Shown here piece after piece: positions 1-64,000 of a stretch of 64,000 nt of DNA. The DNA is from Gemmatimonadota bacterium (GTDB taxonomy: Bacteria; Gemmatimonadota; Gemmatimonadetes; Palauibacterales; Palauibacteraceae). Made by a program: the position numbers and the translations under genes. The notes below the pieces were generated by a model. The model worked only from the letters and a program-made list of their open reading frames with translations. It had not been told where the DNA came from and made no database searches. Within the stretch, counting starts at the first letter, position 1. Each line of letters opens with the position of its first letter. The stretch covers positions 1,140 to 65,139 of the forward strand of contig JAJEEM010000050.1 of the NCBI GenBank assembly GCA_022820995.1. The letters are read 5' to 3'.

Positions 1-945
1 CTCTACCTCACGATGCTGATGTGGCCGATGATCGCTCTCGGCTGGGTCACGAACCTCTTCCAGCGCGGCGCGGCCTCGATGGGCCGCCTTAACGAACTGT
101 TCGACATCGTTCCCGCGGTCCGGGACCCGGAGTCGCCGGTCTCGCTCACGCCGGTGAGGGGCGCGCTGGAGTTCGACGACGTTTCCTTCCGCTATCCGGA
201 AACGGAGCGCGATGTGCTGCGGGACGTCTCCTTCCGCATCGAACCTGGGCAGACGGTCGCCATCGTCGGCGCGACGGCGAGCGGCAAGTCCACGCTGGCC
301 GCGCTCATCCCCCGTCTCTACGACGTGACGGCGGGGACGATTCGCCTGGATGGCGTGGATATCCGCGAACTCGACCTGGGGCTGCTGCGCGACTCGATGG
401 CTTTCGTGCCGCAGGAGCCGTTCCTGTTCAGCATGCGGCTGAGGACGAACATCGAACTCCTGCACGGAGGAAGGGACGCGGGGGAGCCCCTCTCGGAGGA
501 ACTCCGCAGCGCACTCGCCGTCTCGCAGCTGGAGAAGACGCTGGCCGTCCTTCCCGATGGGATCGACACGCGCCTCGGCGAGCGCGGCATCAACCTTTCG
601 GGCGGACAGAAACAGCGTGCCACGCTGGCCCGGGCCGTCCACCGCGATGCACCGGTCCTCATCCTGGACGACGCGCTGTCGGCCGTGGATTCGGAGACGG
701 AAACGGCGATCCTGGAGGCGCTGCGCGAATACATGTCCGGGCGCACCTCCATCATCGTCTCCCACCGGGTGTCGGCGGTGCGCACGGCCGACCTGATCCT
801 GGTCCTGGACGATGGACGCCTCGTCGAGCGCGGCAACCATGAAGATCTGATCGCGGCCGACGGCGTCTACGCGCGTCTGCTTCGCCGCCAGCTCATGGCC
901 GAGGAACTCGAGCGCATCGAGCAGCGGCGCGTCGCCAGCGCCTGA
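1..945 (+). CDS. ABC transporter permease/ATP-binding protein (MdlA/MsbA-like), 5'-truncated by window
   Basis: Walker A GATASGKST, signature LSGGQKQR, Walker B LILDD; begins in last TM helix (MLMWPMIALGW). Confidence 0.92.
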   Translation, partial: LYLTMLMWPMIALGWVTNLFQRGAASMGRLNELFDIVPAVRDPESPVSLTPVRGALEFDDVSFRYPETERDVLRDVSFRIEPGQTVAIVGATASGKSTLAALIPRLYDVTAGTIRLDGVDIRELDLGLLRDSMAFVPQEPFLFSMRLRTNIELLHGGRDAGEPLSEELRSALAVSQLEKTLAVLPDGIDTRLGERGINLSGGQKQRATLARAVHRDAPVLILDDALSAVDSETETAILEALREYMSGRTSIIVSHRVSAVRTADLILVLDDGRLVERGNHEDLIAADGVYARLLRRQLMAEELERIEQRRVASA

Positions 946-961
946 CGCTCCGGCCCCCGGG

Positions 962-1909
962 TTACCGGTACTCCGACCGGAACCCGATCATCTTGTAGGC
1001 GAGCTTGGCCGCGGTGAAGGCCGAAGCCTCTTCGCCCCGACGCGGGGCGAGTTCCACGATGTCCGCGCCCACGACGCGGCGCTCGCCGAAGACCCGGGAG
1101 AGCAGATCCAGCGCGTCCCACCAGCTTCCGCCGCCGGGTTCCGGCGTGCCGGTGGCCGGCATCACGGACGGATCGAAAAAGTCCACGTCGAACGTGATGT
1201 AGACGTTCTCCCCCAGCGCCTCCAGGGCCCGCTCAACCCAGCCCGGGCGGCGCATCTCGTGGGCGAAGACGACCTCGATCCCGTGTTCGCGGATGACGTC
1301 CCGCTCCTCCCGCGTGAGCGCCCGGATCCCGACCGCTACGATATTCGTCGCGCTCGGCCGGCCCGCGCCGCCGTGCAACCGGTGCTCGAGTACCCGGCGC
1401 ATGACACAGGCATGGTTCCATGGGGAGTCGTGGTGGCGATCCCTGAGGTCCGTGTGCGCGTCGAACTGGAGAATCGTGACGTCGCCGCCGAGCCGCTCCG
1501 CCCACGCGGTGGCCGGTGCGCTGGATATCGAATGCTCCCCGCCCAGTCCGATGACGAAGCGGTCCCCCGCGGCCTCGAGCAGATCGTCGTACAGGGCCCG
1601 CAGCCTCGCGATCGCGGGTTCGGGGCCGGCGGTGCCGAGGTCGATGGACGGGAGCGTGCACACGCCGACCTCGTACGGCTCGCGGTCCAGTTCCTCGTCA
1701 TACCATTCGATGTAGCGCGACGCCTCGATGATCGCGGCCGGACCTTCGCGCGTACCCGTCCCCCAGCTTGTCGTCGCTTCGTAGGGGATGGGGAGGATCA
1801 CGGCGCCGGCCGTCTCCCAACGGCACAGTTCGGGCGGGAGATCGAGGAAGTTGCGGCGGTCCGTCCAGGCGTGCTCCGCGAGAGCGCGGGGCAGATCGGC
1901 CTCGTTCAG
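962..1909 (-). CDS. speB: Agmatinase (ureohydrolase family)
   Basis: GGEHSIS, DAHTD, DVDFFDP..PATGTPEPGG motifs. Frame stays open upstream of the 1801 GTG (..DRRNFLDLP..); probable start is a CTG at or near 1909 overlapping the fur stop (uncertain). Confidence 0.88.
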   Translation of the reverse strand: MNEADLPRALAEHAWTDRRNFLDLPPELCRWETAGAVILPIPYEATTSWGTGTREGPAAIIEASRYIEWYDEELDREPYEVGVCTLPSIDLGTAGPEPAIARLRALYDDLLEAAGDRFVIGLGGEHSISSAPATAWAERLGGDVTILQFDAHTDLRDRHHDSPWNHACVMRRVLEHRLHGGAGRPSATNIVAVGIRALTREERDVIREHGIEVVFAHEMRRPGWVERALEALGENVYITFDVDFFDPSVMPATGTPEPGGGSWWDALDLLSRVFGERRVVGADIVELAPRRGEEASAFTAAKLAYKMIGFRSEYR

Positions 1910-2352
1910 TGCAGGCAGTCGGGGCAGTAGCCCTCCAGCTCGAGCCGGTAGCCGACGACATTGAACGGCGTCATATCGGCCAGACCCTCCATCCAGTCGC
2001 GTGGGCGCAGGCCTTCGATGTCCTGAACGCGGCCGCAGGAGAGACAGCGGATATGTTCGTGATCATCGGTGCGGCCATCGTAGCGCGCGGGACCCACGCC
2101 GAGCGAGAGCTTACGCGCGACCCCGCAGGTCACGAACGCCTCGAGCGCCTTGTAGACCGTGGCGAGGCTGATGTCCGGAATCCGCTCGCGCACCGAGGTG
2201 AAGACATCGTCCGCCGTCGGGTGCGAGGACGTGCCGGACAGCACGCGGTACACGGCCGCGCGCTGGGTCGTAAACCGGTGGCCGCCGGCTTCCAGGGCAC
2301 GACGCAACTCTTCTCGGGACACGCCTCGGCGTGGAGCTTCGGGAGGACTCAC
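1906..2352 (-). CDS. Fur-family transcriptional regulator (Fur/PerR-like)
   Basis: RFTTQR..HPTADDV..ISLATVYKAL HTH, HEH metal site, two CxxC motifs (CLSC, CPDC). Confidence 0.93.
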   Translation of the reverse strand: MSPPEAPRRGVSREELRRALEAGGHRFTTQRAAVYRVLSGTSSHPTADDVFTSVRERIPDISLATVYKALEAFVTCGVARKLSLGVGPARYDGRTDDHEHIRCLSCGRVQDIEGLRPRDWMEGLADMTPFNVVGYRLELEGYCPDCLH

Positions 2353-2421
2353 TTGACCATCACACCGTCAGGAAACGGGCCATCGCTCGGTCTTCGCGAC
2401 CGATCCTCGCGTTCGCCGAAG

Positions 2422-2871
2422 CTAACGACCCCGTCCGGCGGGATCAACGGAGACCTCCGCCTCCCGCGACTGTTCCAGGAGCGCTTCCCAGCGCGCCCCG
2501 TCACCCTCGATCGGTACGTGACGAACCGCCGCGGGCTGTCCGAGCCGCCGCTGCAGTCCGGCCACGAGGCCGGGCACACGGTTCGCCGGCGCCCGTCCGT
2601 GCTCCACGACCACCTGGTGGGCGGGCGTGCCGTTGGCCGGCACCATGCGAGCGCTGTAGAGGGCGCGTCCGCCGTCCTCGAGGATGCTCGTGAAGAGGAA
2701 GAACTCGGAGGATTCCTCCATCTGGGGGAGGGGCGGAAAGAGCCAGACATCGGCAATGCGGGGCGGAGGGATGCGCCGGCCGAGGTCGCCGAGCCGCGCC
2801 GCGCGAGAACCCGGATCGTCCATAACCCCGTTCCCCGCGTGCGGAAGTTCGTTCGTGACCTTCGCGTCCAT
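2422..2871 (-). CDS. Hypothetical protein
   Basis: Co-oriented within the operon, ATG preceded by GGGGAGGA, globular-looking sequence (IADVWLFPPL..EHGRAP..RVPGLVAGLQRRLG). Confidence 0.65.
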   Translation of the reverse strand: MDAKVTNELPHAGNGVMDDPGSRAARLGDLGRRIPPPRIADVWLFPPLPQMEESSEFFLFTSILEDGGRALYSARMVPANGTPAHQVVVEHGRAPANRVPGLVAGLQRRLGQPAAVRHVPIEGDGARWEALLEQSREAEVSVDPAGRGR

Positions 2872-3006
2872 CTCATCCTCCCCGCCGAATCCCCACCCTG
2901 GGCTCCGCTGCCGGCAGCCCCGAACGCACGGCACGTCTTCAACATACCCCGATGTCCCGGACGGAGGCAATCCGAAGAGCCCGCCCCGCGCCCGTACGGA
3001 CCGGTG

Positions 3007-4041
3007 CTACCGGGCCTTCTTCGAGGCCACCGCCGCCTCCACGAGCGGGCGCAACGCGTCCAGCACGACCCGCACCGCCTCTTCCAGATCGAGTTCTACG
3101 AGGACACCGGAAGCCTTCGCGTGTCCGCCGCCGCCGAGGAGCTGCGCGACGCCGGACACGTCCACTTCCCCGTTCGAACGCAGCGACACCTTCGTGCGAT
3201 TGCGCGCGAGGCCGCGGAAGAGGAGTCCGACCTCCATTCCCGCGAGCCGGCGCGGGAACTCGACCAGGCCTTCCATGTCGTCGCTTCGCGCACCCGTCCT
3301 CGAGAGGGCCCGACGGTCGAGCGCGATCCAGGCGATGGGGGCGCGAGGGTCGACTTCCAGACCCTCGAGGCCCAGCCGCATGAGGGCCAGCCGTCCCCGG
3401 CTGTACACGCCGTACAGCTCGCGGTAGAGCGCACCCGTATCCACACCCGTCTCCAGCAGCACGGACGCGATCGCGTGCGCACGGGGAGAGGTGTTCGAGA
3501 AGCGGAACGAGCCAGTATCCGTCGAAATCGCCGTATAGAGAGCTTCCGCTTCCGCTCGCGTGAGCTCTTCGTCGTCGAGCGAGAGCAGGTCGTAGACGAG
3601 TTCACCCGTCGCGCACGCGGAGGGATCGCGGATCGCCGGCGTCACGAGGGGGGATCCCACAGGCGGATGATGGTCGATCAGGACGCCCCCCGTCCGCTCC
3701 GCATGTTCGGGCAGGCCGCCGAGACGCTTCGGCTCGGCGGTGTCGAGGATGGCGATCGTGTCGGCCGCGTTCAGCGGATCCGCGGCCGCCGGGTCCTCCT
3801 CCACGAGCGCCGGGATGTCCGAGAGGAGGAATCGCAGCGAGGACGGCGGCCGGCTCGGGGTGACGATCGTGGCTTCGGCTCCGTGCCGCAGCAGCCGGCA
3901 GGCCAGCGCGACCATGCTGCCGAGCCCGTCGCCGTCGGGATTCACGTGGGTCGTGAGCACGACGGACGCTGCGTCGCGCAGGCGGCGCCGGATCGCTTCG
4001 AGCGCCTTCGCGCGAGCCGGCGACATCGGGGACACGGTCAA
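3007..4041 (-). CDS. nrnA: DHH/DHHA1 phosphoesterase (NrnA-like oligoribonuclease/pAp phosphatase)
   Basis: HVNPDGD, IDHH, TDTGSF, SLRS and GGGGHAKASG motifs. Confidence 0.9.
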   Translation of the reverse strand: MTVSPMSPARAKALEAIRRRLRDAASVVLTTHVNPDGDGLGSMVALACRLLRHGAEATIVTPSRPPSSLRFLLSDIPALVEEDPAAADPLNAADTIAILDTAEPKRLGGLPEHAERTGGVLIDHHPPVGSPLVTPAIRDPSACATGELVYDLLSLDDEELTRAEAEALYTAISTDTGSFRFSNTSPRAHAIASVLLETGVDTGALYRELYGVYSRGRLALMRLGLEGLEVDPRAPIAWIALDRRALSRTGARSDDMEGLVEFPRRLAGMEVGLLFRGLARNRTKVSLRSNGEVDVSGVAQLLGGGGHAKASGVLVELDLEEAVRVVLDALRPLVEAAVASKKAR

Positions 4042-4655
4042 GGTCCGCTCCCGCCGGCCGCCCGCAGGATCTCCCGCCAGAGTCCGCGGGTGGCGATGTC
4101 CAGTTCGCCGGGATCCCCCCGGTTGTCGAGCACGCGATCTGCCCGACGCCGTTTCTCCGAAGCCGCGAGTTGCGCGGCATCGATGGCGGCGAACTCCTCC
4201 GCGGTCCAGTCTCGAGACGCCAGCGCCCGCGCCTCGCGCACCTCTCGCGGCGCATCCACGACGACGATCATGTCGTAGTCGTCCTCCAGGCCGACCTCGA
4301 ACAGAAGGGGGATTTCCTCCACGACCACGCGTACGCCCGCCGCGGCCGCCTCCCCGATTCGCCGGGCCCGGAGCTCACGGATTCCGGCGTGGGAGATCTC
4401 TTCGAGGCGTTCGCGGGCCCGCTCGTCGGCGACGGCGGCCTCCCGGAGCGCGGATCGGTCGATGGTCCCATCGGGGCCGATGACCCTGCTCCCGAACGCT
4501 TCGCGGATGCGGGCGTATGCAGGGGATCCCGGAAGCACGACCTCGCGCGCGAGTTCGTCGGCGTCGATGACGGTGGCGCCCCTTTCGGCCAGATTCCCGG
4601 CCACCATGCTCTTGCCGGCGGCCACCGTTCCGGTCAGTCCGACGCGAAACGGCAT
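4038..4655 (-). CDS. coaE: Dephospho-CoA kinase
   Basis: VGLTGTVAAGKS P-loop, IDAD..AREVV, EIPLLFE. Confidence 0.95.
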   Translation of the reverse strand: MPFRVGLTGTVAAGKSMVAGNLAERGATVIDADELAREVVLPGSPAYARIREAFGSRVIGPDGTIDRSALREAAVADERARERLEEISHAGIRELRARRIGEAAAAGVRVVVEEIPLLFEVGLEDDYDMIVVVDAPREVREARALASRDWTAEEFAAIDAAQLAASEKRRRADRVLDNRGDPGELDIATRGLWREILRAAGGSGP

Positions 4656-4662
4656 GGTATGG

Positions 4663-5022
4663 CTAGACGGCGAAAGAGGTCCCGCAGCCGCAACTCCCCG
4701 TCGCGTTCGGATTCTCGAACGTGAACCCCGTGCCCTGAAACGAGCTGTGGTATCCGATGGAAAGACCGGCCAGGTACTGGGCGCTGAACGGATCGATGAC
4801 GACGGGCACCCCCTCCGACTCGAAGGTGAAATCGTCCTCGCGCACCGCGGTGTCCATGTCCAGCCCGTATTCGAAGCCGGAGCACCCGCCCGGAATCACG
4901 CTCACCCTCAGGATCATCTCGGCGTCCGTCCCGGCCTGGAACTCCCTGACCTTCGCGGCCGCCTCCGGCGTCAGCGTGACGATGGGTTCGGCCGACCGCG
5001 TGGCCTCTGCTATTTCGCTCAT
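4663..5022 (-). CDS. A-type Fe-S cluster carrier (HesB/IscA/ErpA family)
   Basis: GGCSGFEY and NPNATGSCGCGTSF; start reset to the ATG at 5022. Confidence 0.95.
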   Translation of the reverse strand: MSEIAEATRSAEPIVTLTPEAAAKVREFQAGTDAEMILRVSVIPGGCSGFEYGLDMDTAVREDDFTFESEGVPVVIDPFSAQYLAGLSIGYHSSFQGTGFTFENPNATGSCGCGTSFAV

Positions 5023-5114
5023 ACCACCCTTGCCTGCATCGCTTCGGGTACTCAGCGCGTCGGATTCCCCGCGCTGCCCATCTTCCTCAAGATAACCGAC
5101 TTCGTCGTTTCTCC

Positions 5115-6026
5115 CTAGCGCGGCCCGGCGGCGGCCCGCCAGGCAGGCTGCCGGTCGGCCTTCCGGCACGACCTGCGGCCGATCTCTTCCAGCCATCGCA
5201 TGGGCACGTGCGCCCACCCGGGAACACCCCGTCGGCCTGCGTCGGGTCCATGCCAGTCCGAGCCACCGCAACGGAGCAAGCCGAGTTCGTCGGCCAGAGC
5301 GTTCATGCGGCTCCGCACGGCCGGTGGATTCGCGGGGTGTACGACCTCGACGCCATCCAGACCCTCGCCCGCCCAACGACGGACTTCGTCTTCGCCGTGC
5401 ATCCTGCCCGGGTGCGCGAGGCAGACGACGCCCCCCGCCGCGTGCACGCGGTCGAATACGATCTTCGGCGGTGTCGGTTCCTTCCCGACGAAGGCGGGAC
5501 ATCCGCGCGAGAGGTAACGCCGGAACGCCTCGTTGATATCGGCGGCCGCGCCGCGGGCCACCACTGCCCGGCCGACATGGGCCCGGGTGGGGGCCGCGGC
5601 GCCCGTCTGGAGTTCAACGTCCTCCCAGGTCACGGGCGCGCCCGCTGCCTGCAGCCGTTCGACGATCTCGCGCGCGCGCCGCACCCGGTCCTCGCGGTAG
5701 CGGGAGAGAAAAGCCTGCAGGCCCGAATCGGCCGCATCGAACCCGTACGCCAGGAGGTGCACGGACCGGCCGGGTTCGTTCGCCGACAACTCCGCCCCCG
5801 GCAGGAAGCGGAGGCCGAGGTCTCGCGCCGCCGCCTCCGCCTCGGCGAGTCCCTGCGTCGTGTCGTGGTCCGTCAGGGAGAACCCGTCGAGACCGGCGTC
5901 CGCCACGGCCCGGGCCACGTCGGCCGGCGCGACCGTTCCATCGCTGGCGGTCGAGTGCATGTGCAGGTCGACGCACGGACCCGTTCCGGGCCCGGGGACT
6001 GTCCGGCCGGCGACGGGAACGGTCAC
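5115..6026 (-). CDS. PHP-domain metal-dependent phosphoesterase
   Basis: DLHMHSTASDG, LTDHDT, LAHP, GGSDWHG; GTG start overlaps the upstream stop (GTGA). Confidence 0.9.
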   Translation of the reverse strand: MTVPVAGRTVPGPGTGPCVDLHMHSTASDGTVAPADVARAVADAGLDGFSLTDHDTTQGLAEAEAAARDLGLRFLPGAELSANEPGRSVHLLAYGFDAADSGLQAFLSRYREDRVRRAREIVERLQAAGAPVTWEDVELQTGAAAPTRAHVGRAVVARGAAADINEAFRRYLSRGCPAFVGKEPTPPKIVFDRVHAAGGVVCLAHPGRMHGEDEVRRWAGEGLDGVEVVHPANPPAVRSRMNALADELGLLRCGGSDWHGPDAGRRGVPGWAHVPMRWLEEIGRRSCRKADRQPAWRAAAGPR

Positions 6027-6265
6027 CGACTGTAGGTCGGATAGTCGCGGGGGATTCCCATCGAACGCGAGGCCTCGAACAGGCCCTGAAGTTCCTCCTC
6101 TGACATCTCCTCCAGGACTTCGCTCCCGGCGTGCCGGTCCGGGTCCAGGCGAACCACCCGGTAGGGGCGCTGGTCGGTGCTCTGGCAGAAGAACACGACG
6201 ACGCGCTCCCCATTCTCGTCGGCGAGTTCCGCCCGCCACACGTCTCCCTCGGCCTTGATTCTCAT
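6023..6265 (-). CDS. Small hypothetical protein (~80 aa)
   Basis: Protein-like composition (VVVFFC..QRPYRVV..LEEMSEEELQGLF), GTGA coupling to the PHP gene. Confidence 0.65.
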   Translation of the reverse strand: MRIKAEGDVWRAELADENGERVVVFFCQSTDQRPYRVVRLDPDRHAGSEVLEEMSEEELQGLFEASRSMGIPRDYPTYSR

Positions 6266-6377
6266 GCTCACGCGTTCATCGTCCGTTGTGCGGTTCGTCG
6301 TCCTTCGGGGCGGCACTGCGGGCCCCGGCGCGGCATGCGAGCCGGGGTTGAGGTCGGGATCACAAGATCGGGGGACG

Positions 6378-7130
6378 ATGGAACAGGGTCAATGGCGACG
6401 GGCGCGGAGGCTCGTGCACGAGGCCCGGCGCGTGGTCGCGCTGACGGGGGCGGGGATCTCGGCCGAATCGGGCGTTCCGACGTTCCGGGACGCGGGCGGA
6501 CTGTGGAAGAGCCATCGCCCCGAGGAACTCGCCACGCCCGAAGCGCTCGCTCGCGATCCGCGGACCGTGCTCGAATGGTACGCCTGGCGGCGATCGGCGC
6601 TCGCCGGCTGCCGGCCCAACGCGGGGCACCGGGCGCTCGCGCGCTTCTTCCTGCGGCGCGGGGAGGCCGGACTCGTGACCCAGAACGTCGATGGTCTCCA
6701 CACGCGCGCCGCGCTCGAGGAAGCGGGAGAGGGGCCCGCGGAGGCGGCGCTGCCGCTCGAGCTTCACGGCGCCGTGGGCCGCGACCGCTGCGAGTCCTGC
6801 GAGGCGCGCTGGCCCGCCGAGCCGCTCGGCGAGACGCTCCCCCGCTGTTCCACCTGCGGGGGCCTCCGGCGGCCCGATGTCGTCCTCTTCGGCGAGATGC
6901 TCGACGCCGATCTGCTGGCCCGCGCGCGCCGGCTGGCGGAGCGGGCCGATCTGTGTCTCGTCGTCGGGACGAGCGCCGTCGTCTACCCCGCCGCGGCGCT
7001 TCCGCTCGCGACGCGCGGGGCCGGAGGCCACATCGTCGAGGTCAACGTGCAGCGCACGGCGCTCACCGAGGTCGCCACGCTGGCGCTCCATGGGGAGGCC
7101 GGAACGATCCTTCCGGCCCTGCTGGACTGA
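6378..7130 (+). CDS. cobB: NAD-dependent protein deacylase (class III sirtuin)
   Basis: GAGISAESGVPTFR, TQNVDGLH, HG, CxxC..CxxC, RPDVVLFGE, GTS..VYPAA; WYAWRR carries the YxxR acyl-specificity motif. Confidence 0.93.
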   Translation: MEQGQWRRARRLVHEARRVVALTGAGISAESGVPTFRDAGGLWKSHRPEELATPEALARDPRTVLEWYAWRRSALAGCRPNAGHRALARFFLRRGEAGLVTQNVDGLHTRAALEEAGEGPAEAALPLELHGAVGRDRCESCEARWPAEPLGETLPRCSTCGGLRRPDVVLFGEMLDADLLARARRLAERADLCLVVGTSAVVYPAAALPLATRGAGGHIVEVNVQRTALTEVATLALHGEAGTILPALLD

Positions 7131-7163
7131 CAGCCCGCGGCAATTCCGGCCAGCAGTCCGTGG

Positions 7164-7832
7164 CTAGGACTCGCGTTCGACGAAGACGGCGCGCGCGAGG
7201 ACAGGCTCGACGTCGAAGGAACGGTCGTCCACTTCGAGGCGGGCGACGCCATCCGTCCGCTCGCCCAGGCACCGTATGCGCGTGCCCGGGAAGAGCCCGA
7301 GCGCCGCGAGTTCCCGGAGCGTCCGCGGACTCTGGTCGGAGACCTCACGCACGACGCCGCGCCCTCGCTTCAACTCGGCGAGGGGGATCCACTCGGTTTG
7401 CGCGAGTTCGCCGTCGCGCGTCGGGATCGGACTTCCATGCGGATCGATCGAGGGCTCCCCCAGCGCCTTAGCCATCCGGTCGATGAGCGCTTCCGAGGCG
7501 GCGTGCTCGAGGCGCTCGGCTTCGGCGTGCACGTCCTCCCAGGAGAATCCGAGTCTCTCGATCAGGTACAGTTCGATCACCCGGTGCCTGCGGATGATCC
7601 GCAGCGCCGCCGCCTCTCCGGGGGCCGTGAGGAGCACTCCCCTGTAGGGCGTGTGCCGGAGCAACCCCTGCGCCGCCAGGCTCTTGACCATGTTCGTGAC
7701 GGACGCCGCGGAGCGGTCGAGTTCCTCGGCCAGCGCCGTCGTGGACACGGGATCGCCGGCCTGCTGGAGCTTGTAGACGGCCTTCAGATAGTCTTCGACC
7801 GCCCGGCTCGGGTCCGCGGGACCGGATTTCAC
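7164..7832 (-). CDS. DtxR/MntR-family metal-dependent repressor with FeoA domain
   Basis: EDYLKAVY, RRHRVIELYL, VHAEAERLEH, DPHGSPIP, C-terminal FeoA-like LGLFPGT. Confidence 0.93.
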   Translation of the reverse strand: MKSGPADPSRAVEDYLKAVYKLQQAGDPVSTTALAEELDRSAASVTNMVKSLAAQGLLRHTPYRGVLLTAPGEAAALRIIRRHRVIELYLIERLGFSWEDVHAEAERLEHAASEALIDRMAKALGEPSIDPHGSPIPTRDGELAQTEWIPLAELKRGRGVVREVSDQSPRTLRELAALGLFPGTRIRCLGERTDGVARLEVDDRSFDVEPVLARAVFVERES

Positions 7833-8647
7833 GAAGTCGGCCGCCGGAAGATGGAATCGGACAGCGCCGGGTTCAGTTCGACGTCATCGTGGCGGAGTTC
7901 GCGGGTCGGGTTCATCTCCGTGTCCCGGTAGAGCCGCGAGATGACGTAGGTGAAGTCTCCGACCTGCTCGTACCCGTCCCAGTACATGCGCGCCCGGCTC
8001 TCCTCTCCCCTCCCCTGCGAGATGTAGTGGACCTGCTCGGGCCAGGGATCGTCGTCGAGGAAATAGTAGAAGTAGCGGTCGCCGGACTGGAGGCCGACGC
8101 CGTCGCCGAAGGTGATGCGCACCTCGTATCCGCCTTCTTCGCGGGGTCCGGCCCGCCGGTTCACGCCGGGATCGAAGAGCTTGTACGGGAGCCCGAACCA
8201 GTAGACGACGTCCCGTCCCACGTACTCGGATTCATCCCAGGCTCGGATTCCCGGTTCGAGAAGGCGCTCGTTGAGGGTGGCCCACATCTCGGATCCCGTG
8301 AAGGTCTGGACGTAGAGGCCCTCGGCCTCGGGGCGCTCGATGCGGGTCTGCTCGACGCCGTCCACCTTCCGGTACTCGACGCGGCGCGGGCGCATCCGGC
8401 GGATCCCTCCCGTGGAGTCGTACCACACGGTGGTGATCGTGTAGCGGGCCGACTCGATGTCTTGCCAGGCTTCCATGCCGCCGGCGGCCTCGACCCAGGC
8501 ACCGATGAGCGAATCGGCGAGAATCTGATCGGGCTCGAGAGCCGTCGAGGTCGCGGGCGAGGAACCGTCCGGTGCACAGCCCGCGGCGGCGGCGAGGGCA
8601 AGGGCCAGAACTGCAGGGCGTCGCGGGAATCGGGCACGGTGGTTCAT
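7829..8647 (-). CDS. Hypothetical lipoprotein
   Basis: Lipobox-like AAAGC after a hydrophobic stretch; beta-rich body (EAAGGMEAW..YWFGLPYKLFDPG); GTGA overlap with the regulator gene. Confidence 0.7.
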   Translation of the reverse strand: MNHRARFPRRPAVLALALAAAAGCAPDGSSPATSTALEPDQILADSLIGAWVEAAGGMEAWQDIESARYTITTVWYDSTGGIRRMRPRRVEYRKVDGVEQTRIERPEAEGLYVQTFTGSEMWATLNERLLEPGIRAWDESEYVGRDVVYWFGLPYKLFDPGVNRRAGPREEGGYEVRITFGDGVGLQSGDRYFYYFLDDDPWPEQVHYISQGRGEESRARMYWDGYEQVGDFTYVISRLYRDTEMNPTRELRHDDVELNPALSDSIFRRPTS

Positions 8648-8723
8648 GAGGGCCTCCGGTGTCGGCTGCGGGTCGATCCTGTCGTGGCGCGCGGGCGGAA
8701 TATGCACGCTGGGGCCGGGTGCG

Positions 8724-9164
8724 TCACGGCGTGTCCGACGCTCCGCCGACGCCCTTCAACTGTACGACGATGACCTCGACGGGTTCGGATCCCCGGTTCA
8801 CATCTCCGTGCAGTTCGCCCGGAGGATCGGCGTCGAGCCAATAGGCCCGGCCCGTCTCCCACGTCATGTCGCGCTGCTCCCCGGCGTCGCTGACGACGGT
8901 GAGCGTTCCGCCCTTGAGCGCGATGATGGCGCGGGGGTTGTCGTGGCGGTGCATCGCGAGCGGCTGATTCGGCGCGATCACGCTCTTCCAGACCTGCACG
9001 TGTTCGTTCTCGAACTGCGGCGTGCGCCCGGTGGTCGCGGCCTCGGCGGCCGGTTCCGCCTGTTCGCCGGCCTGACCGCACCCCGAGACGAGCATGGCGG
9101 CGAGGACGGGAAGTGCCGCGGGAACGAAACCGCGGACGGCGGCTGGGAAGATCCTGGCATGCAT
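8724..9164 (-). CDS. Cupin-domain lipoprotein
   Basis: Lipobox LVSGC; FENEHVQVW..MHRHDNPR..LHGDVN cupin pattern; TGATG overlap. Confidence 0.75.
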   Translation of the reverse strand: MHARIFPAAVRGFVPAALPVLAAMLVSGCGQAGEQAEPAAEAATTGRTPQFENEHVQVWKSVIAPNQPLAMHRHDNPRAIIALKGGTLTVVSDAGEQRDMTWETGRAYWLDADPPGELHGDVNRGSEPVEVIVVQLKGVGGASDTP

Positions 9165-10984
9165 CACGGGTCTGCTCCTTGCGTTGATCGGGTGGGGCCG
9201 GGGACGAATCGGGATCGCGTGTCGACGGTGTGGCCCGGCCGAACGGCGGTGGTCGGGGACGCGGGGACGATTTCGATTTCGGTGCTGGATTCGGCCGTTC
9301 CGTGCGTGGGGGAAGCGACCTGGAGCGTGAGGCGATACTGCCCCTCGTCGAGCATGGGAAGGCGGAGTTCCAGGGTGCGGCCCTCGGCGCCGGGATTCGT
9401 CGCCTCCTCGAGCCAGCGGATGCCCGCCCGTTCCGTGTCGTCGCGGGCGAGTCCGCTCCATTCGAGGGCCCTGCGCCAGAACCCCTTCCCCTCTCGCGCC
9501 AGCGAAAGCGTCACCTCGAGAGCGGCGGCCGCGGCGGGAGAGCCGTACCACTCCCAGTAGACGGCGAGAGTCTCGCCCGCCCGGGCGGTACGAGCGCCTC
9601 GCGCACGGGTGAGCGCCTCCGAGAGCGTGGAGGGGGAGGCGCCGCCGGTGTCGAGCAGCAGGATGTCGGACAGCAGCGGATGGCCTTCGGCGAGGGGCAT
9701 CCGTGCGCGTGCGGCGCCGGGTCCCTCGTCGCAGCGCGCTTCGACGCCGACGAACGTGGCGGGGGTGAACTCCCGAAGCTCCGCGACCGCGAGCGGCTCG
9801 TCGCTGCGGCCGGTGCTGGCCGCCATCACGCCGTGGGCATCGGCGAGGAAGAGTCCGCTCTCCAGATCACAGGACGGCAGGGAGTCGGGCCATGAGAAGG
9901 CCGCGACCACCCGCCGGCGGCCGTCCCGCCGGAAGCTGGCCACCTGGTGAGGAAGGTTCGCGATCTCGCCGAAGACGGGCGCCCAGCTCGTGCGGCCCTC
10001 CGGCTCATCCAGCTCCCAGAGCGGCTCGTCGTCCCCGGGCTCGAGACGCGCCACGGTGAAGCGCTGCGCCCCCGGCAGGCGGTGCGACCACACGATCTCG
10101 TCCGTCCGCGAGCCGACGAACCGGCGGCGCGCCCGCTCCCAGCCGGCGGGCCAGCCGAAGCGCAGTGTGATTTCGGTGAGATCATCGCCCCAGCGCATCC
10201 CCCAGGGGCTCGCGGCGTCGGCCTGGAGCGCGGCGCGGACGCGGCGGGCGAGGTGTTCCGAGCGTCGCTCGAGTCCCGGCACGAGCCACAACGGGTCGGA
10301 AAGGTGCCAGAACGAGCGCTCCACGGCGCGCCGCGGCGAACTGCCGCAGGCGAAGCGTTCGTAGCGGCCGCGAGACCGGCGCTCGAGGACGGGCCCGAGC
10401 GCGGTCCAGTCACAACGCTCCTCCTCGGTCATCCGGCCGAGCGCACCCTCGAAGGCCACCTCCGCTTCCGCGTAGCGGCCGCTCTCCTGGAGGACGAATC
10501 CGGCCAGCCCGGCGCACCACGCGCTCTCCATGCGGCAGGCTTCCGTCAGCGCGAGCGCCTCTTCCGCGCGGCCCGCCTCCAGCCGGTAGGCGACGCGCTG
10601 CCCGGTGAGCCACTCGTCGCCGGGCACGATCCGGGCGGCGCTGTCGAGGGCGGCAATCAGGGCGAGCCGCTCCTCCACGACCTCTGCCTCCTCCGGGACC
10701 GGCTCCCAATCGTCGTCGTCCCACCCCTCGACGAGGCAGAAGCGCCCGATCCCCTCGCCGCACTCCGGGTTGACCAGGGGGCCGCGCGGGAAATTGCGGC
10801 GCCGGACGTGCTCGAACGCGCGCTGCGCGTCGCGCGCCATCCGTATCGCCGCAGCCGCTTCGGGAGATGCGGGCGGCTCGCGAGACTGAGCCGCGTCTGC
10901 CGGCGTCGAGAGCGCGACGGCGGCGAGCGTCGAGACCAGCGTCGCGCGGGAAGTGTGGGTCCGGATGTCCCAGCCCGGACCCAT
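9164..10984 (-). CDS. Secreted TPR-containing, GWxTD-like protein
   Basis: Signal peptide, TPR-like helices (GRYAEAEVAFEGAL), FWHLSDP..ERRSEHLARR..WGDD..LRFGWP resembling a GWxTD domain, C-terminal Ig-like strands. Confidence 0.6.
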   Translation of the reverse strand: MGPGWDIRTHTSRATLVSTLAAVALSTPADAAQSREPPASPEAAAAIRMARDAQRAFEHVRRRNFPRGPLVNPECGEGIGRFCLVEGWDDDDWEPVPEEAEVVEERLALIAALDSAARIVPGDEWLTGQRVAYRLEAGRAEEALALTEACRMESAWCAGLAGFVLQESGRYAEAEVAFEGALGRMTEEERCDWTALGPVLERRSRGRYERFACGSSPRRAVERSFWHLSDPLWLVPGLERRSEHLARRVRAALQADAASPWGMRWGDDLTEITLRFGWPAGWERARRRFVGSRTDEIVWSHRLPGAQRFTVARLEPGDDEPLWELDEPEGRTSWAPVFGEIANLPHQVASFRRDGRRRVVAAFSWPDSLPSCDLESGLFLADAHGVMAASTGRSDEPLAVAELREFTPATFVGVEARCDEGPGAARARMPLAEGHPLLSDILLLDTGGASPSTLSEALTRARGARTARAGETLAVYWEWYGSPAAAAALEVTLSLAREGKGFWRRALEWSGLARDDTERAGIRWLEEATNPGAEGRTLELRLPMLDEGQYRLTLQVASPTHGTAESSTEIEIVPASPTTAVRPGHTVDTRSRFVPGPTRSTQGADP

Positions 10985-10985
10985 C

Positions 10986-11960
10986 TCAGTACACGTCCAG
11001 ATCCCGGCCGTATGCGAGCGGTCCGTCGTAGCCGGCAGCGCGAATCTCTGCGACCATTTCTTCCGGCGTCGCTCCCCAGCCCAGCTGGTGATGCAGGACG
11101 AGGATGCCCGGGCGCGCCCGCACGGCGAGTTCGGCCAGTTCGACGGTCGACGTGTGAGCCTGGGCGTGATACGACTGCCATTCCGGCGGACGGTCGCGGA
11201 ACGTCGTCGCCGAGTACACCTCGTGCACGAGCACGTCGCACCCCGCGCACATCTCGACGATGGCCTCCGTCGGGGCAGTGTCGCCGGAGATGACGACCGA
11301 GCGCCCGCCTCCGTCGAACCGATAGCCGTATGCCTCGGGCCAGTCCGTATGCGGAACGGCGAAAGCGGTCACGCGGACGCGGTCATCTTCGTAGATGACC
11401 CCCGGGTCGATGTCGACCGCCTCCACCCGCCACCCATCCGGCGTCGCCGGTTGCCGGCCGCTGAGCCGGTTCTCGAGATCCGCCTCCCACGCCGCCGTCA
11501 GGTGCGCGGCCATGGCCGCCGTCCCGTCGGGACCGAACAGCTTCAGCGGCGCCTCCCGCTCGGCCACCCAGGGCGTGTGGATCAGGTCCGGCAGCCCCAC
11601 CGTGTGGTCGCTGTGCAGGTGCGTGAGGAAGGCGATGTCCAGCCGCGCCGCCGTGAGACTCTCGGCGCCGTAGCGGTCCGCCGCCTCCGCCGCGCGCCGC
11701 ACGAGGCCGGGACCCGCGTCCACGATGTAGGCCCGCCCGTCCACGAGCACCGCGGTGGCGGGACCCGACGCCTCCGGTTCGGGATTGGGCGTGCCCGTTC
11801 CCAGCAGGACGACGTGCGTTCCGGTGGAGAGATCGGAGGCCTCGGCCGCGCCGGATGAACCTCCGTCGGGGGCACACGCCCAAAGCACCAGCGCGGGCCA
11901 GACCAGGAGCAGGCGGGGCGCGATGGTCGAGCCCGGGCGGCTTCGTTTTGTGCAGGACAT
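10986..11960 (-). CDS. Metallo-beta-lactamase fold hydrolase (RNase Z/arylsulfatase-like), probable lipoprotein
   Basis: LLGTGTP, VDAGPG, THLHSDH, SGDT, LVHE, HT motifs; N-terminal LWAC. Confidence 0.85.
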   Translation of the reverse strand: MSCTKRSRPGSTIAPRLLLVWPALVLWACAPDGGSSGAAEASDLSTGTHVVLLGTGTPNPEPEASGPATAVLVDGRAYIVDAGPGLVRRAAEAADRYGAESLTAARLDIAFLTHLHSDHTVGLPDLIHTPWVAEREAPLKLFGPDGTAAMAAHLTAAWEADLENRLSGRQPATPDGWRVEAVDIDPGVIYEDDRVRVTAFAVPHTDWPEAYGYRFDGGGRSVVISGDTAPTEAIVEMCAGCDVLVHEVYSATTFRDRPPEWQSYHAQAHTSTVELAELAVRARPGILVLHHQLGWGATPEEMVAEIRAAGYDGPLAYGRDLDVY

Positions 11961-12043
11961 GCCGCAAGATCGTTCGATCGAGCGCGCCGCTCAACCGTTC
12001 GACCCGTCTTGACCGGATCCCGCACGGACGGCCTTTTGCGGCC

Positions 12044-12310
12044 ATGGACGAACCACGCCGCGCTCCGCCTTCCGGCCGCAACCCGGTCGCCGTCGCCGTC
12101 GCGGCCTTCTATGTGCTTCTCTTCGCGGCACTCGTGTGGCCCGTCTATCCGTGGTTCGCCACCATCGAGCCGCGCGTGCTCGCGATGCCGTTCTCGCTCT
12201 TCTACGTCGTCGTCGGACTCCTCTTCTCCTTCTTCGTTCTCTTCGGGTACTACCTGTGGGAGCGGAAGCGGGAGGCGGTCGACGGCGATCCGAACGGCGC
12301 GAGCCGCTGA
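12044..12310 (+). CDS. Small 2-TM symporter accessory protein (DUF3311-like)
   Basis: P.VYPWFATIEPRVLAMPFSLFY; TGATG-coupled to the solute symporter. Confidence 0.8.
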   Translation: MDEPRRAPPSGRNPVAVAVAAFYVLLFAALVWPVYPWFATIEPRVLAMPFSLFYVVVGLLFSFFVLFGYYLWERKREAVDGDPNGASR

Positions 12311-13806
12311 TGCCCGCCTGGCTGATCGTCTTCCTCGTCACGATCGGGTATCTGCTCGCCTCGCTCGCGATCGGGCTCGCCTCCGGCCGCCACGCCTCGG
12401 ATAGCACGGAGGGGTACGTCGCGGGCGACCGCTCGCTGAACTTCCTCGTCCTCTACTTCATCATGGGCGCTTCGGTGTTCAGCGCGTTCGCCTTCCTGGG
12501 CGGGCCCGGCTGGGCCTATTCGCGCGGGGCCGCGGCCTTCTACATCCTCGCCTACGCGTCCGTCGGGCTCGTCCCGTGGTACTTCTTCGGGCCGCGCGTC
12601 GCCGCCCTCGGCCGGCGTTTCGGTTACGTCACGCAGGCGGAACTCTTCGCGCACCGCTTCGACAGCCGCGCGATCCCGGCCATCCTCGCGGTCCTCTCCG
12701 TCTTCGCCTTCGTCCCCTACCTGGTGATTCAGATGAAGGGGGCGGGATACGTCTTCAACGTGGTGACGGAGGGGCGCGTCCCTCAGTGGGCCGGGTCCGC
12801 GATCGCGTACGGTGTCGTCCTCGTCTACGTCTTCCGGAGCGGCGTCCTGGGGGTCGGCTGGACGAACACCTTCCAGGGGATGTTCATGATGGTGCTCGCG
12901 TGGGGGCTGGGCCTCTACCTGCCGGCGAAGCTGCACGGCGGCGTAGGTCCCATGTTCGACGCGATCGCGGCCGGACTCCCGGACATGCTGCGGGGGCCGG
13001 GACTGGGGGCGGACGGACAGCCGTGGAGCTGGGGCGCCTACTCGAGTTCCGTCGCCATCTCCGCCTTCGGGTTCAGCGTGTGGCCGCACTATTTCATGAA
13101 GATCTACACGGCCCGCGACGTGGACACCCTCAAGCGGACGGTCGTCTACTATCCGACCTTCGCGCTCTTCCTCGTCCCCATCCTCTTCATCGGTTTCTCG
13201 GGCGTGCTCGCCTTCCCCGGCGTCGAGCCGGCGGACGCGATCCTGCCCACGATCGTGACCTCGGCGCAGATCGGGCTGCCGCCGCTCATCGTGGGCCTCT
13301 TCTGCGCCGGGGCGCTCGCGGCCTCGATGTCCACGGGCGACGCGCTTCTGCACGCGGCGGGGTCCGTGGCGGTGCGCGACTTCTGGGGCAACCTGCGGCC
13401 GGGCGCGCTCGACGACGCGGCGCAGCGGCGCTGGATTCGCCACATGGTGATCCTCGTGGGCGCCGTCAGCTACGGGCTCGCGCTGATCCCCGGACTCAGC
13501 CTCGTGGAGCTCCTGCTCCTCAGCTACGGGTTCATCGCGCAGCTCTTCCCGCTGACGGTCGTGACCTTCCTGTGGCGGGGAGTCACGCGCGCGGGGGCGC
13601 TGTGGGGTCTCGTGACGGGCGGCGGCATCGCGCTCTTCCTCGAGCTGGCCCTGCGGTTCGATCTCGTCTCGGCCGCCGCGACCGCCGGCGTCCACCCCGG
13701 CATCTACGGCATGGTCGGAAACGTGATCGTCATGATCGCGGTCTCCCGCCACACCGCGCGCCTCGCCCCCGCACACGTCGCCGAATTCATCGACAGCCCG
13801 GGCTAG
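12310..13806 (+). CDS. Sodium:solute symporter family protein
   Basis: YVAGDRS, SAFAFLGGPGWAYSRG, ALAASMSTGD; about 13 TM helices. Confidence 0.92.
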   Translation: MPAWLIVFLVTIGYLLASLAIGLASGRHASDSTEGYVAGDRSLNFLVLYFIMGASVFSAFAFLGGPGWAYSRGAAAFYILAYASVGLVPWYFFGPRVAALGRRFGYVTQAELFAHRFDSRAIPAILAVLSVFAFVPYLVIQMKGAGYVFNVVTEGRVPQWAGSAIAYGVVLVYVFRSGVLGVGWTNTFQGMFMMVLAWGLGLYLPAKLHGGVGPMFDAIAAGLPDMLRGPGLGADGQPWSWGAYSSSVAISAFGFSVWPHYFMKIYTARDVDTLKRTVVYYPTFALFLVPILFIGFSGVLAFPGVEPADAILPTIVTSAQIGLPPLIVGLFCAGALAASMSTGDALLHAAGSVAVRDFWGNLRPGALDDAAQRRWIRHMVILVGAVSYGLALIPGLSLVELLLLSYGFIAQLFPLTVVTFLWRGVTRAGALWGLVTGGGIALFLELALRFDLVSAAATAGVHPGIYGMVGNVIVMIAVSRHTARLAPAHVAEFIDSPG

Positions 13807-13823
13807 GGGAATCTCTGCCAGCG

Positions 13824-14918
13824 CTACTTCGTCCAGATCGCGACGACCCCGCACTGGGAAGCGGATCCGCCGAACTCCGCCGCGAGGGACGAAGCGCTTA
13901 CGTATATTTCGATGCCCGCAATCTCGGTCGGTCTCACCAAGTCGTCGATGGACTCCCCCCTTCGTCCGCCGAGACCTCTGACGGGCGTGCCATCGAGATA
14001 GAACTTCACCGGGCAACCCCCCGACATTCGCGAGGATGCCCTTATGTTCACCAATTGACAGTTGGTTCGTCGGAGGTCGCAGTTTCCCAGCCGGATCCCC
14101 GGCTCGTCGGCGATCATGTGCGAGACGAATATCGGTCGGCGCCGCTCGATGTCAGCTTCCGTGAGGAAGGTCGCCCCGCCGATGAGTTCACCCCAGTACT
14201 TGCGCTCGTAGAACCCCTTGACCTCCAGTCGGCGCGACCTCGTCGCCACCGCCACGATGGGTGCCATCTCCACCGGCTGCGGCGCCAGCCCGATTTCGAC
14301 CTCCGTGGTGACGCCGCGTAACACCGCCACCGTGTGAGCAAGAGTGGCATACCCGAGGTGCCGCACAGCCAGCTCATGAACACCGACCGGAACGCCGCTC
14401 AGGATGAAACGGCCCTGCCGGTTGGTCTCAGCCACAGCCGTACCGCCCACGACGGACACCGCCGCCGCCACGACCGGCCTGTCGGTTAGAGCGTCTCGCA
14501 CCTCACCGATCAGGCGTCCCGTCCTCACCGAACCCGAGCGGAGCCGGAGCTCCACTTCATGCAATGTTCCAGGCGCGATGTCGACCACGGACTCCTCGCT
14601 CGATGCATCTCCGAACTCTGCCCACAGCGTGGCCTGTCCGGCGTCCGGCGGAACGCAAAGCACAAGGCCGCCATCGGACTCCACGTCCTGGCGTACCGGC
14701 CTCCTCCCCTGATCCGTCTCGGTCCAGCGAAGAACCACGGTGGCGGTCGGAATCGGGATCGTGCCAACTTCGTCCAGGACCACCACCCGAAGCACGGATC
14801 GTCCGTTGCAATCGGGCTCCTGACCGACAAGCCCCGGAACCCCGACTCCGAGCCCGAGAAGCGCAACGATCACGCAGAGCAGCCGTCCTGTCGCCGCCCG
14901 CCGCGTTCGATGCGTCAT
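13824..14918 (-). CDS. Secreted CarboxypepD_reg-like + TonB-plug-like protein (copy 1)
   Basis: Signal peptide, G.VRDALTDRPV..A.V..ETNRQGRFILSGVP, GFYERK, FYLDG..IAGIEIY..CGVVAIWTK. Confidence 0.75.
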   Translation of the reverse strand: MTHRTRRAATGRLLCVIVALLGLGVGVPGLVGQEPDCNGRSVLRVVVLDEVGTIPIPTATVVLRWTETDQGRRPVRQDVESDGGLVLCVPPDAGQATLWAEFGDASSEESVVDIAPGTLHEVELRLRSGSVRTGRLIGEVRDALTDRPVVAAAVSVVGGTAVAETNRQGRFILSGVPVGVHELAVRHLGYATLAHTVAVLRGVTTEVEIGLAPQPVEMAPIVAVATRSRRLEVKGFYERKYWGELIGGATFLTEADIERRRPIFVSHMIADEPGIRLGNCDLRRTNCQLVNIRASSRMSGGCPVKFYLDGTPVRGLGGRRGESIDDLVRPTEIAGIEIYVSASSLAAEFGGSASQCGVVAIWTK

Positions 14919-14977
14919 TGCCTAACGGATCCCGTCCACAATCGAACGTTCTCCGTATCTTCAGCCGGCAGCCCGGT

Positions 14978-16048
14978 CTACTTCGTCCAGATCAGGACGA
15001 GGGCGCACTGTCCGACGCCGAACCGCATCATGCCGCCGGGGAGTGCCGTGGAGCTCCGGTACACTTCGACGCCGGCGACTTCGCTGGGCAGCAGGACCGA
15101 GTTGAGCGCGAAATTGCTCCCGCTGCCCCTGTCGAGATTGCCCACGTTGATGTTGTCGAGATACACCTGGAGGCAGTCACCGAGAGTCCCGCGCGTCCTG
15201 CCCGCGCGCACGAGCCGCGGACGCAGCATCGTGTGTTGCTCGAGCAGCTGGCTCATGCGCATCGGACGCCAACGCTCCAGGTACTCCGGCGTGAGGAACT
15301 CGCCGACACCGAGCATCTCGCCCCAATACTGGCGCTCGTAGAACCCCTTGCTCTCGAGCCTGCGCGATCGGACCGTCGTCGCGACCAGGGGCTCCATCTC
15401 GACGGGATCCGGAACGAGGCCGATGTCCACCTGTGTGGTGAGTCCCGGTTTCACGGTGACGACGTATTCGAGGGGCTCGTATCCCATGCGGCGGACCTGG
15501 AATTCCTTCGCCCCCGCGGGGATGCCCGTGAGGATGTACCGTCCCCAGCGGTCGGTCTCGACTTCGCCCCGGCGACCGGCCACGGTCACGGCCGCGGTGG
15601 TGACCGGGTCTTTCGTTACGGCGTCGAATATTCGACCCTCGAGGCGTCCGGGGTTCTCTTCCCCCAGAAGTCGGAGTTCGACGTCACTCGTCTCGCCCGG
15701 GATCAGCTCGACGGACGTTTGCTCGCTCGACCCGTCCCCGGATTCCGCCCACACCGTCGCCTTCGTCGCGTCTCGCGGAGCGCAATACGTGAAGCCGCCG
15801 TCATCGCCGGAGCGCTTGCGCAGCGGACTGCGGACGGCGTCGGCCCAGCGGATGCGCACGTCGGCGTCGCTCACCCGCACCATCCCCGTGGCATCCAGCA
15901 CTGCGATGCGGAGCCCGGCGCGATCGTCGCACGTGTGGGCCTCCTGGCCCGCCAACGCTCCGGCTCCCAGCAGGCCGCAAAGCACCGCGCTCGCCGCCGA
16001 AGCCATGAGAGTCGAGGGCCCCGAACCCGCAAGTGTCCGCCGTTTCAT
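14978..16048 (-). CDS. Secreted CarboxypepD_reg-like + TonB-plug-like protein (copy 2)
   Basis: Same architecture as the neighbour, ends CALVLIWTK; SD AGGAGG before ATG 16048. Confidence 0.75.
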   Translation of the reverse strand: MKRRTLAGSGPSTLMASAASAVLCGLLGAGALAGQEAHTCDDRAGLRIAVLDATGMVRVSDADVRIRWADAVRSPLRKRSGDDGGFTYCAPRDATKATVWAESGDGSSEQTSVELIPGETSDVELRLLGEENPGRLEGRIFDAVTKDPVTTAAVTVAGRRGEVETDRWGRYILTGIPAGAKEFQVRRMGYEPLEYVVTVKPGLTTQVDIGLVPDPVEMEPLVATTVRSRRLESKGFYERQYWGEMLGVGEFLTPEYLERWRPMRMSQLLEQHTMLRPRLVRAGRTRGTLGDCLQVYLDNINVGNLDRGSGSNFALNSVLLPSEVAGVEVYRSSTALPGGMMRFGVGQCALVLIWTK

Positions 16049-16147
16049 TCCGATCCTCCTTCTGATTGACCTGCCTGTACCCGGATACCAGACGCTCTTG
16101 GCCGACCGTAGGTCACAGACCATCGGTGCCCGGGATGGGGCGGCGCG

Positions 16148-17365
16148 TCAGCTCGCACGGGCGTAACGGGCCGGCCAGTGGAGGGCGAGGGCCGCGTTGC
16201 CGCGGATGCCGGTCGCCAGTTCGTCGATCTCGATGTGCTCGTTGACGGTGTGGGCCAGCCGGTCGTCGCCGGGCCCGAAGCCGACCACGGTCATGCCCGC
16301 GAGCCCGAAGTGTCCGCCGTCGGTCGCAAAGTCCCAGATGTCGACAGGCGGCTCTGCCCCGAGCGGGGCGGCCAGGACCTCGACCGCCGTGCGAACCGCG
16401 TCGTGGTTGGCGGGCAGCGAGAGCGCCGGGTTGTCGGCCGGATACGTCATCTCGTACCCCGCGTAGCTCGAGCGCTCGTGCTGCGGGATCAGGATGTCGC
16501 TGCTCGATCCCTCGATCTCGCACGCGCGCAGCACGGGCAGGAGTTGCTCCCGCAGCGAGGCCGCGTCCTGCCCGGTCACGGTCCGGCAGTCGAGCGTGAC
16601 CTCCGCCAGGCCTGGGATGACGTTGCCGCTGGTCTGATCCGTCCCGATGAGCGTCGGAGCGATGGAGCAGGTGCCCAGATCGGGGTCGTGCGCGAGGTCG
16701 ACGTCTTCCAGCGCCGCGAGGAATCGGCCGAGTACGGTCAGAGGGTTGCGGCCGATGTCGGTCATCGAGGCGTGGGCCATCCTCCCCCGCACCTGGACGC
16801 GGAGTTCGATCCGGCCCCGGTGTCCGCGACGGACCTCGTTCCGGCTGGGCTCGCCGATCAGGACCAGATCGGGCTGCAGCGTTTCCGCCATGTAGCGGGC
16901 GCCGAGTCCGCCGACTTCCTCCTGTACCGTTGCCGTCACGTAGACGTCGCCGGGAGGCCGCCGGCCGGCGGCGACGAGCCGGGCGATGCCGTGCACCTGT
17001 GCCGCGAGCGGTCCCTTGATGTCGATCGCGCCCCGCCCCCACAGCAGGCCGTCGTGGATCTCGCCGCCGTAGGGGTCGTGGGGCCAGTCCGCCGGATCCC
17101 CGGCGTCCACGTGGTCGAGATGGGTGTTGAACATCACCGAGGGCGCGTCGCCGGTTCCGCGGATGAGGCCGATGACGTTGCCCGCGGCGTCATAATCGAT
17201 GTCGTCGTAGCCGAGCGCGCGCATCTCGGCGGCGACGAGCCCGGCCAGTTCGCCTTCTTCGCCCGGCATCGACTGCGTGCGGATGAGTCGCTGCAGGAAG
17301 CGGACGCAGGCGTCGAGCGCCCCGCGGGACAGCTCGGGAGCGGTATGGTCGTTTGACATCATCAT
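16148..17365 (-). CDS. M20-family metallo-hydrolase (ArgE/DapE/YgeY-like)
   Basis: HLDHV, GRGAIDIKG, VQEE, GEPS, ATDGGH, AHTVNE. Confidence 0.9.
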   Translation of the reverse strand: MMMSNDHTAPELSRGALDACVRFLQRLIRTQSMPGEEGELAGLVAAEMRALGYDDIDYDAAGNVIGLIRGTGDAPSVMFNTHLDHVDAGDPADWPHDPYGGEIHDGLLWGRGAIDIKGPLAAQVHGIARLVAAGRRPPGDVYVTATVQEEVGGLGARYMAETLQPDLVLIGEPSRNEVRRGHRGRIELRVQVRGRMAHASMTDIGRNPLTVLGRFLAALEDVDLAHDPDLGTCSIAPTLIGTDQTSGNVIPGLAEVTLDCRTVTGQDAASLREQLLPVLRACEIEGSSSDILIPQHERSSYAGYEMTYPADNPALSLPANHDAVRTAVEVLAAPLGAEPPVDIWDFATDGGHFGLAGMTVVGFGPGDDRLAHTVNEHIEIDELATGIRGNAALALHWPARYARAS

Positions 17366-17450
17366 GGTCGGTCCTCAGGGGGGTTCGGGTTCCGGAGGGT
17401 GGTCATCCCGGCTGACTCTCAATGCGGGACGGAAGGAGTTCCGTCAACAC

Positions 17451-18860
17451 TCACGCTTGCGCGACCACGGGCGGCAAGCCGATCGGGCACGCGTGCCGGA
17501 TGGCCGACGCTACGGCAAGCGCCCGGCCCTCGCCGCGGGGCGGCGCGACGACCTGCAACCCGACGGGGAGCCCGGCCGCATCCAGCCCGGCCGGGACGCA
17601 GGCGACCGGCAGACCCGGCATCGAGAGCAGGAAGGTGGGGGCGATCCAGTCCACATACGTCTTCATCGGCCGCCCCCCGACCGTCTCCGGATAGTTCTGC
17701 TCCGCCGGGAAGGGCGGGATCGCCATGCACGGCGTCAAGAGCGCGTCGTACCGCTCGAGGAGGACGAGCAGCTCTTCCCTCACCCGGCGGCGCACGTTCT
17801 CCGCCGCCCCGATCTCCGCCGGAGTCAGCGACAGTCCCGAGCGGAGGTTCGCCGACACGTTGGGGCCGAAGGCGTCGACCCGGTGCAGTTCGGCCTCGAA
17901 ATGGGACACGAACCAGTGCCCGCGGAGGACGAGAAACGCGTCCCACGCCCAGGAGAGGTCGAGATCCACCTCGTCCACCCGCGCGCCCGCCGCCCGAAGC
18001 GACACGAGCGCCTCGCGGCAGGCCGCCTCCACGCCGCCGTCGATTCCGATCCGCGCGATGTCGCCGCACCAGGCCCAGCGGCTCCCGGCGAGTTCGGCGG
18101 CGTCCGCCTCCGGCCAGAGCGGGTCGGGTGCCGTGACCGGCGAGGCCGGATCGGGTCCCGAGATCGCCCGCAGCCCGAAGGCGACGTCCTCCGGATCTCG
18201 TGCCATCAGGCCGGTCGACTGCAGGTCGTCCCACAAGTAGGCGGCGGGCACCGTCGGGACGAGCCCCGGCGTGGGGCGAAGCCCCGCGATGCCGCAGAAG
18301 GAGGCGGGGATCCGCAGCGAGCCGCCGAGATCCGTGCCCTGCGCGAGTGAGATCATCCCCGTCGCGAGGGCGACCGCTCCGCCTCCTGTCGACCCACCCG
18401 CGCTGAGGGCGGGGTTCCACGGGTTCCGGGTCACGCCGAACACTTCGTTCCACGTGTTTCCGCCCGCGGCGAACTCCGGCGTGTTCGTCTTCCCGAGGAT
18501 CACCGCGCCGGCCTCGCGCAGGCGACGCACGACGAGCGCATCCACCTCGGGCACGTGGTCCGCGAAGAGCGGCGAGCCGTACGTCGTGCGGAGGCCCGCC
18601 GTCTCGGTCACGTCCTTGATGCCGACGACGAGCCCCGCGAGGGTTCCCGGATCCGCGCCCGCCCGGAGGGAGGCGTCGACGGCGGCCGCCTCCGCCTCCG
18701 CCTCGGGGTTCAGCGTGACGACGGCGTTGAGTTCTTCGTTGTGCCGTTCGACGCGGGCGAGGCAGGCGCCGAGCAGCTCGGCCGCGGCCAGCTCCCCCGC
18801 ACGGATGCGCCGGGCCTGCTCCCGCGCGGAGAGCAGCGCCGGATCGTGGTGTTCCATCAC
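17451..18860 (-). CDS. Amidase (amidase-signature family)
   Basis: IKD, GKTNTPEF, GGSTGG, GTDLGGSLRIPA (Ser-cisSer-Lys triad). Confidence 0.93.
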   Translation of the reverse strand: MMEHHDPALLSAREQARRIRAGELAAAELLGACLARVERHNEELNAVVTLNPEAEAEAAAVDASLRAGADPGTLAGLVVGIKDVTETAGLRTTYGSPLFADHVPEVDALVVRRLREAGAVILGKTNTPEFAAGGNTWNEVFGVTRNPWNPALSAGGSTGGGAVALATGMISLAQGTDLGGSLRIPASFCGIAGLRPTPGLVPTVPAAYLWDDLQSTGLMARDPEDVAFGLRAISGPDPASPVTAPDPLWPEADAAELAGSRWAWCGDIARIGIDGGVEAACREALVSLRAAGARVDEVDLDLSWAWDAFLVLRGHWFVSHFEAELHRVDAFGPNVSANLRSGLSLTPAEIGAAENVRRRVREELLVLLERYDALLTPCMAIPPFPAEQNYPETVGGRPMKTYVDWIAPTFLLSMPGLPVACVPAGLDAAGLPVGLQVVAPPRGEGRALAVASAIRHACPIGLPPVVAQA

Positions 18861-18888
18861 GGCGGACGAAGCTCCCCGGCCCCCGCGT

Positions 18889-20049
18889 TTACGGCAGGAA
18901 CATCTGGGCGATCGCCTCGCCGTACCGAGCCGAATCGAAGGGCAGCGCGTTCGTCTGAAGCGCCACGACGACTCCGTACTCGTCCCAGTTGCCGAGAAAG
19001 GATCGCGTCCCCTTCACCGTGCCGGTGTGGCTCGGATAGCGGCGCCCCGCCTGGTCCGTGCGGATGAACCAGGCCAGCGCCTGCTCGTGCGCGATCGGCT
19101 CGCCCAGTCCGTCCGCGGACGAGGGATCGATCTGACGGATTCCCGGCTCGAGTTGCGGCCGGTGCATCTCCGTCACCGTCTCGGGGCCGAGGAGCCGGCC
19201 GTCGTTGATCGCGATCGCGAAGCGGACGAGATCTTCCACGTTCGAGATGATCCCGCCGCCGGCGTACTTGTAGCTCGGGTCCTCCGGCGGGGCGTTGATG
19301 AAGCGGCCGGATTCACCCCGGACGTAGCCTCGGCCGCGGTGCTGCACGACCCGCGACGGGACATCGAACTGGGTGGCGAACATCCCGGCCGGCTCCCACA
19401 CGTAGCGCTTGAGGTACTCCTCGAAATCCATCCCCGACGCCGCCTCGACGACCCCGTGCTGCAGGTTGTGGGCGTGCGACGAGTACATCCACCCGGAGTC
19501 CGTGTCGTAGGCGAGGGGGTCGTCGCGCCACAGCTCCGTCGCCTCCTCGAAGGTGTCGTAATGCCGCAGGCTGAGCAGGTCGTGCGGGCCGAACTCGACC
19601 CCGTTGTAGTGCCTTATGCCCGACGTGTGGATGAGGATGTGCCGCACCGTGATCGGGAATTCACGTTCCGGATACCACGGCATGTACGTCTGGAGCGTCG
19701 CGTCGAGGTCCACCTTCCCCTGCTCGACGAGCTGCATGAGGCCGACCACGGCCAGCACCTTCGACACGGATCCCGTGTTGTGGACCGTCCGGCCGGTGGC
19801 GGGAGTGCGATTGTCGAGTTCGGCGACGCCCACGCCCTCCGAGAAGACGATCTCGCCGTCCACCGCCACCGCGACGGACAGCCCGGGAAGGTCGTTGTCG
19901 TGGCGGATCTGCTCCATGTAGTCGAGCAGCCCTTCCCGCGAATGGCTCTGGGCCGCCAGCGGGGCCGCGGCCTGCATGAGGAAGCAGAGGGTCAGTACGA
20001 GCGACAGCTGCGACAGTACGTTCGCCCGCGCACGGTTCGTGATCTTCAT
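18889..20049 (-). CDS. Secreted serine hydrolase, beta-lactamase class C-like family
   Basis: Signal peptide, SVSK (SxxK), LIHTSGI, YSS, HTG. Confidence 0.88.
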   Translation of the reverse strand: MKITNRARANVLSQLSLVLTLCFLMQAAAPLAAQSHSREGLLDYMEQIRHDNDLPGLSVAVAVDGEIVFSEGVGVAELDNRTPATGRTVHNTGSVSKVLAVVGLMQLVEQGKVDLDATLQTYMPWYPEREFPITVRHILIHTSGIRHYNGVEFGPHDLLSLRHYDTFEEATELWRDDPLAYDTDSGWMYSSHAHNLQHGVVEAASGMDFEEYLKRYVWEPAGMFATQFDVPSRVVQHRGRGYVRGESGRFINAPPEDPSYKYAGGGIISNVEDLVRFAIAINDGRLLGPETVTEMHRPQLEPGIRQIDPSSADGLGEPIAHEQALAWFIRTDQAGRRYPSHTGTVKGTRSFLGNWDEYGVVVALQTNALPFDSARYGEAIAQMFLP

Positions 20050-20129
20050 CGTTCCACTTCTCCGTCTGAAGACTTCCTCGGGCGCTCATGTACGCCCGAC
20101 GATCCAATCTCGACTGTTTCCCTGTGCCT

Positions 20130-20918
20130 CTATTCCTCGAGAAACGCCACCACGCGGCAGAAGGCGGCTTCCCCTCCCTTGAACTTCCAGGGGAAGCACC
20201 CGATGGTGAGCCGCCGGTTCTGCAGCTCCGGGGCGGCGATCCGTCCGCCGAGGTTCTCTATGTGCATGCAGTTATGCGGGAAGAGCGCATTGTGCGTGAG
20301 CTGATAGTGCTCCTCCGGGAACAGTTCATCCACGGCCGCGGCGCCGCCGAACACCTTCTCCGCCATCGCCCGCACGCGGTCGCAGTGTCCGAAGGTGCCC
20401 TTCCCGAGGAATCTCCCGATCGGGAGGTTCATGGGATGATCCGTGGAGATCGCGTCCACGCCCCACACCTTGATCTTCCGGTCGATGAGCCACTGCACCA
20501 TGTCGGGGTGCGCGCCGGGGTGGGTGTGCACGTAGCGCTCCTCGTTCGCCTCGGCGCCGAACTGCGCGAAGCGCTCCCAGCCCGTGTGCAGGATCAGGAG
20601 GTCCCCATCGCGGATCTCCACCCGCGATTCGATCATCTCGGGCGTGTACGCGGCGAGATCGCTCATCTCGTCGCGCAGGTCGACGATCACGCCGTCCCCG
20701 TACAGCCACTCGAGGGGGATCTCGTCGATCGTCATCCCGTTGGTCACGAAGTGGCGGGGGGCGTCGAGGTGCGTGCCCATGTGGTTCGAGGTCTGGATGT
20801 ACTGCGCGTTCACCCCGTGTTCGACCTTCCGCTTGATGTACTTCACTTCGAAGGGGGGATAGTAGGGCCAGAAGAAGCAGTCCTGATTGAGGGGCTGCGA
20901 GAGATCGTAGAGTTTCAT
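20130..20918 (-). CDS. Cyclase-family metal-dependent hydrolase (kynurenine formamidase/isatin hydrolase-like)
   Basis: HMGTHLDAPRH motif, LILHTGW, GVDAIS, IENL. Confidence 0.9.
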   Translation of the reverse strand: MKLYDLSQPLNQDCFFWPYYPPFEVKYIKRKVEHGVNAQYIQTSNHMGTHLDAPRHFVTNGMTIDEIPLEWLYGDGVIVDLRDEMSDLAAYTPEMIESRVEIRDGDLLILHTGWERFAQFGAEANEERYVHTHPGAHPDMVQWLIDRKIKVWGVDAISTDHPMNLPIGRFLGKGTFGHCDRVRAMAEKVFGGAAAVDELFPEEHYQLTHNALFPHNCMHIENLGGRIAAPELQNRRLTIGCFPWKFKGGEAAFCRVVAFLEE

Positions 20919-21015
20919 GAGCGCTCGGCTCCACCGGGTTCGAGGTTGAGGTGTCGAGGACTAACGGCCGTACGCTCCCCCATCCGGTCGGGGAACGCAA
21001 TGGCCTCCGCCCCGG

Positions 21016-22584
21016 TCACGGCGGTGGGATGGGGATGTCGAAGAGCGCCTTTACGGCGGGCTTTTGCACCTTGCCCATCGCGTTGCGGGGCAGGTCGTCG
21101 ACCAGGCGCCAGGCGCGAGGCACCTTGTAGCGGGCGAGCCGCTCCCGGACCCACGGATCCAGCCGCTCGGGGAGCGAGTCGGGTCGCGGCGCCGCGCCGG
21201 GCTCGGGGACGACCGCGGCGGCGATCCGTTCTCCCCAGTCTTCGTCGGGGATCCCGACCACGGCGCAGTCCCTCACGGCCGGGTGCGTGCGCAGGAGTTC
21301 CTCGATCTCGACCGCCGAGATCTTGTAGCCGCCGCTCTTGAGGATGTCGACGGAGCGGCGCCCCAGCAGGCGGTAGTAGCCGTCCTCGAGGACCGCCTCA
21401 TCTCCGGTCAGGAACCACCCGTCGACGAAGGCGGCCGCCGTCTCTTCGGGACGCCGCCAGTATTCGGAGAACACCATGGGGCCGCGGATCCGGATTTCCC
21501 CCGATTCTCCGGGCTCGAACGCTTCCACGCCCTCCGCGAGCACGCGCCCGGTGGCCGGGCGCACGAGGCGCAGGCCGACGCCGGGGAGCGGCTGGCCCAC
21601 GGTGCCCGCTCGCCGCTCGCCCTCGTAGGGATTCGAGAGCCCCATGCCGATCTCCGTCATGCCGTAGCGCTCGAGGAGCCGGTGCCCGGTGATCTCCTCC
21701 CACCGCTCGAACGCGCGCACGGGGAGGGCCGCCGAACCCGACACCATCAGCCGGAGCGCGCGGACGCCCCGCGACCATCGTTCGCGCGTGGAGCGGTCCG
21801 CCGCGTCCCAGGCGCGCAGGAGCTTCGCGTAGATGGTCGGCACGGCCATGAACACGCTGATGTCGCCCGAGGCCAGGCGTTCCCAGGTGGACGCCGGATC
21901 GAAGGACCCGCCGAACTCCACCGTGGCCCCCGCATGGAGCGGACAGCAGAGGGCGTTGACGATCCCGTGCGTGTGGTGGAGGGGGAGGACGTGGAGGATG
22001 CGGTCGTCGCGCTCCCACTTCCACGCGTCGAGCAGCGACCGGATGTGCGCCTCGATCTGGCCGTGCGTCGTCACGACGCCCTTGGGGCGTCCCGTCGTGC
22101 CGCTCGTGTAGAGGATCATCGCGGGTCGATCCAGTCCGACCGGTGGCAGCGGACCCGGGTCGGGGGCGTCGGACGCGGAGGCGCTCGCGTCCGGGTCGGA
22201 TGCGTCGTGGAACGGGATGCCGCGCTCCCGCGCGGGGCCCTCGACGCGGCGTCCCGTTTCTCCGGCTCCGATGAGCGCGGCGCAGTCCGCGTCATCGATC
22301 ACGTATTCGATCTCACGGGCGGGATGGTCCGGACAGAGGGGGACGGCGATCCCGCCGGCCCGCCAGATGGCCCACTGGGTGACGACGTACTCGAATCCCG
22401 GCTCCATGAGAAACCCCACCCGGGCCCCGTCGAGGTCGGCGGCACCGGCTCCGGCAAGGAGACATCGGGCCCGCCGCCGCGATTCCGCTTCGAGTTCGCC
22501 GTACGTGCGGGACGCGCCGCCCGAGAGCACCGCCGTCCTCGCCGACCACTCGCGGGGCGGATGAAAGAGACGCGGGACGGTCAT
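21016..22584 (-). CDS. Acyl-CoA synthetase (MatB/ACSF3-like)
   Basis: YTSGTTGRPKG, LPLHHTHG, SGSAAL, LERYGMTE, LPRNAMGKVQK. Confidence 0.9.
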   Translation of the reverse strand: MTVPRLFHPPREWSARTAVLSGGASRTYGELEAESRRRARCLLAGAGAADLDGARVGFLMEPGFEYVVTQWAIWRAGGIAVPLCPDHPAREIEYVIDDADCAALIGAGETGRRVEGPARERGIPFHDASDPDASASASDAPDPGPLPPVGLDRPAMILYTSGTTGRPKGVVTTHGQIEAHIRSLLDAWKWERDDRILHVLPLHHTHGIVNALCCPLHAGATVEFGGSFDPASTWERLASGDISVFMAVPTIYAKLLRAWDAADRSTRERWSRGVRALRLMVSGSAALPVRAFERWEEITGHRLLERYGMTEIGMGLSNPYEGERRAGTVGQPLPGVGLRLVRPATGRVLAEGVEAFEPGESGEIRIRGPMVFSEYWRRPEETAAAFVDGWFLTGDEAVLEDGYYRLLGRRSVDILKSGGYKISAVEIEELLRTHPAVRDCAVVGIPDEDWGERIAAAVVPEPGAAPRPDSLPERLDPWVRERLARYKVPRAWRLVDDLPRNAMGKVQKPAVKALFDIPIPPP

Positions 22585-22640
22585 CTCAACCGCATGCGTC
22601 GGTCACGGGTCCGAGTTGGCACCGCCGGGAAGGGTTCAGC

Positions 22641-22895
22641 CTACTTTGCGTGGGCTTCGTAGTACGCGCGGAGGATCGCATTGATCCTCGTCTGATATCC
22701 TCTGCCCTGTTCCTTCAACCACGCGAGAACATCGCTGTCGAGACGGATCGTGACCTGCTTCTTGCCGGGGGGAACCACGACCCGCGCCGTCGCGAAAAAC
22801 GAGGCATCGACCTCCGGGATGTCCGAGTAATCGATGTCCTCATCCGTCATCCGGTCGATCCGCTTCAGATCGCTCTTCATACGCTTGTTGCTCAC
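22641..22895 (-). CDS. brnA: BrnA antitoxin
   Basis: DEDIDYSDIPE..KKQVTIRLDSDVLAWLK..GRGYQTRINAILR; start may be the ATG at 22880. Confidence 0.92.
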   Translation of the reverse strand: MSNKRMKSDLKRIDRMTDEDIDYSDIPEVDASFFATARVVVPPGKKQVTIRLDSDVLAWLKEQGRGYQTRINAILRAYYEAHAK

Positions 22896-23130
22896 GGCTA
22901 TTCGCCTTTCTCATCGAGATGATCCGCGTGTTCCCGTTGCGTGTCGTGTGGGCGATGATCACCAGCCGGCCCTCAAGGAAGCCGAATGTGATGTAGCGCT
23001 CCTCTCCGTAGTCGAAACGTGTGTCTTCAAGAGTCAGACACGATCCGGAAAACACCTTCGGCGCATCTTCGAAGCTGAGACCGTGCTTCAGCCAGTTCTC
23101 GTCGTTCTTCTTTCCATCCCATTCATACAA
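22840..23130 (-). CDS. brnT: BrnT ribonuclease toxin
   Basis: EWD..KN..N..KHGLSFEDA..DYGEERY..RIISMRKA; TTG start. Confidence 0.92.
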   Translation of the reverse strand: MYEWDGKKNDENWLKHGLSFEDAPKVFSGSCLTLEDTRFDYGEERYITFGFLEGRLVIIAHTTRNGNTRIISMRKANSREQQAYEERSEADRPDDG

Positions 23131-23183
23131 TGCTCCCCCGCCCCTCCCATCCCCTTGTTAGACGCAAACATATTTCCGCATAA

Positions 23184-23221
23184 TACCTACACTTGTAGGT
23201 ACGTGGACGTTCCGATGTCAA
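23184..23221 (-). promoter_or_regulatory. brnTA promoter/operator: -35 TTGACA plus palindrome TACCTACA-CT-TGTAGGTA
   Basis: Perfect 8-2-8 inverted repeat at 23184-23201; minus-strand TTGACA at 23221-23216; AT-rich relative to the flanks; -10 is weak. Confidence 0.7.
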
Positions 23222-24138
23222 GAATCAGCAGTCAGGCCGTGCTCAGCCGTGCGCGGGTGGTAAGCGCGCCATAGCACGCGTTCCGTGAGGACGCGGATCA
23301 GGTGGCGTCGGTATTCCTCGGTTGCGTGCATGTCGGCGGCGGGTTCGGCGGTCTCCGCGCATGCGGCCGCGGCGGCTTCGATCGCTTCGGGCGTCGGCTT
23401 CTCGCCGACGAGCGTCTGCGCGGCCTCCCGCATCAGACATGGCGTGGAGCCCCCGTTCACGAGCGAGATGGCCGCGTCGTCGCAAACCCCGCTGGAGTTC
23501 AGCCGCACGCGCGCGGCCACGCCGGCGAGAGCGTAGTCGCCTCGGCGCCGGGCCACCTCCTCGAAGGCCGTCCCCTCCCGGGGGGCGGACGGCGGCACCT
23601 CGATCGCGGTCAGGAGTTCACCGGGCTCGAGCGCGGAGAAGAAGGGGCCGAGGAAGAAGTCGCCCAGGTCCAGCGTTCGCTCCACCCGGGAGCCGGACTC
23701 TCCGTCGCGCGCGCGGCGCGTGAGCCGGACCCGCGCCCCCAGCGTGAGGAGAACCGCGGGCAGTTCCGCGGCCGGATCGGCGTGGGCCACGGAGCCCCCC
23801 ACGGTGCCCCGCGAACGAATCTGGGGGTGCGCGATGAAGCGCGCGGCCTCCGCGAGGAGCGGGATCCGCCGTCCGATGAACGGGTCGCGTTCGAGCGCCG
23901 AGAGCCGGGTCATCGCCCCCAGAAGCAGCCCTCCGTCCTCCGTTTCCTCGACCCGCGACAGCGCCTCGATCCCGTTCAAGTCCACGAGACGTTCCGGCTC
24001 CGCAAGACGGAAGTTCAGCATAGGGACGAAGCTCTGTCCCCCCGCGAGAGGTCGGGCCTCCACCGAAATGTCCGCGAGCGCCTCCAGCGCTTCGTCGAGG
24101 GTGGCCGCAGCCACGTAGTCGAAGGGCGGCGGCTTCAC
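23218..24138 (-). CDS. Molybdenum hydroxylase FAD-binding (medium) subunit, CoxM/XdhB-like
   Basis: KPPPFDY, LAGGQS, IAHPQIRSRGTVGGSVAHADPAAELP. Confidence 0.92.
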   Translation of the reverse strand: MKPPPFDYVAAATLDEALEALADISVEARPLAGGQSFVPMLNFRLAEPERLVDLNGIEALSRVEETEDGGLLLGAMTRLSALERDPFIGRRIPLLAEAARFIAHPQIRSRGTVGGSVAHADPAAELPAVLLTLGARVRLTRRARDGESGSRVERTLDLGDFFLGPFFSALEPGELLTAIEVPPSAPREGTAFEEVARRRGDYALAGVAARVRLNSSGVCDDAAISLVNGGSTPCLMREAAQTLVGEKPTPEAIEAAAAACAETAEPAADMHATEEYRRHLIRVLTERVLWRAYHPRTAEHGLTADS

Positions 24139-26510
24139 GTCGTCTCTCCAGCCTGCGTCGACGCTTCGCGGAGCTTCCGGAGAAGTTCGAACAGGCGGCC
24201 CGGGCTGCAGGGGATGTCGAGGATCTCCAGCCCGGGGGCGATGTCGGCCAGCGCATCCTCGACGGCCTGCGCGAAGGCGGCCGCCACCGGGATCGCGCCG
24301 CCCTCCCCCACGCCCTTCGTCCCGAGAGGGTTCAGCGTCGAGGGCGTCTCCACGTGTGCGGTCTCGATCGGGGGGACGTCGGTCGAGGTCGGGAGAAGGT
24401 AGTCCATGAAGGAGGCGTTGCTCGTTCCGCCGAACTCGTCGAACACGAGTTCCTCGTAGAAGGCGTTCCCGATCCCCGCCGCGACGCCGCCGTGGATCTG
24501 GCCTTCGACGATCGTCGGGTTGATCACCGTCCCGCAGTCGTGCACGACGATGTAGCGCAGGATCTCGACCATCGCCGTCTCGGGGTCCACGGCGACGACC
24601 AGGGCGTGCGTCCCGTTCGCCGTCGTCCCGTACGGCGGGCCGAAGTACGAAGTCGCCTCCAGCCCGGGCTCGGTGCCCGGCTCCACGGCTCCCCGCAGCG
24701 GGTTGGCGTTCACCGCGAGCGCGCCGAGATCGACGGATAGCTCCGGGGCGCCCCGCACGCGGGCGGCGCCATCGGCGAGTTCGAGGTCATCGGGGTCGAC
24801 TTCGAGCGCCTCCGCGGCGTGTTTGAGGATCTTCTCGCGCACGGACAGCGCCGCGGCGTGGATCGCGTTGCCGGCGACGACCGCGCCGCGGCTCGCGAAG
24901 GTGCCCGTCCCCCAGTGGAAGTCGCTCGTGTCGCCCGTCACCACCCGCACGTCGGACGGCGTGACCCCGACGGCGTCGGCCACGATCTGCGCGAAGGAGG
25001 TGAAGTGTCCCTGGCCCTGGGTCCCGACGCCGGTCGCGAGACGGACCGTGCCGCCGGGTTCCACCGTGATACGGGCCCCCTCGTAGGGGCCGATCCCCGT
25101 CCCCTCCACGTAGTTGACGACGCCGACGCCGACCGCCCGTCCGTCCGCCTGCGCCCGCTCGCGTTCCCGCGGGAACGTCTCGTGGCCGACGAGGCGGACG
25201 GCCTCCTCCAGCGACGCCTCGTAACTCCCGCTGTCGTAGCGGAGCGGGGCGAAGTCCTGGTACATGATCTCGTGGTTGTACGGAAACTCGTCCGAGCGGA
25301 TCACGTTGCGGCGGCGAATCTCGACCGGATCGAGGCCGAGGCCCCGGGCCGCGAGGTCGAGCAGTCGCTCCATGACGAACACGCCGTGCTGCCGGCCGGC
25401 GCCGCGCACGGGCGTCACAATCGGTTTGTTCGTGAAGGCCACCCGGAACTCGCTCTCGTAGTTCGGCACCCGGTAGGGCCCGAGAAGCGTGCACTGGGTG
25501 TTGATGGGGATCGTGAGACCGTAGGGGTCGTACGCACCGGAGTCGTGGATGAAGATGTCCCGCACCCCCAGGATCCGGCCCTCGCGCGTGACCGCGATCT
25601 CCGCCTCGTGCAGTTGTCCGCGCTCCTGGGTGGTGGCGAAGAAGTTCTCGTACCGGTCCTCGACCCACTTCACGGGCCGCCCCAGCTGGATCGAGGCCCA
25701 GGGGATGAGGATCTCCTCCGCGTAGAACATGATCTTCGGGCCGAAACCGCCGCCCACGAACGGAGCGATGAACCGGACCTGCGACTCCGACAGGCCTAGG
25801 GCGGCGGCGACGACGTTGCGCACGGGAATGGGGGCCTGCGTCGTGTCCCACACCTGCAGCCGGTCGGCCCGCTCGTCCCACTCCGCCACGACGGCCCGGT
25901 TCTCGATCGCGCCGCCGATTCCCCGGTCGTAGGAGAAGCGGCGCTCCAGGACCAGGTCGGCCCGGGCGCGGGCGGCAGCGTAGTTCCCCTTCGTCTGCCG
26001 CACGTGTGCGGCGAGGTTCGACGGGAGGTCGTCGTGGATCCGCGGCGTGTCGTCATCGAGCGCACGCGCGAGATCCACGACGGGATCGAACGGTTCGATG
26101 TCCGCCTCCACGAGCTGGGCGGCGTCCTCGGCCACATAGCGGCTCTCCGCGACGATCATCGCCAGCGCCTCGCCCTGGTGGCGGATCCGGTCGCGGACGA
26201 GGGGGAGCGCCGTGCGGGCGTGGAACACCAGTCCCTCGAGCGGCGGCGGCGGCACGAGCACCGCGCCGGGCCGGAGAAGCGGACCGAGGTCGGCGGCCGT
26301 GAAGACGGCGTGGACCCCGGCGTGCGCCCGCGCGCTCGCGACATCGAGCCCGCGGAGCCGCCCGGCCGGCAGGTCGCTGCGGACGAAGGCAACGTGCAGG
26401 GCACCCGGCGGTTCGACGTCCTCGACGAACTGCGCATGGCCGGTCAGCAGCCTCGCGTCCTCGTTGCGCGGCACGCGCGCCCCGATCCAGGTCCCGCCCG
26501 CCCGGCTCAT
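24135..26510 (-). CDS. Molybdenum hydroxylase molybdopterin-binding (large) subunit, xanthine oxidase family
   Basis: RNEDARLLTG, VGGGFGPK, PVRGAGR, QGQGHFT, TFASR, DCG..INP.IVEGQIHGG, KGVGE; ATGA overlap start at 26510. Confidence 0.92.
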   Translation of the reverse strand: MSRAGGTWIGARVPRNEDARLLTGHAQFVEDVEPPGALHVAFVRSDLPAGRLRGLDVASARAHAGVHAVFTAADLGPLLRPGAVLVPPPPLEGLVFHARTALPLVRDRIRHQGEALAMIVAESRYVAEDAAQLVEADIEPFDPVVDLARALDDDTPRIHDDLPSNLAAHVRQTKGNYAAARARADLVLERRFSYDRGIGGAIENRAVVAEWDERADRLQVWDTTQAPIPVRNVVAAALGLSESQVRFIAPFVGGGFGPKIMFYAEEILIPWASIQLGRPVKWVEDRYENFFATTQERGQLHEAEIAVTREGRILGVRDIFIHDSGAYDPYGLTIPINTQCTLLGPYRVPNYESEFRVAFTNKPIVTPVRGAGRQHGVFVMERLLDLAARGLGLDPVEIRRRNVIRSDEFPYNHEIMYQDFAPLRYDSGSYEASLEEAVRLVGHETFPRERERAQADGRAVGVGVVNYVEGTGIGPYEGARITVEPGGTVRLATGVGTQGQGHFTSFAQIVADAVGVTPSDVRVVTGDTSDFHWGTGTFASRGAVVAGNAIHAAALSVREKILKHAAEALEVDPDDLELADGAARVRGAPELSVDLGALAVNANPLRGAVEPGTEPGLEATSYFGPPYGTTANGTHALVVAVDPETAMVEILRYIVVHDCGTVINPTIVEGQIHGGVAAGIGNAFYEELVFDEFGGTSNASFMDYLLPTSTDVPPIETAHVETPSTLNPLGTKGVGEGGAIPVAAAFAQAVEDALADIAPGLEILDIPCSPGRLFELLRKLREASTQAGETT

Positions 26511-27037
26511 GCTTCGCCCTCTCCGTCGGGGGCGGACCCGCCCGCCGCGAGGCGCTCGGCGGCGAGCGCGACGCCCTCCACGATGTTGTGGTAGCCCGTG
26601 CAGCGGCACAGGTGCCCGGACACGGCTTCGCGTATCTCCTCCCGCGACGGCGCCGGGTTCTCGCGCAGGAACGCCTCCGCCGTCATCAGGATCCCCGGCG
26701 TGCAGAAGCCGCACTGCAGGCCGTGCGCCTCGTGCAGGGCCCTCTGGACCGGGTGCAGATCCTCGACGCCGATCGGCTCTCCCGGCTGCACCTCGGCCAG
26801 CCCCTCCACCGTCGTCACCTCGTGCCCGTCGATCTGCACCGCGAACATGAGGCAGGCCCGGACCGGTTCCCCGTCCAGTTGCACGGTGCACGCCCCGCAC
26901 ACCCCGTGCTCACACCCCACGTGCGTCCCCGTGAGCCCGACCTCCGAGCGCAGGAAATCCGACAGGAGCAGCCGCGGCTCCACCTCGCCGGACCACTCGA
27001 TGCCGTTGATCCGGGCGGATATTCGTACGGAGGTCAA
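26507..27037 (-). CDS. Molybdenum hydroxylase [2Fe-2S] (small) subunit, CoxS-like
   Basis: GCEHGVCGACTV..C, QCGFCTPG, LCRCTGY; probable TTG start at 27037. Confidence 0.92.
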   Translation of the reverse strand: MTSVRISARINGIEWSGEVEPRLLLSDFLRSEVGLTGTHVGCEHGVCGACTVQLDGEPVRACLMFAVQIDGHEVTTVEGLAEVQPGEPIGVEDLHPVQRALHEAHGLQCGFCTPGILMTAEAFLRENPAPSREEIREAVSGHLCRCTGYHNIVEGVALAAERLAAGGSAPDGEGEA

Positions 27038-27042
27038 CGCCG

Positions 27043-29061
27043 CTACGGGACGAGTTCCTGGCGCGGCTGGAGCTTCACTGCCCACAGCCCGCTGAAGTAC
27101 TCCGCGAAGAAGAGGTTCCCCTTGTGGATCTGCGGACCCCAGGTGAAGGGGGCGTTCGCCACCACGCCGTCCGGATCGTACGCCATGTAGCGCGCGATCT
27201 CGCGGCCCTGCTCGCCCAGGTTCCCCTTCAGTTCCCCGGAAATGTCCAGTACGCGCAGCCCGCCGTTGTAGAACGCCGCGTAGAGCTTGTCGTCCTCGAT
27301 CCACATGTTGTGAGAGCCCGCCTCGGGGATCTCGTAGCGTGCGACTTCCTCGGGGTTGTCGGGATCCGTGAAGTCCACCACGTGGATGTAGCCCGACATG
27401 AACTGCGGCGTGCGCTCGGGATCCTGCCCGTCGAAGCCCGGGCGCCCCGCCTCGTCTCCCATGAACACGTAGAAGCGTCCCGTGGGACTCCGGTACGGGA
27501 AGGCCGCGTGCGTCCGCCCGCCGATGTCGCGGAAGCGCGCGATCTCCACGGGGTTGGACGGAGAGCCGCCGCGGTCGCCGCCCCCCACGTCGATGAGCAC
27601 GACGCCGTCGCCCCAGTTCGAGGTGTAGGCGATCCCGTCCACGATCCAGATGTCGTGGATCGCGTGCCCCGGCGTGTCGAGTTCGAACCGTCCCACGCGG
27701 TGCGGGCGGGCCGGGTCCTCGATGTTGATCACGTCGAAGCGGCGCCCGTTGTTCACCGCGTACACGTGATCCTCGTGGATGAAGAGGTTGTGAACGCCGC
27801 CCGTGAGTTCGTCGTCGAACACGGAGATCGTCGTCACGTCCCGCGGGTTCCGGCAGTCGAGGATGACGATCCCGTTGCGGCGATTCGAGGCGCCTTCGCG
27901 CGAAATCACGCAGATCTCCCCGTCCTCGCTCACCTTCACGTCATTCGTCGTGCGCGCGTCGACGACGACGGAATCCGTGAGGACCGGACTCGCCGGGTCC
28001 GTCACGTCCCAGAAGTAGACGGCCCCCGCCGCCGCGTGCGTGCCGGTGATCGCGTAGTCGCGCCCGTCGACGCCCTCCCAGACCCACAGGTCCGAGGTGC
28101 GCTCGTTGTTCACCTGTCCCTGCCCCACGAACGTCACTTCCTGCGAGGCGTGTCGCGCATGGATTTCAAGCGAGGTGCGCGCGGCGCGGCCCGGCACGTT
28201 GGCGACGACGGTGTAGACGCCGGGGAAGTACGCCACGAACCGGCCCTGCTCATCGATCTCCGCCGGGGGAATGTCCGCCGTGGCCTCGATCGCGGGATCC
28301 GACATCACGGTCCAGGTGACGGGCAGGTCGGCCACGGCCCCGCCCATCGCGTCCTCGACCATCGCCTCGAAACGCACGACGTCGCCCGTCCGCGCCCGCT
28401 CCGCGCTCCCGGACACCGTCAGGCGCGCGGCGGGGTTCTCCCGGACTTCGTAGGGGACCTCCGCGGCGATGCCTTCGGCTTCCGCCCGCAGCACCACCGC
28501 GCCCGGCGCGTGCGCCGTGAGGATGCCGAAGCGGTCCACGGTCGCGACGCCCTCGTCGGAGGTGGACCAGCGGATCTCGCCGTCACGCTCGTCCTCGGCC
28601 GTGTCAAGCAGCGCGGCCCGGTGACGCGTCGCGACGCCCACATACGTCGAACCGCCCGAAGGCGTCACGTCGATCCGTTCCAGCGGGGGGTACGCCACGC
28701 TCACCATGGCCTCCCCGCGCAGGCCGCGTGCCGTCGCGACGATGGCGGAGATGAGAAACTCGCCCCCCTTCACTGCTCTCACCCGGCCGGTCGCGCGGTC
28801 CACGTCGATGCTCTGCCGCGCACTCCCGCTCCGTCCGTCCGCGAAGGAGGGGAAGAAGAGGACCTGGGCGTCGACCGCGTTCCCGTTCGCGTCCAGAACG
28901 CGGACTTCCAGCGTGACCTCATCGCCCACCTCGAGCGACAGCGCACCCGGCACGACCTCGACCGACACCGCCTCCTGCGCAGCAACAGGCGCGGCGGTGG
29001 TCAAACCGAGAAGAATGAGAAGCGCGAAACGGGAGAAAATCGCCGGGTTGCGGTACATCAT
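27043..29061 (-). CDS. Secreted Ig-like + LVIVD-repeat beta-propeller protein
   Basis: Signal peptide, Big_2-like repeats (IRWSTSDEGVATVD), LVIVD repeats (IVILDCRNP, IHVVDFTDP, LRVLDIS). Confidence 0.85.
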   Translation of the reverse strand: MMYRNPAIFSRFALLILLGLTTAAPVAAQEAVSVEVVPGALSLEVGDEVTLEVRVLDANGNAVDAQVLFFPSFADGRSGSARQSIDVDRATGRVRAVKGGEFLISAIVATARGLRGEAMVSVAYPPLERIDVTPSGGSTYVGVATRHRAALLDTAEDERDGEIRWSTSDEGVATVDRFGILTAHAPGAVVLRAEAEGIAAEVPYEVRENPAARLTVSGSAERARTGDVVRFEAMVEDAMGGAVADLPVTWTVMSDPAIEATADIPPAEIDEQGRFVAYFPGVYTVVANVPGRAARTSLEIHARHASQEVTFVGQGQVNNERTSDLWVWEGVDGRDYAITGTHAAAGAVYFWDVTDPASPVLTDSVVVDARTTNDVKVSEDGEICVISREGASNRRNGIVILDCRNPRDVTTISVFDDELTGGVHNLFIHEDHVYAVNNGRRFDVINIEDPARPHRVGRFELDTPGHAIHDIWIVDGIAYTSNWGDGVVLIDVGGGDRGGSPSNPVEIARFRDIGGRTHAAFPYRSPTGRFYVFMGDEAGRPGFDGQDPERTPQFMSGYIHVVDFTDPDNPEEVARYEIPEAGSHNMWIEDDKLYAAFYNGGLRVLDISGELKGNLGEQGREIARYMAYDPDGVVANAPFTWGPQIHKGNLFFAEYFSGLWAVKLQPRQELVP

Positions 29062-29152
29062 CGCTCCACCTTCGTCGTCGGAGTCACTGCGTCGGGGGAT
29101 CCCCACAAGATGTCCGCCAAACGAGGGACGCCGCAACGAGAGGAGCGGGATC

Positions 29153-29371
29153 TCAGCCGTACTCCGCGCTCCGCGCCGCTTTGAGTTTCGGCGTCGACTG
29201 CGCGGGCACCGTCAGAACTTCTCCCGTTCCGGCGTCCACGCCGACAAGCACATTCCTGACGGTGGCGTTCGACTTCTCGAGTTCGACCGTTCGGCACTCG
29301 TAAACGATCTCGACGCGCCCGCGTTCGGGGGCCAGAGCGTGCCCGCGATCTCCCACCCGCAAGATCTTCAT
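29153..29371 (-). CDS. Small hypothetical protein resembling a YgiT/MqsA-type zinc ribbon that has lost its cysteines
   Basis: 72 aa, AAGGG/AGGGTGA upstream, fills the gap between two genes; pattern MKI...GD...A......V.NVLVGV......V...PAQSTP. Confidence 0.6.
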   Translation of the reverse strand: MKILRVGDRGHALAPERGRVEIVYECRTVELEKSNATVRNVLVGVDAGTGEVLTVPAQSTPKLKAARSAEYG

Positions 29372-29440
29372 CTCATCACCCTGCCCTTTGAACGCTCACG
29401 CCGATCGCGAGACCGCCGAGACGCAGTCGAGAGGAAATCC

Positions 29441-29477
29441 ATTCACACGGTGAATGATAATCATTCATGGCGTGAAT
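29441..29477. promoter_or_regulatory. 37-bp palindromic operator with Fur-box-like core
   Basis: ATTCAC-acgg-TGAATGAT-A-ATCATTCA-tggc-GTGAAT, symmetric about 29459. Confidence 0.7.
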
Positions 29478-29498
29478 TGTATGGAGGCCGCGCGAGGG

Positions 29499-31178
29499 TC
29501 AGTAGCTGTGGGTGTGGACACCCTGGACCGCGCGGCCGGAGGGGTCGGCCATGCCGGCGAAGGCGGGGTCCCAGGCGATCGCGGCCGGCGTACTGCAGGC
29601 GATGCTCGGGCCCTCCGGGACGCAGCGCACCGCGGGCTCGCCGGGGAAGTGCGACGCGAAGATCGAGCGGTAGAGATACGCTTCCTTCGTGAGCGGCGTG
29701 TTGGTGGGGAACCGCGCCGCCGCCCGCTCGAGCTGTCCATCGCTGATCTCCGCCTCGGCCGTCTCCTTCAGGCTGTCGATCCAGGAGTAGCCCACGCCGT
29801 CGGAGAACTGCTCCTTCTGGCGCCAGAGGATCTCGTCCGGGAGGAGTCCCTCGAACGCCTCGCGCAGGATGTGCTTCTCCATGCGTCCGTCCGCCGGCCG
29901 CTTCGACTCCGGGTCGAGGGCCATCGCCACGTCGAGGAACTCGCGGTCGAGGAAGGGGACGCGCGCCTCCACTCCCCAGGCCGCCATCGACTTGTTCGCC
30001 CGCAGACAGTCGTACTTGTGGAGCTGGTCGAGCTTGCGGACGGTCTCCTCGTGGAACGCCCTCGCGTCGGGCGCCTTGTGGAAGTAGAGGTAGCCCCCGA
30101 ACACCTCGTCGGCGCCCTCCCCGGAGAGCACCATCTTGATCCCCATCGCCTTGATGCGGCGGGCCATGAGATACATCGGCGTGGAGGCCCGCACCGTCGT
30201 CACGTCGAACGTCTCCAGGTGCCGGATCACGTCGGAGACCGCGTCGAGTCCCTCTTGCAGCGTGTAGACGATCTCGTGATGCACGGTGCCGATCGCGTCC
30301 GCCGCTGCGCGCGCCGCCTCCAGGTCCGGGGCCCCCTCGAGTCCGATCGCGAACGAATGGAGCCGCGGCCACCACGCCTCCTCCGTGTCGTCCGATTCGA
30401 CCCGCCGGCGGGAGAACTTCATCGCCAGCGCCGAGATGATCGACGAGTCGAGGCCCCCCGAGAGGAGCACGCCGTACGGCACGTCCGACATGAGCTGCCG
30501 GTGGACCGCTTTCTCCAGCGCCTCCCGGACCCGCTCAGGATCCGCGGGACCGCCCGCCACGGCCTCGTAGTCGCGCCACCCCGGCCGGTAGTACGGAACG
30601 GGCCGGCCATCGCCCTCGCGGCTGTCGAGCATGTGCCCCGGCGGGAAGTCGTGGATCTCGGGACAGGTGTCGATGAGCGCCTTCATCTCGGAGGCCACGT
30701 AGAAGCGCCCCTCCGAATCCCGCCCCGTGTAGAGCGGCATGACGCCGATGGGATCCCGCGCGATGAGGTAGCGGTCGCGCGCCTCGTCGTAGAGGGCGAA
30801 GGCGAAGATCCCGCTCAGCTCGTTGAGCCACTCGCCGGGATCGTCGGGTCGTCCCTCGTACAGCGCGAGGATGACCTCGCAGTCGGAGCGCGTCCGGAAC
30901 GGATAGCCGCGCGCCGCGCCCCGCTCCAGCTCCGTGTGGTTGTAGATCTCCCCGTTGACCGCGAGCACCGTCGTGCGGTCGGGCCCGAACAGGGGCTGCG
31001 CGCCGCTCTCCACGTCGACGATGGAGAGCCGCTCGTGGGCGAGGATCGCCCGCTCGCCCGAGTAGATGCCGCTCCAGTCGGGACCCCGGTGCCGTTGGCG
31101 CCGCGAAAGGTCCAGCGCCCGGCGGCGGAGGCCCGTTGCGCCGGGTTCGATCTCGAAGATGCCGAGGACGGAACACAT
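29499..31178 (-). CDS. asnB: Asparagine synthetase B (glutamine-hydrolysing)
   Basis: N-terminal Cys2 (Ntn), RHRGPDWSG, NGEIYNH, LLSGGLDSS, SGEGADE, WRQKEQFSDGVG. Confidence 0.97.
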   Translation of the reverse strand: MCSVLGIFEIEPGATGLRRRALDLSRRQRHRGPDWSGIYSGERAILAHERLSIVDVESGAQPLFGPDRTTVLAVNGEIYNHTELERGAARGYPFRTRSDCEVILALYEGRPDDPGEWLNELSGIFAFALYDEARDRYLIARDPIGVMPLYTGRDSEGRFYVASEMKALIDTCPEIHDFPPGHMLDSREGDGRPVPYYRPGWRDYEAVAGGPADPERVREALEKAVHRQLMSDVPYGVLLSGGLDSSIISALAMKFSRRRVESDDTEEAWWPRLHSFAIGLEGAPDLEAARAAADAIGTVHHEIVYTLQEGLDAVSDVIRHLETFDVTTVRASTPMYLMARRIKAMGIKMVLSGEGADEVFGGYLYFHKAPDARAFHEETVRKLDQLHKYDCLRANKSMAAWGVEARVPFLDREFLDVAMALDPESKRPADGRMEKHILREAFEGLLPDEILWRQKEQFSDGVGYSWIDSLKETAEAEISDGQLERAAARFPTNTPLTKEAYLYRSIFASHFPGEPAVRCVPEGPSIACSTPAAIAWDPAFAGMADPSGRAVQGVHTHSY

Positions 31179-31239
31179 GACCGGAAGCGCCCGCCCTCAG
31201 CCCGAGGGGGGCGCGTCGGCCCGGTCGTCGGACGGAGTG

Positions 31240-33573
31240 TCAGGGGACAAGTCGTTCCGTCCGCGGCTTCACGAGAAATAGTCCCTCGCGCCGGCTGGAG
31301 AGGAGGATCGTCCCGCTCTCGAAGTACGGATAGACGCTCCACGTCCCGTCGAAGCCCGCCGCGTCCTCGCTCCAGGGCGTGGTGTCGAAGCTCCCGGCCT
31401 CCGTCGGGTTCTCGGGGTCGCTGATGTCGAGCACGCGCAGTCCGGCCCGGTTGTTCGACATGTAGAGGCGGTTGCCCCGCACGTAGAGGTTGTGGTCCGT
31501 GACGCTCGTCGCGCTGTAGTACTCGCGCACGAGGAGGGGATCGTCGAGGTCGCGCAGATCCCACACGAGGGTCCGGGTCCGGTCCACCTGCCCGCTCACC
31601 TCATCGAGTTCATCGTTGGAGTAGAAGTACGCGTGATCTTCCGTGAGCCAGCCCTGGTGCGCGTAGGCCACGTTCGGGTACTCCGCCCGCGCCACCGCGA
31701 TCGGGTTCGACTTGTCCGTGACATCCGCGATCGAGATCGCCGTCTCGTTCGCGTTCACGCAGATCTCGCGGCCCGCGTAGTCCTCGTCCGGGCCGTGGTA
31801 GACGACGCACTGCGTGTCGTGCGAGTTCCCGGTGTTGCGGCGGCCGGTGTTCGGATGGGCGAAACAGCCGACGAACATCGGATTGAGCGGGTCGTTGATG
31901 TCGACAATGTGCGATCCGCCGCCGCACGTCTCCCCGCCACCGGACGCACCCACCAGGTACGCGAAACCCGTCTCCTCGTTGATCGCGACGTTGTGGACGG
32001 AGGCGACATCCTCATACAGCGCCGTGGGCTCCCAGTCGCGGGGCTCCGTGACGTCGCGCAACTGGGTGAGGTCGAAGATCTGCATCCCGTGCTGCCCCGC
32101 GCCGTCCGCGACGACGAACATGTGGTCCATGAACACCTTCATGTCGCGCCACGTGTTGGACCGGGTGCCCGGAGTCTTTGCGAAGTTGCCGAGATATCGC
32201 GGGTTGAACGGGTCCGTGACGTCGACGAACGCGATGCCGTCCATGCGGCCCACGAGCGCGTATTCCCGTCCCGTCAACGGATCGGTCCAGCCCCACACAT
32301 CGTTGAGCCGGACGCCGCGGGGGGCGCCGAGTTCTTCCCGGGGGATGAAGGAGAGGAGATCCACGCGGTCGCAGTCGAAGCCCTCGGCGAGCCCCTCCTC
32401 GCAGTCGATCTGTCCGCCCGAGATCGAGGACAGTCCGACCTGCTCGCTCACGAGCCGGATCAACCCGCTGGACTCCATGAGCACGGCGGAGCCGGCTCCG
32501 AAGTCGTCGGCCGGCAGACCCGCAACCACCCGGCCGCCGCCCGCAGCCACCACGCGTCCCGTCTGGACCGGTTCCCGGCCCGGCATCTCGAGCCCGGCTT
32601 CGACCGTCCAGCCGTCGTCCGAGCGCTCGACCTGGTACACGAGACCCCTTCCGAAGGCCAGTGGCGCACCGACCCACGCGGTGGCGCCATCCACGGCGAG
32701 CGCGGCGCCGAACGCGGCGGGGGCATCGTTGTCGGGCGCCACGGTCCCGGCGAGCCGCCATTCCCCGTCGGCGTTACGCGCGAAGCGGTGGATGGCGCCG
32801 AGTCCGGCGTCCTGTCCGGCCGCGCCGACCAGCGCCTCGTCGCCGGCGAACGCGACGGCGGACCCGAACGCGCGCCCCTCATCGCCGTCATCGCCGCCGA
32901 GTTGGGCGACGCGCTGCCAGCCGGCACCGGTGTCGAAGCCGAAGAGGTACGCCTCGCCGCGAGCCTCATCGACGAGCGGCGCGCCGACCAGCGCGAGGTC
33001 GCCGTTGAGCGCGATCGACGCTCCGAACCCCGCCGGCGCGCCGTCCGCCCCCAGGCGCCCTTCCTCCTCCCAGCCGCCGTTCGCGCGCCGATAGGCGACG
33101 ACGACCGGCGCGCCGGCGCCGTCCGCTGCCGACACGAGGAGGTGCTCCGTTCCGGCGGCCAGCGAGCGCCCGAACTCCTCCAGTCCGGGCGAGGCGATCT
33201 CGGTCGCGTGCCGCCACTCGCCGTCCGCGTCCGCCCGCTCGAACACATGCACGGAACCCGCCCCCGGCGCACCCACGAACAACCGGGCGCCGGCGGCCGC
33301 GAGCGCTACGCCGAAGCGGTCTCGCACCGCAGCGTCCGGCGCGTACAGCGCCTGGACTTCGGTCCAGTCGTCGGGGCGGAAGACGCGCACGCTTCCCGGC
33401 TCGCGCTCGGACGTGGGCTCCCCCACCAGGACTTCGTCCTCGACAATGACGACCGAACTGCCGAGTCCCTGCCCGGCCAGCCCCGAGGGTCCCGCGATCG
33501 AGATCAGGACGGCAAAGGCCGCAGGGACGGCGAAGGTGGCGGCCGATGATCGGATCTTCATGACTGTGACCAT
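31240..33573 (-). CDS. Choice-of-anchor B family protein with FG-GAP repeats
   Basis: SD GGAGGA, signal peptide, FG..VA..GAP repeats, NDVWGWTDP..REYALVG, WRDMKV, HDTQC, YAHQGW, DELDE, DHNLYV, WSVYPYFESG. Confidence 0.88.
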   Translation of the reverse strand: MVTVMKIRSSAATFAVPAAFAVLISIAGPSGLAGQGLGSSVVIVEDEVLVGEPTSEREPGSVRVFRPDDWTEVQALYAPDAAVRDRFGVALAAAGARLFVGAPGAGSVHVFERADADGEWRHATEIASPGLEEFGRSLAAGTEHLLVSAADGAGAPVVVAYRRANGGWEEEGRLGADGAPAGFGASIALNGDLALVGAPLVDEARGEAYLFGFDTGAGWQRVAQLGGDDGDEGRAFGSAVAFAGDEALVGAAGQDAGLGAIHRFARNADGEWRLAGTVAPDNDAPAAFGAALAVDGATAWVGAPLAFGRGLVYQVERSDDGWTVEAGLEMPGREPVQTGRVVAAGGGRVVAGLPADDFGAGSAVLMESSGLIRLVSEQVGLSSISGGQIDCEEGLAEGFDCDRVDLLSFIPREELGAPRGVRLNDVWGWTDPLTGREYALVGRMDGIAFVDVTDPFNPRYLGNFAKTPGTRSNTWRDMKVFMDHMFVVADGAGQHGMQIFDLTQLRDVTEPRDWEPTALYEDVASVHNVAINEETGFAYLVGASGGGETCGGGSHIVDINDPLNPMFVGCFAHPNTGRRNTGNSHDTQCVVYHGPDEDYAGREICVNANETAISIADVTDKSNPIAVARAEYPNVAYAHQGWLTEDHAYFYSNDELDEVSGQVDRTRTLVWDLRDLDDPLLVREYYSATSVTDHNLYVRGNRLYMSNNRAGLRVLDISDPENPTEAGSFDTTPWSEDAAGFDGTWSVYPYFESGTILLSSRREGLFLVKPRTERLVP

Positions 33574-33575
33574 GC

Positions 33576-35018
33576 TTAGGGTCCTCCGGTTTCCAGCGGT
33601 CCCGCGTACGCGGTGAACAGGTCGTTGATGTAGTGGACGTCGCGCCCCTCGCGGGCCAGATAGCTCGCGGCCACCGCAGCCCGCGCGCCGCTCAGGCAAT
33701 GTACGAGCAGCGAACCGTTCGACGGCAGCCGGTCGGCGTAGTCGGGCAGCCGAGTATAGGACGCGTTCACCGCTCCGGGCAGGTGCGACGCCGCGTACTC
33801 CGACGCGTATCTCACGTCGAGGACGTCGCCGGTCCCATCTTCCGAGAGACGGCTCGCCGCGTCGAGGTCGATCTCCGGGATCGCGGCCGCCTCCCCGCCC
33901 CCGTCAAAGTACCGTTCGAGCGTTTCGTGCTCCACGAAGCCCCTCACGTCGTCGAACCCGATCCGGACCAGGCGCCGCACCGCCCACTCGAGATCCGCCT
34001 CATCGATGACGAGCGTGACCGCCGCGCCCTCCGGCAGGACCGAGCCCGCCGCCGTGCAGAACGATTTCGTGAGCGGGACATACACCGAGCCCGGGAGATG
34101 CCGCGCCATGAACGCCGACCGGTCCGGCCGCGTGTCGATGACGACATCCCGGCCGGTCGAACCCATCCGGGCGCGAGACGCCGCCTCCCGCGGCGAGACT
34201 CGCGGCGGCCGCGGAAGGCCGCCCAGCACCGGGGCCCCGTCACGGTTGTCCCGTTTCATGCGGGCGAAGTACATCGGCGGCTCGGGCTGCCCTTCGAGGA
34301 TATGGGAGATGAACGCGTCCTCCCCTTCGAGCGCCGCCGCGATCGCCGGGCTGAAGCGTCTTTCGTACCCCACGGTCGTCTCGGGTACCGCCCCAAGCGC
34401 CTTCCCGCACGAGGAACCCGCGCCGTGGGCCGGCCAGACCTGCAGGTAGTCGGGCAGGTCGAGGAAGCTCCGCACCGAGCGGTACAGCCGGCGCGCGGCT
34501 GGCGTCATCGCTCCCGCGACCCGCGCCGCCGTCTCGAGCAGGTCGGGCCGGCCGAGATCGCCCACGAAGACGAAATCCCCGGAGAGGAGACCCATGGGCT
34601 CGTCGGCGCCCGCGCCGCGGTCCGTGACGAGAAACGACATGTGCTCAGGCGTGTGCCCCGGCGTATGCAGCGCCCGGAATTCGATCTCGCCGATTCGGAA
34701 GCCGTCGCCGTCCCGGAGCGGCACGTGGTCGCAGCCCCCGTCGCGGGCCCACTCGTACCGCCACTCGGCGCCGCCCTCATCCGGGAGATAGAGCCGGGTC
34801 CCGAAGCGCGCCGCGAACTCCCTCGCGCCGGAGAGGAAATCGGCGTGAATGTGCGTCTCGGCCACGGCGACGATCCGCAGGTCTTCGCTCGCCGCCAGAT
34901 CCACGTAGCGGTCGATGTCGCGCTGCGGATCGAAGAGGATCGCGTCTCCGGTACGCTGGCACCCGATCAGGTACGCGTACTGCGCGAGCGTGTCGTCAAA
35001 AACCTGTCGAAAGAACAT
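33576..35018 (-). CDS. MBL-fold persulfide dioxygenase-like protein fused to rhodanese domains
   Basis: ETHIHADF, TPGHTPEH, GDLGRPDL, PAHGAGSSCGK; rhodanese HLPGA..HCLSGAR. Confidence 0.9.
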   Translation of the reverse strand: MFFRQVFDDTLAQYAYLIGCQRTGDAILFDPQRDIDRYVDLAASEDLRIVAVAETHIHADFLSGAREFAARFGTRLYLPDEGGAEWRYEWARDGGCDHVPLRDGDGFRIGEIEFRALHTPGHTPEHMSFLVTDRGAGADEPMGLLSGDFVFVGDLGRPDLLETAARVAGAMTPAARRLYRSVRSFLDLPDYLQVWPAHGAGSSCGKALGAVPETTVGYERRFSPAIAAALEGEDAFISHILEGQPEPPMYFARMKRDNRDGAPVLGGLPRPPRVSPREAASRARMGSTGRDVVIDTRPDRSAFMARHLPGSVYVPLTKSFCTAAGSVLPEGAAVTLVIDEADLEWAVRRLVRIGFDDVRGFVEHETLERYFDGGGEAAAIPEIDLDAASRLSEDGTGDVLDVRYASEYAASHLPGAVNASYTRLPDYADRLPSNGSLLVHCLSGARAAVAASYLAREGRDVHYINDLFTAYAGPLETGGP

Positions 35019-35063
35019 CTCGTCGAAGCCGCCTCTCGAAGCCCTCCGCCGGGCCGGTCGCCG

Positions 35064-36260
35064 CTACGGCGCGGCGATCAGCCCCGCCAGCAACGCGACG
35101 CGCTCCACGGCCTGGTCGATCCACACGAACTCGTGCCGGGCGTGGGCGCCGTCGCCCACGGCCCCCAGCCCGTCGAGCGTCGCGGTGTACCGGCTCGTCA
35201 AGTTACCGTCCGAGCCGCCGCCCGCCGATCCCTCCCGGAGTTCGAGGCCGATCTCGTCCGCCACCCGGAGCGCCCTCTCCCAGAGCGCGACGTTGCGCGG
35301 CGTCCGCTCCAGGGGCCCCCGGCCCGCCACCTGCGAGACCGTGATCCGCGTCCCGGGCACGGTGGCCTCCAGTCCGAACATCCCCTCGCGGATCCGGTCG
35401 GCCTCCGCTGCCGTCCACACACGCACGTCCACCTCGCAACTCGCGCTCGCCGCGACCACGTTGGGGCGGGAGCCGCCCTCGACGAGCCCCACGTTCATCG
35501 TCGTTCCCGTCTCCGGGTCCGCCAGGCCGTCGATCCGGCGGATCGCGTGGGCGAGTTCGAGGATCGCCGACGCGCCTTCTTCCGGCGCGAGTCCCGCGTG
35601 CGAACTCCGCCCCTCGACCTCGACGTGGTACTGGCCGATCCCCTTGCGCCGCGTCTTGAGCCGCCCGCCGGGGCCCAGCGCGGGTTCGAGGACGAAGGCC
35701 CGGGACGCGCCGCGCGCCAGATCGCGAATCACCGGTTCGGATTCGGGGCTCCCGATCTCTTCGTCCGAGTTGATGAAGAAGACGGGTGCGATGCCCGCGT
35801 CCAGCCCCAGATCCCGGAGCGCCCGCAGCGCGAACACGCCGATCGCGAGTCCGGTCTTCATGTCGAAGGCGCCGGGACCCGAGAGGCGCCCGTCGGACAC
35901 CCGCACGGGCATTTCGCGCAGCGTGCCGATGGGCCACACCGTGTCCATGTGTCCCACGAGAAGTTGTGCTCCGCCCGCGGCGGCTTCATCCGCCGAGGCC
36001 CGTCCGTCCGCCGCCCCGGGGCTCCGCGCCAGCAGGTGACCGCCGCTCGCCCGTCCCGGGATGTGCTCCACCCCCAGACCGATGTCGCTCAGGGTTTCCG
36101 TGAGGATGGCGCGGATGCCGCCCTGGGCCTCCGGTTCGGTGGAAGGGGATTCCTCGAGCACGAGTTGGCAGATGAAGTCGACGAAGTCGTCGCGCAGTTC
36201 GGCCATCCGGCCGCTCACGGCCTGCGCGGGCGTTCGGCCGTTCGCGCCGGAGCCGGTCAC
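35064..36260 (-). CDS. M20 peptidase, glutamate carboxypeptidase-like
   Basis: GHMDTV, GPGAFDMK, SDEEIGS, LEP, GGGSDGN, DGLG..GDGAH. Confidence 0.9.
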   Translation of the reverse strand: MTGSGANGRTPAQAVSGRMAELRDDFVDFICQLVLEESPSTEPEAQGGIRAILTETLSDIGLGVEHIPGRASGGHLLARSPGAADGRASADEAAAGGAQLLVGHMDTVWPIGTLREMPVRVSDGRLSGPGAFDMKTGLAIGVFALRALRDLGLDAGIAPVFFINSDEEIGSPESEPVIRDLARGASRAFVLEPALGPGGRLKTRRKGIGQYHVEVEGRSSHAGLAPEEGASAILELAHAIRRIDGLADPETGTTMNVGLVEGGSRPNVVAASASCEVDVRVWTAAEADRIREGMFGLEATVPGTRITVSQVAGRGPLERTPRNVALWERALRVADEIGLELREGSAGGGSDGNLTSRYTATLDGLGAVGDGAHARHEFVWIDQAVERVALLAGLIAAP

Positions 36261-37093
36261 GTGCCGCCCTCGCCTTCTCCGGCGTCCGCCTGCAGCACGC
36301 CCTCGATCAGCGTCCGATGGGCCTGGTATTCCGGGAGATCGGGAATCCCCCCGGCCTCCTCCACTGCGGTTCGGATTCGGCCCCGGAACGCCTCCGCGGC
36401 GTCCGCGTCCCCTTCGAAGTCGGCCGCGCGCGCCGCGAGCAGGAGTCCGAGCAGGTGCTCCGGATCTCCGGCGAGGATCTCATCCGCCATTTCCCGCGCG
36501 AGACCGGACTCTCCCATGAGGAGACGGAGGAGGCCGACGTGGAACCGGGAGTCCGCATCGGTCTCTTCCGGAGGGACGACCGCGTACGCCTGCAGCGCCA
36601 TGTCGATGAAGAAGGCGGCGCGCTCGAAGTCGCCGCCCTCGTGTTCGCGCATCACGCGCTCGAAGAGCCGGTCCGCGACCCCGCGCGGGCCCATGGCGGC
36701 GAGTTCCTCCATGCTCGGCATGCCGGCTCCGGCCGCATCGCCCCCCGCCGCCGGGGCCGCTACGGGCCCGCCGGTCGTCTCGCCGGGGAGGCCGCCGGTC
36801 ATCGTCATGTCTCCGATCCGCGTCACGCTTCCGCGCTGGACGGTCACGGCGATCAGCACGGAGAAGGCCGCGAGCGCGAGGCCGGAGAGGACCCACGGGA
36901 GCAGGGCCGAGCGAGGCTTTCGCGGCGGCGCGCCCACGGGCGTCCCGCATGCCGCGCAGTACAGGGCATCCGGCCTGAGCGGCGCCTGGCAGGCCGGACA
37001 TCCCGCACGCTGGCCGAGCGGGGCCCCGCACTGAGCGCAGAAGTTGCCCGACGCCGCCCTCCCGCAGCGCGGGCACGACGCGGCATGGCTCAT
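36257..37093 (-). CDS. Double zinc-ribbon membrane protein with C-terminal TPR-like region
   Basis: Four CxxC motifs (CPRC, CAQC, CPAC, CAAC), TM LPWVLSGLALAAFSVLIAV, helical C-terminus. Confidence 0.75.
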   Translation of the reverse strand: MSHAASCPRCGRAASGNFCAQCGAPLGQRAGCPACQAPLRPDALYCAACGTPVGAPPRKPRSALLPWVLSGLALAAFSVLIAVTVQRGSVTRIGDMTMTGGLPGETTGGPVAAPAAGGDAAGAGMPSMEELAAMGPRGVADRLFERVMREHEGGDFERAAFFIDMALQAYAVVPPEETDADSRFHVGLLRLLMGESGLAREMADEILAGDPEHLLGLLLAARAADFEGDADAAEAFRGRIRTAVEEAGGIPDLPEYQAHRTLIEGVLQADAGEGEGGT

Positions 37094-38373
37094 TGGGGCC
37101 GGTCGGCCCGGTCGCCGAGCCGCACGGTGATCACGTGCTCGTCGCCGTCGCGCAGATAGCGGAGGACGACCTCGTCGCCCGGCCTGTGGGCGGAGAGCGC
37201 GTCCGTGAACGCCTGCAGGTCGCCGGTCTCATGGTCCCCGAGGCCGACGAGGATGTCGCCCCGCGCGAGGCCGCCGTCCGCCGCGGGCGACCCCTCGGTG
37301 ACCCCGGCGAGGAGCACGCCGAAGTCGACCGGCGTGAAGTCGGGCACGGTCCCGAGCCAGGCGCCGTAGCCTCCCGCGCGCTGGTCGCGTTCGCCCACGC
37401 CGGGGATGACGGCCAGGCGTTCCTCCCGGTTGGCGAGCGTCCGCAGGACGTTCTCCGTCAGGCGCGCCACGCGTCCGAGGCCGGGCGCGTCGATTTTATG
37501 CGCGTCGTCGGTGTGCCGGTGATAGTCGGAGTGGACGTTCGTGAAGAAGTGGAGGACGGGGATGTCGTTCGCGTAGAACGAGGTGTGGTCGCTGGGTCCG
37601 AAACCGGCTTCCTCCCAGGCGAGCGGGATCCCGAGATCAGCGTTCGCCGCCGGGACGATCTCCGCCCACTCGGGCGCCGTCCCCATCCCGTACACGATCA
37701 TCTCGCCGTCCTCGAGCCGTCCCACCATGTCGAGGTTGACCATGGCCACGGTCTCCTCGAGGGGCATCGCCGGGTGGTTCGCGTACCAGGCGGAGCCGAT
37801 CAGCCCGAGTTCCTCTCCCGTGAAGGCGATGAAGACGATCGAACGCGCCGGGCGCGGCCCGCCCCGGAGGGCGCGAGCCGCCGCGAGGATGGCCGCCACG
37901 CCCGAGGCGTTGTCGTCCGCCCCGTTGTGGATCTCGCCCGCCTCTCCGGTGCTCCCGAACTCGCCGAGTCCGAGGTGGTCGTAGTGCGCCCCGACCACGA
38001 CGGCGCTCCCGCGCAACTCGGGATCGCTCCCCCGGAGGATGGCGATCACGTTGCGCCCCCGGCCGGGCGGCGCGTGCGGCTGCGCCGCGCTCGCGAGCGG
38101 AAGCTCCTGGAAGAACCCGTCCTCCCCGCCCGGCTCGAGCCCGAGCGAGGCGAACATCGTCGCGATGTACTCGCCCGCGCACCGCTCTCCCGCGCTCCCG
38201 GAGAATCGGCCTCCGAGCACGTCGTCGGCCAGGTACCGCACCGTCTCCATCGGCGTCCCGAGCCGCGGCTCGTACGCCGGACAACCATCACCGGCGGCGC
38301 CGCCCGCTTCCTGTCCCCGCACCGCACCGGCGCACGCGGCCAGCGCGAAGCAAACGGCGCTCAAATGGCGCAT
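37090..38373 (-). CDS. M28 peptidase with C-terminal PDZ domain
   Basis: GAHYDHLG, NGADDNASG, FTGEELG, NLDMVG, SDH, DYH; PDZ WLGTVPD..GSPA; start uncertain. Confidence 0.9.
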   Translation of the reverse strand: MRHLSAVCFALAACAGAVRGQEAGGAAGDGCPAYEPRLGTPMETVRYLADDVLGGRFSGSAGERCAGEYIATMFASLGLEPGGEDGFFQELPLASAAQPHAPPGRGRNVIAILRGSDPELRGSAVVVGAHYDHLGLGEFGSTGEAGEIHNGADDNASGVAAILAAARALRGGPRPARSIVFIAFTGEELGLIGSAWYANHPAMPLEETVAMVNLDMVGRLEDGEMIVYGMGTAPEWAEIVPAANADLGIPLAWEEAGFGPSDHTSFYANDIPVLHFFTNVHSDYHRHTDDAHKIDAPGLGRVARLTENVLRTLANREERLAVIPGVGERDQRAGGYGAWLGTVPDFTPVDFGVLLAGVTEGSPAADGGLARGDILVGLGDHETGDLQAFTDALSAHRPGDEVVLRYLRDGDEHVITVRLGDRADRPQ

Positions 38374-38609
38374 CGGCCGCACACATATCTTCACTCTGTC
38401 GTTCCCCGTTTCCGGCTTCGGCTTAGGACCTGCCATCTGTCCTTGTTCGATGATGGGCGCGCAAGCTCGCCACGCAACGACGGGATGTCCACCTGCGGGG
38501 CGGGAAACGAACCGGCGCAGGACCTCGATCGGCGCTTCCCGTGGCAGGGTTGGCGCGGAAGGTGCATCTTGCGTCATTCCGCAGGCTGGTCTTCGAAGGC
38601 GAGGGAACG

Positions 38610-39047
38610 TTGAGACGGAAACTCTGGATGCTGGCGGGGCTCGGGGCGATCGCAGGGGCGATCACGGTGCTCGCCGCGGGCGGGCTGAACGAGAACATGG
38701 TGTTCTTCCTCACCCCGGCCGAACTCGAGGCCCGCGGAGTCGAGATCGTCGATCAGCCGATCCGTCTCGGGGGACAGGTGAAGCCGGGAAGCGTGGACTG
38801 GAATCCGGAGTCCGCCGAACTGCGCTTCGTCATCGGCGAAGAGGACATCGAGATCTCCGTCGAGAGCACGGGCGCGCCCCCCGCCATGTTCCAGCCGGGC
38901 ATGGGCGTCGTCGTCGAAGGGGCCTACGGGAACGATGGCGTCTTCCGCGCCACGAACCTGATGGTCAAGCACTCGAACGAGTACGCCCCTCCGGAGCACG
39001 CGGGCGACGCGGGCCAGGTCTACAAGTCCCTCCTCGAAGACTCCTGA
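38610..39047 (+). CDS. ccmE: Cytochrome c maturation heme chaperone
   Basis: N-terminal TM, FFLTP, IRLGGQV, VVVEG, KHSNEY (HxxxY); TTG start after GAGGGA. Confidence 0.93.
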   Translation: MRRKLWMLAGLGAIAGAITVLAAGGLNENMVFFLTPAELEARGVEIVDQPIRLGGQVKPGSVDWNPESAELRFVIGEEDIEISVESTGAPPAMFQPGMGVVVEGAYGNDGVFRATNLMVKHSNEYAPPEHAGDAGQVYKSLLEDS

Positions 39048-39088
39048 GAACGTGGTGAGGACCCGGTGAAGCCGGACGGGGCGGCCGC

Positions 39089-41155
39089 GTGCTGAGCACG
39101 CTCGGCTACGCGTCCGTCATCGCGGCGCTCCTGGCCGCCGCGGTGGCCACGGCGGCCGGCGGCTGGGGCGGCCTGTCCCGCTCCGGCGGCGAGGTGTCCG
39201 CGTCCCTGGCCCGCCGCGCCGCCTACTTCGCCTTCTTCGCGATGTCGGGCGGAATGCTCGTAATGGAGATCGCCCTTCTCACGCACGACTTCAGCGTCGA
39301 GTACGTGGCGCGCGTGGGGAGCCGGGAGACGCCGACCTACTACACGGCGATCTCCCTCTGGAGCAGCCTCGAGGGCTCGATCCTCTTCTGGGGCTGGATC
39401 CTCGCCGGCTATGGCGCGCTCTTCGCATTCACCCGGCGCCGCGAGTTTGGAGCGCTGCGGGCGGCCGGGGAACCCGTGACCGCGCTCGGCGGCGGGCTCG
39501 CGCACGGCCTCCGCACCACGCCGCTCGTCCTCGGCGTCATCGGCGTCGTCCAGCTCTTCTTCTTCGGACTCCTGGCGGGGGCGGCGAACCCGTTCGGGAT
39601 CGTGGACCCGGCGCCGGCCAACGGCCCCGGACCCAATCCCCTCCTCCAGAATCACCCGCTCATGGGCCTGCATCCGCCCATGCTCTACTTCGGGTTCGTG
39701 GGGATGACGGTGCCCTTCGCGTTCGCGATCGCGGCGCTGCTGCGGGGGAACGTCGAGGCGCGCTGGCTCCGGGACGCCCGCCGCTGGATGGTGGCGGCGT
39801 GGGCCTTCCTCACCATGGGGATCATCGGCGGCGGCTGGTGGTCGTACGAGGTGCTGGGCTGGGGCGGCGCGTGGGCGTGGGATCCGGTGGAGAACGCGTC
39901 CTTCCTCCCGTGGCTCACGGCCACCGCCTTCCTGCACTCCGCGATGGTCCAGGAACGGCGGGGGATGCTGAAGACGTGGAACCTCACGCTGATGATCGCA
40001 ACGTTCCTCCTCACCCTCTTCGGGACGTTTCTCACCCGGTCGGGCGTCATCGACTCGGTGCACGCCTTCACTGAGGGCGTCATCGGGCCCGTGTTCCTCG
40101 CCTTCATCGCCGTCGTGGCGATCGTCTCGCTCGCGCTCATCGGCTGGCGGGGCAACCGGCTGCGGGCGCCGGGGCAGGTGGAGAGCCCCGCCTCGCGCGA
40201 ATCCGCCTTCATCCTCAACAACCTCCTGCTCGTCGGGTTCACGTTCACGGTCCTCCTGGGCACGATGTGGCCGCTCGTCGTGGAGGCGCTGAGGGGGGAC
40301 CGGATCAGCGTGGGACCGCCTTACTTCGACCAGGTCGCGAGCCCGATCGGGCTGGCGCTCATCTTCCTGATGGGGGTGGGGCCGGCGCTCCCGTGGCGGC
40401 GCGCGGGGCGGAAGCAGCTGGAGCGGTCGTTCGCGTGGCCGGCCATCATCGGCGCCGCGGCCGGGCTCGTCGCCTTCGCCCTCGGCGTCGGGTACCTCCT
40501 CCCCATCCTCACGATCGCCTTCGCCGCCTTCGTGCTCACGACGATCGCGGACGAGTTCCGGAAGGGGATCGCGGCCCGGCGGAGGATCGCGGAACGGTCG
40601 TGGCCGGGCGCCCTGCGGGACCTGTTCGCGCGCACGGGCCAGCGCTACGGGGGCTACGTCGTGCACGTGGGCGTCATCGTCATCGCGCTCGCCATCTCCG
40701 TCTCGTGGACGTGGAAGACCGAGCGGGAGATGACGCTCCGGCCCGGGGAGCGGCTCGACATCAAGGACTACGAGGTGGAACTCGTCGACGTGTGGGCGCA
40801 CGAGGAACCGCACCGCTTCGTCATCGGCGCGACCTTCGCGGCCTACCGCGACGGACGGGGGATCGGCGAGGAACGGCCCCGGATCAACTTCTACAAGGCC
40901 ACGGGGCAGAACATCGCCACACCCGCCGTAAAGAGTTCGCTGACGAGCGATCTCTATCTCACGCTGATGGCGGTGGATCCGGAGGGCGGAGACCACGCGA
41001 CGGTGCGGGCGATCGTGAACCCGGGGATCGTGTGGCTCTGGATCGGGGGAATGATCATGGGCGTGGGCGCCCTCATCGCGATCTGGCCCTGGGGCCGGAG
41101 CCGGCTGCGCGCCGCGGGGGCCGAACTGCTCGCCGATCCGGCGGCCGCGGCATGA
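39089..41155 (+). CDS. ccmF: Heme lyase CcmF/NrfE
   Basis: EGSILFW, NPLLQ..HPPMLY, WSYEVLGWGGAWAWDPVENAS, FLTRSG..SVHAF. Confidence 0.96.
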   Translation: MLSTLGYASVIAALLAAAVATAAGGWGGLSRSGGEVSASLARRAAYFAFFAMSGGMLVMEIALLTHDFSVEYVARVGSRETPTYYTAISLWSSLEGSILFWGWILAGYGALFAFTRRREFGALRAAGEPVTALGGGLAHGLRTTPLVLGVIGVVQLFFFGLLAGAANPFGIVDPAPANGPGPNPLLQNHPLMGLHPPMLYFGFVGMTVPFAFAIAALLRGNVEARWLRDARRWMVAAWAFLTMGIIGGGWWSYEVLGWGGAWAWDPVENASFLPWLTATAFLHSAMVQERRGMLKTWNLTLMIATFLLTLFGTFLTRSGVIDSVHAFTEGVIGPVFLAFIAVVAIVSLALIGWRGNRLRAPGQVESPASRESAFILNNLLLVGFTFTVLLGTMWPLVVEALRGDRISVGPPYFDQVASPIGLALIFLMGVGPALPWRRAGRKQLERSFAWPAIIGAAAGLVAFALGVGYLLPILTIAFAAFVLTTIADEFRKGIAARRRIAERSWPGALRDLFARTGQRYGGYVVHVGVIVIALAISVSWTWKTEREMTLRPGERLDIKDYEVELVDVWAHEEPHRFVIGATFAAYRDGRGIGEERPRINFYKATGQNIATPAVKSSLTSDLYLTLMAVDPEGGDHATVRAIVNPGIVWLWIGGMIMGVGALIAIWPWGRSRLRAAGAELLADPAAAA

Positions 41156-41706
41156 GGGGCTGGTGGCGGTGGGCTCTGCCCACGGCGGCCCTGCCCGTCC
41201 TGGCGCTCCTCTACTGGGGGCTCGGACAGGACCAGCGGCGGCTTCCGTCGGCCCTCGAGGGGCGCGAGGCGCCGGCGTTCCGGCTCGCGAACCTCTACGA
41301 CCCGAGCGATTCGGTGAGCCTGAGCGACTTCGAGGGAAAGGTGGTCGTGCTCAACTACTGGGCATCGTGGTGCATCCCGTGCATCAGCGAACACCCGGTG
41401 CTCGTCCGGCTGCGCGAGACGTACGACCCGGAGGAGGTCGCGCTCATCGGCGTCCTCTTCCAGGACAGGCCGGAGAACGGGATGCGCTTCATCGAGGAAC
41501 TGGGCGGAGAGTGGCCGCTCGTCACGGATCCGGGGAGCCTGACCGCGATCGAATACGGCGTGTACGGGGTGCCCGAGACGTACTTCATCGGGGCCGACGG
41601 CGTCGTTGCGCTGCGGCACGACCTCGCGGTGACCTGGGACCTCGTCGAGCGGAACGTGGACTCGCTGCTCGTGGCGCGGCGCGGCGGCGCGGCGGCGGGA
41701 AGCTGA
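41152..41706 (+). CDS. ccmG: Thiol:disulfide oxidoreductase CcmG/DsbE
   Basis: NYWASWCIPCISEHP, YGVYGVPETY; ATGA overlap with ccmF. Confidence 0.92.
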   Translation: MRGWWRWALPTAALPVLALLYWGLGQDQRRLPSALEGREAPAFRLANLYDPSDSVSLSDFEGKVVVLNYWASWCIPCISEHPVLVRLRETYDPEEVALIGVLFQDRPENGMRFIEELGGEWPLVTDPGSLTAIEYGVYGVPETYFIGADGVVALRHDLAVTWDLVERNVDSLLVARRGGAAAGS

Positions 41707-42263
41707 TGCGTCCCGAGCGCGGTTCGCGGAGCCTCGGGATGCCGCGGGCGTGGCGTTGGGGCGCCCTCGCGATGGCCCTGTTCGCCGCGCCCGGCGCCGC
41801 GCAGACGGTCGACGGGGCCCTCGACGGGATCGAGCGGCCCGTCGCCCCCGGCGACCCGGTCCGCAGCGCGGAAATCGACCAGCGGACGGCGGAGATCGGC
41901 GCGACCCTGCGCTGCCCCATCTGCCGGCAGCAGTCCGTCGCGGAGTCGTCGGCCCGCATCGCACGCGAGATGCAGGATGTGATCCGCACCATGCTGATGG
42001 AGGGTCGCACCGCCGAGGAGATCGAGGCGTACTTCGTCGAGGCGTACGGCCCCTGGATCCTCCTCAAGCCCCGGGCCGAGGGAATGAATCTCATCGTCTA
42101 CGCGGGTCCGGGCCTGGCCTTCCTCCTCGGCGGCTTTCTCGTCGCCCGCCGCATCCGGCGCGGCCGGGGTCGCGACGATGAGGAGCGCGCCGAGCCCGCG
42201 GCGCCCGACCACCTGCGGAAGGCCGACCGCCGGTGGATCGAGGCTGCGATCAAGGAATCCTGA
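41706..42263 (+). CDS. ccmH: Cytochrome c biogenesis protein CcmH
   Basis: LRCPICRQQSVAES, YFVEAYGPWILLKP, C-terminal TM; TGATG overlap. Confidence 0.92.
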   Translation: MRPERGSRSLGMPRAWRWGALAMALFAAPGAAQTVDGALDGIERPVAPGDPVRSAEIDQRTAEIGATLRCPICRQQSVAESSARIAREMQDVIRTMLMEGRTAEEIEAYFVEAYGPWILLKPRAEGMNLIVYAGPGLAFLLGGFLVARRIRRGRGRDDEERAEPAAPDHLRKADRRWIEAAIKES

Positions 42264-42270
42264 ACCCGGC

Positions 42271-45054
42271 TCAGGTTTCCAGTTGCTGCCTCAGCACGGT
42301 CTGCAGAATGCCGCCGTTGCGGTAGTAGTCGACCTCGAATTCCGTATCCAGCCGCGCGATGGCCTCGAAGCGCGTCTCCGGTCCGTCGTCGGAGACCGCT
42401 GACACGGTGATCGCGTCCTTCGGCTTCAGCCCGTCCGCGATCCCGTCGATGCGGAAGGTCTCGTTGCCGGTGAGTCCCAGCGTCTCGGCCGTCTCCCCCT
42501 CCCGGAACTGAAGGGGCAGGATCCCCATCCCGATGAGGTTCGAACGGTGGATACGTTCGTAGCTCACGGCGATGACGGCCTGCACGCCCTGCAGGAAGGG
42601 GCCCTTGGCCGCCCAGTCGCGGCTCGACCCGGACCCGTAGAGCGCGCCGCCGATGACGATCGTCGGCGTCCCCTCCTCCCGGTAGCGCGTCGCCGCATCG
42701 AAGATCGTCATCTGCTCGCCGCTCGGGACGTGGCGCGTGAACCCGCCCTCCACCCCCGGCACCATCAGGTTCCGGAGCCGGATGTTCGCGAACGTCCCCC
42801 GCATCATCACTTCGTGGTTTCCGCGGCGGGCCCCGTACGAGTTGAAGTCGCGGAGCGCCACGCCGTGCGCCCTCAGGTAGTCCGCGGCCGGCGACGTCGG
42901 CGCGATCCCCCCGGCGGGCGAGATGTGGTCCGTGGTCACCGCGTCGCCGAGGAGGGCGAGACAGCGGGCTCCCTCGATGTCCGCGGGGGCGGCGGCCTCC
43001 TTCGACATCCCGTCGAAAAAGGTCGGCTGGCGCACGTAGGTCGAGGCCTCATCCCACGCGAAGCGGTCGCCCACCGGGATCTCCAGTGCGTTCCAGCGCT
43101 CGTCGCCGGCGTACACCTCCGCGTACTTGGCGCGGAACATCTCCGTCTTCACGGCGGTGCGGACGGTTTCGTTGATCTCGTCCTGGCTGGGCCAGATGTC
43201 GCGGAGGAAGATCTCCTCGCCCCGGTCGTTCGTCCCCAGCGGCTCGCTGTACAGGTCGATGTCCATCCGGCCCGCGAGGGCGTAGGCGACGACGAGGGGA
43301 GGCGAGGCGAGGTAGTTCGCGCGCGAATCGGGGCTGATGCGGCCCTCGAAGTTCCGGTTCCCGGAGAGGACCGAGCAGGCGACGAGGTCGTTCTCGCGGA
43401 TCGCGCCCGAGATCTCGGCCGGGAGCGGTCCGGTGTTCCCGATGCAGGTCGTGCAGCCGTAGCCCACCACATGAAAGCCCAGTTGCTCGAAGTAGGGCAT
43501 GAGGCCGGCTTCGTCGAGGTACTCCGTCACGACCATCGAGCCGGGAGCGAGACTCGTCTTCACCCATGGACGCTGCCTGAGGCCCGACTCGACGGCCTTC
43601 CGGGCCAGGAGGCCCGCACCGACCATGACGGACGGGTTCGACGTGTTCGTGCAACTCGTGATCGCGGCGATGACCACGGATCCGTCGCGAAGGGAGAACT
43701 CGTGCGACTCGCCCTGTTCGTCCGTCAGGCGCACGGCGACGCCGGCGGGGGCTTCGGCCACGGCCACGCCGCCGTCCCCCGCATCGGCGGACCAGCCGGT
43801 CATCTGCGTGAGGCCGCCGCCCCCCGTGCCCGGCCCCTTCAGCCCGTCGAGCGCCTCCAGGAAGCGCGGCTTGCTCTCCGACAGCGGCACGCGCTGCTGC
43901 GGCAGCTTCGGGCCCGCGATCGCCGGTTCGACCGTGGAGAGGTCGAGTTCCACGTGGTCGCTGTATTCCGCCGGCGGAGTGTCCGCATCGTGGAAGAGGC
44001 TCTGGGCCCGCGCGTAGGCCTCGACGAGCGCCACCTGCTCGTCGGAGCGGCCCGTGAAGCGAAGGTAGGCGAGCGTCTCCGCGTCGATGGGGAAGATCGC
44101 GCAGGTGGAGCCGAACTCGGGAGACATGTTGCCGAGCGTCGCCCGGTCGGCGAGCGACAGGCCGGCGAGGCCCGGTCCATGGAACTCGACGAACTTGCCG
44201 ACGACGCCGGCGCCGCGGAGAACCTCCGTCACCCGAAGGACGAGGTCCGTCGCCGTAGCGCCGTCCGGCAACCGCCCGCGGAGCCGGAAGCCGAGCACGC
44301 GCGGGACGAGCATGGAGAGCGCCTGCCCCAGCATCGCCGCTTCGGCCTCGATGCCGCCCACGCCCCACCCGAGGACGCCGAGACCGTTCACCATCGTGGT
44401 ATGGCTGTCCGTGCCGACGACGGTGTCGGGATAGGCGACGCGCCCGCTTCCCGTCGCGTCGTCGAACACGACCCGGGCCAGGTACTCGAGGTTCACCTGG
44501 TGCACGATCCCCGTCCCCGGCGGGACGACCTTGAAGTTGTCGAACGCCGTCTGGCCCCAGCGGAGGAACGCGTAGCGCTCGTGGTTCCGCTCGAATTCCC
44601 GCTCCGCGTTGATGAGGAACGAGCGCGCCGTGCCGAACGAGTCCACCTGCACGGAGTGGTCGATGACGAGTTCGCACGGCATCAGCGGGTTGATCGAGGC
44701 GGGGTCGCCGCCCAGTTCCGCCATCGCGTCGCGCATCGCGGCCAGATCCACGACGGCGGGCACGCCGGTGAAGTCCTGCAGGAGCACGCGCGCGGGCCGG
44801 AAGGAGAGTTCCCGCCCCGGCGTGGCCTGCGCGTCCCACCCCGCGATGGCGGCGATGTCCTCCGCCGTCACCGATTGTCCGTCCTCGTGCCGGACCAGGT
44901 TCTCCAGCACCACCTTGATCGAGAACGGAAGGCGCGACAGGTCGCTCCCGGTGGCGGAGGCGACGGCCCGCAGGTCGCGGATCGCGACGGGGCCGCCGGG
45001 AGCGTCGAGCGAAGCGCGGGCGCCGAAGGAATCGAGATGGGGAAGGCTGGACAT
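42271..45054 (-). CDS. acnA: Aconitate hydratase A
   Basis: [71 protein letters not shown]. Confidence 0.98.
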
Positions 45055-45146
45055 GGTGGACCTCATCGAGACTGCGAAGGGTTTGTTCCTCTGTGCAAAC
45101 GTATCGAACCCGAAGCCCCGGATCGACCGGGGAACGGGGCGTCAGG

Positions 45147-45175
45147 TTGAAGATGAATGTACTTGCGAATAAACT
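45147..45175 (+). promoter_or_regulatory. Sigma70-type promoter TTGAAG-N17-TAAACT for the binding protein/HAMP/MFS operon
   Basis: -35 at 45147-45152, -10 at 45170-45175, exact 17-nt AT-rich spacer. Confidence 0.65.
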
Positions 45176-45222
45176 CTGATGCCGGTCGGTCGCCCCGCGA
45201 CGGACCGGCCTTGGCCACGCGG

Positions 45223-46671
45223 ATGACCGCCGACGCAGGCAAGGAGAGGGTATTGTCCGGAAGTCGAAAAGGGACGCAGCCTTCGGACGGACCGCCGGTC
45301 CCGGACCGCGATCCGGCTCGGGCGGCGCCGCCGCCGGGCGGACTCCTGACGCGGCGCTCCGCAATCCGCGCCGGGCTGGCGGGTCTGCTCGGGGCGCCGT
45401 TCGCCACATCGCTCGGCGCCTCCACCCGACCGCTCGCGCCGGGGCTGCGCTGGAGCGGAAAGCAGGGCACGCAGCCGGACGACGAGATCCTCCTCGGCGT
45501 GTCCGCGGCCTTCTCCGGGCCCTCCCGGGGACTGGGCACCGAATTGTATCGCGGAGCGATGTCCTGTTTCGGGCAGGTCAACGAGCAGGGCGGCGTCAAC
45601 GGCCGGCGGATCGTCCTCAAGCTCTACGACGACGGCTACCAGCCCGACCCGTGCGTGGAGAACACGCTCAGGCTGATGCTGGAGGACGAGGTCTTCCTGC
45701 TGTTCGGCTACGTCGGCACGCCGACCGTCACCCGCGTCCTGCCGCTTCTGAAGAAGTTCCAGGACCAGCAGATGTACATCTTCTTCCCCTTCACGGGCGC
45801 CCAGCCGCAGCGTGAGCCGCCCTACGGGGAGTTCGCCTTCAACCTGCGCGCCTCCTACGGCCAGGAGACGGCGGGGCTCGTCGACAACTTCGTCCGCATC
45901 GGGCGCCGCCGAATCGCGGTCTTCTACCAGGCCGACGCGTACGGGCGCAGCGGCTGGGCCGGCGTGAGGGCGGCGCTCGCGCGGCACGGCGAGACGATCG
46001 CCGGCGAGGCGACCTACCGGCGGGGCACGCAGTTCACGAGCGTGATGCGGCCGCAGGTCGAGATCCTGCAGGAGGCCGAACCGGACGCCGTGATCTGCGT
46101 GGGCGCCTACGCGGCGTGCGCCGCCTTCGCCCGCGACGCGATGGACCTCGGCCTGCACGTGCCCATCGCCAACCTCTCCTTCGTGGGGAGCGAGAACCTG
46201 CTGGCCCTGCTCATGGACGCGAGCAGCGACGATCCGGCCTACTACACGCCGTGGCTCGTGAACTCGCAGGTCGTGCCCAGCTACGAGGACACGTCGATTC
46301 CGGCCGTGCCCGAGTACCGCGACCTGATGACGCGCTACGACCCGCAGGTGCCGGAGGAACTCGTCGTGGAACCCTACGACCCGTTCCCCTACAGCTTCAC
46401 GAGCCTCGAGGGATACCTGGACGCGAAACTGCTCACGGAAATCCTGGGCCGGATCGACGGCACCCCCGAGCGCAGCAAGCTGAACGACGCCGTGTTCTCC
46501 GTGCGCAACTACGATCTGGGGATCGGCGAACGGGTGTCGTTCGGGCCCGACCGGCGTCAGGGACTCCAGAGCGTCTACTACACCGTCGTGGAGGATGGCC
46601 GCTTCGTGACCCTCAGCGACTGGGATGCCAAGTTCGGCCTGGACGCGACCACGAGCGACGGGGCCCCGTGA
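45223..46671 (+). CDS. Periplasmic ligand-binding protein (type I, LivJ/Peripla_BP_6-like) with probable Tat signal
   Basis: TRRSAIRAGLAG twin-arginine motif; ILLGVSAAFSGP..VNEQGGVNGRRI..DDGYQP..GYVGTPT; start uncertain. Confidence 0.85.
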   Translation: MTADAGKERVLSGSRKGTQPSDGPPVPDRDPARAAPPPGGLLTRRSAIRAGLAGLLGAPFATSLGASTRPLAPGLRWSGKQGTQPDDEILLGVSAAFSGPSRGLGTELYRGAMSCFGQVNEQGGVNGRRIVLKLYDDGYQPDPCVENTLRLMLEDEVFLLFGYVGTPTVTRVLPLLKKFQDQQMYIFFPFTGAQPQREPPYGEFAFNLRASYGQETAGLVDNFVRIGRRRIAVFYQADAYGRSGWAGVRAALARHGETIAGEATYRRGTQFTSVMRPQVEILQEAEPDAVICVGAYAACAAFARDAMDLGLHVPIANLSFVGSENLLALLMDASSDDPAYYTPWLVNSQVVPSYEDTSIPAVPEYRDLMTRYDPQVPEELVVEPYDPFPYSFTSLEGYLDAKLLTEILGRIDGTPERSKLNDAVFSVRNYDLGIGERVSFGPDRRQGLQSVYYTVVEDGRFVTLSDWDAKFGLDATTSDGAP

Positions 46672-47408
46672 CGCCGCCGGAGCAGCAGGCGATCCGGATC
46701 AAGAGGCTCTTCCGGAAGACGCGCTTCGGCATCTTCGTCCTCTTCGGCGCCATCGTATTCGCCACGTCCACGCTCTCGATCCGAACGGTCTCCAGCCAGT
46801 TGCAGGAGGAGTACGAGAGCAACAGCGCGAACATCGCCAAGAACATCGCCGACTCCAGCGTCGACATCCTTCTCAACCGGAACCTCGCCACGCTGCAGTC
46901 GCTCATCGACCAGTTCATCGAGATCCAGAGCATCCGGTACATCTACATCACGAGCGACACGGGCGAGATCCTGACCCACACGTTCGTGCCCGGCGTCCCC
47001 GATGTGATCCGCGAGGGCGACCCGCACGCGACCGAGCCGATCGAACGCAGCCTGCCGGGGATGGGCGATTTCGTCGAGGTCGGGAGCCCGATCCTGGCCG
47101 GCCAGGCCGGTACGGTGCACGTGGGGATGGACCTCGACCTCGTGCGGCTCAAGATCCAGCGCGCCACGGGACAGCAGATCGCCCTGATCTGCATCATTCT
47201 CATCGTCGGCGTCCTGGGTTCGATCTGGTTCGTGAAGCTCGCCGTCACCCCGCTGGAGGAACTGCTCTCCTACGTGGTGGGACTGGCCCGCCGCGACCCG
47301 GGCGGGATGACGGATGCACGGGTGCTGGCGCGCGACGACGAGATCGGGGAGATGGCTCGCCTGATGCTTCACGCGGTGAAGGGTGAAACGACGCCGGGAG
47401 CGGACTGA
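46668..47408 (+). CDS. 2-TM membrane receptor with periplasmic domain and terminal HAMP, no output domain
   Basis: TM1 FGIFVLFGAIVFA, periplasmic domain of roughly 130 aa, TM2 IALICIILIVGVLGSIWF, HAMP TPLEEL..RDDEIGEMAR; GTGA overlap. Confidence 0.8.
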   Translation: MTPPEQQAIRIKRLFRKTRFGIFVLFGAIVFATSTLSIRTVSSQLQEEYESNSANIAKNIADSSVDILLNRNLATLQSLIDQFIEIQSIRYIYITSDTGEILTHTFVPGVPDVIREGDPHATEPIERSLPGMGDFVEVGSPILAGQAGTVHVGMDLDLVRLKIQRATGQQIALICIILIVGVLGSIWFVKLAVTPLEELLSYVVGLARRDPGGMTDARVLARDDEIGEMARLMLHAVKGETTPGAD

Positions 47409-47409
47409 G

Positions 47410-48702
47410 GTGTCCACCGAGGGGTGGAAGGCGCCCCGAGTCGCGATCGCCTTCTTCTGCACCGTCCTGCAGGTCTGCTTCGGCACCGTCTACGCGTGGA
47501 GCTTCTTCCAGACGATGCTGGTGCGGCAGGCGGGCTGGACGTTCACGCAGGGGTCGCTCGCCTTCTGCATCGCGATCTTCTCGCTCGGAACGGCGGCGGC
47601 CTGGGCCGGCCAGTTGCTGCCGCGGGTGGGTCCCCGGCGGCTCGCCCTCATCGGAAGCACGCTGTTCGCGGGCGGCTACATCATCGCGAGCTTCGCGCTG
47701 CGGATCGACTCGATCCTCCTCTTCTACGCCGGCTACGGGCTCATCGGGGGCATCGGCATCGGACTCGGGTACGTGACTCCGGTCACCACGGCCGCGAAGT
47801 GGTTCCCGGACCGGAAGGGGCTCGTCACGGGCATCGTCGTCATGGGCTTCGGCATCGGCGCGCTCATCCTCAGCAAGGGTCTCGCACCGCTGTTGGTGCT
47901 GCAGACGGAGGGGGATCTCCCGCAGATCTTCCTGTGGCTCGGGATCGTCTTCGCGTGCATCCTGATCCCCAGCAGTTTCGTCATCGACGATCCGCCGGCC
48001 GCCCAGGTCGCGCCGTGGAAGCAGCCGGCGAAGGTGGGGCAATACCTGAAGTCGAGCCAGTTCGTCATCATCTGGATCGTTTTCTTCTTCAACATCGCCG
48101 CGGGCATCTCGGTCATCAGCTTCCAGTCCGAACTCCTGCAGGAGGTGTGGGGGCTGGCCGATCCCTCGGTAGAACCCGCGGTGCTGGCGGAATACGGGGC
48201 GACGCTCATCGCGGCGAGTTCCGTGTGCAACGGAGTCGGGCGCATCCTGTGGGCCTGGCTCTCCGACCGCATCGGGCGCGTCGGCGTGTTCCGGATCCTG
48301 CTCGCGAGCCAGATGGTCGTGTTCGGCGTCCTCATGACCGAGTCCAATCCGTGGATCTTCTCCGCGCTCGTGTGCTACGTGCTGCTCTGCTTCGGCGGAG
48401 GATTCGCGACCATGCCCTCGTTCATCCTCGAGGTGTACGGCCCCGGGAACATGTCGAAGGTGTACGGCGCGATTCTCACCGCCTGGGCCGCGGCGGGGAT
48501 CACCGGCCCGCTGTACGTCGGATACCTCAAGGACTCCTATCCAGACCGGGCGGTGATGTACTGCTTCCTGATCGGGATCCTGATGCTCGGCGCGGGCTAC
48601 CTGTTCTCGTACCTGCTGGACGATGACCGCGTCAGCCTGGGCCGCCCGACGGTGAAGAAGACGCTGGAGCGCTACGGGATCCCCGTCGCCGACCGGACCT
48701 GA
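47410..48702 (+). CDS. MFS transporter, oxalate:formate antiporter (OFA) family
   Basis: GTVYAWS, GIGLGYVTPV..KWFPDRKGLVTG..VMGFG.G, NGVGRILWAWLSDRIGR, FGGGFATMP; about 12 TM. Confidence 0.9.
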   Translation: MSTEGWKAPRVAIAFFCTVLQVCFGTVYAWSFFQTMLVRQAGWTFTQGSLAFCIAIFSLGTAAAWAGQLLPRVGPRRLALIGSTLFAGGYIIASFALRIDSILLFYAGYGLIGGIGIGLGYVTPVTTAAKWFPDRKGLVTGIVVMGFGIGALILSKGLAPLLVLQTEGDLPQIFLWLGIVFACILIPSSFVIDDPPAAQVAPWKQPAKVGQYLKSSQFVIIWIVFFFNIAAGISVISFQSELLQEVWGLADPSVEPAVLAEYGATLIAASSVCNGVGRILWAWLSDRIGRVGVFRILLASQMVVFGVLMTESNPWIFSALVCYVLLCFGGGFATMPSFILEVYGPGNMSKVYGAILTAWAAAGITGPLYVGYLKDSYPDRAVMYCFLIGILMLGAGYLFSYLLDDDRVSLGRPTVKKTLERYGIPVADRT

Positions 48703-48706
48703 CGCG

Positions 48707-49141
48707 CTACCGCTCGTGTCGCGCCGGCGGCTGCGCGGGAGCGACGGCGAATACCTCCACCTGCACCGGGAGGCCCGGAACTCCGGCCAACCGCCGGTCC
48801 GTCGTCAGCAGCGGGGCAGCAAGGGTCTCCGCGAGCGTGACGTAGGCGGCGTCGTACGCGGTGAGGTTGTGGCGACGGGACCAGATCCTCGACAGGAGCG
48901 GCTCGTGTCCGTGCCGCCGCACATCGAGATCGAGGAGGTTGCGATACGCCTCGCCGGCACGGGTCGACGAGACCGCCCCGGTTTTCTCGTACCGGCGCAG
49001 AACGTGGAGCACTTCGAGGTCCAGGAGTTCAGGGCTGTGGAGGGAGATCCCGGGATCGGAGATTCGTTGCATGATTCGGGCGCCGGAGGGCGTACCCACT
49101 ACCAGTTCCACGACGGCGGATGCATCCAGGACGGCGACCAC
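48707..49141 (-). CDS. vapC: VapC PIN-domain toxin
   Basis: VLDASAVV, DLEVLHVLRR, NLTAYDAAYVTLAE, LLTTDRRL. Confidence 0.92.
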   Translation of the reverse strand: MVAVLDASAVVELVVGTPSGARIMQRISDPGISLHSPELLDLEVLHVLRRYEKTGAVSSTRAGEAYRNLLDLDVRRHGHEPLLSRIWSRRHNLTAYDAAYVTLAETLAAPLLTTDRRLAGVPGLPVQVEVFAVAPAQPPARHER

Positions 49142-49147
49142 GCGGCG

Positions 49148-49378
49148 TCAGCGCCTCGCCCGGGCTTCGCGGAGGACCTCGCTCGGCGGGGGATCCGGTT
49201 CGATCGGTGGGAGCCGGGCAATGCGGTTGAACAGCTCTTCCCGCGTGGGCTTCTCCAGGGACCGGCGGATCTCGCGCAGGACGTAGTCCGACATCGACGT
49301 GCCGGCGAGCGCCGCACGGGACTTGAGCCGCCGGTGCAGTTCGTCCGGCATGTTTCGTATCTGAAGCATCTTTGACAT
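49148..49378 (-). CDS. Ribbon-helix-helix antitoxin (FitA/VapB-like)
   Basis: MLQIRNMPDELHRRLKSRAALAGTSMSDYVL; directly upstream of vapC. Confidence 0.9.
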   Translation of the reverse strand: MSKMLQIRNMPDELHRRLKSRAALAGTSMSDYVLREIRRSLEKPTREELFNRIARLPPIEPDPPPSEVLREARARR

Positions 49379-49413
49379 GTGACGAACATGATTTCATGTT
49401 ATAAACATGTCAA
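49372..49413. promoter_or_regulatory. 42-bp palindromic operator/bidirectional promoter
   Basis: TTGACATGT-gacg-AACATGA-tt-TCATGTT-ataa-ACATGTCAA; TTGACA on both strands. Confidence 0.75.
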
Positions 49414-49448
49414 GTGCGAGTGCGACAACCCATAGATCGGCGACGTAC

Positions 49449-50360
49449 ATGAACTCTTTCTCGGCTCCTTTCAGCGGCGCCCTCGCCGCGCTCGCGATGG
49501 CGTTTTTTTTCGGCTCGTGCGCGTCGCCGCCGGCTCCCCGGCCGCCGCTGGAGGTCGCGTGGGCGCCGGGCGCCCCCGTCCAGGGTCACCTCTTCGTCAT
49601 CGGCGTCGCGGCGCCATCGGGCTCCGGCGTGATCTCGGCCGCCGGCGAGGTGGCTGGCGAGGCGCTGCACTTCCGGCGCGTCGGACCCCTGCTCGAGAGT
49701 CTGGCGGCGGTCCCGATTTCGACGGTGGACACGCTCGACGCGTGGGTGCGGGCGGACTATGCGGACGGCCGGTCCCGGACCGACTCGCTCCGCATTCCCG
49801 TGCGGGAGGGCGAATACGCACATGAGCGGCTCACGGTGGCCCCGCGCTTCGGGTCCCCGCCGAACGAGGAAGACCAGGCGCGGCTGGCAAGCGATCGGGC
49901 GAAGGCCGCCCGTGCCTCGCGCGAAGCGCACGCCATGCCGCGCATGTGGAGCACGGTGCGTCTCCCCCGCGAGTCCCGCGTGACGAGCGGCTTCGGCACG
50001 GGCTGCGAGTTCAACGGACAGATCACGAGCCGCCACATGGGACTCGACCTGGCCGGCGCCCGCGGCGCGATCGTGGCGGCGGCCGCCGATGGCGTCGTGG
50101 CGGTCGTCGACGGCTTTCTGCTCGGAGGGAACGTCGTCTACCTCAATCACGGCGGCGGCCTGCTCACCGGCTACTTCCACCTGAGCGAACAACTCGTCTC
50201 CGTCGGCGACACGGTCACGGCGGGGACGCCCATCGGACGGGTCGGGGCCACGGGTCGCGTTACCGGCCCCCACCTGCACTGGGTCGTGCGTTACGGGGGT
50301 ACGAGCGTGGACCCGCGCAGCCTGCTCGCGCTCCCGGGGATCAGAGCCATCCCGGAATGA
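49449..50360 (+). CDS. M23 family metallopeptidase, probable lipoprotein
   Basis: HMGLD (HxxxD), YFHLS, GATGRVTGPHLHW; FGSC lipobox-like; an alternative in-frame ATG lies at 49407. Confidence 0.9.
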   Translation: MNSFSAPFSGALAALAMAFFFGSCASPPAPRPPLEVAWAPGAPVQGHLFVIGVAAPSGSGVISAAGEVAGEALHFRRVGPLLESLAAVPISTVDTLDAWVRADYADGRSRTDSLRIPVREGEYAHERLTVAPRFGSPPNEEDQARLASDRAKAARASREAHAMPRMWSTVRLPRESRVTSGFGTGCEFNGQITSRHMGLDLAGARGAIVAAAADGVVAVVDGFLLGGNVVYLNHGGGLLTGYFHLSEQLVSVGDTVTAGTPIGRVGATGRVTGPHLHWVVRYGGTSVDPRSLLALPGIRAIPE

Positions 50361-51117
50361 TCGCCTTCCGCTCCGGCGGATAGTCCTCGAACCGTTCGCG
50401 GTACCAGCGGTGGTGGCTGAGCGCCCGCGGGACGAGGTTCGCCGCCGTGAACAGGAAGAAGGCGAGGCCGGCCAGCGACCATGTCGCGAGCGCCCACCCG
50501 GCCCATTCCATCACCTCTCCCAGGTAGTTGGGACACGAGACGTAGCGGAACCCCCCGCCGCGGGGGATCGAATAGCCCGTCTCCCCGGGCTTCCGCAGCT
50601 TCAGCAGGGTGTTGTCGGAGTGCAGGTTGAGGGCGAAGCCGGCCGCGAAGACGGACAGGCCGGCCAGGAACCGCGGATCTCCCAGCCACTGCAGGTCGTA
50701 CTGTCCGATCTCCGAGATCCAGCGCGCATTCACATACGCGTTCAGCATATTGAAAGCGAAACCGGAGGCCGGGGCGGCGACGGGTATCCTCTTTCCCTTG
50801 GTCCGCGTCCGGAGGGGATAGATGAACGTCCGGTTCAGATAGTGGCACTGCCATATTCCGAGAAAGACGAGCGGCACCGCGTCGCCGGCCGACTGTCCCG
50901 CGAAATAGACATACGCAAAGAAGGCCGGCGCCGGTATTTCCATCAGAATCCAGCCGACGCGATCCGGGAGGGTCGGGCCCCAGCCTCGCCCGGAATAGTG
51001 GCGGCCGTAGGGAGCCTTCAGACGGAGCAGACCGACGAAGGTCAGGGGCGCGAGGGCGAGGAGGATCCATACCAGGGCGCTGTGGAGCGCGACTTCGCCC
51101 ATCGCGGACACGATCAC
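50341..51117 (-). CDS. Steroid 5-alpha-reductase family protein (3-oxo-5-alpha-steroid 4-dehydrogenase)
   Basis: APYGRH, LMEIP, HYLNRT, HSD..L..LR, YSIPRGG.FRYVSCPNYLGEVMEW, HHRWY..F.DYP..RKAIIP. Confidence 0.9.
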   Translation of the reverse strand: MIVSAMGEVALHSALVWILLALAPLTFVGLLRLKAPYGRHYSGRGWGPTLPDRVGWILMEIPAPAFFAYVYFAGQSAGDAVPLVFLGIWQCHYLNRTFIYPLRTRTKGKRIPVAAPASGFAFNMLNAYVNARWISEIGQYDLQWLGDPRFLAGLSVFAAGFALNLHSDNTLLKLRKPGETGYSIPRGGGFRYVSCPNYLGEVMEWAGWALATWSLAGLAFFLFTAANLVPRALSHHRWYRERFEDYPPERKAIIPGWL

Positions 51118-51141
51118 GTCAGCGGCCGGCTTGTGTCGACA

Positions 51142-52149
51142 CTAGAAGGGGATCACGGCGCCCAGGCCGAGATCCTCCGCCCGGCTCAGGGCCGTTTCCG
51201 CGATCGCGACATCCTGCGCGGCATTCCCCACCGACTTGAAGAGGGTGAAATCGCGGCCGCCGCGCCCGTCCGGGGCCTGGCCGTTGACGATCTCGCCGAG
51301 TTCGGCATCGATCACGTCGCGCCCGACGATCCCCTTCTCCACCGGGATGATGAGGTCGCCGGCCTCCTCCCATATCGCTTCGCGCTGGTCCACGATCACG
51401 CGTGCGCGGGTGACGATCTCCTCGGGGATCTCGCGCGTGTGAGGCTGAAAGGCGCCGATCGCGTTGATGTGGGCTCCGGGTTCGAGGAGTTCGGGGGAGA
51501 AGACGGGCGTCTCGCTCGTGGTCGCGGTCACGACGAGGCGCGCGCCGTCAAGCGCCTCGGCCGGGGTCGCGGCCGCCCGGATCCGGGGAGGAGTTCCTCC
51601 ATCGGGCGGCACCAGCGATGCGGCCCGCGCGGTGAGGACGGCGGCCAGTTCCTCGGCGCCTTCCGGGGGAAGGGAGACGATCCGTATCTCGCGCAGCGGG
51701 CGGCAGGCCGCCAGCAATTCGATGTGGGCCCGGCCCTGGGCACCGGCGCCGAATACGGCGAGCACATCCGCGGCGGGATCGGCCAGCAGTTCCGTGGCCA
51801 GCCCGCTGCCCGCCGCCGTCCGGATCTCCGTGAGCGAGGTGCCGTCGAGGAGGGCGCGGGCGCCTCCCGTCTCCGCGTCGAGCAGGAGGACCGCCCCCTG
51901 GATCGGCGGCTGACCGGCGGAGACGTTGCCGGGGAAGACCGAGACGATCTTCGCGCCGAGCCCCCCGGAACCAGCGAGGAAGGCGGGCATGAGAAGCGTG
52001 ATCCCGCGCCGGCTCTCGAGATGCCCCCGCACGGGAACCACCGCCTGACCGCCGGACAGTTCCCCGAACGCGACCCACATCGCGTCCACCGCGGCCTTCG
52101 CCGTCACGGCCCGCTCGATGTCGCTCCTCGAGAGAATCCGGATCTCCAC
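51142..52149 (-). CDS. Ornithine cyclodeaminase/mu-crystallin family protein
   Basis: KIVSVFPGN, LTEIRTAA, FGAGAQG, HINAIGA, FKSVGNAAQD. Confidence 0.92.
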   Translation of the reverse strand: MEIRILSRSDIERAVTAKAAVDAMWVAFGELSGGQAVVPVRGHLESRRGITLLMPAFLAGSGGLGAKIVSVFPGNVSAGQPPIQGAVLLLDAETGGARALLDGTSLTEIRTAAGSGLATELLADPAADVLAVFGAGAQGRAHIELLAACRPLREIRIVSLPPEGAEELAAVLTARAASLVPPDGGTPPRIRAAATPAEALDGARLVVTATTSETPVFSPELLEPGAHINAIGAFQPHTREIPEEIVTRARVIVDQREAIWEEAGDLIIPVEKGIVGRDVIDAELGEIVNGQAPDGRGGRDFTLFKSVGNAAQDVAIAETALSRAEDLGLGAVIPF

Positions 52150-52153
52150 TCGT

Positions 52154-53077
52154 TCAGCCTCCCGTACTGTCGGCGCCGGAGGAGCGGCGCTCCTGGATGG
52201 CGGATCGGAGCATCGTGATCGCGGCGTAGAGGACGACGACGACGACGAGCCAGCGCATGGCGTTCAAAGGAAGCGACCGGACGATGAAAGCGGCGATCAG
52301 CACGGCGGGGATCCCGCCGATCGCGAGGCCGAGCGCCGCCCGGAGTCCGTAACGTCCCGCCTTCAGGAAACGCAGACCCGCGACCGGCATGAGGAAGGCG
52401 GACGCGCCCATCATGATCGGGAAGGCGACGGCCGGGTTCAGTCCCATGATGCTGACGACGATCATCGTCGGGGCGTAGATCCCGATCCCGATCGTCATGA
52501 GCGCCCCGAGGACGAAGAGGCAGCCCGCGGCGAGGGCGAGCGATCCGCCGGACAGGCCGGAGGCCTCTCCTCCCACGGCCGCGATCTCGAAGATCGCCAT
52601 GAGGAAGGTGGCGGCGGCGATGAGGAGCGCGACTCCCATCCCGATCCGGATCCGGTAGCGGGGCAGGCGGGCCACGACCCCCGCGCCCAGCCAGGCCCCG
52701 AGGACGGCGGCGGCAATGAGGACGAAGAGCGTCGTCGGCTCCACGCTGATGATCGCGATGAAGATGAACGCCTGGATCACGACCGGAGGCGTGTGTCCGA
52801 TCATCATCGTGCCCGGGATTTCCTCGTCGGGCACGACCTTCTTCAGCTTGAACAGCGACGTGGTCGGCGCGAAGGAGCCGATGCCGAGCGTATCGAAGAA
52901 GTTCGTCCCGAAGCCCACCAGGAGTTCGAACGCGCTCGGGCGGCCGCGCCAGCCGTCACGCTCCCGACCGGCCCGCGTGGCCGCGGCGGCGGCGCGCGCC
53001 CACGCGATGAGAAGCCCGGCCGTAAGGAGCGCCAGAACGGAGAACAGGTAGAGGCGCGGATCGCTCAGGTCAGGCAC
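52154..53077 (-). CDS. TauE/SafE (TSUP) family membrane transporter
   Basis: NFFDTLGIGSFA, GALMTIGIGIYAP..GLNPAVAFPIMMG; about 9 TM. Confidence 0.8.
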   Translation of the reverse strand: MPDLSDPRLYLFSVLALLTAGLLIAWARAAAAATRAGRERDGWRGRPSAFELLVGFGTNFFDTLGIGSFAPTTSLFKLKKVVPDEEIPGTMMIGHTPPVVIQAFIFIAIISVEPTTLFVLIAAAVLGAWLGAGVVARLPRYRIRIGMGVALLIAAATFLMAIFEIAAVGGEASGLSGGSLALAAGCLFVLGALMTIGIGIYAPTMIVVSIMGLNPAVAFPIMMGASAFLMPVAGLRFLKAGRYGLRAALGLAIGGIPAVLIAAFIVRSLPLNAMRWLVVVVVLYAAITMLRSAIQERRSSGADSTGG

Positions 53078-53101
53078 CCGGTTCGACGCTCCTTGTCGAG
53101 G

Positions 53102-56100
53102 TCAGCGTGGCGGGGGGTCCTCGGACAGCGCCCGGTAGTAGGCCTCCACGAGTTCGCGGTATTCCTCCGGTACGTCGTCCGATCCGGAGAGGAAAAAGCG
53201 CTCGATCTGCGACCCCAGTTCTCGGCGGAGGGCGAACTCGAAGTCCTTCAGGCCCCGCAGCACGTCCGCCTGGAGCGCGGCCAGTTCCTCGGGATCGTCG
53301 AAGTCCCCAATGGTGCGCAGGCGGTCGAGTCCGGCGATGGCGTCGTCGAGGTCGCCCACGTCGACGCCCTCCTGACCCAGTTCGTCGCGCAGGCGGCGGG
53401 CGTCCTGTGCCCGCTGACGGAATTCCCGCTGGAACTGCCGGACGTCTTCGGGCGACAGCCACGGTCCACCGCCTCCGCCGCCGCCCCCGCCGGGCGCGAA
53501 CCCCTGGCCGCCGCGGGGGTTCTGGCCGGGCTGCCCCGGCTGCCCGCCACGACCTCCCTGACCCTGGCCCTCGCCCTGCTGCTGGCCGCCCTGGCCCTCA
53601 CCCTGCTGGCCGCCTTCCTGCCCCTGGCCGCCCTGCTGACCCTGGCCACCCTGTTGGCCCTCGCCCTGCTGCCCCTGACCCTGGCCCTGCTGTTCGCCCT
53701 GGCCTTCCTGCTGCCCCTGGCCCTGCTGGTCGCCCTGGCCCTGTTGCTGCCCTTGGCCCTCCTGCCCTTCCTGGCCCTGTTGCAGGCGTTCCTGGAGCGA
53801 CTCGAGGCCGCGGACGAGGTCGCGCGTCTCGTCCAGTTGCCGGCCGAGGCGGCGGGGGTCCGACTCGCTCAGCGCATCCCGCGCGGCCTGGACCCGGGCA
53901 CGCACGTTCTCCGCGTCCCGGGTGATCTGTTCCTCGAAATTCCGCACATAGTCCTCTGACTGCGTGCCGAGGACGCCTCGCGAGAAGTTGAGCTTGTCCC
54001 GCAGGCGGCTCTCGCGGATCTCGCCGGCGGCTTCCGTCAAGCGTCGGGCGGCGTCCGGCTGATCCTGACGCGCCTCGCGCGCCAGGCGGTCCAGATCGGT
54101 CTCCAACTGGTCCACTTCGCGGGCGAGTTCGGTCTTGCGTTCGCGCAATCCGGCCACGCGGTCCGGGTCGCCGCCCGTCGGATCCTCGTTCACGTCGCTC
54201 TGCAGTTCCCGCTGACGCTCCGCGATCCGTTCGGCCCGCCGCGCGGCGTCCTCGACCTCCCGTTCCACCGCCGCGACCTGCCGGTTCTCGAGCAGACGGC
54301 GTGCGTCGCGCAGCCGGTCGAGGGCGTTCGACGCCTCCGCCTGCCCCTGCCCCCGGCGACCCTGCGCCTGCGCCCGCCGCATCTCGTCCGCCGCCTCCTG
54401 CAGCCGGCGCGCGGATTCCTCGACGTCCGCCCGGTCGCCCTCGCGGCCCAGGCGCTGCAGCTGGCGGGCCAACTCCTCCGTCTCCTGGATCATTTGCTGT
54501 TGCTGACCCTGGCCTCCGCCCGCGGCGCCCCGCGGCTGCGCGGCCGCGCGTTCGTTCATCTGCTGCTGGCGCCTCGCGAGTTCCTCGAGCTTCTGCAGCG
54601 CCTCGTCCACCTCCTGGTCCTGCTGTTGCTGCTGGCCTCGCTGGACGGTCTCGTACTGGTTCCTAAGGCGGTCCAGCTCCAGTTCGAAGAGGTCCGCGAG
54701 TTCCTCGGCCCCCGACCCGACACTTCCCGGCGTACCGCCGCCGCCACCGCCGCCCTGCTGCACCTGGACATCACGGAACGCGGCTTCGGCGCGCTGCAGG
54801 TGCTGGAGCGAGCGCTGTTCGGGCGCGAGCGCTTCCTTGAGCTGGCGCTCGCCCAGCCTCGTCTCCGCTTCCAGCATCGCGGGCGGCGCCTGCGGGAGTT
54901 CCCGGAACACCGTCTCGAGCGACGGGTCGCCCGCCACGCCGCGCTGCTGCATCTGCGCGATCAGCTCTTCCACCTGCTGTCGCAGCCGCCCCTGCAACAG
55001 CGTGAGCGTCGCGAGGTTCTCCGACATTTCCTCTTCTTCGAACTCGTTGCTGTCGCGCTCCAGGCGGAAGGTCGCGGCGACGATCTGTCGCTGCTGTTCG
55101 GACAGTTCGCCGCCCATGCCGGCCCCGCCGCCTCCGCCGCCGCCCCCTCCCCCGCCCTGCTCGGCCTGGCGGAAGTTCCGGTCGAAGGGGCGGATCTCGA
55201 CGAAGTAGATGTCCGAGCTTTCGATTCCGCCGCCGGGGCCGCCGGGGCGGAGGTCCGCCGCGCGCGCGTAGTAGGAGAGGACGTCGCCCGGCTCGAGGCC
55301 GAACTCCTCGAGGAAGAAGGTGTGTCCACCGGAGAGCTGCGTGGTTCCGCCGCCGGTCGTGCCGTGGAGAACGCGGGACGATTCCTCCCCGCCGTTCACC
55401 GAGTAGAGGAGTTCGACCCGCCCGAGCCCGAAGTCATCCTCCGCCTCGACCTCCACGTACAGTTCCTCGATCGGCGAGAGGCGCGTGTCCCGTCCCGGCT
55501 CGGAGATCCGGACTCCCGGGGGCTGGTCGTCGAGCGGTTCGACGAGGTAGTCGGGGGAGCCGATGACGAAACGGTTGCCCGGACCCATGAACTCGATGCG
55601 GTAGAAGGTCTCGCCGGTCACCGTGAAGCTCGTCTCGAACGCGCCGTTCACGGGCTCGAGCGCGGCGCCCTCCTCCTCGCCGTCGAACGCGAGCCGCGCC
55701 GCCTCCGTGGCCATCGTCGGCGTGACGCGAAGGCGGACCTCGGTCCCCCGCAGCACGGCGATGTCGCCGCCATCCTCCACCGTCCGCGGGCTCAGCCCCG
55801 TGTAGGCGGGGAAGTGGTACTCGAGGTCGATCCGGTCGACGTAGGGGAGGTCCGCGACCTCGATGGTGAACACGGGCGAGCGGACGCCCTCGGAACTCAC
55901 CGTGTAGTCGGTGGGCTCGTCGAGGTCGAAGAGGAGGACCTCGAACGCGGCGCCCTCCGCGGCCGGCGTCATGAAGTAGCGTTCCCACGCGTCCGACTCG
56001 CCGCGCCGGACGGAGACCTCCACTTCGTCGGTCTCGAACCCCTGCGGGAAGGCGCGCACGAGCTGGTCCGAGCCGCGGGCGATGAGCGCGTCGCCGGGCT

Positions 56101-56707
56101 CCACCGCGATCGCGTACGGATTGGCGGCGTCGGCGGTCTTCCAGGGGCTCAGGAGAAGCGAGCCCGCCGTGCCCTGGAAGGCGGGACCGAAGAGGGCGAT
56201 GAGCAGCACGGCCGAGGCGACGCCCGCGAACCAGGCGGTCGAACGGCGCAGCCGGTCGCGCTCCACGCGGCGCCCCCGTTCCACGCGGCGCGCGCGACGG
56301 GCGGCGACCTCCAGCAGGCGCGCATCGAGGCCGGAGCGGGCGCCCGGCGACCCGGCGCGCTCGATGGCCGCGAGAAACGCCGCCTTGAGCGACGGTTCAT
56401 GCTCCTCCAGGTAGAGCGCGACCTGCGTGTCCGAGACCCGGCGCAGGAGCGGGCGCACCACGAACCAGGCGACGAGGCCGGCGGCGGCGACCCAGAGCAG
56501 GATGCGGGAGGCGAGGACCGCGCCGTCGTCGAAGCGCAGCCGGTCGATCCCGAAGGTCGCGATGAAGAAGACGGCGAAACCGATTCCCAGCGTCACGGCG
56601 ACGCCCTGGATGACCTGGCGCACGCGCCAGCGTCGCCTCACATCGCGGATGATTTCGAGCAACTGGTGCTCCGTGCTCCGCCTCTTCGCCCATCGCTGCA
56701 TCGTCAT
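53102..56707 (-). CDS. Large DUF4175-like membrane protein with coiled-coil and Gln/Gly-rich C-terminus
   Basis: 3 N-terminal TM, Ig-like middle (PAYTGL, DQPP.V.I..P, AEDDFG), long Q/E/R coiled coil, terminal VPEEYRELVEAYYRALS; SD GAGGAGG. Confidence 0.8.
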   Translation of the reverse strand: MTMQRWAKRRSTEHQLLEIIRDVRRRWRVRQVIQGVAVTLGIGFAVFFIATFGIDRLRFDDGAVLASRILLWVAAAGLVAWFVVRPLLRRVSDTQVALYLEEHEPSLKAAFLAAIERAGSPGARSGLDARLLEVAARRARRVERGRRVERDRLRRSTAWFAGVASAVLLIALFGPAFQGTAGSLLLSPWKTADAANPYAIAVEPGDALIARGSDQLVRAFPQGFETDEVEVSVRRGESDAWERYFMTPAAEGAAFEVLLFDLDEPTDYTVSSEGVRSPVFTIEVADLPYVDRIDLEYHFPAYTGLSPRTVEDGGDIAVLRGTEVRLRVTPTMATEAARLAFDGEEEGAALEPVNGAFETSFTVTGETFYRIEFMGPGNRFVIGSPDYLVEPLDDQPPGVRISEPGRDTRLSPIEELYVEVEAEDDFGLGRVELLYSVNGGEESSRVLHGTTGGGTTQLSGGHTFFLEEFGLEPGDVLSYYARAADLRPGGPGGGIESSDIYFVEIRPFDRNFRQAEQGGGGGGGGGGGAGMGGELSEQQRQIVAATFRLERDSNEFEEEEMSENLATLTLLQGRLRQQVEELIAQMQQRGVAGDPSLETVFRELPQAPPAMLEAETRLGERQLKEALAPEQRSLQHLQRAEAAFRDVQVQQGGGGGGGTPGSVGSGAEELADLFELELDRLRNQYETVQRGQQQQQDQEVDEALQKLEELARRQQQMNERAAAQPRGAAGGGQGQQQQMIQETEELARQLQRLGREGDRADVEESARRLQEAADEMRRAQAQGRRGQGQAEASNALDRLRDARRLLENRQVAAVEREVEDAARRAERIAERQRELQSDVNEDPTGGDPDRVAGLRERKTELAREVDQLETDLDRLAREARQDQPDAARRLTEAAGEIRESRLRDKLNFSRGVLGTQSEDYVRNFEEQITRDAENVRARVQAARDALSESDPRRLGRQLDETRDLVRGLESLQERLQQGQEGQEGQGQQQGQGDQQGQGQQEGQGEQQGQGQGQQGEGQQGGQGQQGGQGQEGGQQGEGQGGQQQGEGQGQGGRGGQPGQPGQNPRGGQGFAPGGGGGGGGGPWLSPEDVRQFQREFRQRAQDARRLRDELGQEGVDVGDLDDAIAGLDRLRTIGDFDDPEELAALQADVLRGLKDFEFALRRELGSQIERFFLSGSDDVPEEYRELVEAYYRALSEDPPPR
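53470..53782 (-). repeat. Low-complexity coding repeat (Gln-Gly-Glu units, e.g. GQGQQ[E/Q]G)
   Basis: Degenerate ccctggccc/ccctgctg tandem units encoding QQGQEGQEGQGQQQGQGDQQGQG... Confidence 0.85.
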
Positions 56708-56712
56708 CCTCC

Positions 56713-58803
56713 TCAGGCCCCTGCCAGCCCCGACACGGGACGCTGGCGCGTCCAGCGGTTCGCCAGCACGCTCTCCACCCCCAGCACGAGCCCCGCGAGC
56801 AGCAGGAGCACCCACCAGAGTTCCGCGCGCCGCGGCACCGTTTCCTCGTCCGCCGCCGCTCCGTCCTCCCCGGCGGTTCCCGCCGCCGTCGGCGCGACGC
56901 CCGCCACGGCCTCCACCACGCGCTCCGTCGCCACCGACGCCAGATCAGATTCGGTCATCGGAGGGTTGACCGCCACGGTGGTCGCACGGCCGGCGTCGTC
57001 CCGGAGCGCCACCTGGTAGAAGCCGGCGCGGGGAAACTCGATCCACGTCGGCCCTTCGCCGACCTCCACCGGCTGCCGGTCGCCGTCCGGATCCACCAGG
57101 ACCCACTCGGCCTCGTCCCCGGCGAGCCCCGCGGGTCCCGCCCCGCCCGCTCCGACGAGGGCGGTGAGTTCGAGCACGCCGCCGGCTTCGATCCAGCGTT
57201 CCGGCTCCCGGTATCCGGTGGCGTGGAGCGCCAGACGGTGCACGAAGGGCAGGAAGACGGGCTGCAGCGCGAGGTCGTTCCAGAAACGGTCGAGGGTCGA
57301 CGTCCAGACCAGCACGCGGCCCTCGCCCACCGCACGGTCCAGCAGGGCGGGTTCTCCGCTGTCGAAACGGGCCACCACCGCCGTGCCCTCCGCAGGCTCC
57401 AGGCTCCAGAATCGTTCGAAGCGCGCACCCGAAAAATCCCCGCTGCGGGGACCGGAGAACAACTCGAACACGGCATGGTCGTAGTCGAGCCACGACAGCC
57501 GGCGGCCGTCGGCGGCATCCACGAGGGAGCCGGGACCGGCGCCGAGCAGTTCGAGTCCGGCGTCGGACCACCGATTCATGCTCGCATCCCGCCCGAGGAC
57601 GATGAGCAGGCCTCCGCCGCCGCTCACCCATTCGCGCAGCCGGCCGGCCCGGCCCGCGTCGGCGAGGTCCGCGTCGTTGAGGATCGCGAAGTCCGCCGAC
57701 GTCAGCGTGGCGGCATCGAGACCCGCGGCCGGCGTCCGCGAAGTCTCGATACGGGGCGCGTCGCCGATGCCGAGGGCGCGTTCGAGAAAGAGACTCCCGT
57801 CCGACGCCCTGCGGTTGTTCTCCAGAATGAGCGTGCGCAACCCGACCTCGGGCGCCGCCATGAAGCGGAACTCGTTGTCGATGGCCAGCCCGTCCCCGGG
57901 GACCGTGAGACGCCCGCGGCTCCGCCCTTCCGGGAGGGCGAGGTCGTCGAACACCGCCGTCCCGGTGCCGCGCGGAGGCATGTCCACCGGAATCGTCCCC
58001 ACCGTCCGCCACGCGATCTCGAGCGACACCGGGAGCCCGTCCACCGGCGCGTCGCCCATGTTCGCCAGCCGCGCCACGAGCCGGACGCGCCCGTCGTCCG
58101 CGGCCCGCACCGCCGCCTCCGCGAGCGCCACGTTCGCGGCCTCCTCCGGCGCCACGCTCGCCGCCCGCAGCGACACCCCATCGGGAAGCCGCACCCGGCC
58201 GCCGTCCTCCCACCCCGTGCGCTGGAAGTCCGAGACGAGCGCCACCTCCCGCCTCCGGTCCTCGGACTCCGCGAGAATCCGCCCCGCAAGCTGGATGCCC
58301 GCCTCGAGCCGCGTCCCCAGGTCGGTCGTCGACAGATCCGCGAGGGCGTCCCGGGCGGCGACGAGGTCGAGCGTCAACGGCACCCGCTCCCGCGCCCGCT
58401 CGTCGAACGTCGCCACGGCGACGCGATCCCCCTCCCCGAGACCGTCGAGGACGGCGCGCGCGGAATCGAGGGCGGCCTCCCAGCGCCCCTCGTAGCCCAG
58501 GCTCGCCGACACGTCGAGGAGGATGACGACGTCGCGGGCCGAACCCGCCTCCACCGCCGCCACCGAGTCGAAGAAGGGCCGGGAAAAGGCGAGCGCGAGG
58601 AGGATGACCGCGAGGCTGCGCAGGGCGAAGAGCAGGGGATGCCGGATCCGGCGCCGGTTCATCGTCTTGAAGGGCAGCTTCCGGAGGAACATCAGCGACG
58701 GGAACACCGTCACCCGGCTGCGCTGGCGATGCGTCAGGTGGATGATGATCGGGATCGAGAGGAGTCCGAGCCCGGCCAGGAACCACGGGGTCAGGAAACT
58801 CAT
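56713..58803 (-). CDS. BatA-domain + vWA membrane protein
   Basis: FLTPWFL..PIIIHL..FPSLMFL BatA N-terminus, MIDAS DVSAS, VSDFQ, glutamine-amidotransferase-like middle, C-terminal TM ELWW..LLGVES. Confidence 0.88.
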   Translation of the reverse strand: MSFLTPWFLAGLGLLSIPIIIHLTHRQRSRVTVFPSLMFLRKLPFKTMNRRRIRHPLLFALRSLAVILLALAFSRPFFDSVAAVEAGSARDVVILLDVSASLGYEGRWEAALDSARAVLDGLGEGDRVAVATFDERARERVPLTLDLVAARDALADLSTTDLGTRLEAGIQLAGRILAESEDRRREVALVSDFQRTGWEDGGRVRLPDGVSLRAASVAPEEAANVALAEAAVRAADDGRVRLVARLANMGDAPVDGLPVSLEIAWRTVGTIPVDMPPRGTGTAVFDDLALPEGRSRGRLTVPGDGLAIDNEFRFMAAPEVGLRTLILENNRRASDGSLFLERALGIGDAPRIETSRTPAAGLDAATLTSADFAILNDADLADAGRAGRLREWVSGGGGLLIVLGRDASMNRWSDAGLELLGAGPGSLVDAADGRRLSWLDYDHAVFELFSGPRSGDFSGARFERFWSLEPAEGTAVVARFDSGEPALLDRAVGEGRVLVWTSTLDRFWNDLALQPVFLPFVHRLALHATGYREPERWIEAGGVLELTALVGAGGAGPAGLAGDEAEWVLVDPDGDRQPVEVGEGPTWIEFPRAGFYQVALRDDAGRATTVAVNPPMTESDLASVATERVVEAVAGVAPTAAGTAGEDGAAADEETVPRRAELWWVLLLLAGLVLGVESVLANRWTRQRPVSGLAGA

Positions 58804-59726
58804 CGGTCCTTCCCCTTGAGGCGCCGCGACCGGTGCGACAGATAGCGGAAGAGCACGGCGTCGAGCGGCGTCGAGGTGACGACGAGTTCGTGGTCGATCG
58901 CGCGGTCGATCATCATCTTCGAGATCTCGCCCACATGCCCCTCCACGAGGGAGAGGTACTCCTCGCGCATCACGTCCGGGGTCACAGGAAGCCGCTCCCC
59001 CGTCTCCAGGTCCTCGAACGACCTCGCCGCCTCGAACGGGAAGTCGACCTCGGCGGGGTCCAGGATCTGGAACACGATCACGTCCTGTCCCTTGCTGCGC
59101 AGCGCGCCCACCGAGTTCAGGACCGTCTTCGGTTCCGTGTAGAGGTCGGAGACGAGCACCACGATCCCCTTCCGGGTCAGGCTCTCGGCCACCTGCGTAA
59201 GGGGCCGCGTGAGGTCGCCCGCCGTCTCGGCCCGGACGCGGTCGAGCGCCGCCAGGATCAGGCGGCGGTGCCGGACGGAGGGGGGGATGTACTCGAGGAG
59301 CTTCTCATCGAAGATCGCCGCGCCCACGCGGTCGCGCTGGCTCGCGGAGAGATAGGCGAGGCAGGCCGTGAGGTAGCGGGCGTAGTCGAGCTTCGTGATC
59401 CCGCGCGAGCCGTAGTCCATGGAACGGGAGGCGTCCACCGCGAAGAAGACGTTCGCGTTCGTCTCGGCCTCGTATTCCTTGATGTAGTGGCGGTCCGTGC
59501 GTCCGTAGACCTTCCAGTCGATCTTGCGGATGTCGTCGCCGGGCAGGTACTGGCGGTGCGCCGCGAAGTCGAGCGACAGCCCGAGGAAGGGCGACCCGTG
59601 CGCCCCGGCGATGAAGCCCTCGACCACGGAACGCGCCACGAGTTCGAGGTTCCCGATCCGGGTGAGCACCGCCGGATCGAGGAACTGCGTCCCCGGCACC
59701 GTCCTCGAGACGATTCGCGCCCGCAT
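58800..59726 (-). CDS. DUF58 protein (MoxR-associated, vWA-like)
   Basis: G.HGSPFLG.S.DF..HRQY.PGDDIRKIDWKVYGR, DASRSM, VLVSDL. Confidence 0.92.
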   Translation of the reverse strand: MRARIVSRTVPGTQFLDPAVLTRIGNLELVARSVVEGFIAGAHGSPFLGLSLDFAAHRQYLPGDDIRKIDWKVYGRTDRHYIKEYEAETNANVFFAVDASRSMDYGSRGITKLDYARYLTACLAYLSASQRDRVGAAIFDEKLLEYIPPSVRHRRLILAALDRVRAETAGDLTRPLTQVAESLTRKGIVVLVSDLYTEPKTVLNSVGALRSKGQDVIVFQILDPAEVDFPFEAARSFEDLETGERLPVTPDVMREEYLSLVEGHVGEISKMMIDRAIDHELVVTSTPLDAVLFRYLSHRSRRLKGKDR

Positions 59727-59742
59727 CGTCCGGCCCGCTCCC

Positions 59743-60831
<1,089 letters not shown>

Positions 60832-60872
60832 GCCGGCTCCTTCCGGGTTCAGTGTCTCGGCTCCACGTGAGC

Positions 60873-61682
60873 TCAGTGTGTGAGGGCGTATACCACATAG
60901 TTGACGCCCAGCTTGTACGCTTCGTTGGAGAGGGCGATGGGGACGAACCCGCGGTCGGACCACTCCATGTAGTCGCCAATGTCGTTGTCGTGATTCACGA
61001 TGACCATAAGGCGGCCGTCGGGGTCGTTGTCCTCGAAGACGCCCCAGTAGCTCGCCACGCCGCCCCGGTAGGGATGCGGCATCTCGATGTTCTCCTGTTC
61101 CAGGTGGAAGAAGGAGTCGAAGATCGGGTGGCTGTCGTCGAGCCGCACGAGCCGGAGTCCCGGGAGAAGGATGCCGAGCCCTTCCCTGGTCCGGTTCAGG
61201 TCCCGCATGCCGCCCATGTCGTCGATGATGAGGAACCCGCCCTTGCGCAGATAGTTGCCCAGGTTGTCGGCCTCCGCCTGGTTCATGGTCCAGCCGCCGG
61301 GTTCCGACAGGTACGCGACGGGGAACTTGAACAGGTCCGGGTCGTCCATGGCGAGGACGTTGCCGCCGCCCCGGCGCGGGCCGATCGTCGTGAGCGCGTC
61401 CATGATCTCGGCGAAGTTCCGCTCGGCCACGGGCCAGTCGTGGGACCAACCGGGGTTCCAGCCCCATCCTCCCGTCCGGTAGTAGAGGCGGACGAAGGTG
61501 AACTCGCCGGTGTAGGGCGTGTTGTACTCCTGGTACGCGGCGAGATCATCCCCGAATCCGCCTCCGCCGCGTCCGCGCCGGCGCTGGCCCTCGAGGTCGG
61601 AGACGGCGAGCAGCGCGAGCAGCGCGGCCAGGCCGCCGGTGGCGAGACGCCGGATCGCGCGGCGTCGGGTTTGCGCGGTCAT
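60873..61682 (-). CDS. DUF4159 domain protein, exported
   Basis: FTFVRLYY..WSHDWP.AE.N, LF.FP.AY.SEPG, LRKGGFLIIDD, HPIF, AYKLGVNYVVYALTH; Arg-rich signal peptide. Confidence 0.85.
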   Translation of the reverse strand: MTAQTRRRAIRRLATGGLAALLALLAVSDLEGQRRRGRGGGGFGDDLAAYQEYNTPYTGEFTFVRLYYRTGGWGWNPGWSHDWPVAERNFAEIMDALTTIGPRRGGGNVLAMDDPDLFKFPVAYLSEPGGWTMNQAEADNLGNYLRKGGFLIIDDMGGMRDLNRTREGLGILLPGLRLVRLDDSHPIFDSFFHLEQENIEMPHPYRGGVASYWGVFEDNDPDGRLMVIVNHDNDIGDYMEWSDRGFVPIALSNEAYKLGVNYVVYALTH

Positions 61683-64000
61683 CTCCCGCCCTCCGGGTCG
61701 CCGCGAATCTCGAGCAGCAGCTCGAGCGCGGCCTCGAAGTTGGGGGCGATCTCCAGGGCGTCGAGGACCGCGCTCCGGGCGCCGCGCGCGTCCCCGCTCC
61801 GGTGCAGCGCGAGGGCGAGCCGGTAGTGGGCCTCGGCGAGGTCCGCCGGCGCCAGCGCCAGGAGCGCCCGCCGCTCCAGCGCGGCTTCGGACCAGCGTTC
61901 CGCGGCCTCGTGGCCGGAGGCGAGCCGCGCGTGCACGTCCAGGTGGAACGGGTCGATCCAGATCGCGCGTTCCAGCGCTTCGCGGGCGGCCGCCTCGTTG
62001 CCGAGCGCCTGTTCGAGGTCCGCGAGGGCGAGGTGCGCCTCGAAGTGGTTCTCGTTGAGGGCGGTGTACGTCCGGTACGCCTCCGCGGCGCGCGGGAGAT
62101 CGCCCGCTTCGCGCCGGAGCTGGCCGAGAATGAGGATCGGCGCGTCGCGTCCCGCGTACTCGGGAAAGACCTCGTGCGCCCTTTCCAGCGCCCGCATCGC
62201 CTCCTCGGCGAGGCCCGCGCGCTGAGCCTCCGCCGCCGCCATGAGCAGTCCGGCGAAGGTGTCGGGGCCGGGCGGCGTCCCGGCTTCGGGGTCGCCCAGC
62301 GCCGCGAGCGTCGAACCGAACCGGGTCTCGATGTAGTCGCGCAACTCCCGGTCGAGGGCGGGGAGCGTCGTCCCCAGCGCCCGTTCCACGACCTCCGGCG
62401 TCTCCAGCCCGTCGCGATACCCGGCGAGCATGGCGAGCACGGCGTCGAAGCCGCGCGTCGTCTCGATCATCTCGCACAGGAGGGAGGCCATGTAGTAGGC
62501 GTGCTGCACCTGCCCCGGGTAGGCGGGCCGCACGAAGCCGTAGTTGAAGCGCTCGAGCGAGGGCAGCCGCTCGTCCCGGAAGGCGGCGAGGAAGCCGGGG
62601 TCCACGTCGGATCCCCATCCCTCGCGCGCGTGCCGCTCGTCGAGGACCGCGAGTCCCTCGGAGAGCCAGCGGGGGATGCGGTGCCCGGTGTAGCCGAGCG
62701 TGAACGCGTGGGAGATCTCGTGCCACAGCGTCGAGCCCCAGTTGAAGGCGCCGCCGGGACGGGCGCCGGGGGAGTCCATGGCGAGGACGGACCCGAAGCT
62801 CACGCCGAGCGCGCCGATGCCGGCGAGTCCGACCGTGCGCACGGAGAAGTCCGCGTGCCGGTCGTAGACTTCGACCGAGATCGGCGTAGGCGGCTCGAAC
62901 CCGTAGCGGGCGCTCATGGCGTCGAACGCCTCCTCTGCGAGCGCCGTGGCGTAGATCGAGAGGGCGCCGGCTTCCTTCGGGTGCATGGAGAAGCGGAAAC
63001 GCGGGCTCTCCACCGTCTCGAACCCGGCGAGTTCCTCGAGAAGGTCGAGCGTGTTGAACACCCAGACGTTGAAGGGGTCGCCCTCGAAGGAGGCCTCGAG
63101 GGTGGCGTGCCCGGCCTCGATTTCGCCCGTGCGGAGCTGGTTCAGGCCGAGTTCCGCCATGCCGGGCCAGGACAGGGGATCGAGGGCCACGGCCTGTCGC
63201 GCGAACTCGACCGCATCGGCGTACCGGTGCGTGCGGTAGGCGACCTGCGCGAGGGCGACGTAGAGACCGGCGTGCCGCGGATCCAGCCCCAGCACGCGGT
63301 CGCGCGCCTCCGTGAAGGCGGCGGCGTCCCCCCGGAGGTGGGCGGCGGCCGCGATCTCCGTCCACGCGACGAGGGAGACCGGGTTCGTCTCCAGCGCGCG
63401 CCGAGCCTCCGCCTCGGCCTCCTCCACGTCCTCGAGTTCGAGATAGAGCCGCGCCATGAAGGCCCGGGCCTCGGTGAAGCGGGGGTTCGTCTCCAGCGCC
63501 TGCTCGGCGAGTTCGAGCGCCTCCGACGAGCCGTCGAACTTCGCGCGGCGCGCCTTCGCCAGGAGGGCGCGCGCGTGGGCGGGGTTCCGGGCCAGCGCCT
63601 CGTCGATGAGCGGACCGGCCTCGAAGCTGTCGTACTTGTCGAGAAAGAGGAGGCCGAGGTCGATGCGCGGCTCGGGGTCGCCCGGGTCGGCCTCGATGGC
63701 CTCCTCGAAGGCGCGCACCGCGTCGTGGAAGAGGTCCGGGTCGCGGGCCCCCAGGTAGGTGAGTGCGGCGCCGACGGCGCGCAGCTCCTCGGCGTCGAGG
63801 CGTCGCGCGCGGTTGTAGAAGTCGATGAACCCGTCGAACAGCGCGATGGCCTGGTCGCGCGCGCCGCGGTCGAAGAGGAGGCGGCCGAGGTCGAGCCGGG
63901 CGAGCTGGGCGTCGCCGGCCCGGCCTTCGATGGCCAGGCGGAGGTTCGCCTCGGCCTCGTCGAGGCGCCCGAGCGCGTACAGCAGACGCCCGCGCGCGCG
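61679..64000 (-). CDS. TPR protein with zincin (peptidase MA-like) domain, 5'-truncated by window
   Basis: Frame open to the window end; many TPRs; LWHEISH (HExxH)..PRWLSEGLA gluzincin pattern. Confidence 0.85.
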   Translation of the reverse strand, partial: RARGRLLYALGRLDEAEANLRLAIEGRAGDAQLARLDLGRLLFDRGARDQAIALFDGFIDFYNRARRLDAEELRAVGAALTYLGARDPDLFHDAVRAFEEAIEADPGDPEPRIDLGLLFLDKYDSFEAGPLIDEALARNPAHARALLAKARRAKFDGSSEALELAEQALETNPRFTEARAFMARLYLELEDVEEAEAEARRALETNPVSLVAWTEIAAAAHLRGDAAAFTEARDRVLGLDPRHAGLYVALAQVAYRTHRYADAVEFARQAVALDPLSWPGMAELGLNQLRTGEIEAGHATLEASFEGDPFNVWVFNTLDLLEELAGFETVESPRFRFSMHPKEAGALSIYATALAEEAFDAMSARYGFEPPTPISVEVYDRHADFSVRTVGLAGIGALGVSFGSVLAMDSPGARPGGAFNWGSTLWHEISHAFTLGYTGHRIPRWLSEGLAVLDERHAREGWGSDVDPGFLAAFRDERLPSLERFNYGFVRPAYPGQVQHAYYMASLLCEMIETTRGFDAVLAMLAGYRDGLETPEVVERALGTTLPALDRELRDYIETRFGSTLAALGDPEAGTPPGPDTFAGLLMAAAEAQRAGLAEEAMRALERAHEVFPEYAGRDAPILILGQLRREAGDLPRAAEAYRTYTALNENHFEAHLALADLEQALGNEAAAREALERAIWIDPFHLDVHARLASGHEAAERWSEAALERRALLALAPADLAEAHYRLALALHRSGDARGARSAVLDALEIAPNFEAALELLLEIRGDPEGGR

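Follow-up and report, generated by a model that had tools for sequence, protein, structure and literature searches.

Receptors stimulated by a periplasmic binding protein (PBP) are described, in the parts of a review considered here, for LuxP-LuxQ, TorT-TorS, HptA-HptS, XylFII-LytS, and BasB-BasT (PMC8050422). In these systems, the PBP gene lies directly upstream of that of a receptor with a PAS/Cache-like extracytoplasmic domain and a kinase or MCP output. The locus analyzed here has the same PBP-receptor order, and its PBP, like BasB in those parts of the review, belongs to Peripla_BP_6; however, its receptor (REC) stops after a HAMP-like module and is followed by a transporter gene, and its PBP and sCache_3_2 families differ from those of LuxP and LuxQ. 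Output-less relays are also described. In GlnH-GlnX-PknG, as the same parts of PMC8050422 present it, the signal of a binding protein passes through a membrane protein devoid of any catalytic domain, and GlnX relays to the soluble Ser/Thr kinase PknG, whereas no such partner is linked to the present genes. In Archaeoglobus fulgidus, HAMP is the sole cytosolic part of Af1503, which shares an operon with a transporter, and the neighborhoods of Af1503-like receptors are enriched in transport genes, according to the sections of PMC4834066 considered here. The initial annotation of our locus had cited Af1503 as a precedent, which is real but an analogy only: Af1503 is archaeal and is coupled to the small STAC protein Af1502, which is absent from our locus; its transporter, Af1505, is of the MgtE type and not of the MFS; and those sections of PMC4834066 mention no binding protein.

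Binding proteins also serve secondary carriers. In TRAP (DctPQM) and TTT (TctABC) systems, as in the present locus, the genes for a binding protein and a secondary carrier are accompanied by one for an additional small membrane protein. However, none of the three protein families is related to its counterpart here: DctP and TctC fall outside the type I Peripla_BP_6 proteins, DctM and TctA lie outside the MFS, and Cache and HAMP domains are absent from DctQ and TctB. Consistently, a Pfam scan of the three proteins of our locus gave no match to TRAP/TTT families. Our full-text literature search found no paper on a PBP-REC-MFS triad.

Organization of the PBP-REC-MFS locus

In the window (the whole 64,000-nucleotide stretch of DNA that was analyzed), three co-directional ORFs encode a PBP, REC, and an MFS carrier (hereafter MFS), with the following features.

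45147..45175, + strand: weak sigma70-like motif, TTGAAG-17 nt-TAAACT, 8/12 consensus matches, read from the sequence
45157/45223..46671, + strand: gene 1, type I periplasmic binding protein (Peripla_BP_6), 504 aa from ATG 45157 or 482 aa from the likelier ATG 45223
45343..45423, + strand: putative twin-arginine (RR, Tat-like) signal peptide of PBP, LLTRRSAIRAGLAGLLGAPFATSLGAS, residues 63-89 of the 504-aa ORF, read from the translation
46668..47408, + strand: gene 2 (REC), 246-aa output-less membrane receptor, TM1-sCache_3_2-TM2-HAMP, from Pfam, homologues, alignment, and fold
46719..46787, + strand: REC TM1, residues ~18-40 (model helix 4-70)
46794..47159, + strand: REC periplasmic single Cache domain, residues 43-164 (sCache_3_2; beta-sheet 89-155 in the model)
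47163..47240, + strand: REC TM2, residues ~166-191
47241..47375, + strand: REC HAMP-like module, AS1 192-208, connector, AS2 222-236 (alignment to homologue P0125; model helices 156-207 and 225-241)
47410..48702, + strand: gene 3, 430-aa MFS carrier of the OFA/bacterial SLC16-like (SfMCT) kind, from MFS_1, NCBIfam, and PDB matches
48616..48699, + strand: conserved cytoplasmic C-terminal tail of MFS, consensus ...RLGRPT...TL.RYGIP

The tight coupling claimed in the initial annotation was borne out: the PBP stop (TGA, 46669-46671) and the REC start (GTG, 46668-46670) share a GTGA, and a 1-nt gap separates the REC stop (TGA, 47406-47408) from the MFS GTG at 47410; MFS ends with its stop at 48700-48702. 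The sigma70-like promoter fared less well, since the motif exists but has only the 8/12 matches, and a promoter scan of 44900-49500 returned no promoter-like site. If this motif is in use, ATG 45157 is excluded as the start, and ATG 45223 would be the likely one.

The PBP matched Peripla_BP_6 in Pfam (E 7.4e-40; score 138 bits, cut-off 31.7) and gave a confident AF2 model (pLDDT 91.3, pTM 0.91). The nearest solved structure is 4kv7 (Foldseek TM 0.83/0.90, 31% identity; phmmer E 6.4e-47), and the Foldseek neighbors bind carboxylates, among them fatty acids, keto acids, hydroxybenzoates, and amino acids. The ligand is likely to be a carboxylate or to resemble an amino acid. In homologues from other lineages, the alignment starts near residue 63 of the 504-aa ORF, where the putative signal peptide begins. 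As had been noted, no ABC permease or ATPase is adjacent: the six downstream neighbors scanned with Pfam (PIN, RHH, M23, steroid reductase, OCD, and TauE) include no ABC component. Upstream lie acnA and ccm-like ORFs. The initial annotation had suggested that acnA fits an organic-acid ligand or may be coincidental; the most widespread flanking family occurred in 19 of 61 diverse loci, the families scanned were BNR/sortilin, OGDH E1, ECH, TetR, or without a Pfam family, and the acnA neighbor is coincidental.

REC has the proposed TM-periplasmic domain-TM-HAMP architecture, and its chain stops about 10 residues past the second HAMP helix. The periplasmic domain, left unnamed before, is a single Cache domain of the CitA/DcuS type: it matched sCache_3_2 (E 5.9e-9; score 36.6 bits, cut-off 28.4), and in the fold search it was closest to the CitA sensor (1p0z/2j80, E 2e-4, 22% identity), with weaker matches that include the LuxQ periplasmic domain (1zhh_B, E 8.3e-3; 3c38, E 9.4e-3). 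The closest fold of the whole chain was a WalK model (E 4e-7, TMq 0.64). The Pfam HAMP model did not match REC even at E ≤ 10; thus, the HAMP assignment is based on the alignment of REC 192-233 to residues 184-222 of P0125, inside the Pfam HAMP match of that homologue (181-230, E 1.6e-11), and on the predicted helix-connector-helix fold. Structures of the Af1503 HAMP are deposited in the PDB, and a search with the REC family profile returned no PDB chain at E ≤ 1; REC therefore has no match to the solved Af1503 HAMP.

Gene 3 is an MFS_1 protein (Pfam, E 4.4e-28) in the same MFS subfamily region as SfMCT (6g9x, E 1.9e-29) and OxlT (8hpj, E 3.5e-21). It had been called an OFA-family carrier; it is OFA-like, but its best NCBIfam match was the SfMCT L-lactate transporter model NF049980 (310.2 bits, under the equivalog cut-off of 320), ahead of OFA TIGR00890 (180 bits against a cut-off of 374.85). 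In the alignment to SfMCT (about 30% identity), the carboxylate-site residues Y119, N276, and R280, whose roles are described in the portions of PMC6573034 considered here, are kept, likewise the K377/D378 pair, whereas L145 is replaced by Phe and the proton-site H250 by an invariant Phe. This alignment finishes near residue 399, before a conserved cytoplasmic tail that is extra to SfMCT; among 71 triad MFS proteins (alignment A4), R407, P413, T418, and L419 of the tail are invariant, and L410, G411, R412, T414, Y422, and G423 are at least 90% conserved. SfMCT was studied without accessory proteins, as far as those portions of PMC6573034 report.

Conservation of the triad and its output-bearing relatives

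We addressed the possibility that REC is a truncated sensor by analyzing its homologues. There were 823 homologues of near-REC length, and the best 120 of these were all 238-285 aa (62-91% identity), with no kinase or MCP extension; output-bearing relatives appeared only at 28-42% identity. In the tree, none of 65 output-bearing sensors fell within the clade of 70 triad RECs, from which a long branch separates them. Within the family, 82 columns were invariant over 71 sequences, and in a 26-sequence alignment (A1) the conserved positions finished at the second HAMP helix, followed by a variable C-terminal tail. Judging from these homologues, REC is not a truncation. Its genome contains a single REC and no longer paralogue that might serve for heterodimers.

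The conservation extends to the HAMP. Among 52 diverse triad RECs, the mean pairwise column identity was 0.81 in the Cache domain, 0.75 in TM2 (vs. 0.45 in output-bearing sensors), and 0.63 and 0.69 in AS1 and AS2 of the HAMP. In particular, F20, G21, F23, and L36 in TM1, G168, Q169, I176, L183, and W187 in TM2, and L200 and R231 in the HAMP were invariant specifically in triad RECs, and P195, L196, L199, E225, G227, and A230 were conserved in triad RECs and output-bearing sensors alike. These patterns indicate that the HAMP of the output-less stub remains under selection.

The initial annotation had named two findings that would overturn its reading, namely, a kinase or MCP continuation in close REC homologues and a lack of synteny in other genomes; both were looked for, and neither was obtained. 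The order PBP-REC-MFS was the same in all 80 related genome loci kept for the analysis; the PBP stop and REC start overlapped by 4 nt in 51/80 loci and lay 1-2 nt apart in 26/80, and the nearest MFS start codon, an optimistic measure, was within 30 nt of the REC stop in 72/79. At least two phylum-level genome sets contained the triad (52/401 in the phylum of the window and 3/151 in another), and the arrangement is far beyond chance. No fourth gene family was conserved above the 19/61 loci given for the flanking genes.

Over TM1-Cache-TM2-HAMP, REC shares 28-42% identity with uncharacterized sCache_3_2-HAMP sensors that extend into SpoIIE/PP2C (with or without HATPase_c_2), PAS-HisKA-HATPase, sigma54 AAA+, MCP, or cyclase outputs; 31 sampled metagenome sensor ORFs comprised 10 SpoIIE proteins, 19 kinases, 1 sigma54 activator, and 1 ORF ended by its contig after HAMP-PAS. 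These sensors share with REC a homologous upstream PBP and the same PBP-sensor gene coupling: a PBP homologue lay directly upstream in 74 of 80 metagenome loci (L108-L187), and in 4 of the 6 exceptions no upstream DNA was present. The 62 full-length PBPs among them were 46-62% identical to that of the window (median 57%). In contrast to the triad, no MFS was found at any of the 80 sensor loci. Thus, PBP plus sCache-HAMP is a general two-gene sensor, which is new here. Moreover, with an MFS in 80/80 triad loci and 0/80 sensor loci, the carrier was found only at loci whose receptor lacks an output domain; in the triad, it occupies the place where that domain would stand.

A possible receptor-gated carrier and its alternatives

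The data above show the three genes with their domains, the invariance of their linkage, and the general pairing of the PBP family with the sensor family. As the best explanation, we tentatively propose that the triad is a three-protein, binding-protein-dependent, receptor-gated carrier. The PBP, exported through Tat, would catch a small ligand in the periplasm and dock on the single Cache domain of a REC dimer in the fashion of LuxP on LuxQ. This docking, suggested in the initial annotation, is quite probable, with strong indirect support from the homologous PBPs upstream of sensors with varied outputs. REC would transmit the change via TM2 and the HAMP bundle, and the MFS encoded one base downstream would read the signal, because REC has no enzymatic output. 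Contact could be made via transmembrane helices, via the HAMP on the carrier's conserved cytoplasmic C-tail, which we infer as a contact site, or both, and monocarboxylate uptake or release would be switched on or off posttranslationally; both the identity of the ligand and the direction of transport are what we infer. If true, an outside ligand would control a simple transporter directly.

REC-MFS contact and gating are plausible and are proposed with more reserve than the docking. Signaling from HAMP to MFS, the part of the earlier reading that is still conjectural, is suggested by the MFS-or-output pattern, the conserved HAMP residues, and a weak co-fold pass. Of the multimer prediction advised for PBP, receptor, and MFS, the part with two REC copies and MFS was run and returned "weak support": the ipSAE was 0.43, whereas the highest-scoring of 3 controls gave 0.00, with at least 80% of contacts agreeing between runs and a partner pLDDT of at least 77. 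In the calibration of the method, 58/80 solved complexes and 2/110 mismatched pairs reached the mark, and with scores of ≤0.60 it was reached by 7/80 solved complexes and by both passing mismatches. The present setup departs from this calibration in its use of own alignments and two copies, and a pass in this score band is wrong in most cases if the guess was not already likely. Several observations count against gating. The HAMP-MFS fusions hoped for in the initial annotation did not materialize, as no credible natural REC-MFS fusion occurred among REC homologues, and the 11 long relatives of MFS included no sensor fusion. The H250-to-Phe replacement and the missing Pfam HAMP match of REC are also unfavorable, as are amidase-joined MFS relatives (61-62% identity), which mean that this carrier type does not always depend on REC. 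Apparent fusions (P0121, P0140, and P0236) and PBP-REC forms (P0122 and P0124) were rejected; all are singletons, and 4 of the 5 have Arg-rich, out-of-frame-looking linkers.

An unlikely but serious alternative is uptake of the TRAP/TTT kind, in which the PBP hands its ligand to an outward-open MFS and REC is a non-signaling dock or assembly subunit. The missing ABC components, the carboxylate ligands of the PBP's structural neighbors, and the carboxylate site kept in MFS all agree with it, and high-affinity uptake would suit sponge-associated bacteria; sponge metagenomes are the best DNA holders. However, the PBP family pairs with signaling proteins in the 74 MFS-less loci, so that a sensor is its established partner, and a passive dock has no need of a conserved cytoplasmic HAMP. 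Our literature search found no binding-protein-dependent MFS, and we know of none.

It is rather improbable that REC acts in trans on an unlinked partner in the cytosol (such as a kinase, PP2C, or cyclase), with MFS merely co-expressed to carry the sensed compound. The relays GlnH-GlnX-PknG (PMC8050422) and Af1503 with the STAC protein Af1502 (PMC4834066), as partially described there, are output-less precedents. The same genome also holds another PBP-linked operon, with RR-SpoIIE, a PBP paralogue (42% identity), and a HAMP kinase. GlnX has an architecture unlike that of REC. However, no signaling gene is conserved next to the triad, the cassette consists of just three genes over its patchy distribution, and the strict alternation of MFS and output would be left without explanation.

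Quite improbable is the reverse flow, in which REC reads the transport state of MFS via HAMP and TM2 and alters the hold of the Cache domain on PBP (inside-out, as in LapD), or MFS acts as a co-sensor. DcuS-type sensors use the transporters DctA and DcuB in this way, and the fold matches of the REC periplasmic domain include, besides CitA, a LapD orthologue in its periplasmic output domain (4u64, E 7.6e-4), with a weak Pfam LapD_MoxY_N match (E 0.25); however, matches of this kind are common to Cache/PAS-like folds in general, and PBP release would have no apparent consequence, since the triad has no further conserved partner. Finally, that REC is a decaying sensor-kinase remnant or a decoy without its own function, to which its lack of any output domain would point, is close to refuted by the 823 near-length homologues with their invariant columns, the separate triad clade, and the conserved coupling to both neighbors.

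Occurrence and transcripts of the triad

The triad that we tentatively read as a receptor-gated carrier is kept intact as a unit in many uncultured marine bacteria. Metatranscriptome contigs from four runs of three studies, which are assemblies from close relatives (90-97% alike) and neither prove a single transcript nor exclude DNA carry-over, cover all three genes. The PBP/REC junction is bridged by three of these contigs (X16 record 3, X18 record 21, and X19 record 27), and the REC/MFS junction is bridged by another (X17 record 11).

Organization and distribution of the three-gene cassette

The binding protein (gene 1, PBP), the output-less Cache-HAMP receptor stub (gene 2, REC), and the MFS carrier (gene 3, MFS) lie in tight succession on one strand, behind a weak promoter-like motif:

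45147-45175, + strand, weak promoter-like motif TTGAAG-17-TAAACT
45157-46671, + strand, gene 1 (PBP), ORF of 504 aa
46668-47408, + strand, gene 2 (REC), ORF of 246 aa
47410-48702, + strand, gene 3 (MFS), ORF of 430 aa

Both junctions were found as described in the initial annotation: the stop of gene 1 and the start of gene 2 share GTGA (46668-46671), and the TGA of gene 2 (47406-47408) is followed, after a single base, by the GTG of gene 3 at 47410, with GGGAG nine bases 5' of this start. The sigma70-like promoter reported there was less convincing: the motif matches the consensus at 8 of 12 positions, and the scan tool returned no promoter-like sites in 44900-49500. If the motif is the promoter, ATG 45223 would be the likelier start of gene 1. 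The operon end at 48702 faces a convergent PIN/RHH toxin-antitoxin pair on the minus strand, which comprises a VapC-like PIN-domain gene (48707-49141), ending 5 bases from the MFS stop, and a FitA-like ribbon-helix-helix antitoxin gene (49148-49378). Metatranscriptome contigs from relatives 90-97% alike (four runs, three studies) between them cover all three genes and run across both junctions, which is compatible with expression of the triad as one unit, although contigs cannot prove it.

We addressed the conservation of the triad by scanning one genome per species, which yielded 316 loci encoding relatives; 80 were kept, and their gene order was determined by tblastn. PBP, REC, and MFS were adjacent and in the same order in all 80, a few of which were cut by contig ends, and the synteny anticipated for the triad was thus borne out. 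The PBP stop and the REC start overlapped by 4 nt in 51 of the 80 loci and were 1-2 nt apart in a further 26, and in 72/79 no more than 30 nt separated the REC stop from the nearest MFS start codon. A fourth cassette gene was not detected, and each flanking ORF family was present in at most 19 of 61 diverse loci; the flanking families scanned were either lineage-specific (BNR/sortilin, OGDH E1, enoyl-CoA hydratase, TetR) or spurious high-GC ORFs, and no small conserved ORF was seen within the cassette. With no other gene accompanying the cassette, the divergent acnA, previously offered as a hint of an organic-acid ligand, is coincidental.

Records carrying the triad are titled as Gemmatimonadota (Palauibacter, Longimicrobiales), Binatia, Acidobacteriota, Latescibacterota, Thermodesulfobacteriota, Aminicenantes, and Gammaproteobacteria, but titles of this kind are not always reliable. 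One MAG, named 'Gammaproteobacteria bacterium' in its record (locus L051, genome G201), groups with the set of the window's phylum, as shown by genome places that recur in both scans, and is apparently mislabelled. The verified spread covers 52 of 401 genomes of the window's phylum and 3 of 151 of a second phylum; thus, the triad is patchily distributed across two verified phylum-level sets. Between the window's own genome and five other triad-bearing genomes, AcnA is 59-65% identical and the triad proteins are 67-80% identical, a pattern that would fit horizontal spread of the triad but is suggestive only, as one housekeeping protein is no test. Three triad copies (L005, L007, and L008) were observed on a single Palauibacter contig, NZ_CBDBZT010000003.1. 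L005 and L007, about 90 kb apart, gave identical hit coordinates and identities, and they are therefore likely to represent a recent segmental duplication. The best DNA holders of near-identical copies of the exact stretch were sponge metagenomes; for this reason, the triad may bear on metabolite exchange in sponge holobionts.

The receptor stub and its binding protein

REC consists of TM1, a single Cache domain, TM2, and a helix-connector-helix element, and its C-terminal end lies 10 residues after the second HAMP helix (AS2). The Cache domain, located between the two TM helices, was assigned to sCache_3_2 (PF17203, residues 43-164; 36.6 bits against a cut-off of 28.4). In the predicted model its fold is closest to the CitA sensor (1p0z/2j80, E about 2e-4) and that of the whole chain to a WalK model, while the REC family profile matched no PDB chain at E<=1. 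The candidate HAMP reported in gene 2 found no match to the Pfam HAMP family (PF00672) at E<=10; it is suggested instead by the alignment of residues 192-233 with the Pfam-verified HAMP of the homologous kinase P0125, by the hallmark Pro of AS1 (P195) and Glu-x-Gly of AS2 (E225 and G227), which are invariant in the REC family, and by two model helices (156-207 and 225-241). No kinase domain was detected in REC by Pfam, and NF008298 scored 17.5 bits against a cut-off of 520. In DcuS/CitA sensor histidine kinases a HisKA/HATPase core follows the sensor, whereas REC ends at residue 246.

The absence of an output domain was shared by the closest relatives. Among 823 homologues of near length, the best 120 were all 238-285 aa long at 62-91% identity; conservation in a 26-sequence REC alignment ends with the second HAMP helix, beyond which a short C-terminal tail is variable. 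In a FastTree tree, all 70 triad RECs stood apart from 65 output-bearing sensors, that is, longer REC relatives that continue into kinase, PP2C, sigma54, or other outputs. A truncated sensor was ruled out by the same-length homologues together with this separation, in agreement with the initial annotation, and a dead remnant was excluded by conservation. Mean column identity across 52 diverse triads was 0.63 in the first HAMP helix (AS1) and 0.69 in AS2, and R231, L200, F20, G21, F23, L36, G168, Q169, I176, L183, and W187 were invariant in triad RECs but not in output-bearing sensors. Selection on the HAMP and these triad-only invariant HAMP and TM residues argue that REC still passes a signal across the membrane and that the stub would present a triad-specific contact surface. 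The window's own genome holds one REC-like gene only, and hence no full-length paralogue with which REC could pair.

Gene 1 encodes a periplasmic binding protein of type I (LivJ-like). It matched Peripla_BP_6 (PF13458) at E 7.4e-40 (138.1 bits against a cut-off of 31.7), and an RR-type signal was read from its sequence. Its AlphaFold model (pLDDT 91.3, pTM 0.91) predicts the two-lobe type I fold, with TM scores of 0.83/0.90 to 4kv7, an uncharacterised protein that is also the closest solved structure (sequence E 6.4e-47) and for which no paper was found in the literature. The NCBIfam LivJ/K-type model gave 27.9 bits against a cut-off of 477. LIV-type ABC importers have their PBP gene together with genes for LivH/M permeases and LivG/F ATPases, which the triad locus lacks: no ABC component occurred among six downstream neighbours scanned or among the 14 flanking ORF clusters most frequent across 61 loci. 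The sequence and fold neighbours of gene 1 bind carboxylates, amino acids, urea, and amides, ligands too varied for one to be named for the PBP.

The same binding-protein and sensor families were found with other outputs. Longer REC homologues at 28-42% identity have the same TM-sCache_3_2-TM-HAMP input followed by output domains, and a scan of metagenome contigs with 28 aligned output-bearing sensors gave 80 loci that were kept. A gene 1 homologue lay directly upstream of the sensor gene in 74 of these; of the remaining six, four had no upstream DNA and two had other genes there. The full-length PBPs linked to sensors (n=62) were 46-62% identical to gene 1 (median 57%), and none of the 80 loci contained an MFS homologue. 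Thirty-one sensors were sampled for their outputs, giving 19 histidine kinases, 10 SpoIIE/PP2C proteins, most of which also contain an RsbW-like ATPase domain, 1 membrane-bound sigma54 activator, and 1 that ran off its contig after HAMP-PAS. Since the PBP stands beside the sensor in 74 of 80 loci with such varied outputs, the PBP family and the sCache_3_2-HAMP sensor family together form a general, undescribed two-gene sensor, of which the triad is the single branch that lacks the output domain and has an MFS gene next. This uncharacterised and widespread pair, feeding PP2C phosphatases, kinases, and a sigma54 activator, is distributed over so many outputs that a single ligand identification would annotate hundreds of systems.

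Several individual loci deserve separate description. Of the two sensor loci with upstream DNA but no PBP, L153 carries a 416-aa ORF without PBP similarity immediately before the sensor gene (209-1456) and L155 carries unrelated ORFs (3-1142); the PBP was possibly replaced or separated by an insertion. The sigma54 activator of L186 (980-4393) combines membrane-anchored sCache_3_2-HAMP-PAS with a sigma54-interaction AAA+ domain and an HTH, downstream of a PBP homologue, and its make-up resembles that of a one-component, membrane-bound enhancer-binding protein. A second PBP-linked signalling operon was observed in the window's own genome (G000:C31, L188, 4219-9126), where a response-regulator-SpoIIE phosphatase gene is followed by a paralogue of gene 1 (Peripla_BP_6, 42% identity) and then by a HAMP-HisKA-HATPase membrane kinase; the sensor region of this kinase has no Pfam match and differs from that of REC. 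A phylum-wide search with the SpoIIE-type relative P0141 was uninformative, being dominated by PP2C-domain matches, and loci L102, L103, L106, and L107 from it contained neither REC nor PBP.

The carrier and the candidate gating mechanism

The initial annotation had placed gene 3 in the OFA family. The relatedness held, but membership did not: the scores were 180 bits for the OFA model TIGR00890 (cut-off 374.85) and 144.4 bits for the oxalate:formate antiporter model TIGR04259 (cut-off 335), and the best family model, that of the SfMCT L-lactate transporter (NF049980), scored higher at 310.2 bits, itself under its cut-off of 320. These scores support a carrier that is probably related to the OFA family without belonging to it. 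Among solved chains, the MFS matched SfMCT (E 1.9e-29) and OxlT (E 3.5e-21); it is thus related to both, yet falls below both family cut-offs. PMC6573034 gives Y119, N276, and R280 of SfMCT as essential carboxylate-site residues and H250, D257, D378, and Y383 as proton-site residues. In an alignment read by eye, gene 3 retains Y119, N276, R280, and K377/D378, while L145 is replaced by F, H250 by an invariant Phe, and D257 by E, and Y383 has no clear counterpart. Given the relatedness to SfMCT and the kept carboxylate-site residues, the substrate of gene 3 is likely to be monocarboxylate-like. Conservation of the MFS was unusually high, with a mean column identity of 81%, including the cytoplasmic C-terminal tail beyond the SfMCT alignment. 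Two MFS relatives 61-62% identical to gene 3 (P0409 and P0410, about 1055 aa, from two sources, ENA and JGI) are C-terminally joined to an amidase-signature enzyme, which may hint at the substrate range of this carrier clade or may reflect a gene-call fusion.

We propose that the liganded PBP would dock on REC, that the HAMP stub would relay the signal across the membrane, and that the MFS carrier would be its receiver, the receptor thereby gating transport. Docking is well supported, because the PBP and the Cache sensor are paired across many outputs. Receptor-gated transport through a REC-MFS contact is the reading that we favour, if tentatively, since the MFS is the only invariant candidate receiver and the HAMP of the stub is under selection. 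More tentative still is the specific form in which the HAMP has a secondary transporter as its direct output, the liganded PBP allosterically opening or closing the carrier via the Cache-HAMP stub.

The direct contact that had been suggested earlier was addressed by co-folding two copies of REC with a single MFS. The verdict was 'weak support' (ipSAE 0.43, compared with 0.00 for the best of three controls), with runs agreeing in at least 80% of contacts and a partner pLDDT of at least 77. When the tool was calibrated, 58 of 80 solved complexes attained the mark, as did 2 of 110 mismatched pairs; in the score band at or below 0.60, to which this result belongs, it was reached by only 7 of the 80 complexes and by both passing mismatches, and the REC-MFS job further differs from the calibration in its own alignments and two copies. 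The co-fold thus raises the odds of a REC-MFS contact a little. The HAMP-MFS fusions proposed as a check gave nothing credible among the REC homologues or the 11 'longer' MFS relatives, none of which was fused to a sensor; a REC+MFS fusion of ~680 aa would fall in the 'near' length range of the MFS, outside 'longer'. Five apparent REC fusions (P0121, P0122, P0124, P0140, and P0236) were single-member clusters, four of them with Arg-rich, frameshift-like linkers, and were not counted. Against gating, the MFS relatives at 61-62% identity are joined to an amidase instead.

Three other readings were weighed. The PBP might hand its ligand to the MFS in the manner of a TRAP system, with REC as a passive dock; a PBP without an ABC partner and fold neighbours that bind carboxylates would suit such delivery, but it leaves unexplained both the conserved HAMP and the fact that this PBP family also serves signalling loci that have no transporter, and we regard it as unlikely. 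Less probable again is a model on the lines of GlnH-GlnX-PknG or Af1503-Af1502, with REC signalling in trans to a partner that is not linked to it, because no conserved linked partner accompanies the cassette. Inside-out signalling or co-sensing, for which a generic fold likeness to the LapD-type periplasmic domain was the one point found, is highly improbable.

Comparison with known systems

HAMP modules are known for passing signals to enzymatic or chemotaxis outputs fused to them, and MFS carriers for working on their own. An MFS that depends on a binding protein is not known, and a literature search found none; full-text searching likewise found no paper on the triad arrangement. Pfam families of TRAP (DctP/DctQ/DctM) and TTT (TctC/TctB/TctA) systems were absent from the three triad proteins, and by its domain families the triad is not a TRAP, TTT, or ABC system. 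Binding-protein-stimulated receptors include LuxP-LuxQ and BasB-BasT, according to a review (PMC8050422); the PBP and sensor of the triad would work alike, but the output of those systems is lacking. As in Af1503-like output-less receptors, the HAMP is the sole cytosolic part of REC and its homologues. This precedent, invoked in the initial annotation, holds for the architecture only: Af1503 has no sequence match to REC and is coupled to a 60-90-residue STAC protein, whereas the triad, with one base between REC and MFS, has no STAC.

We view the triad as a candidate binding-protein-dependent receptor with a transporter as its output, and the mechanism, once confirmed, would have a substantial chance of being new in kind. 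It would amount to a ligand-gated carrier of bacteria, assembled from parts of signal transduction, and a conserved, mobile cassette in which a carrier replaces the output domain would extend transmembrane signalling by a new class of output and the control of nutrient flux by a new, post-translational route. If so, the many short database proteins that consist of a sensor plus HAMP only would make up a general class of regulators acting on transporters. Another family of output-less Cache-HAMP proteins, represented by P0250 (238 aa, 45% identical to REC, 741 members), and an embedding search, which recovered many clusters of 218-250-aa proteins made up of a different sensor domain plus HAMP only, indicate that the phenomenon may be wider than this triad. 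Members of the P0250 family are mostly labelled 'sensor histidine kinase regulating citrate/malate metabolism', yet they have no kinase; one member of the P0250 cluster comes from a Pseudolabrys MAG.
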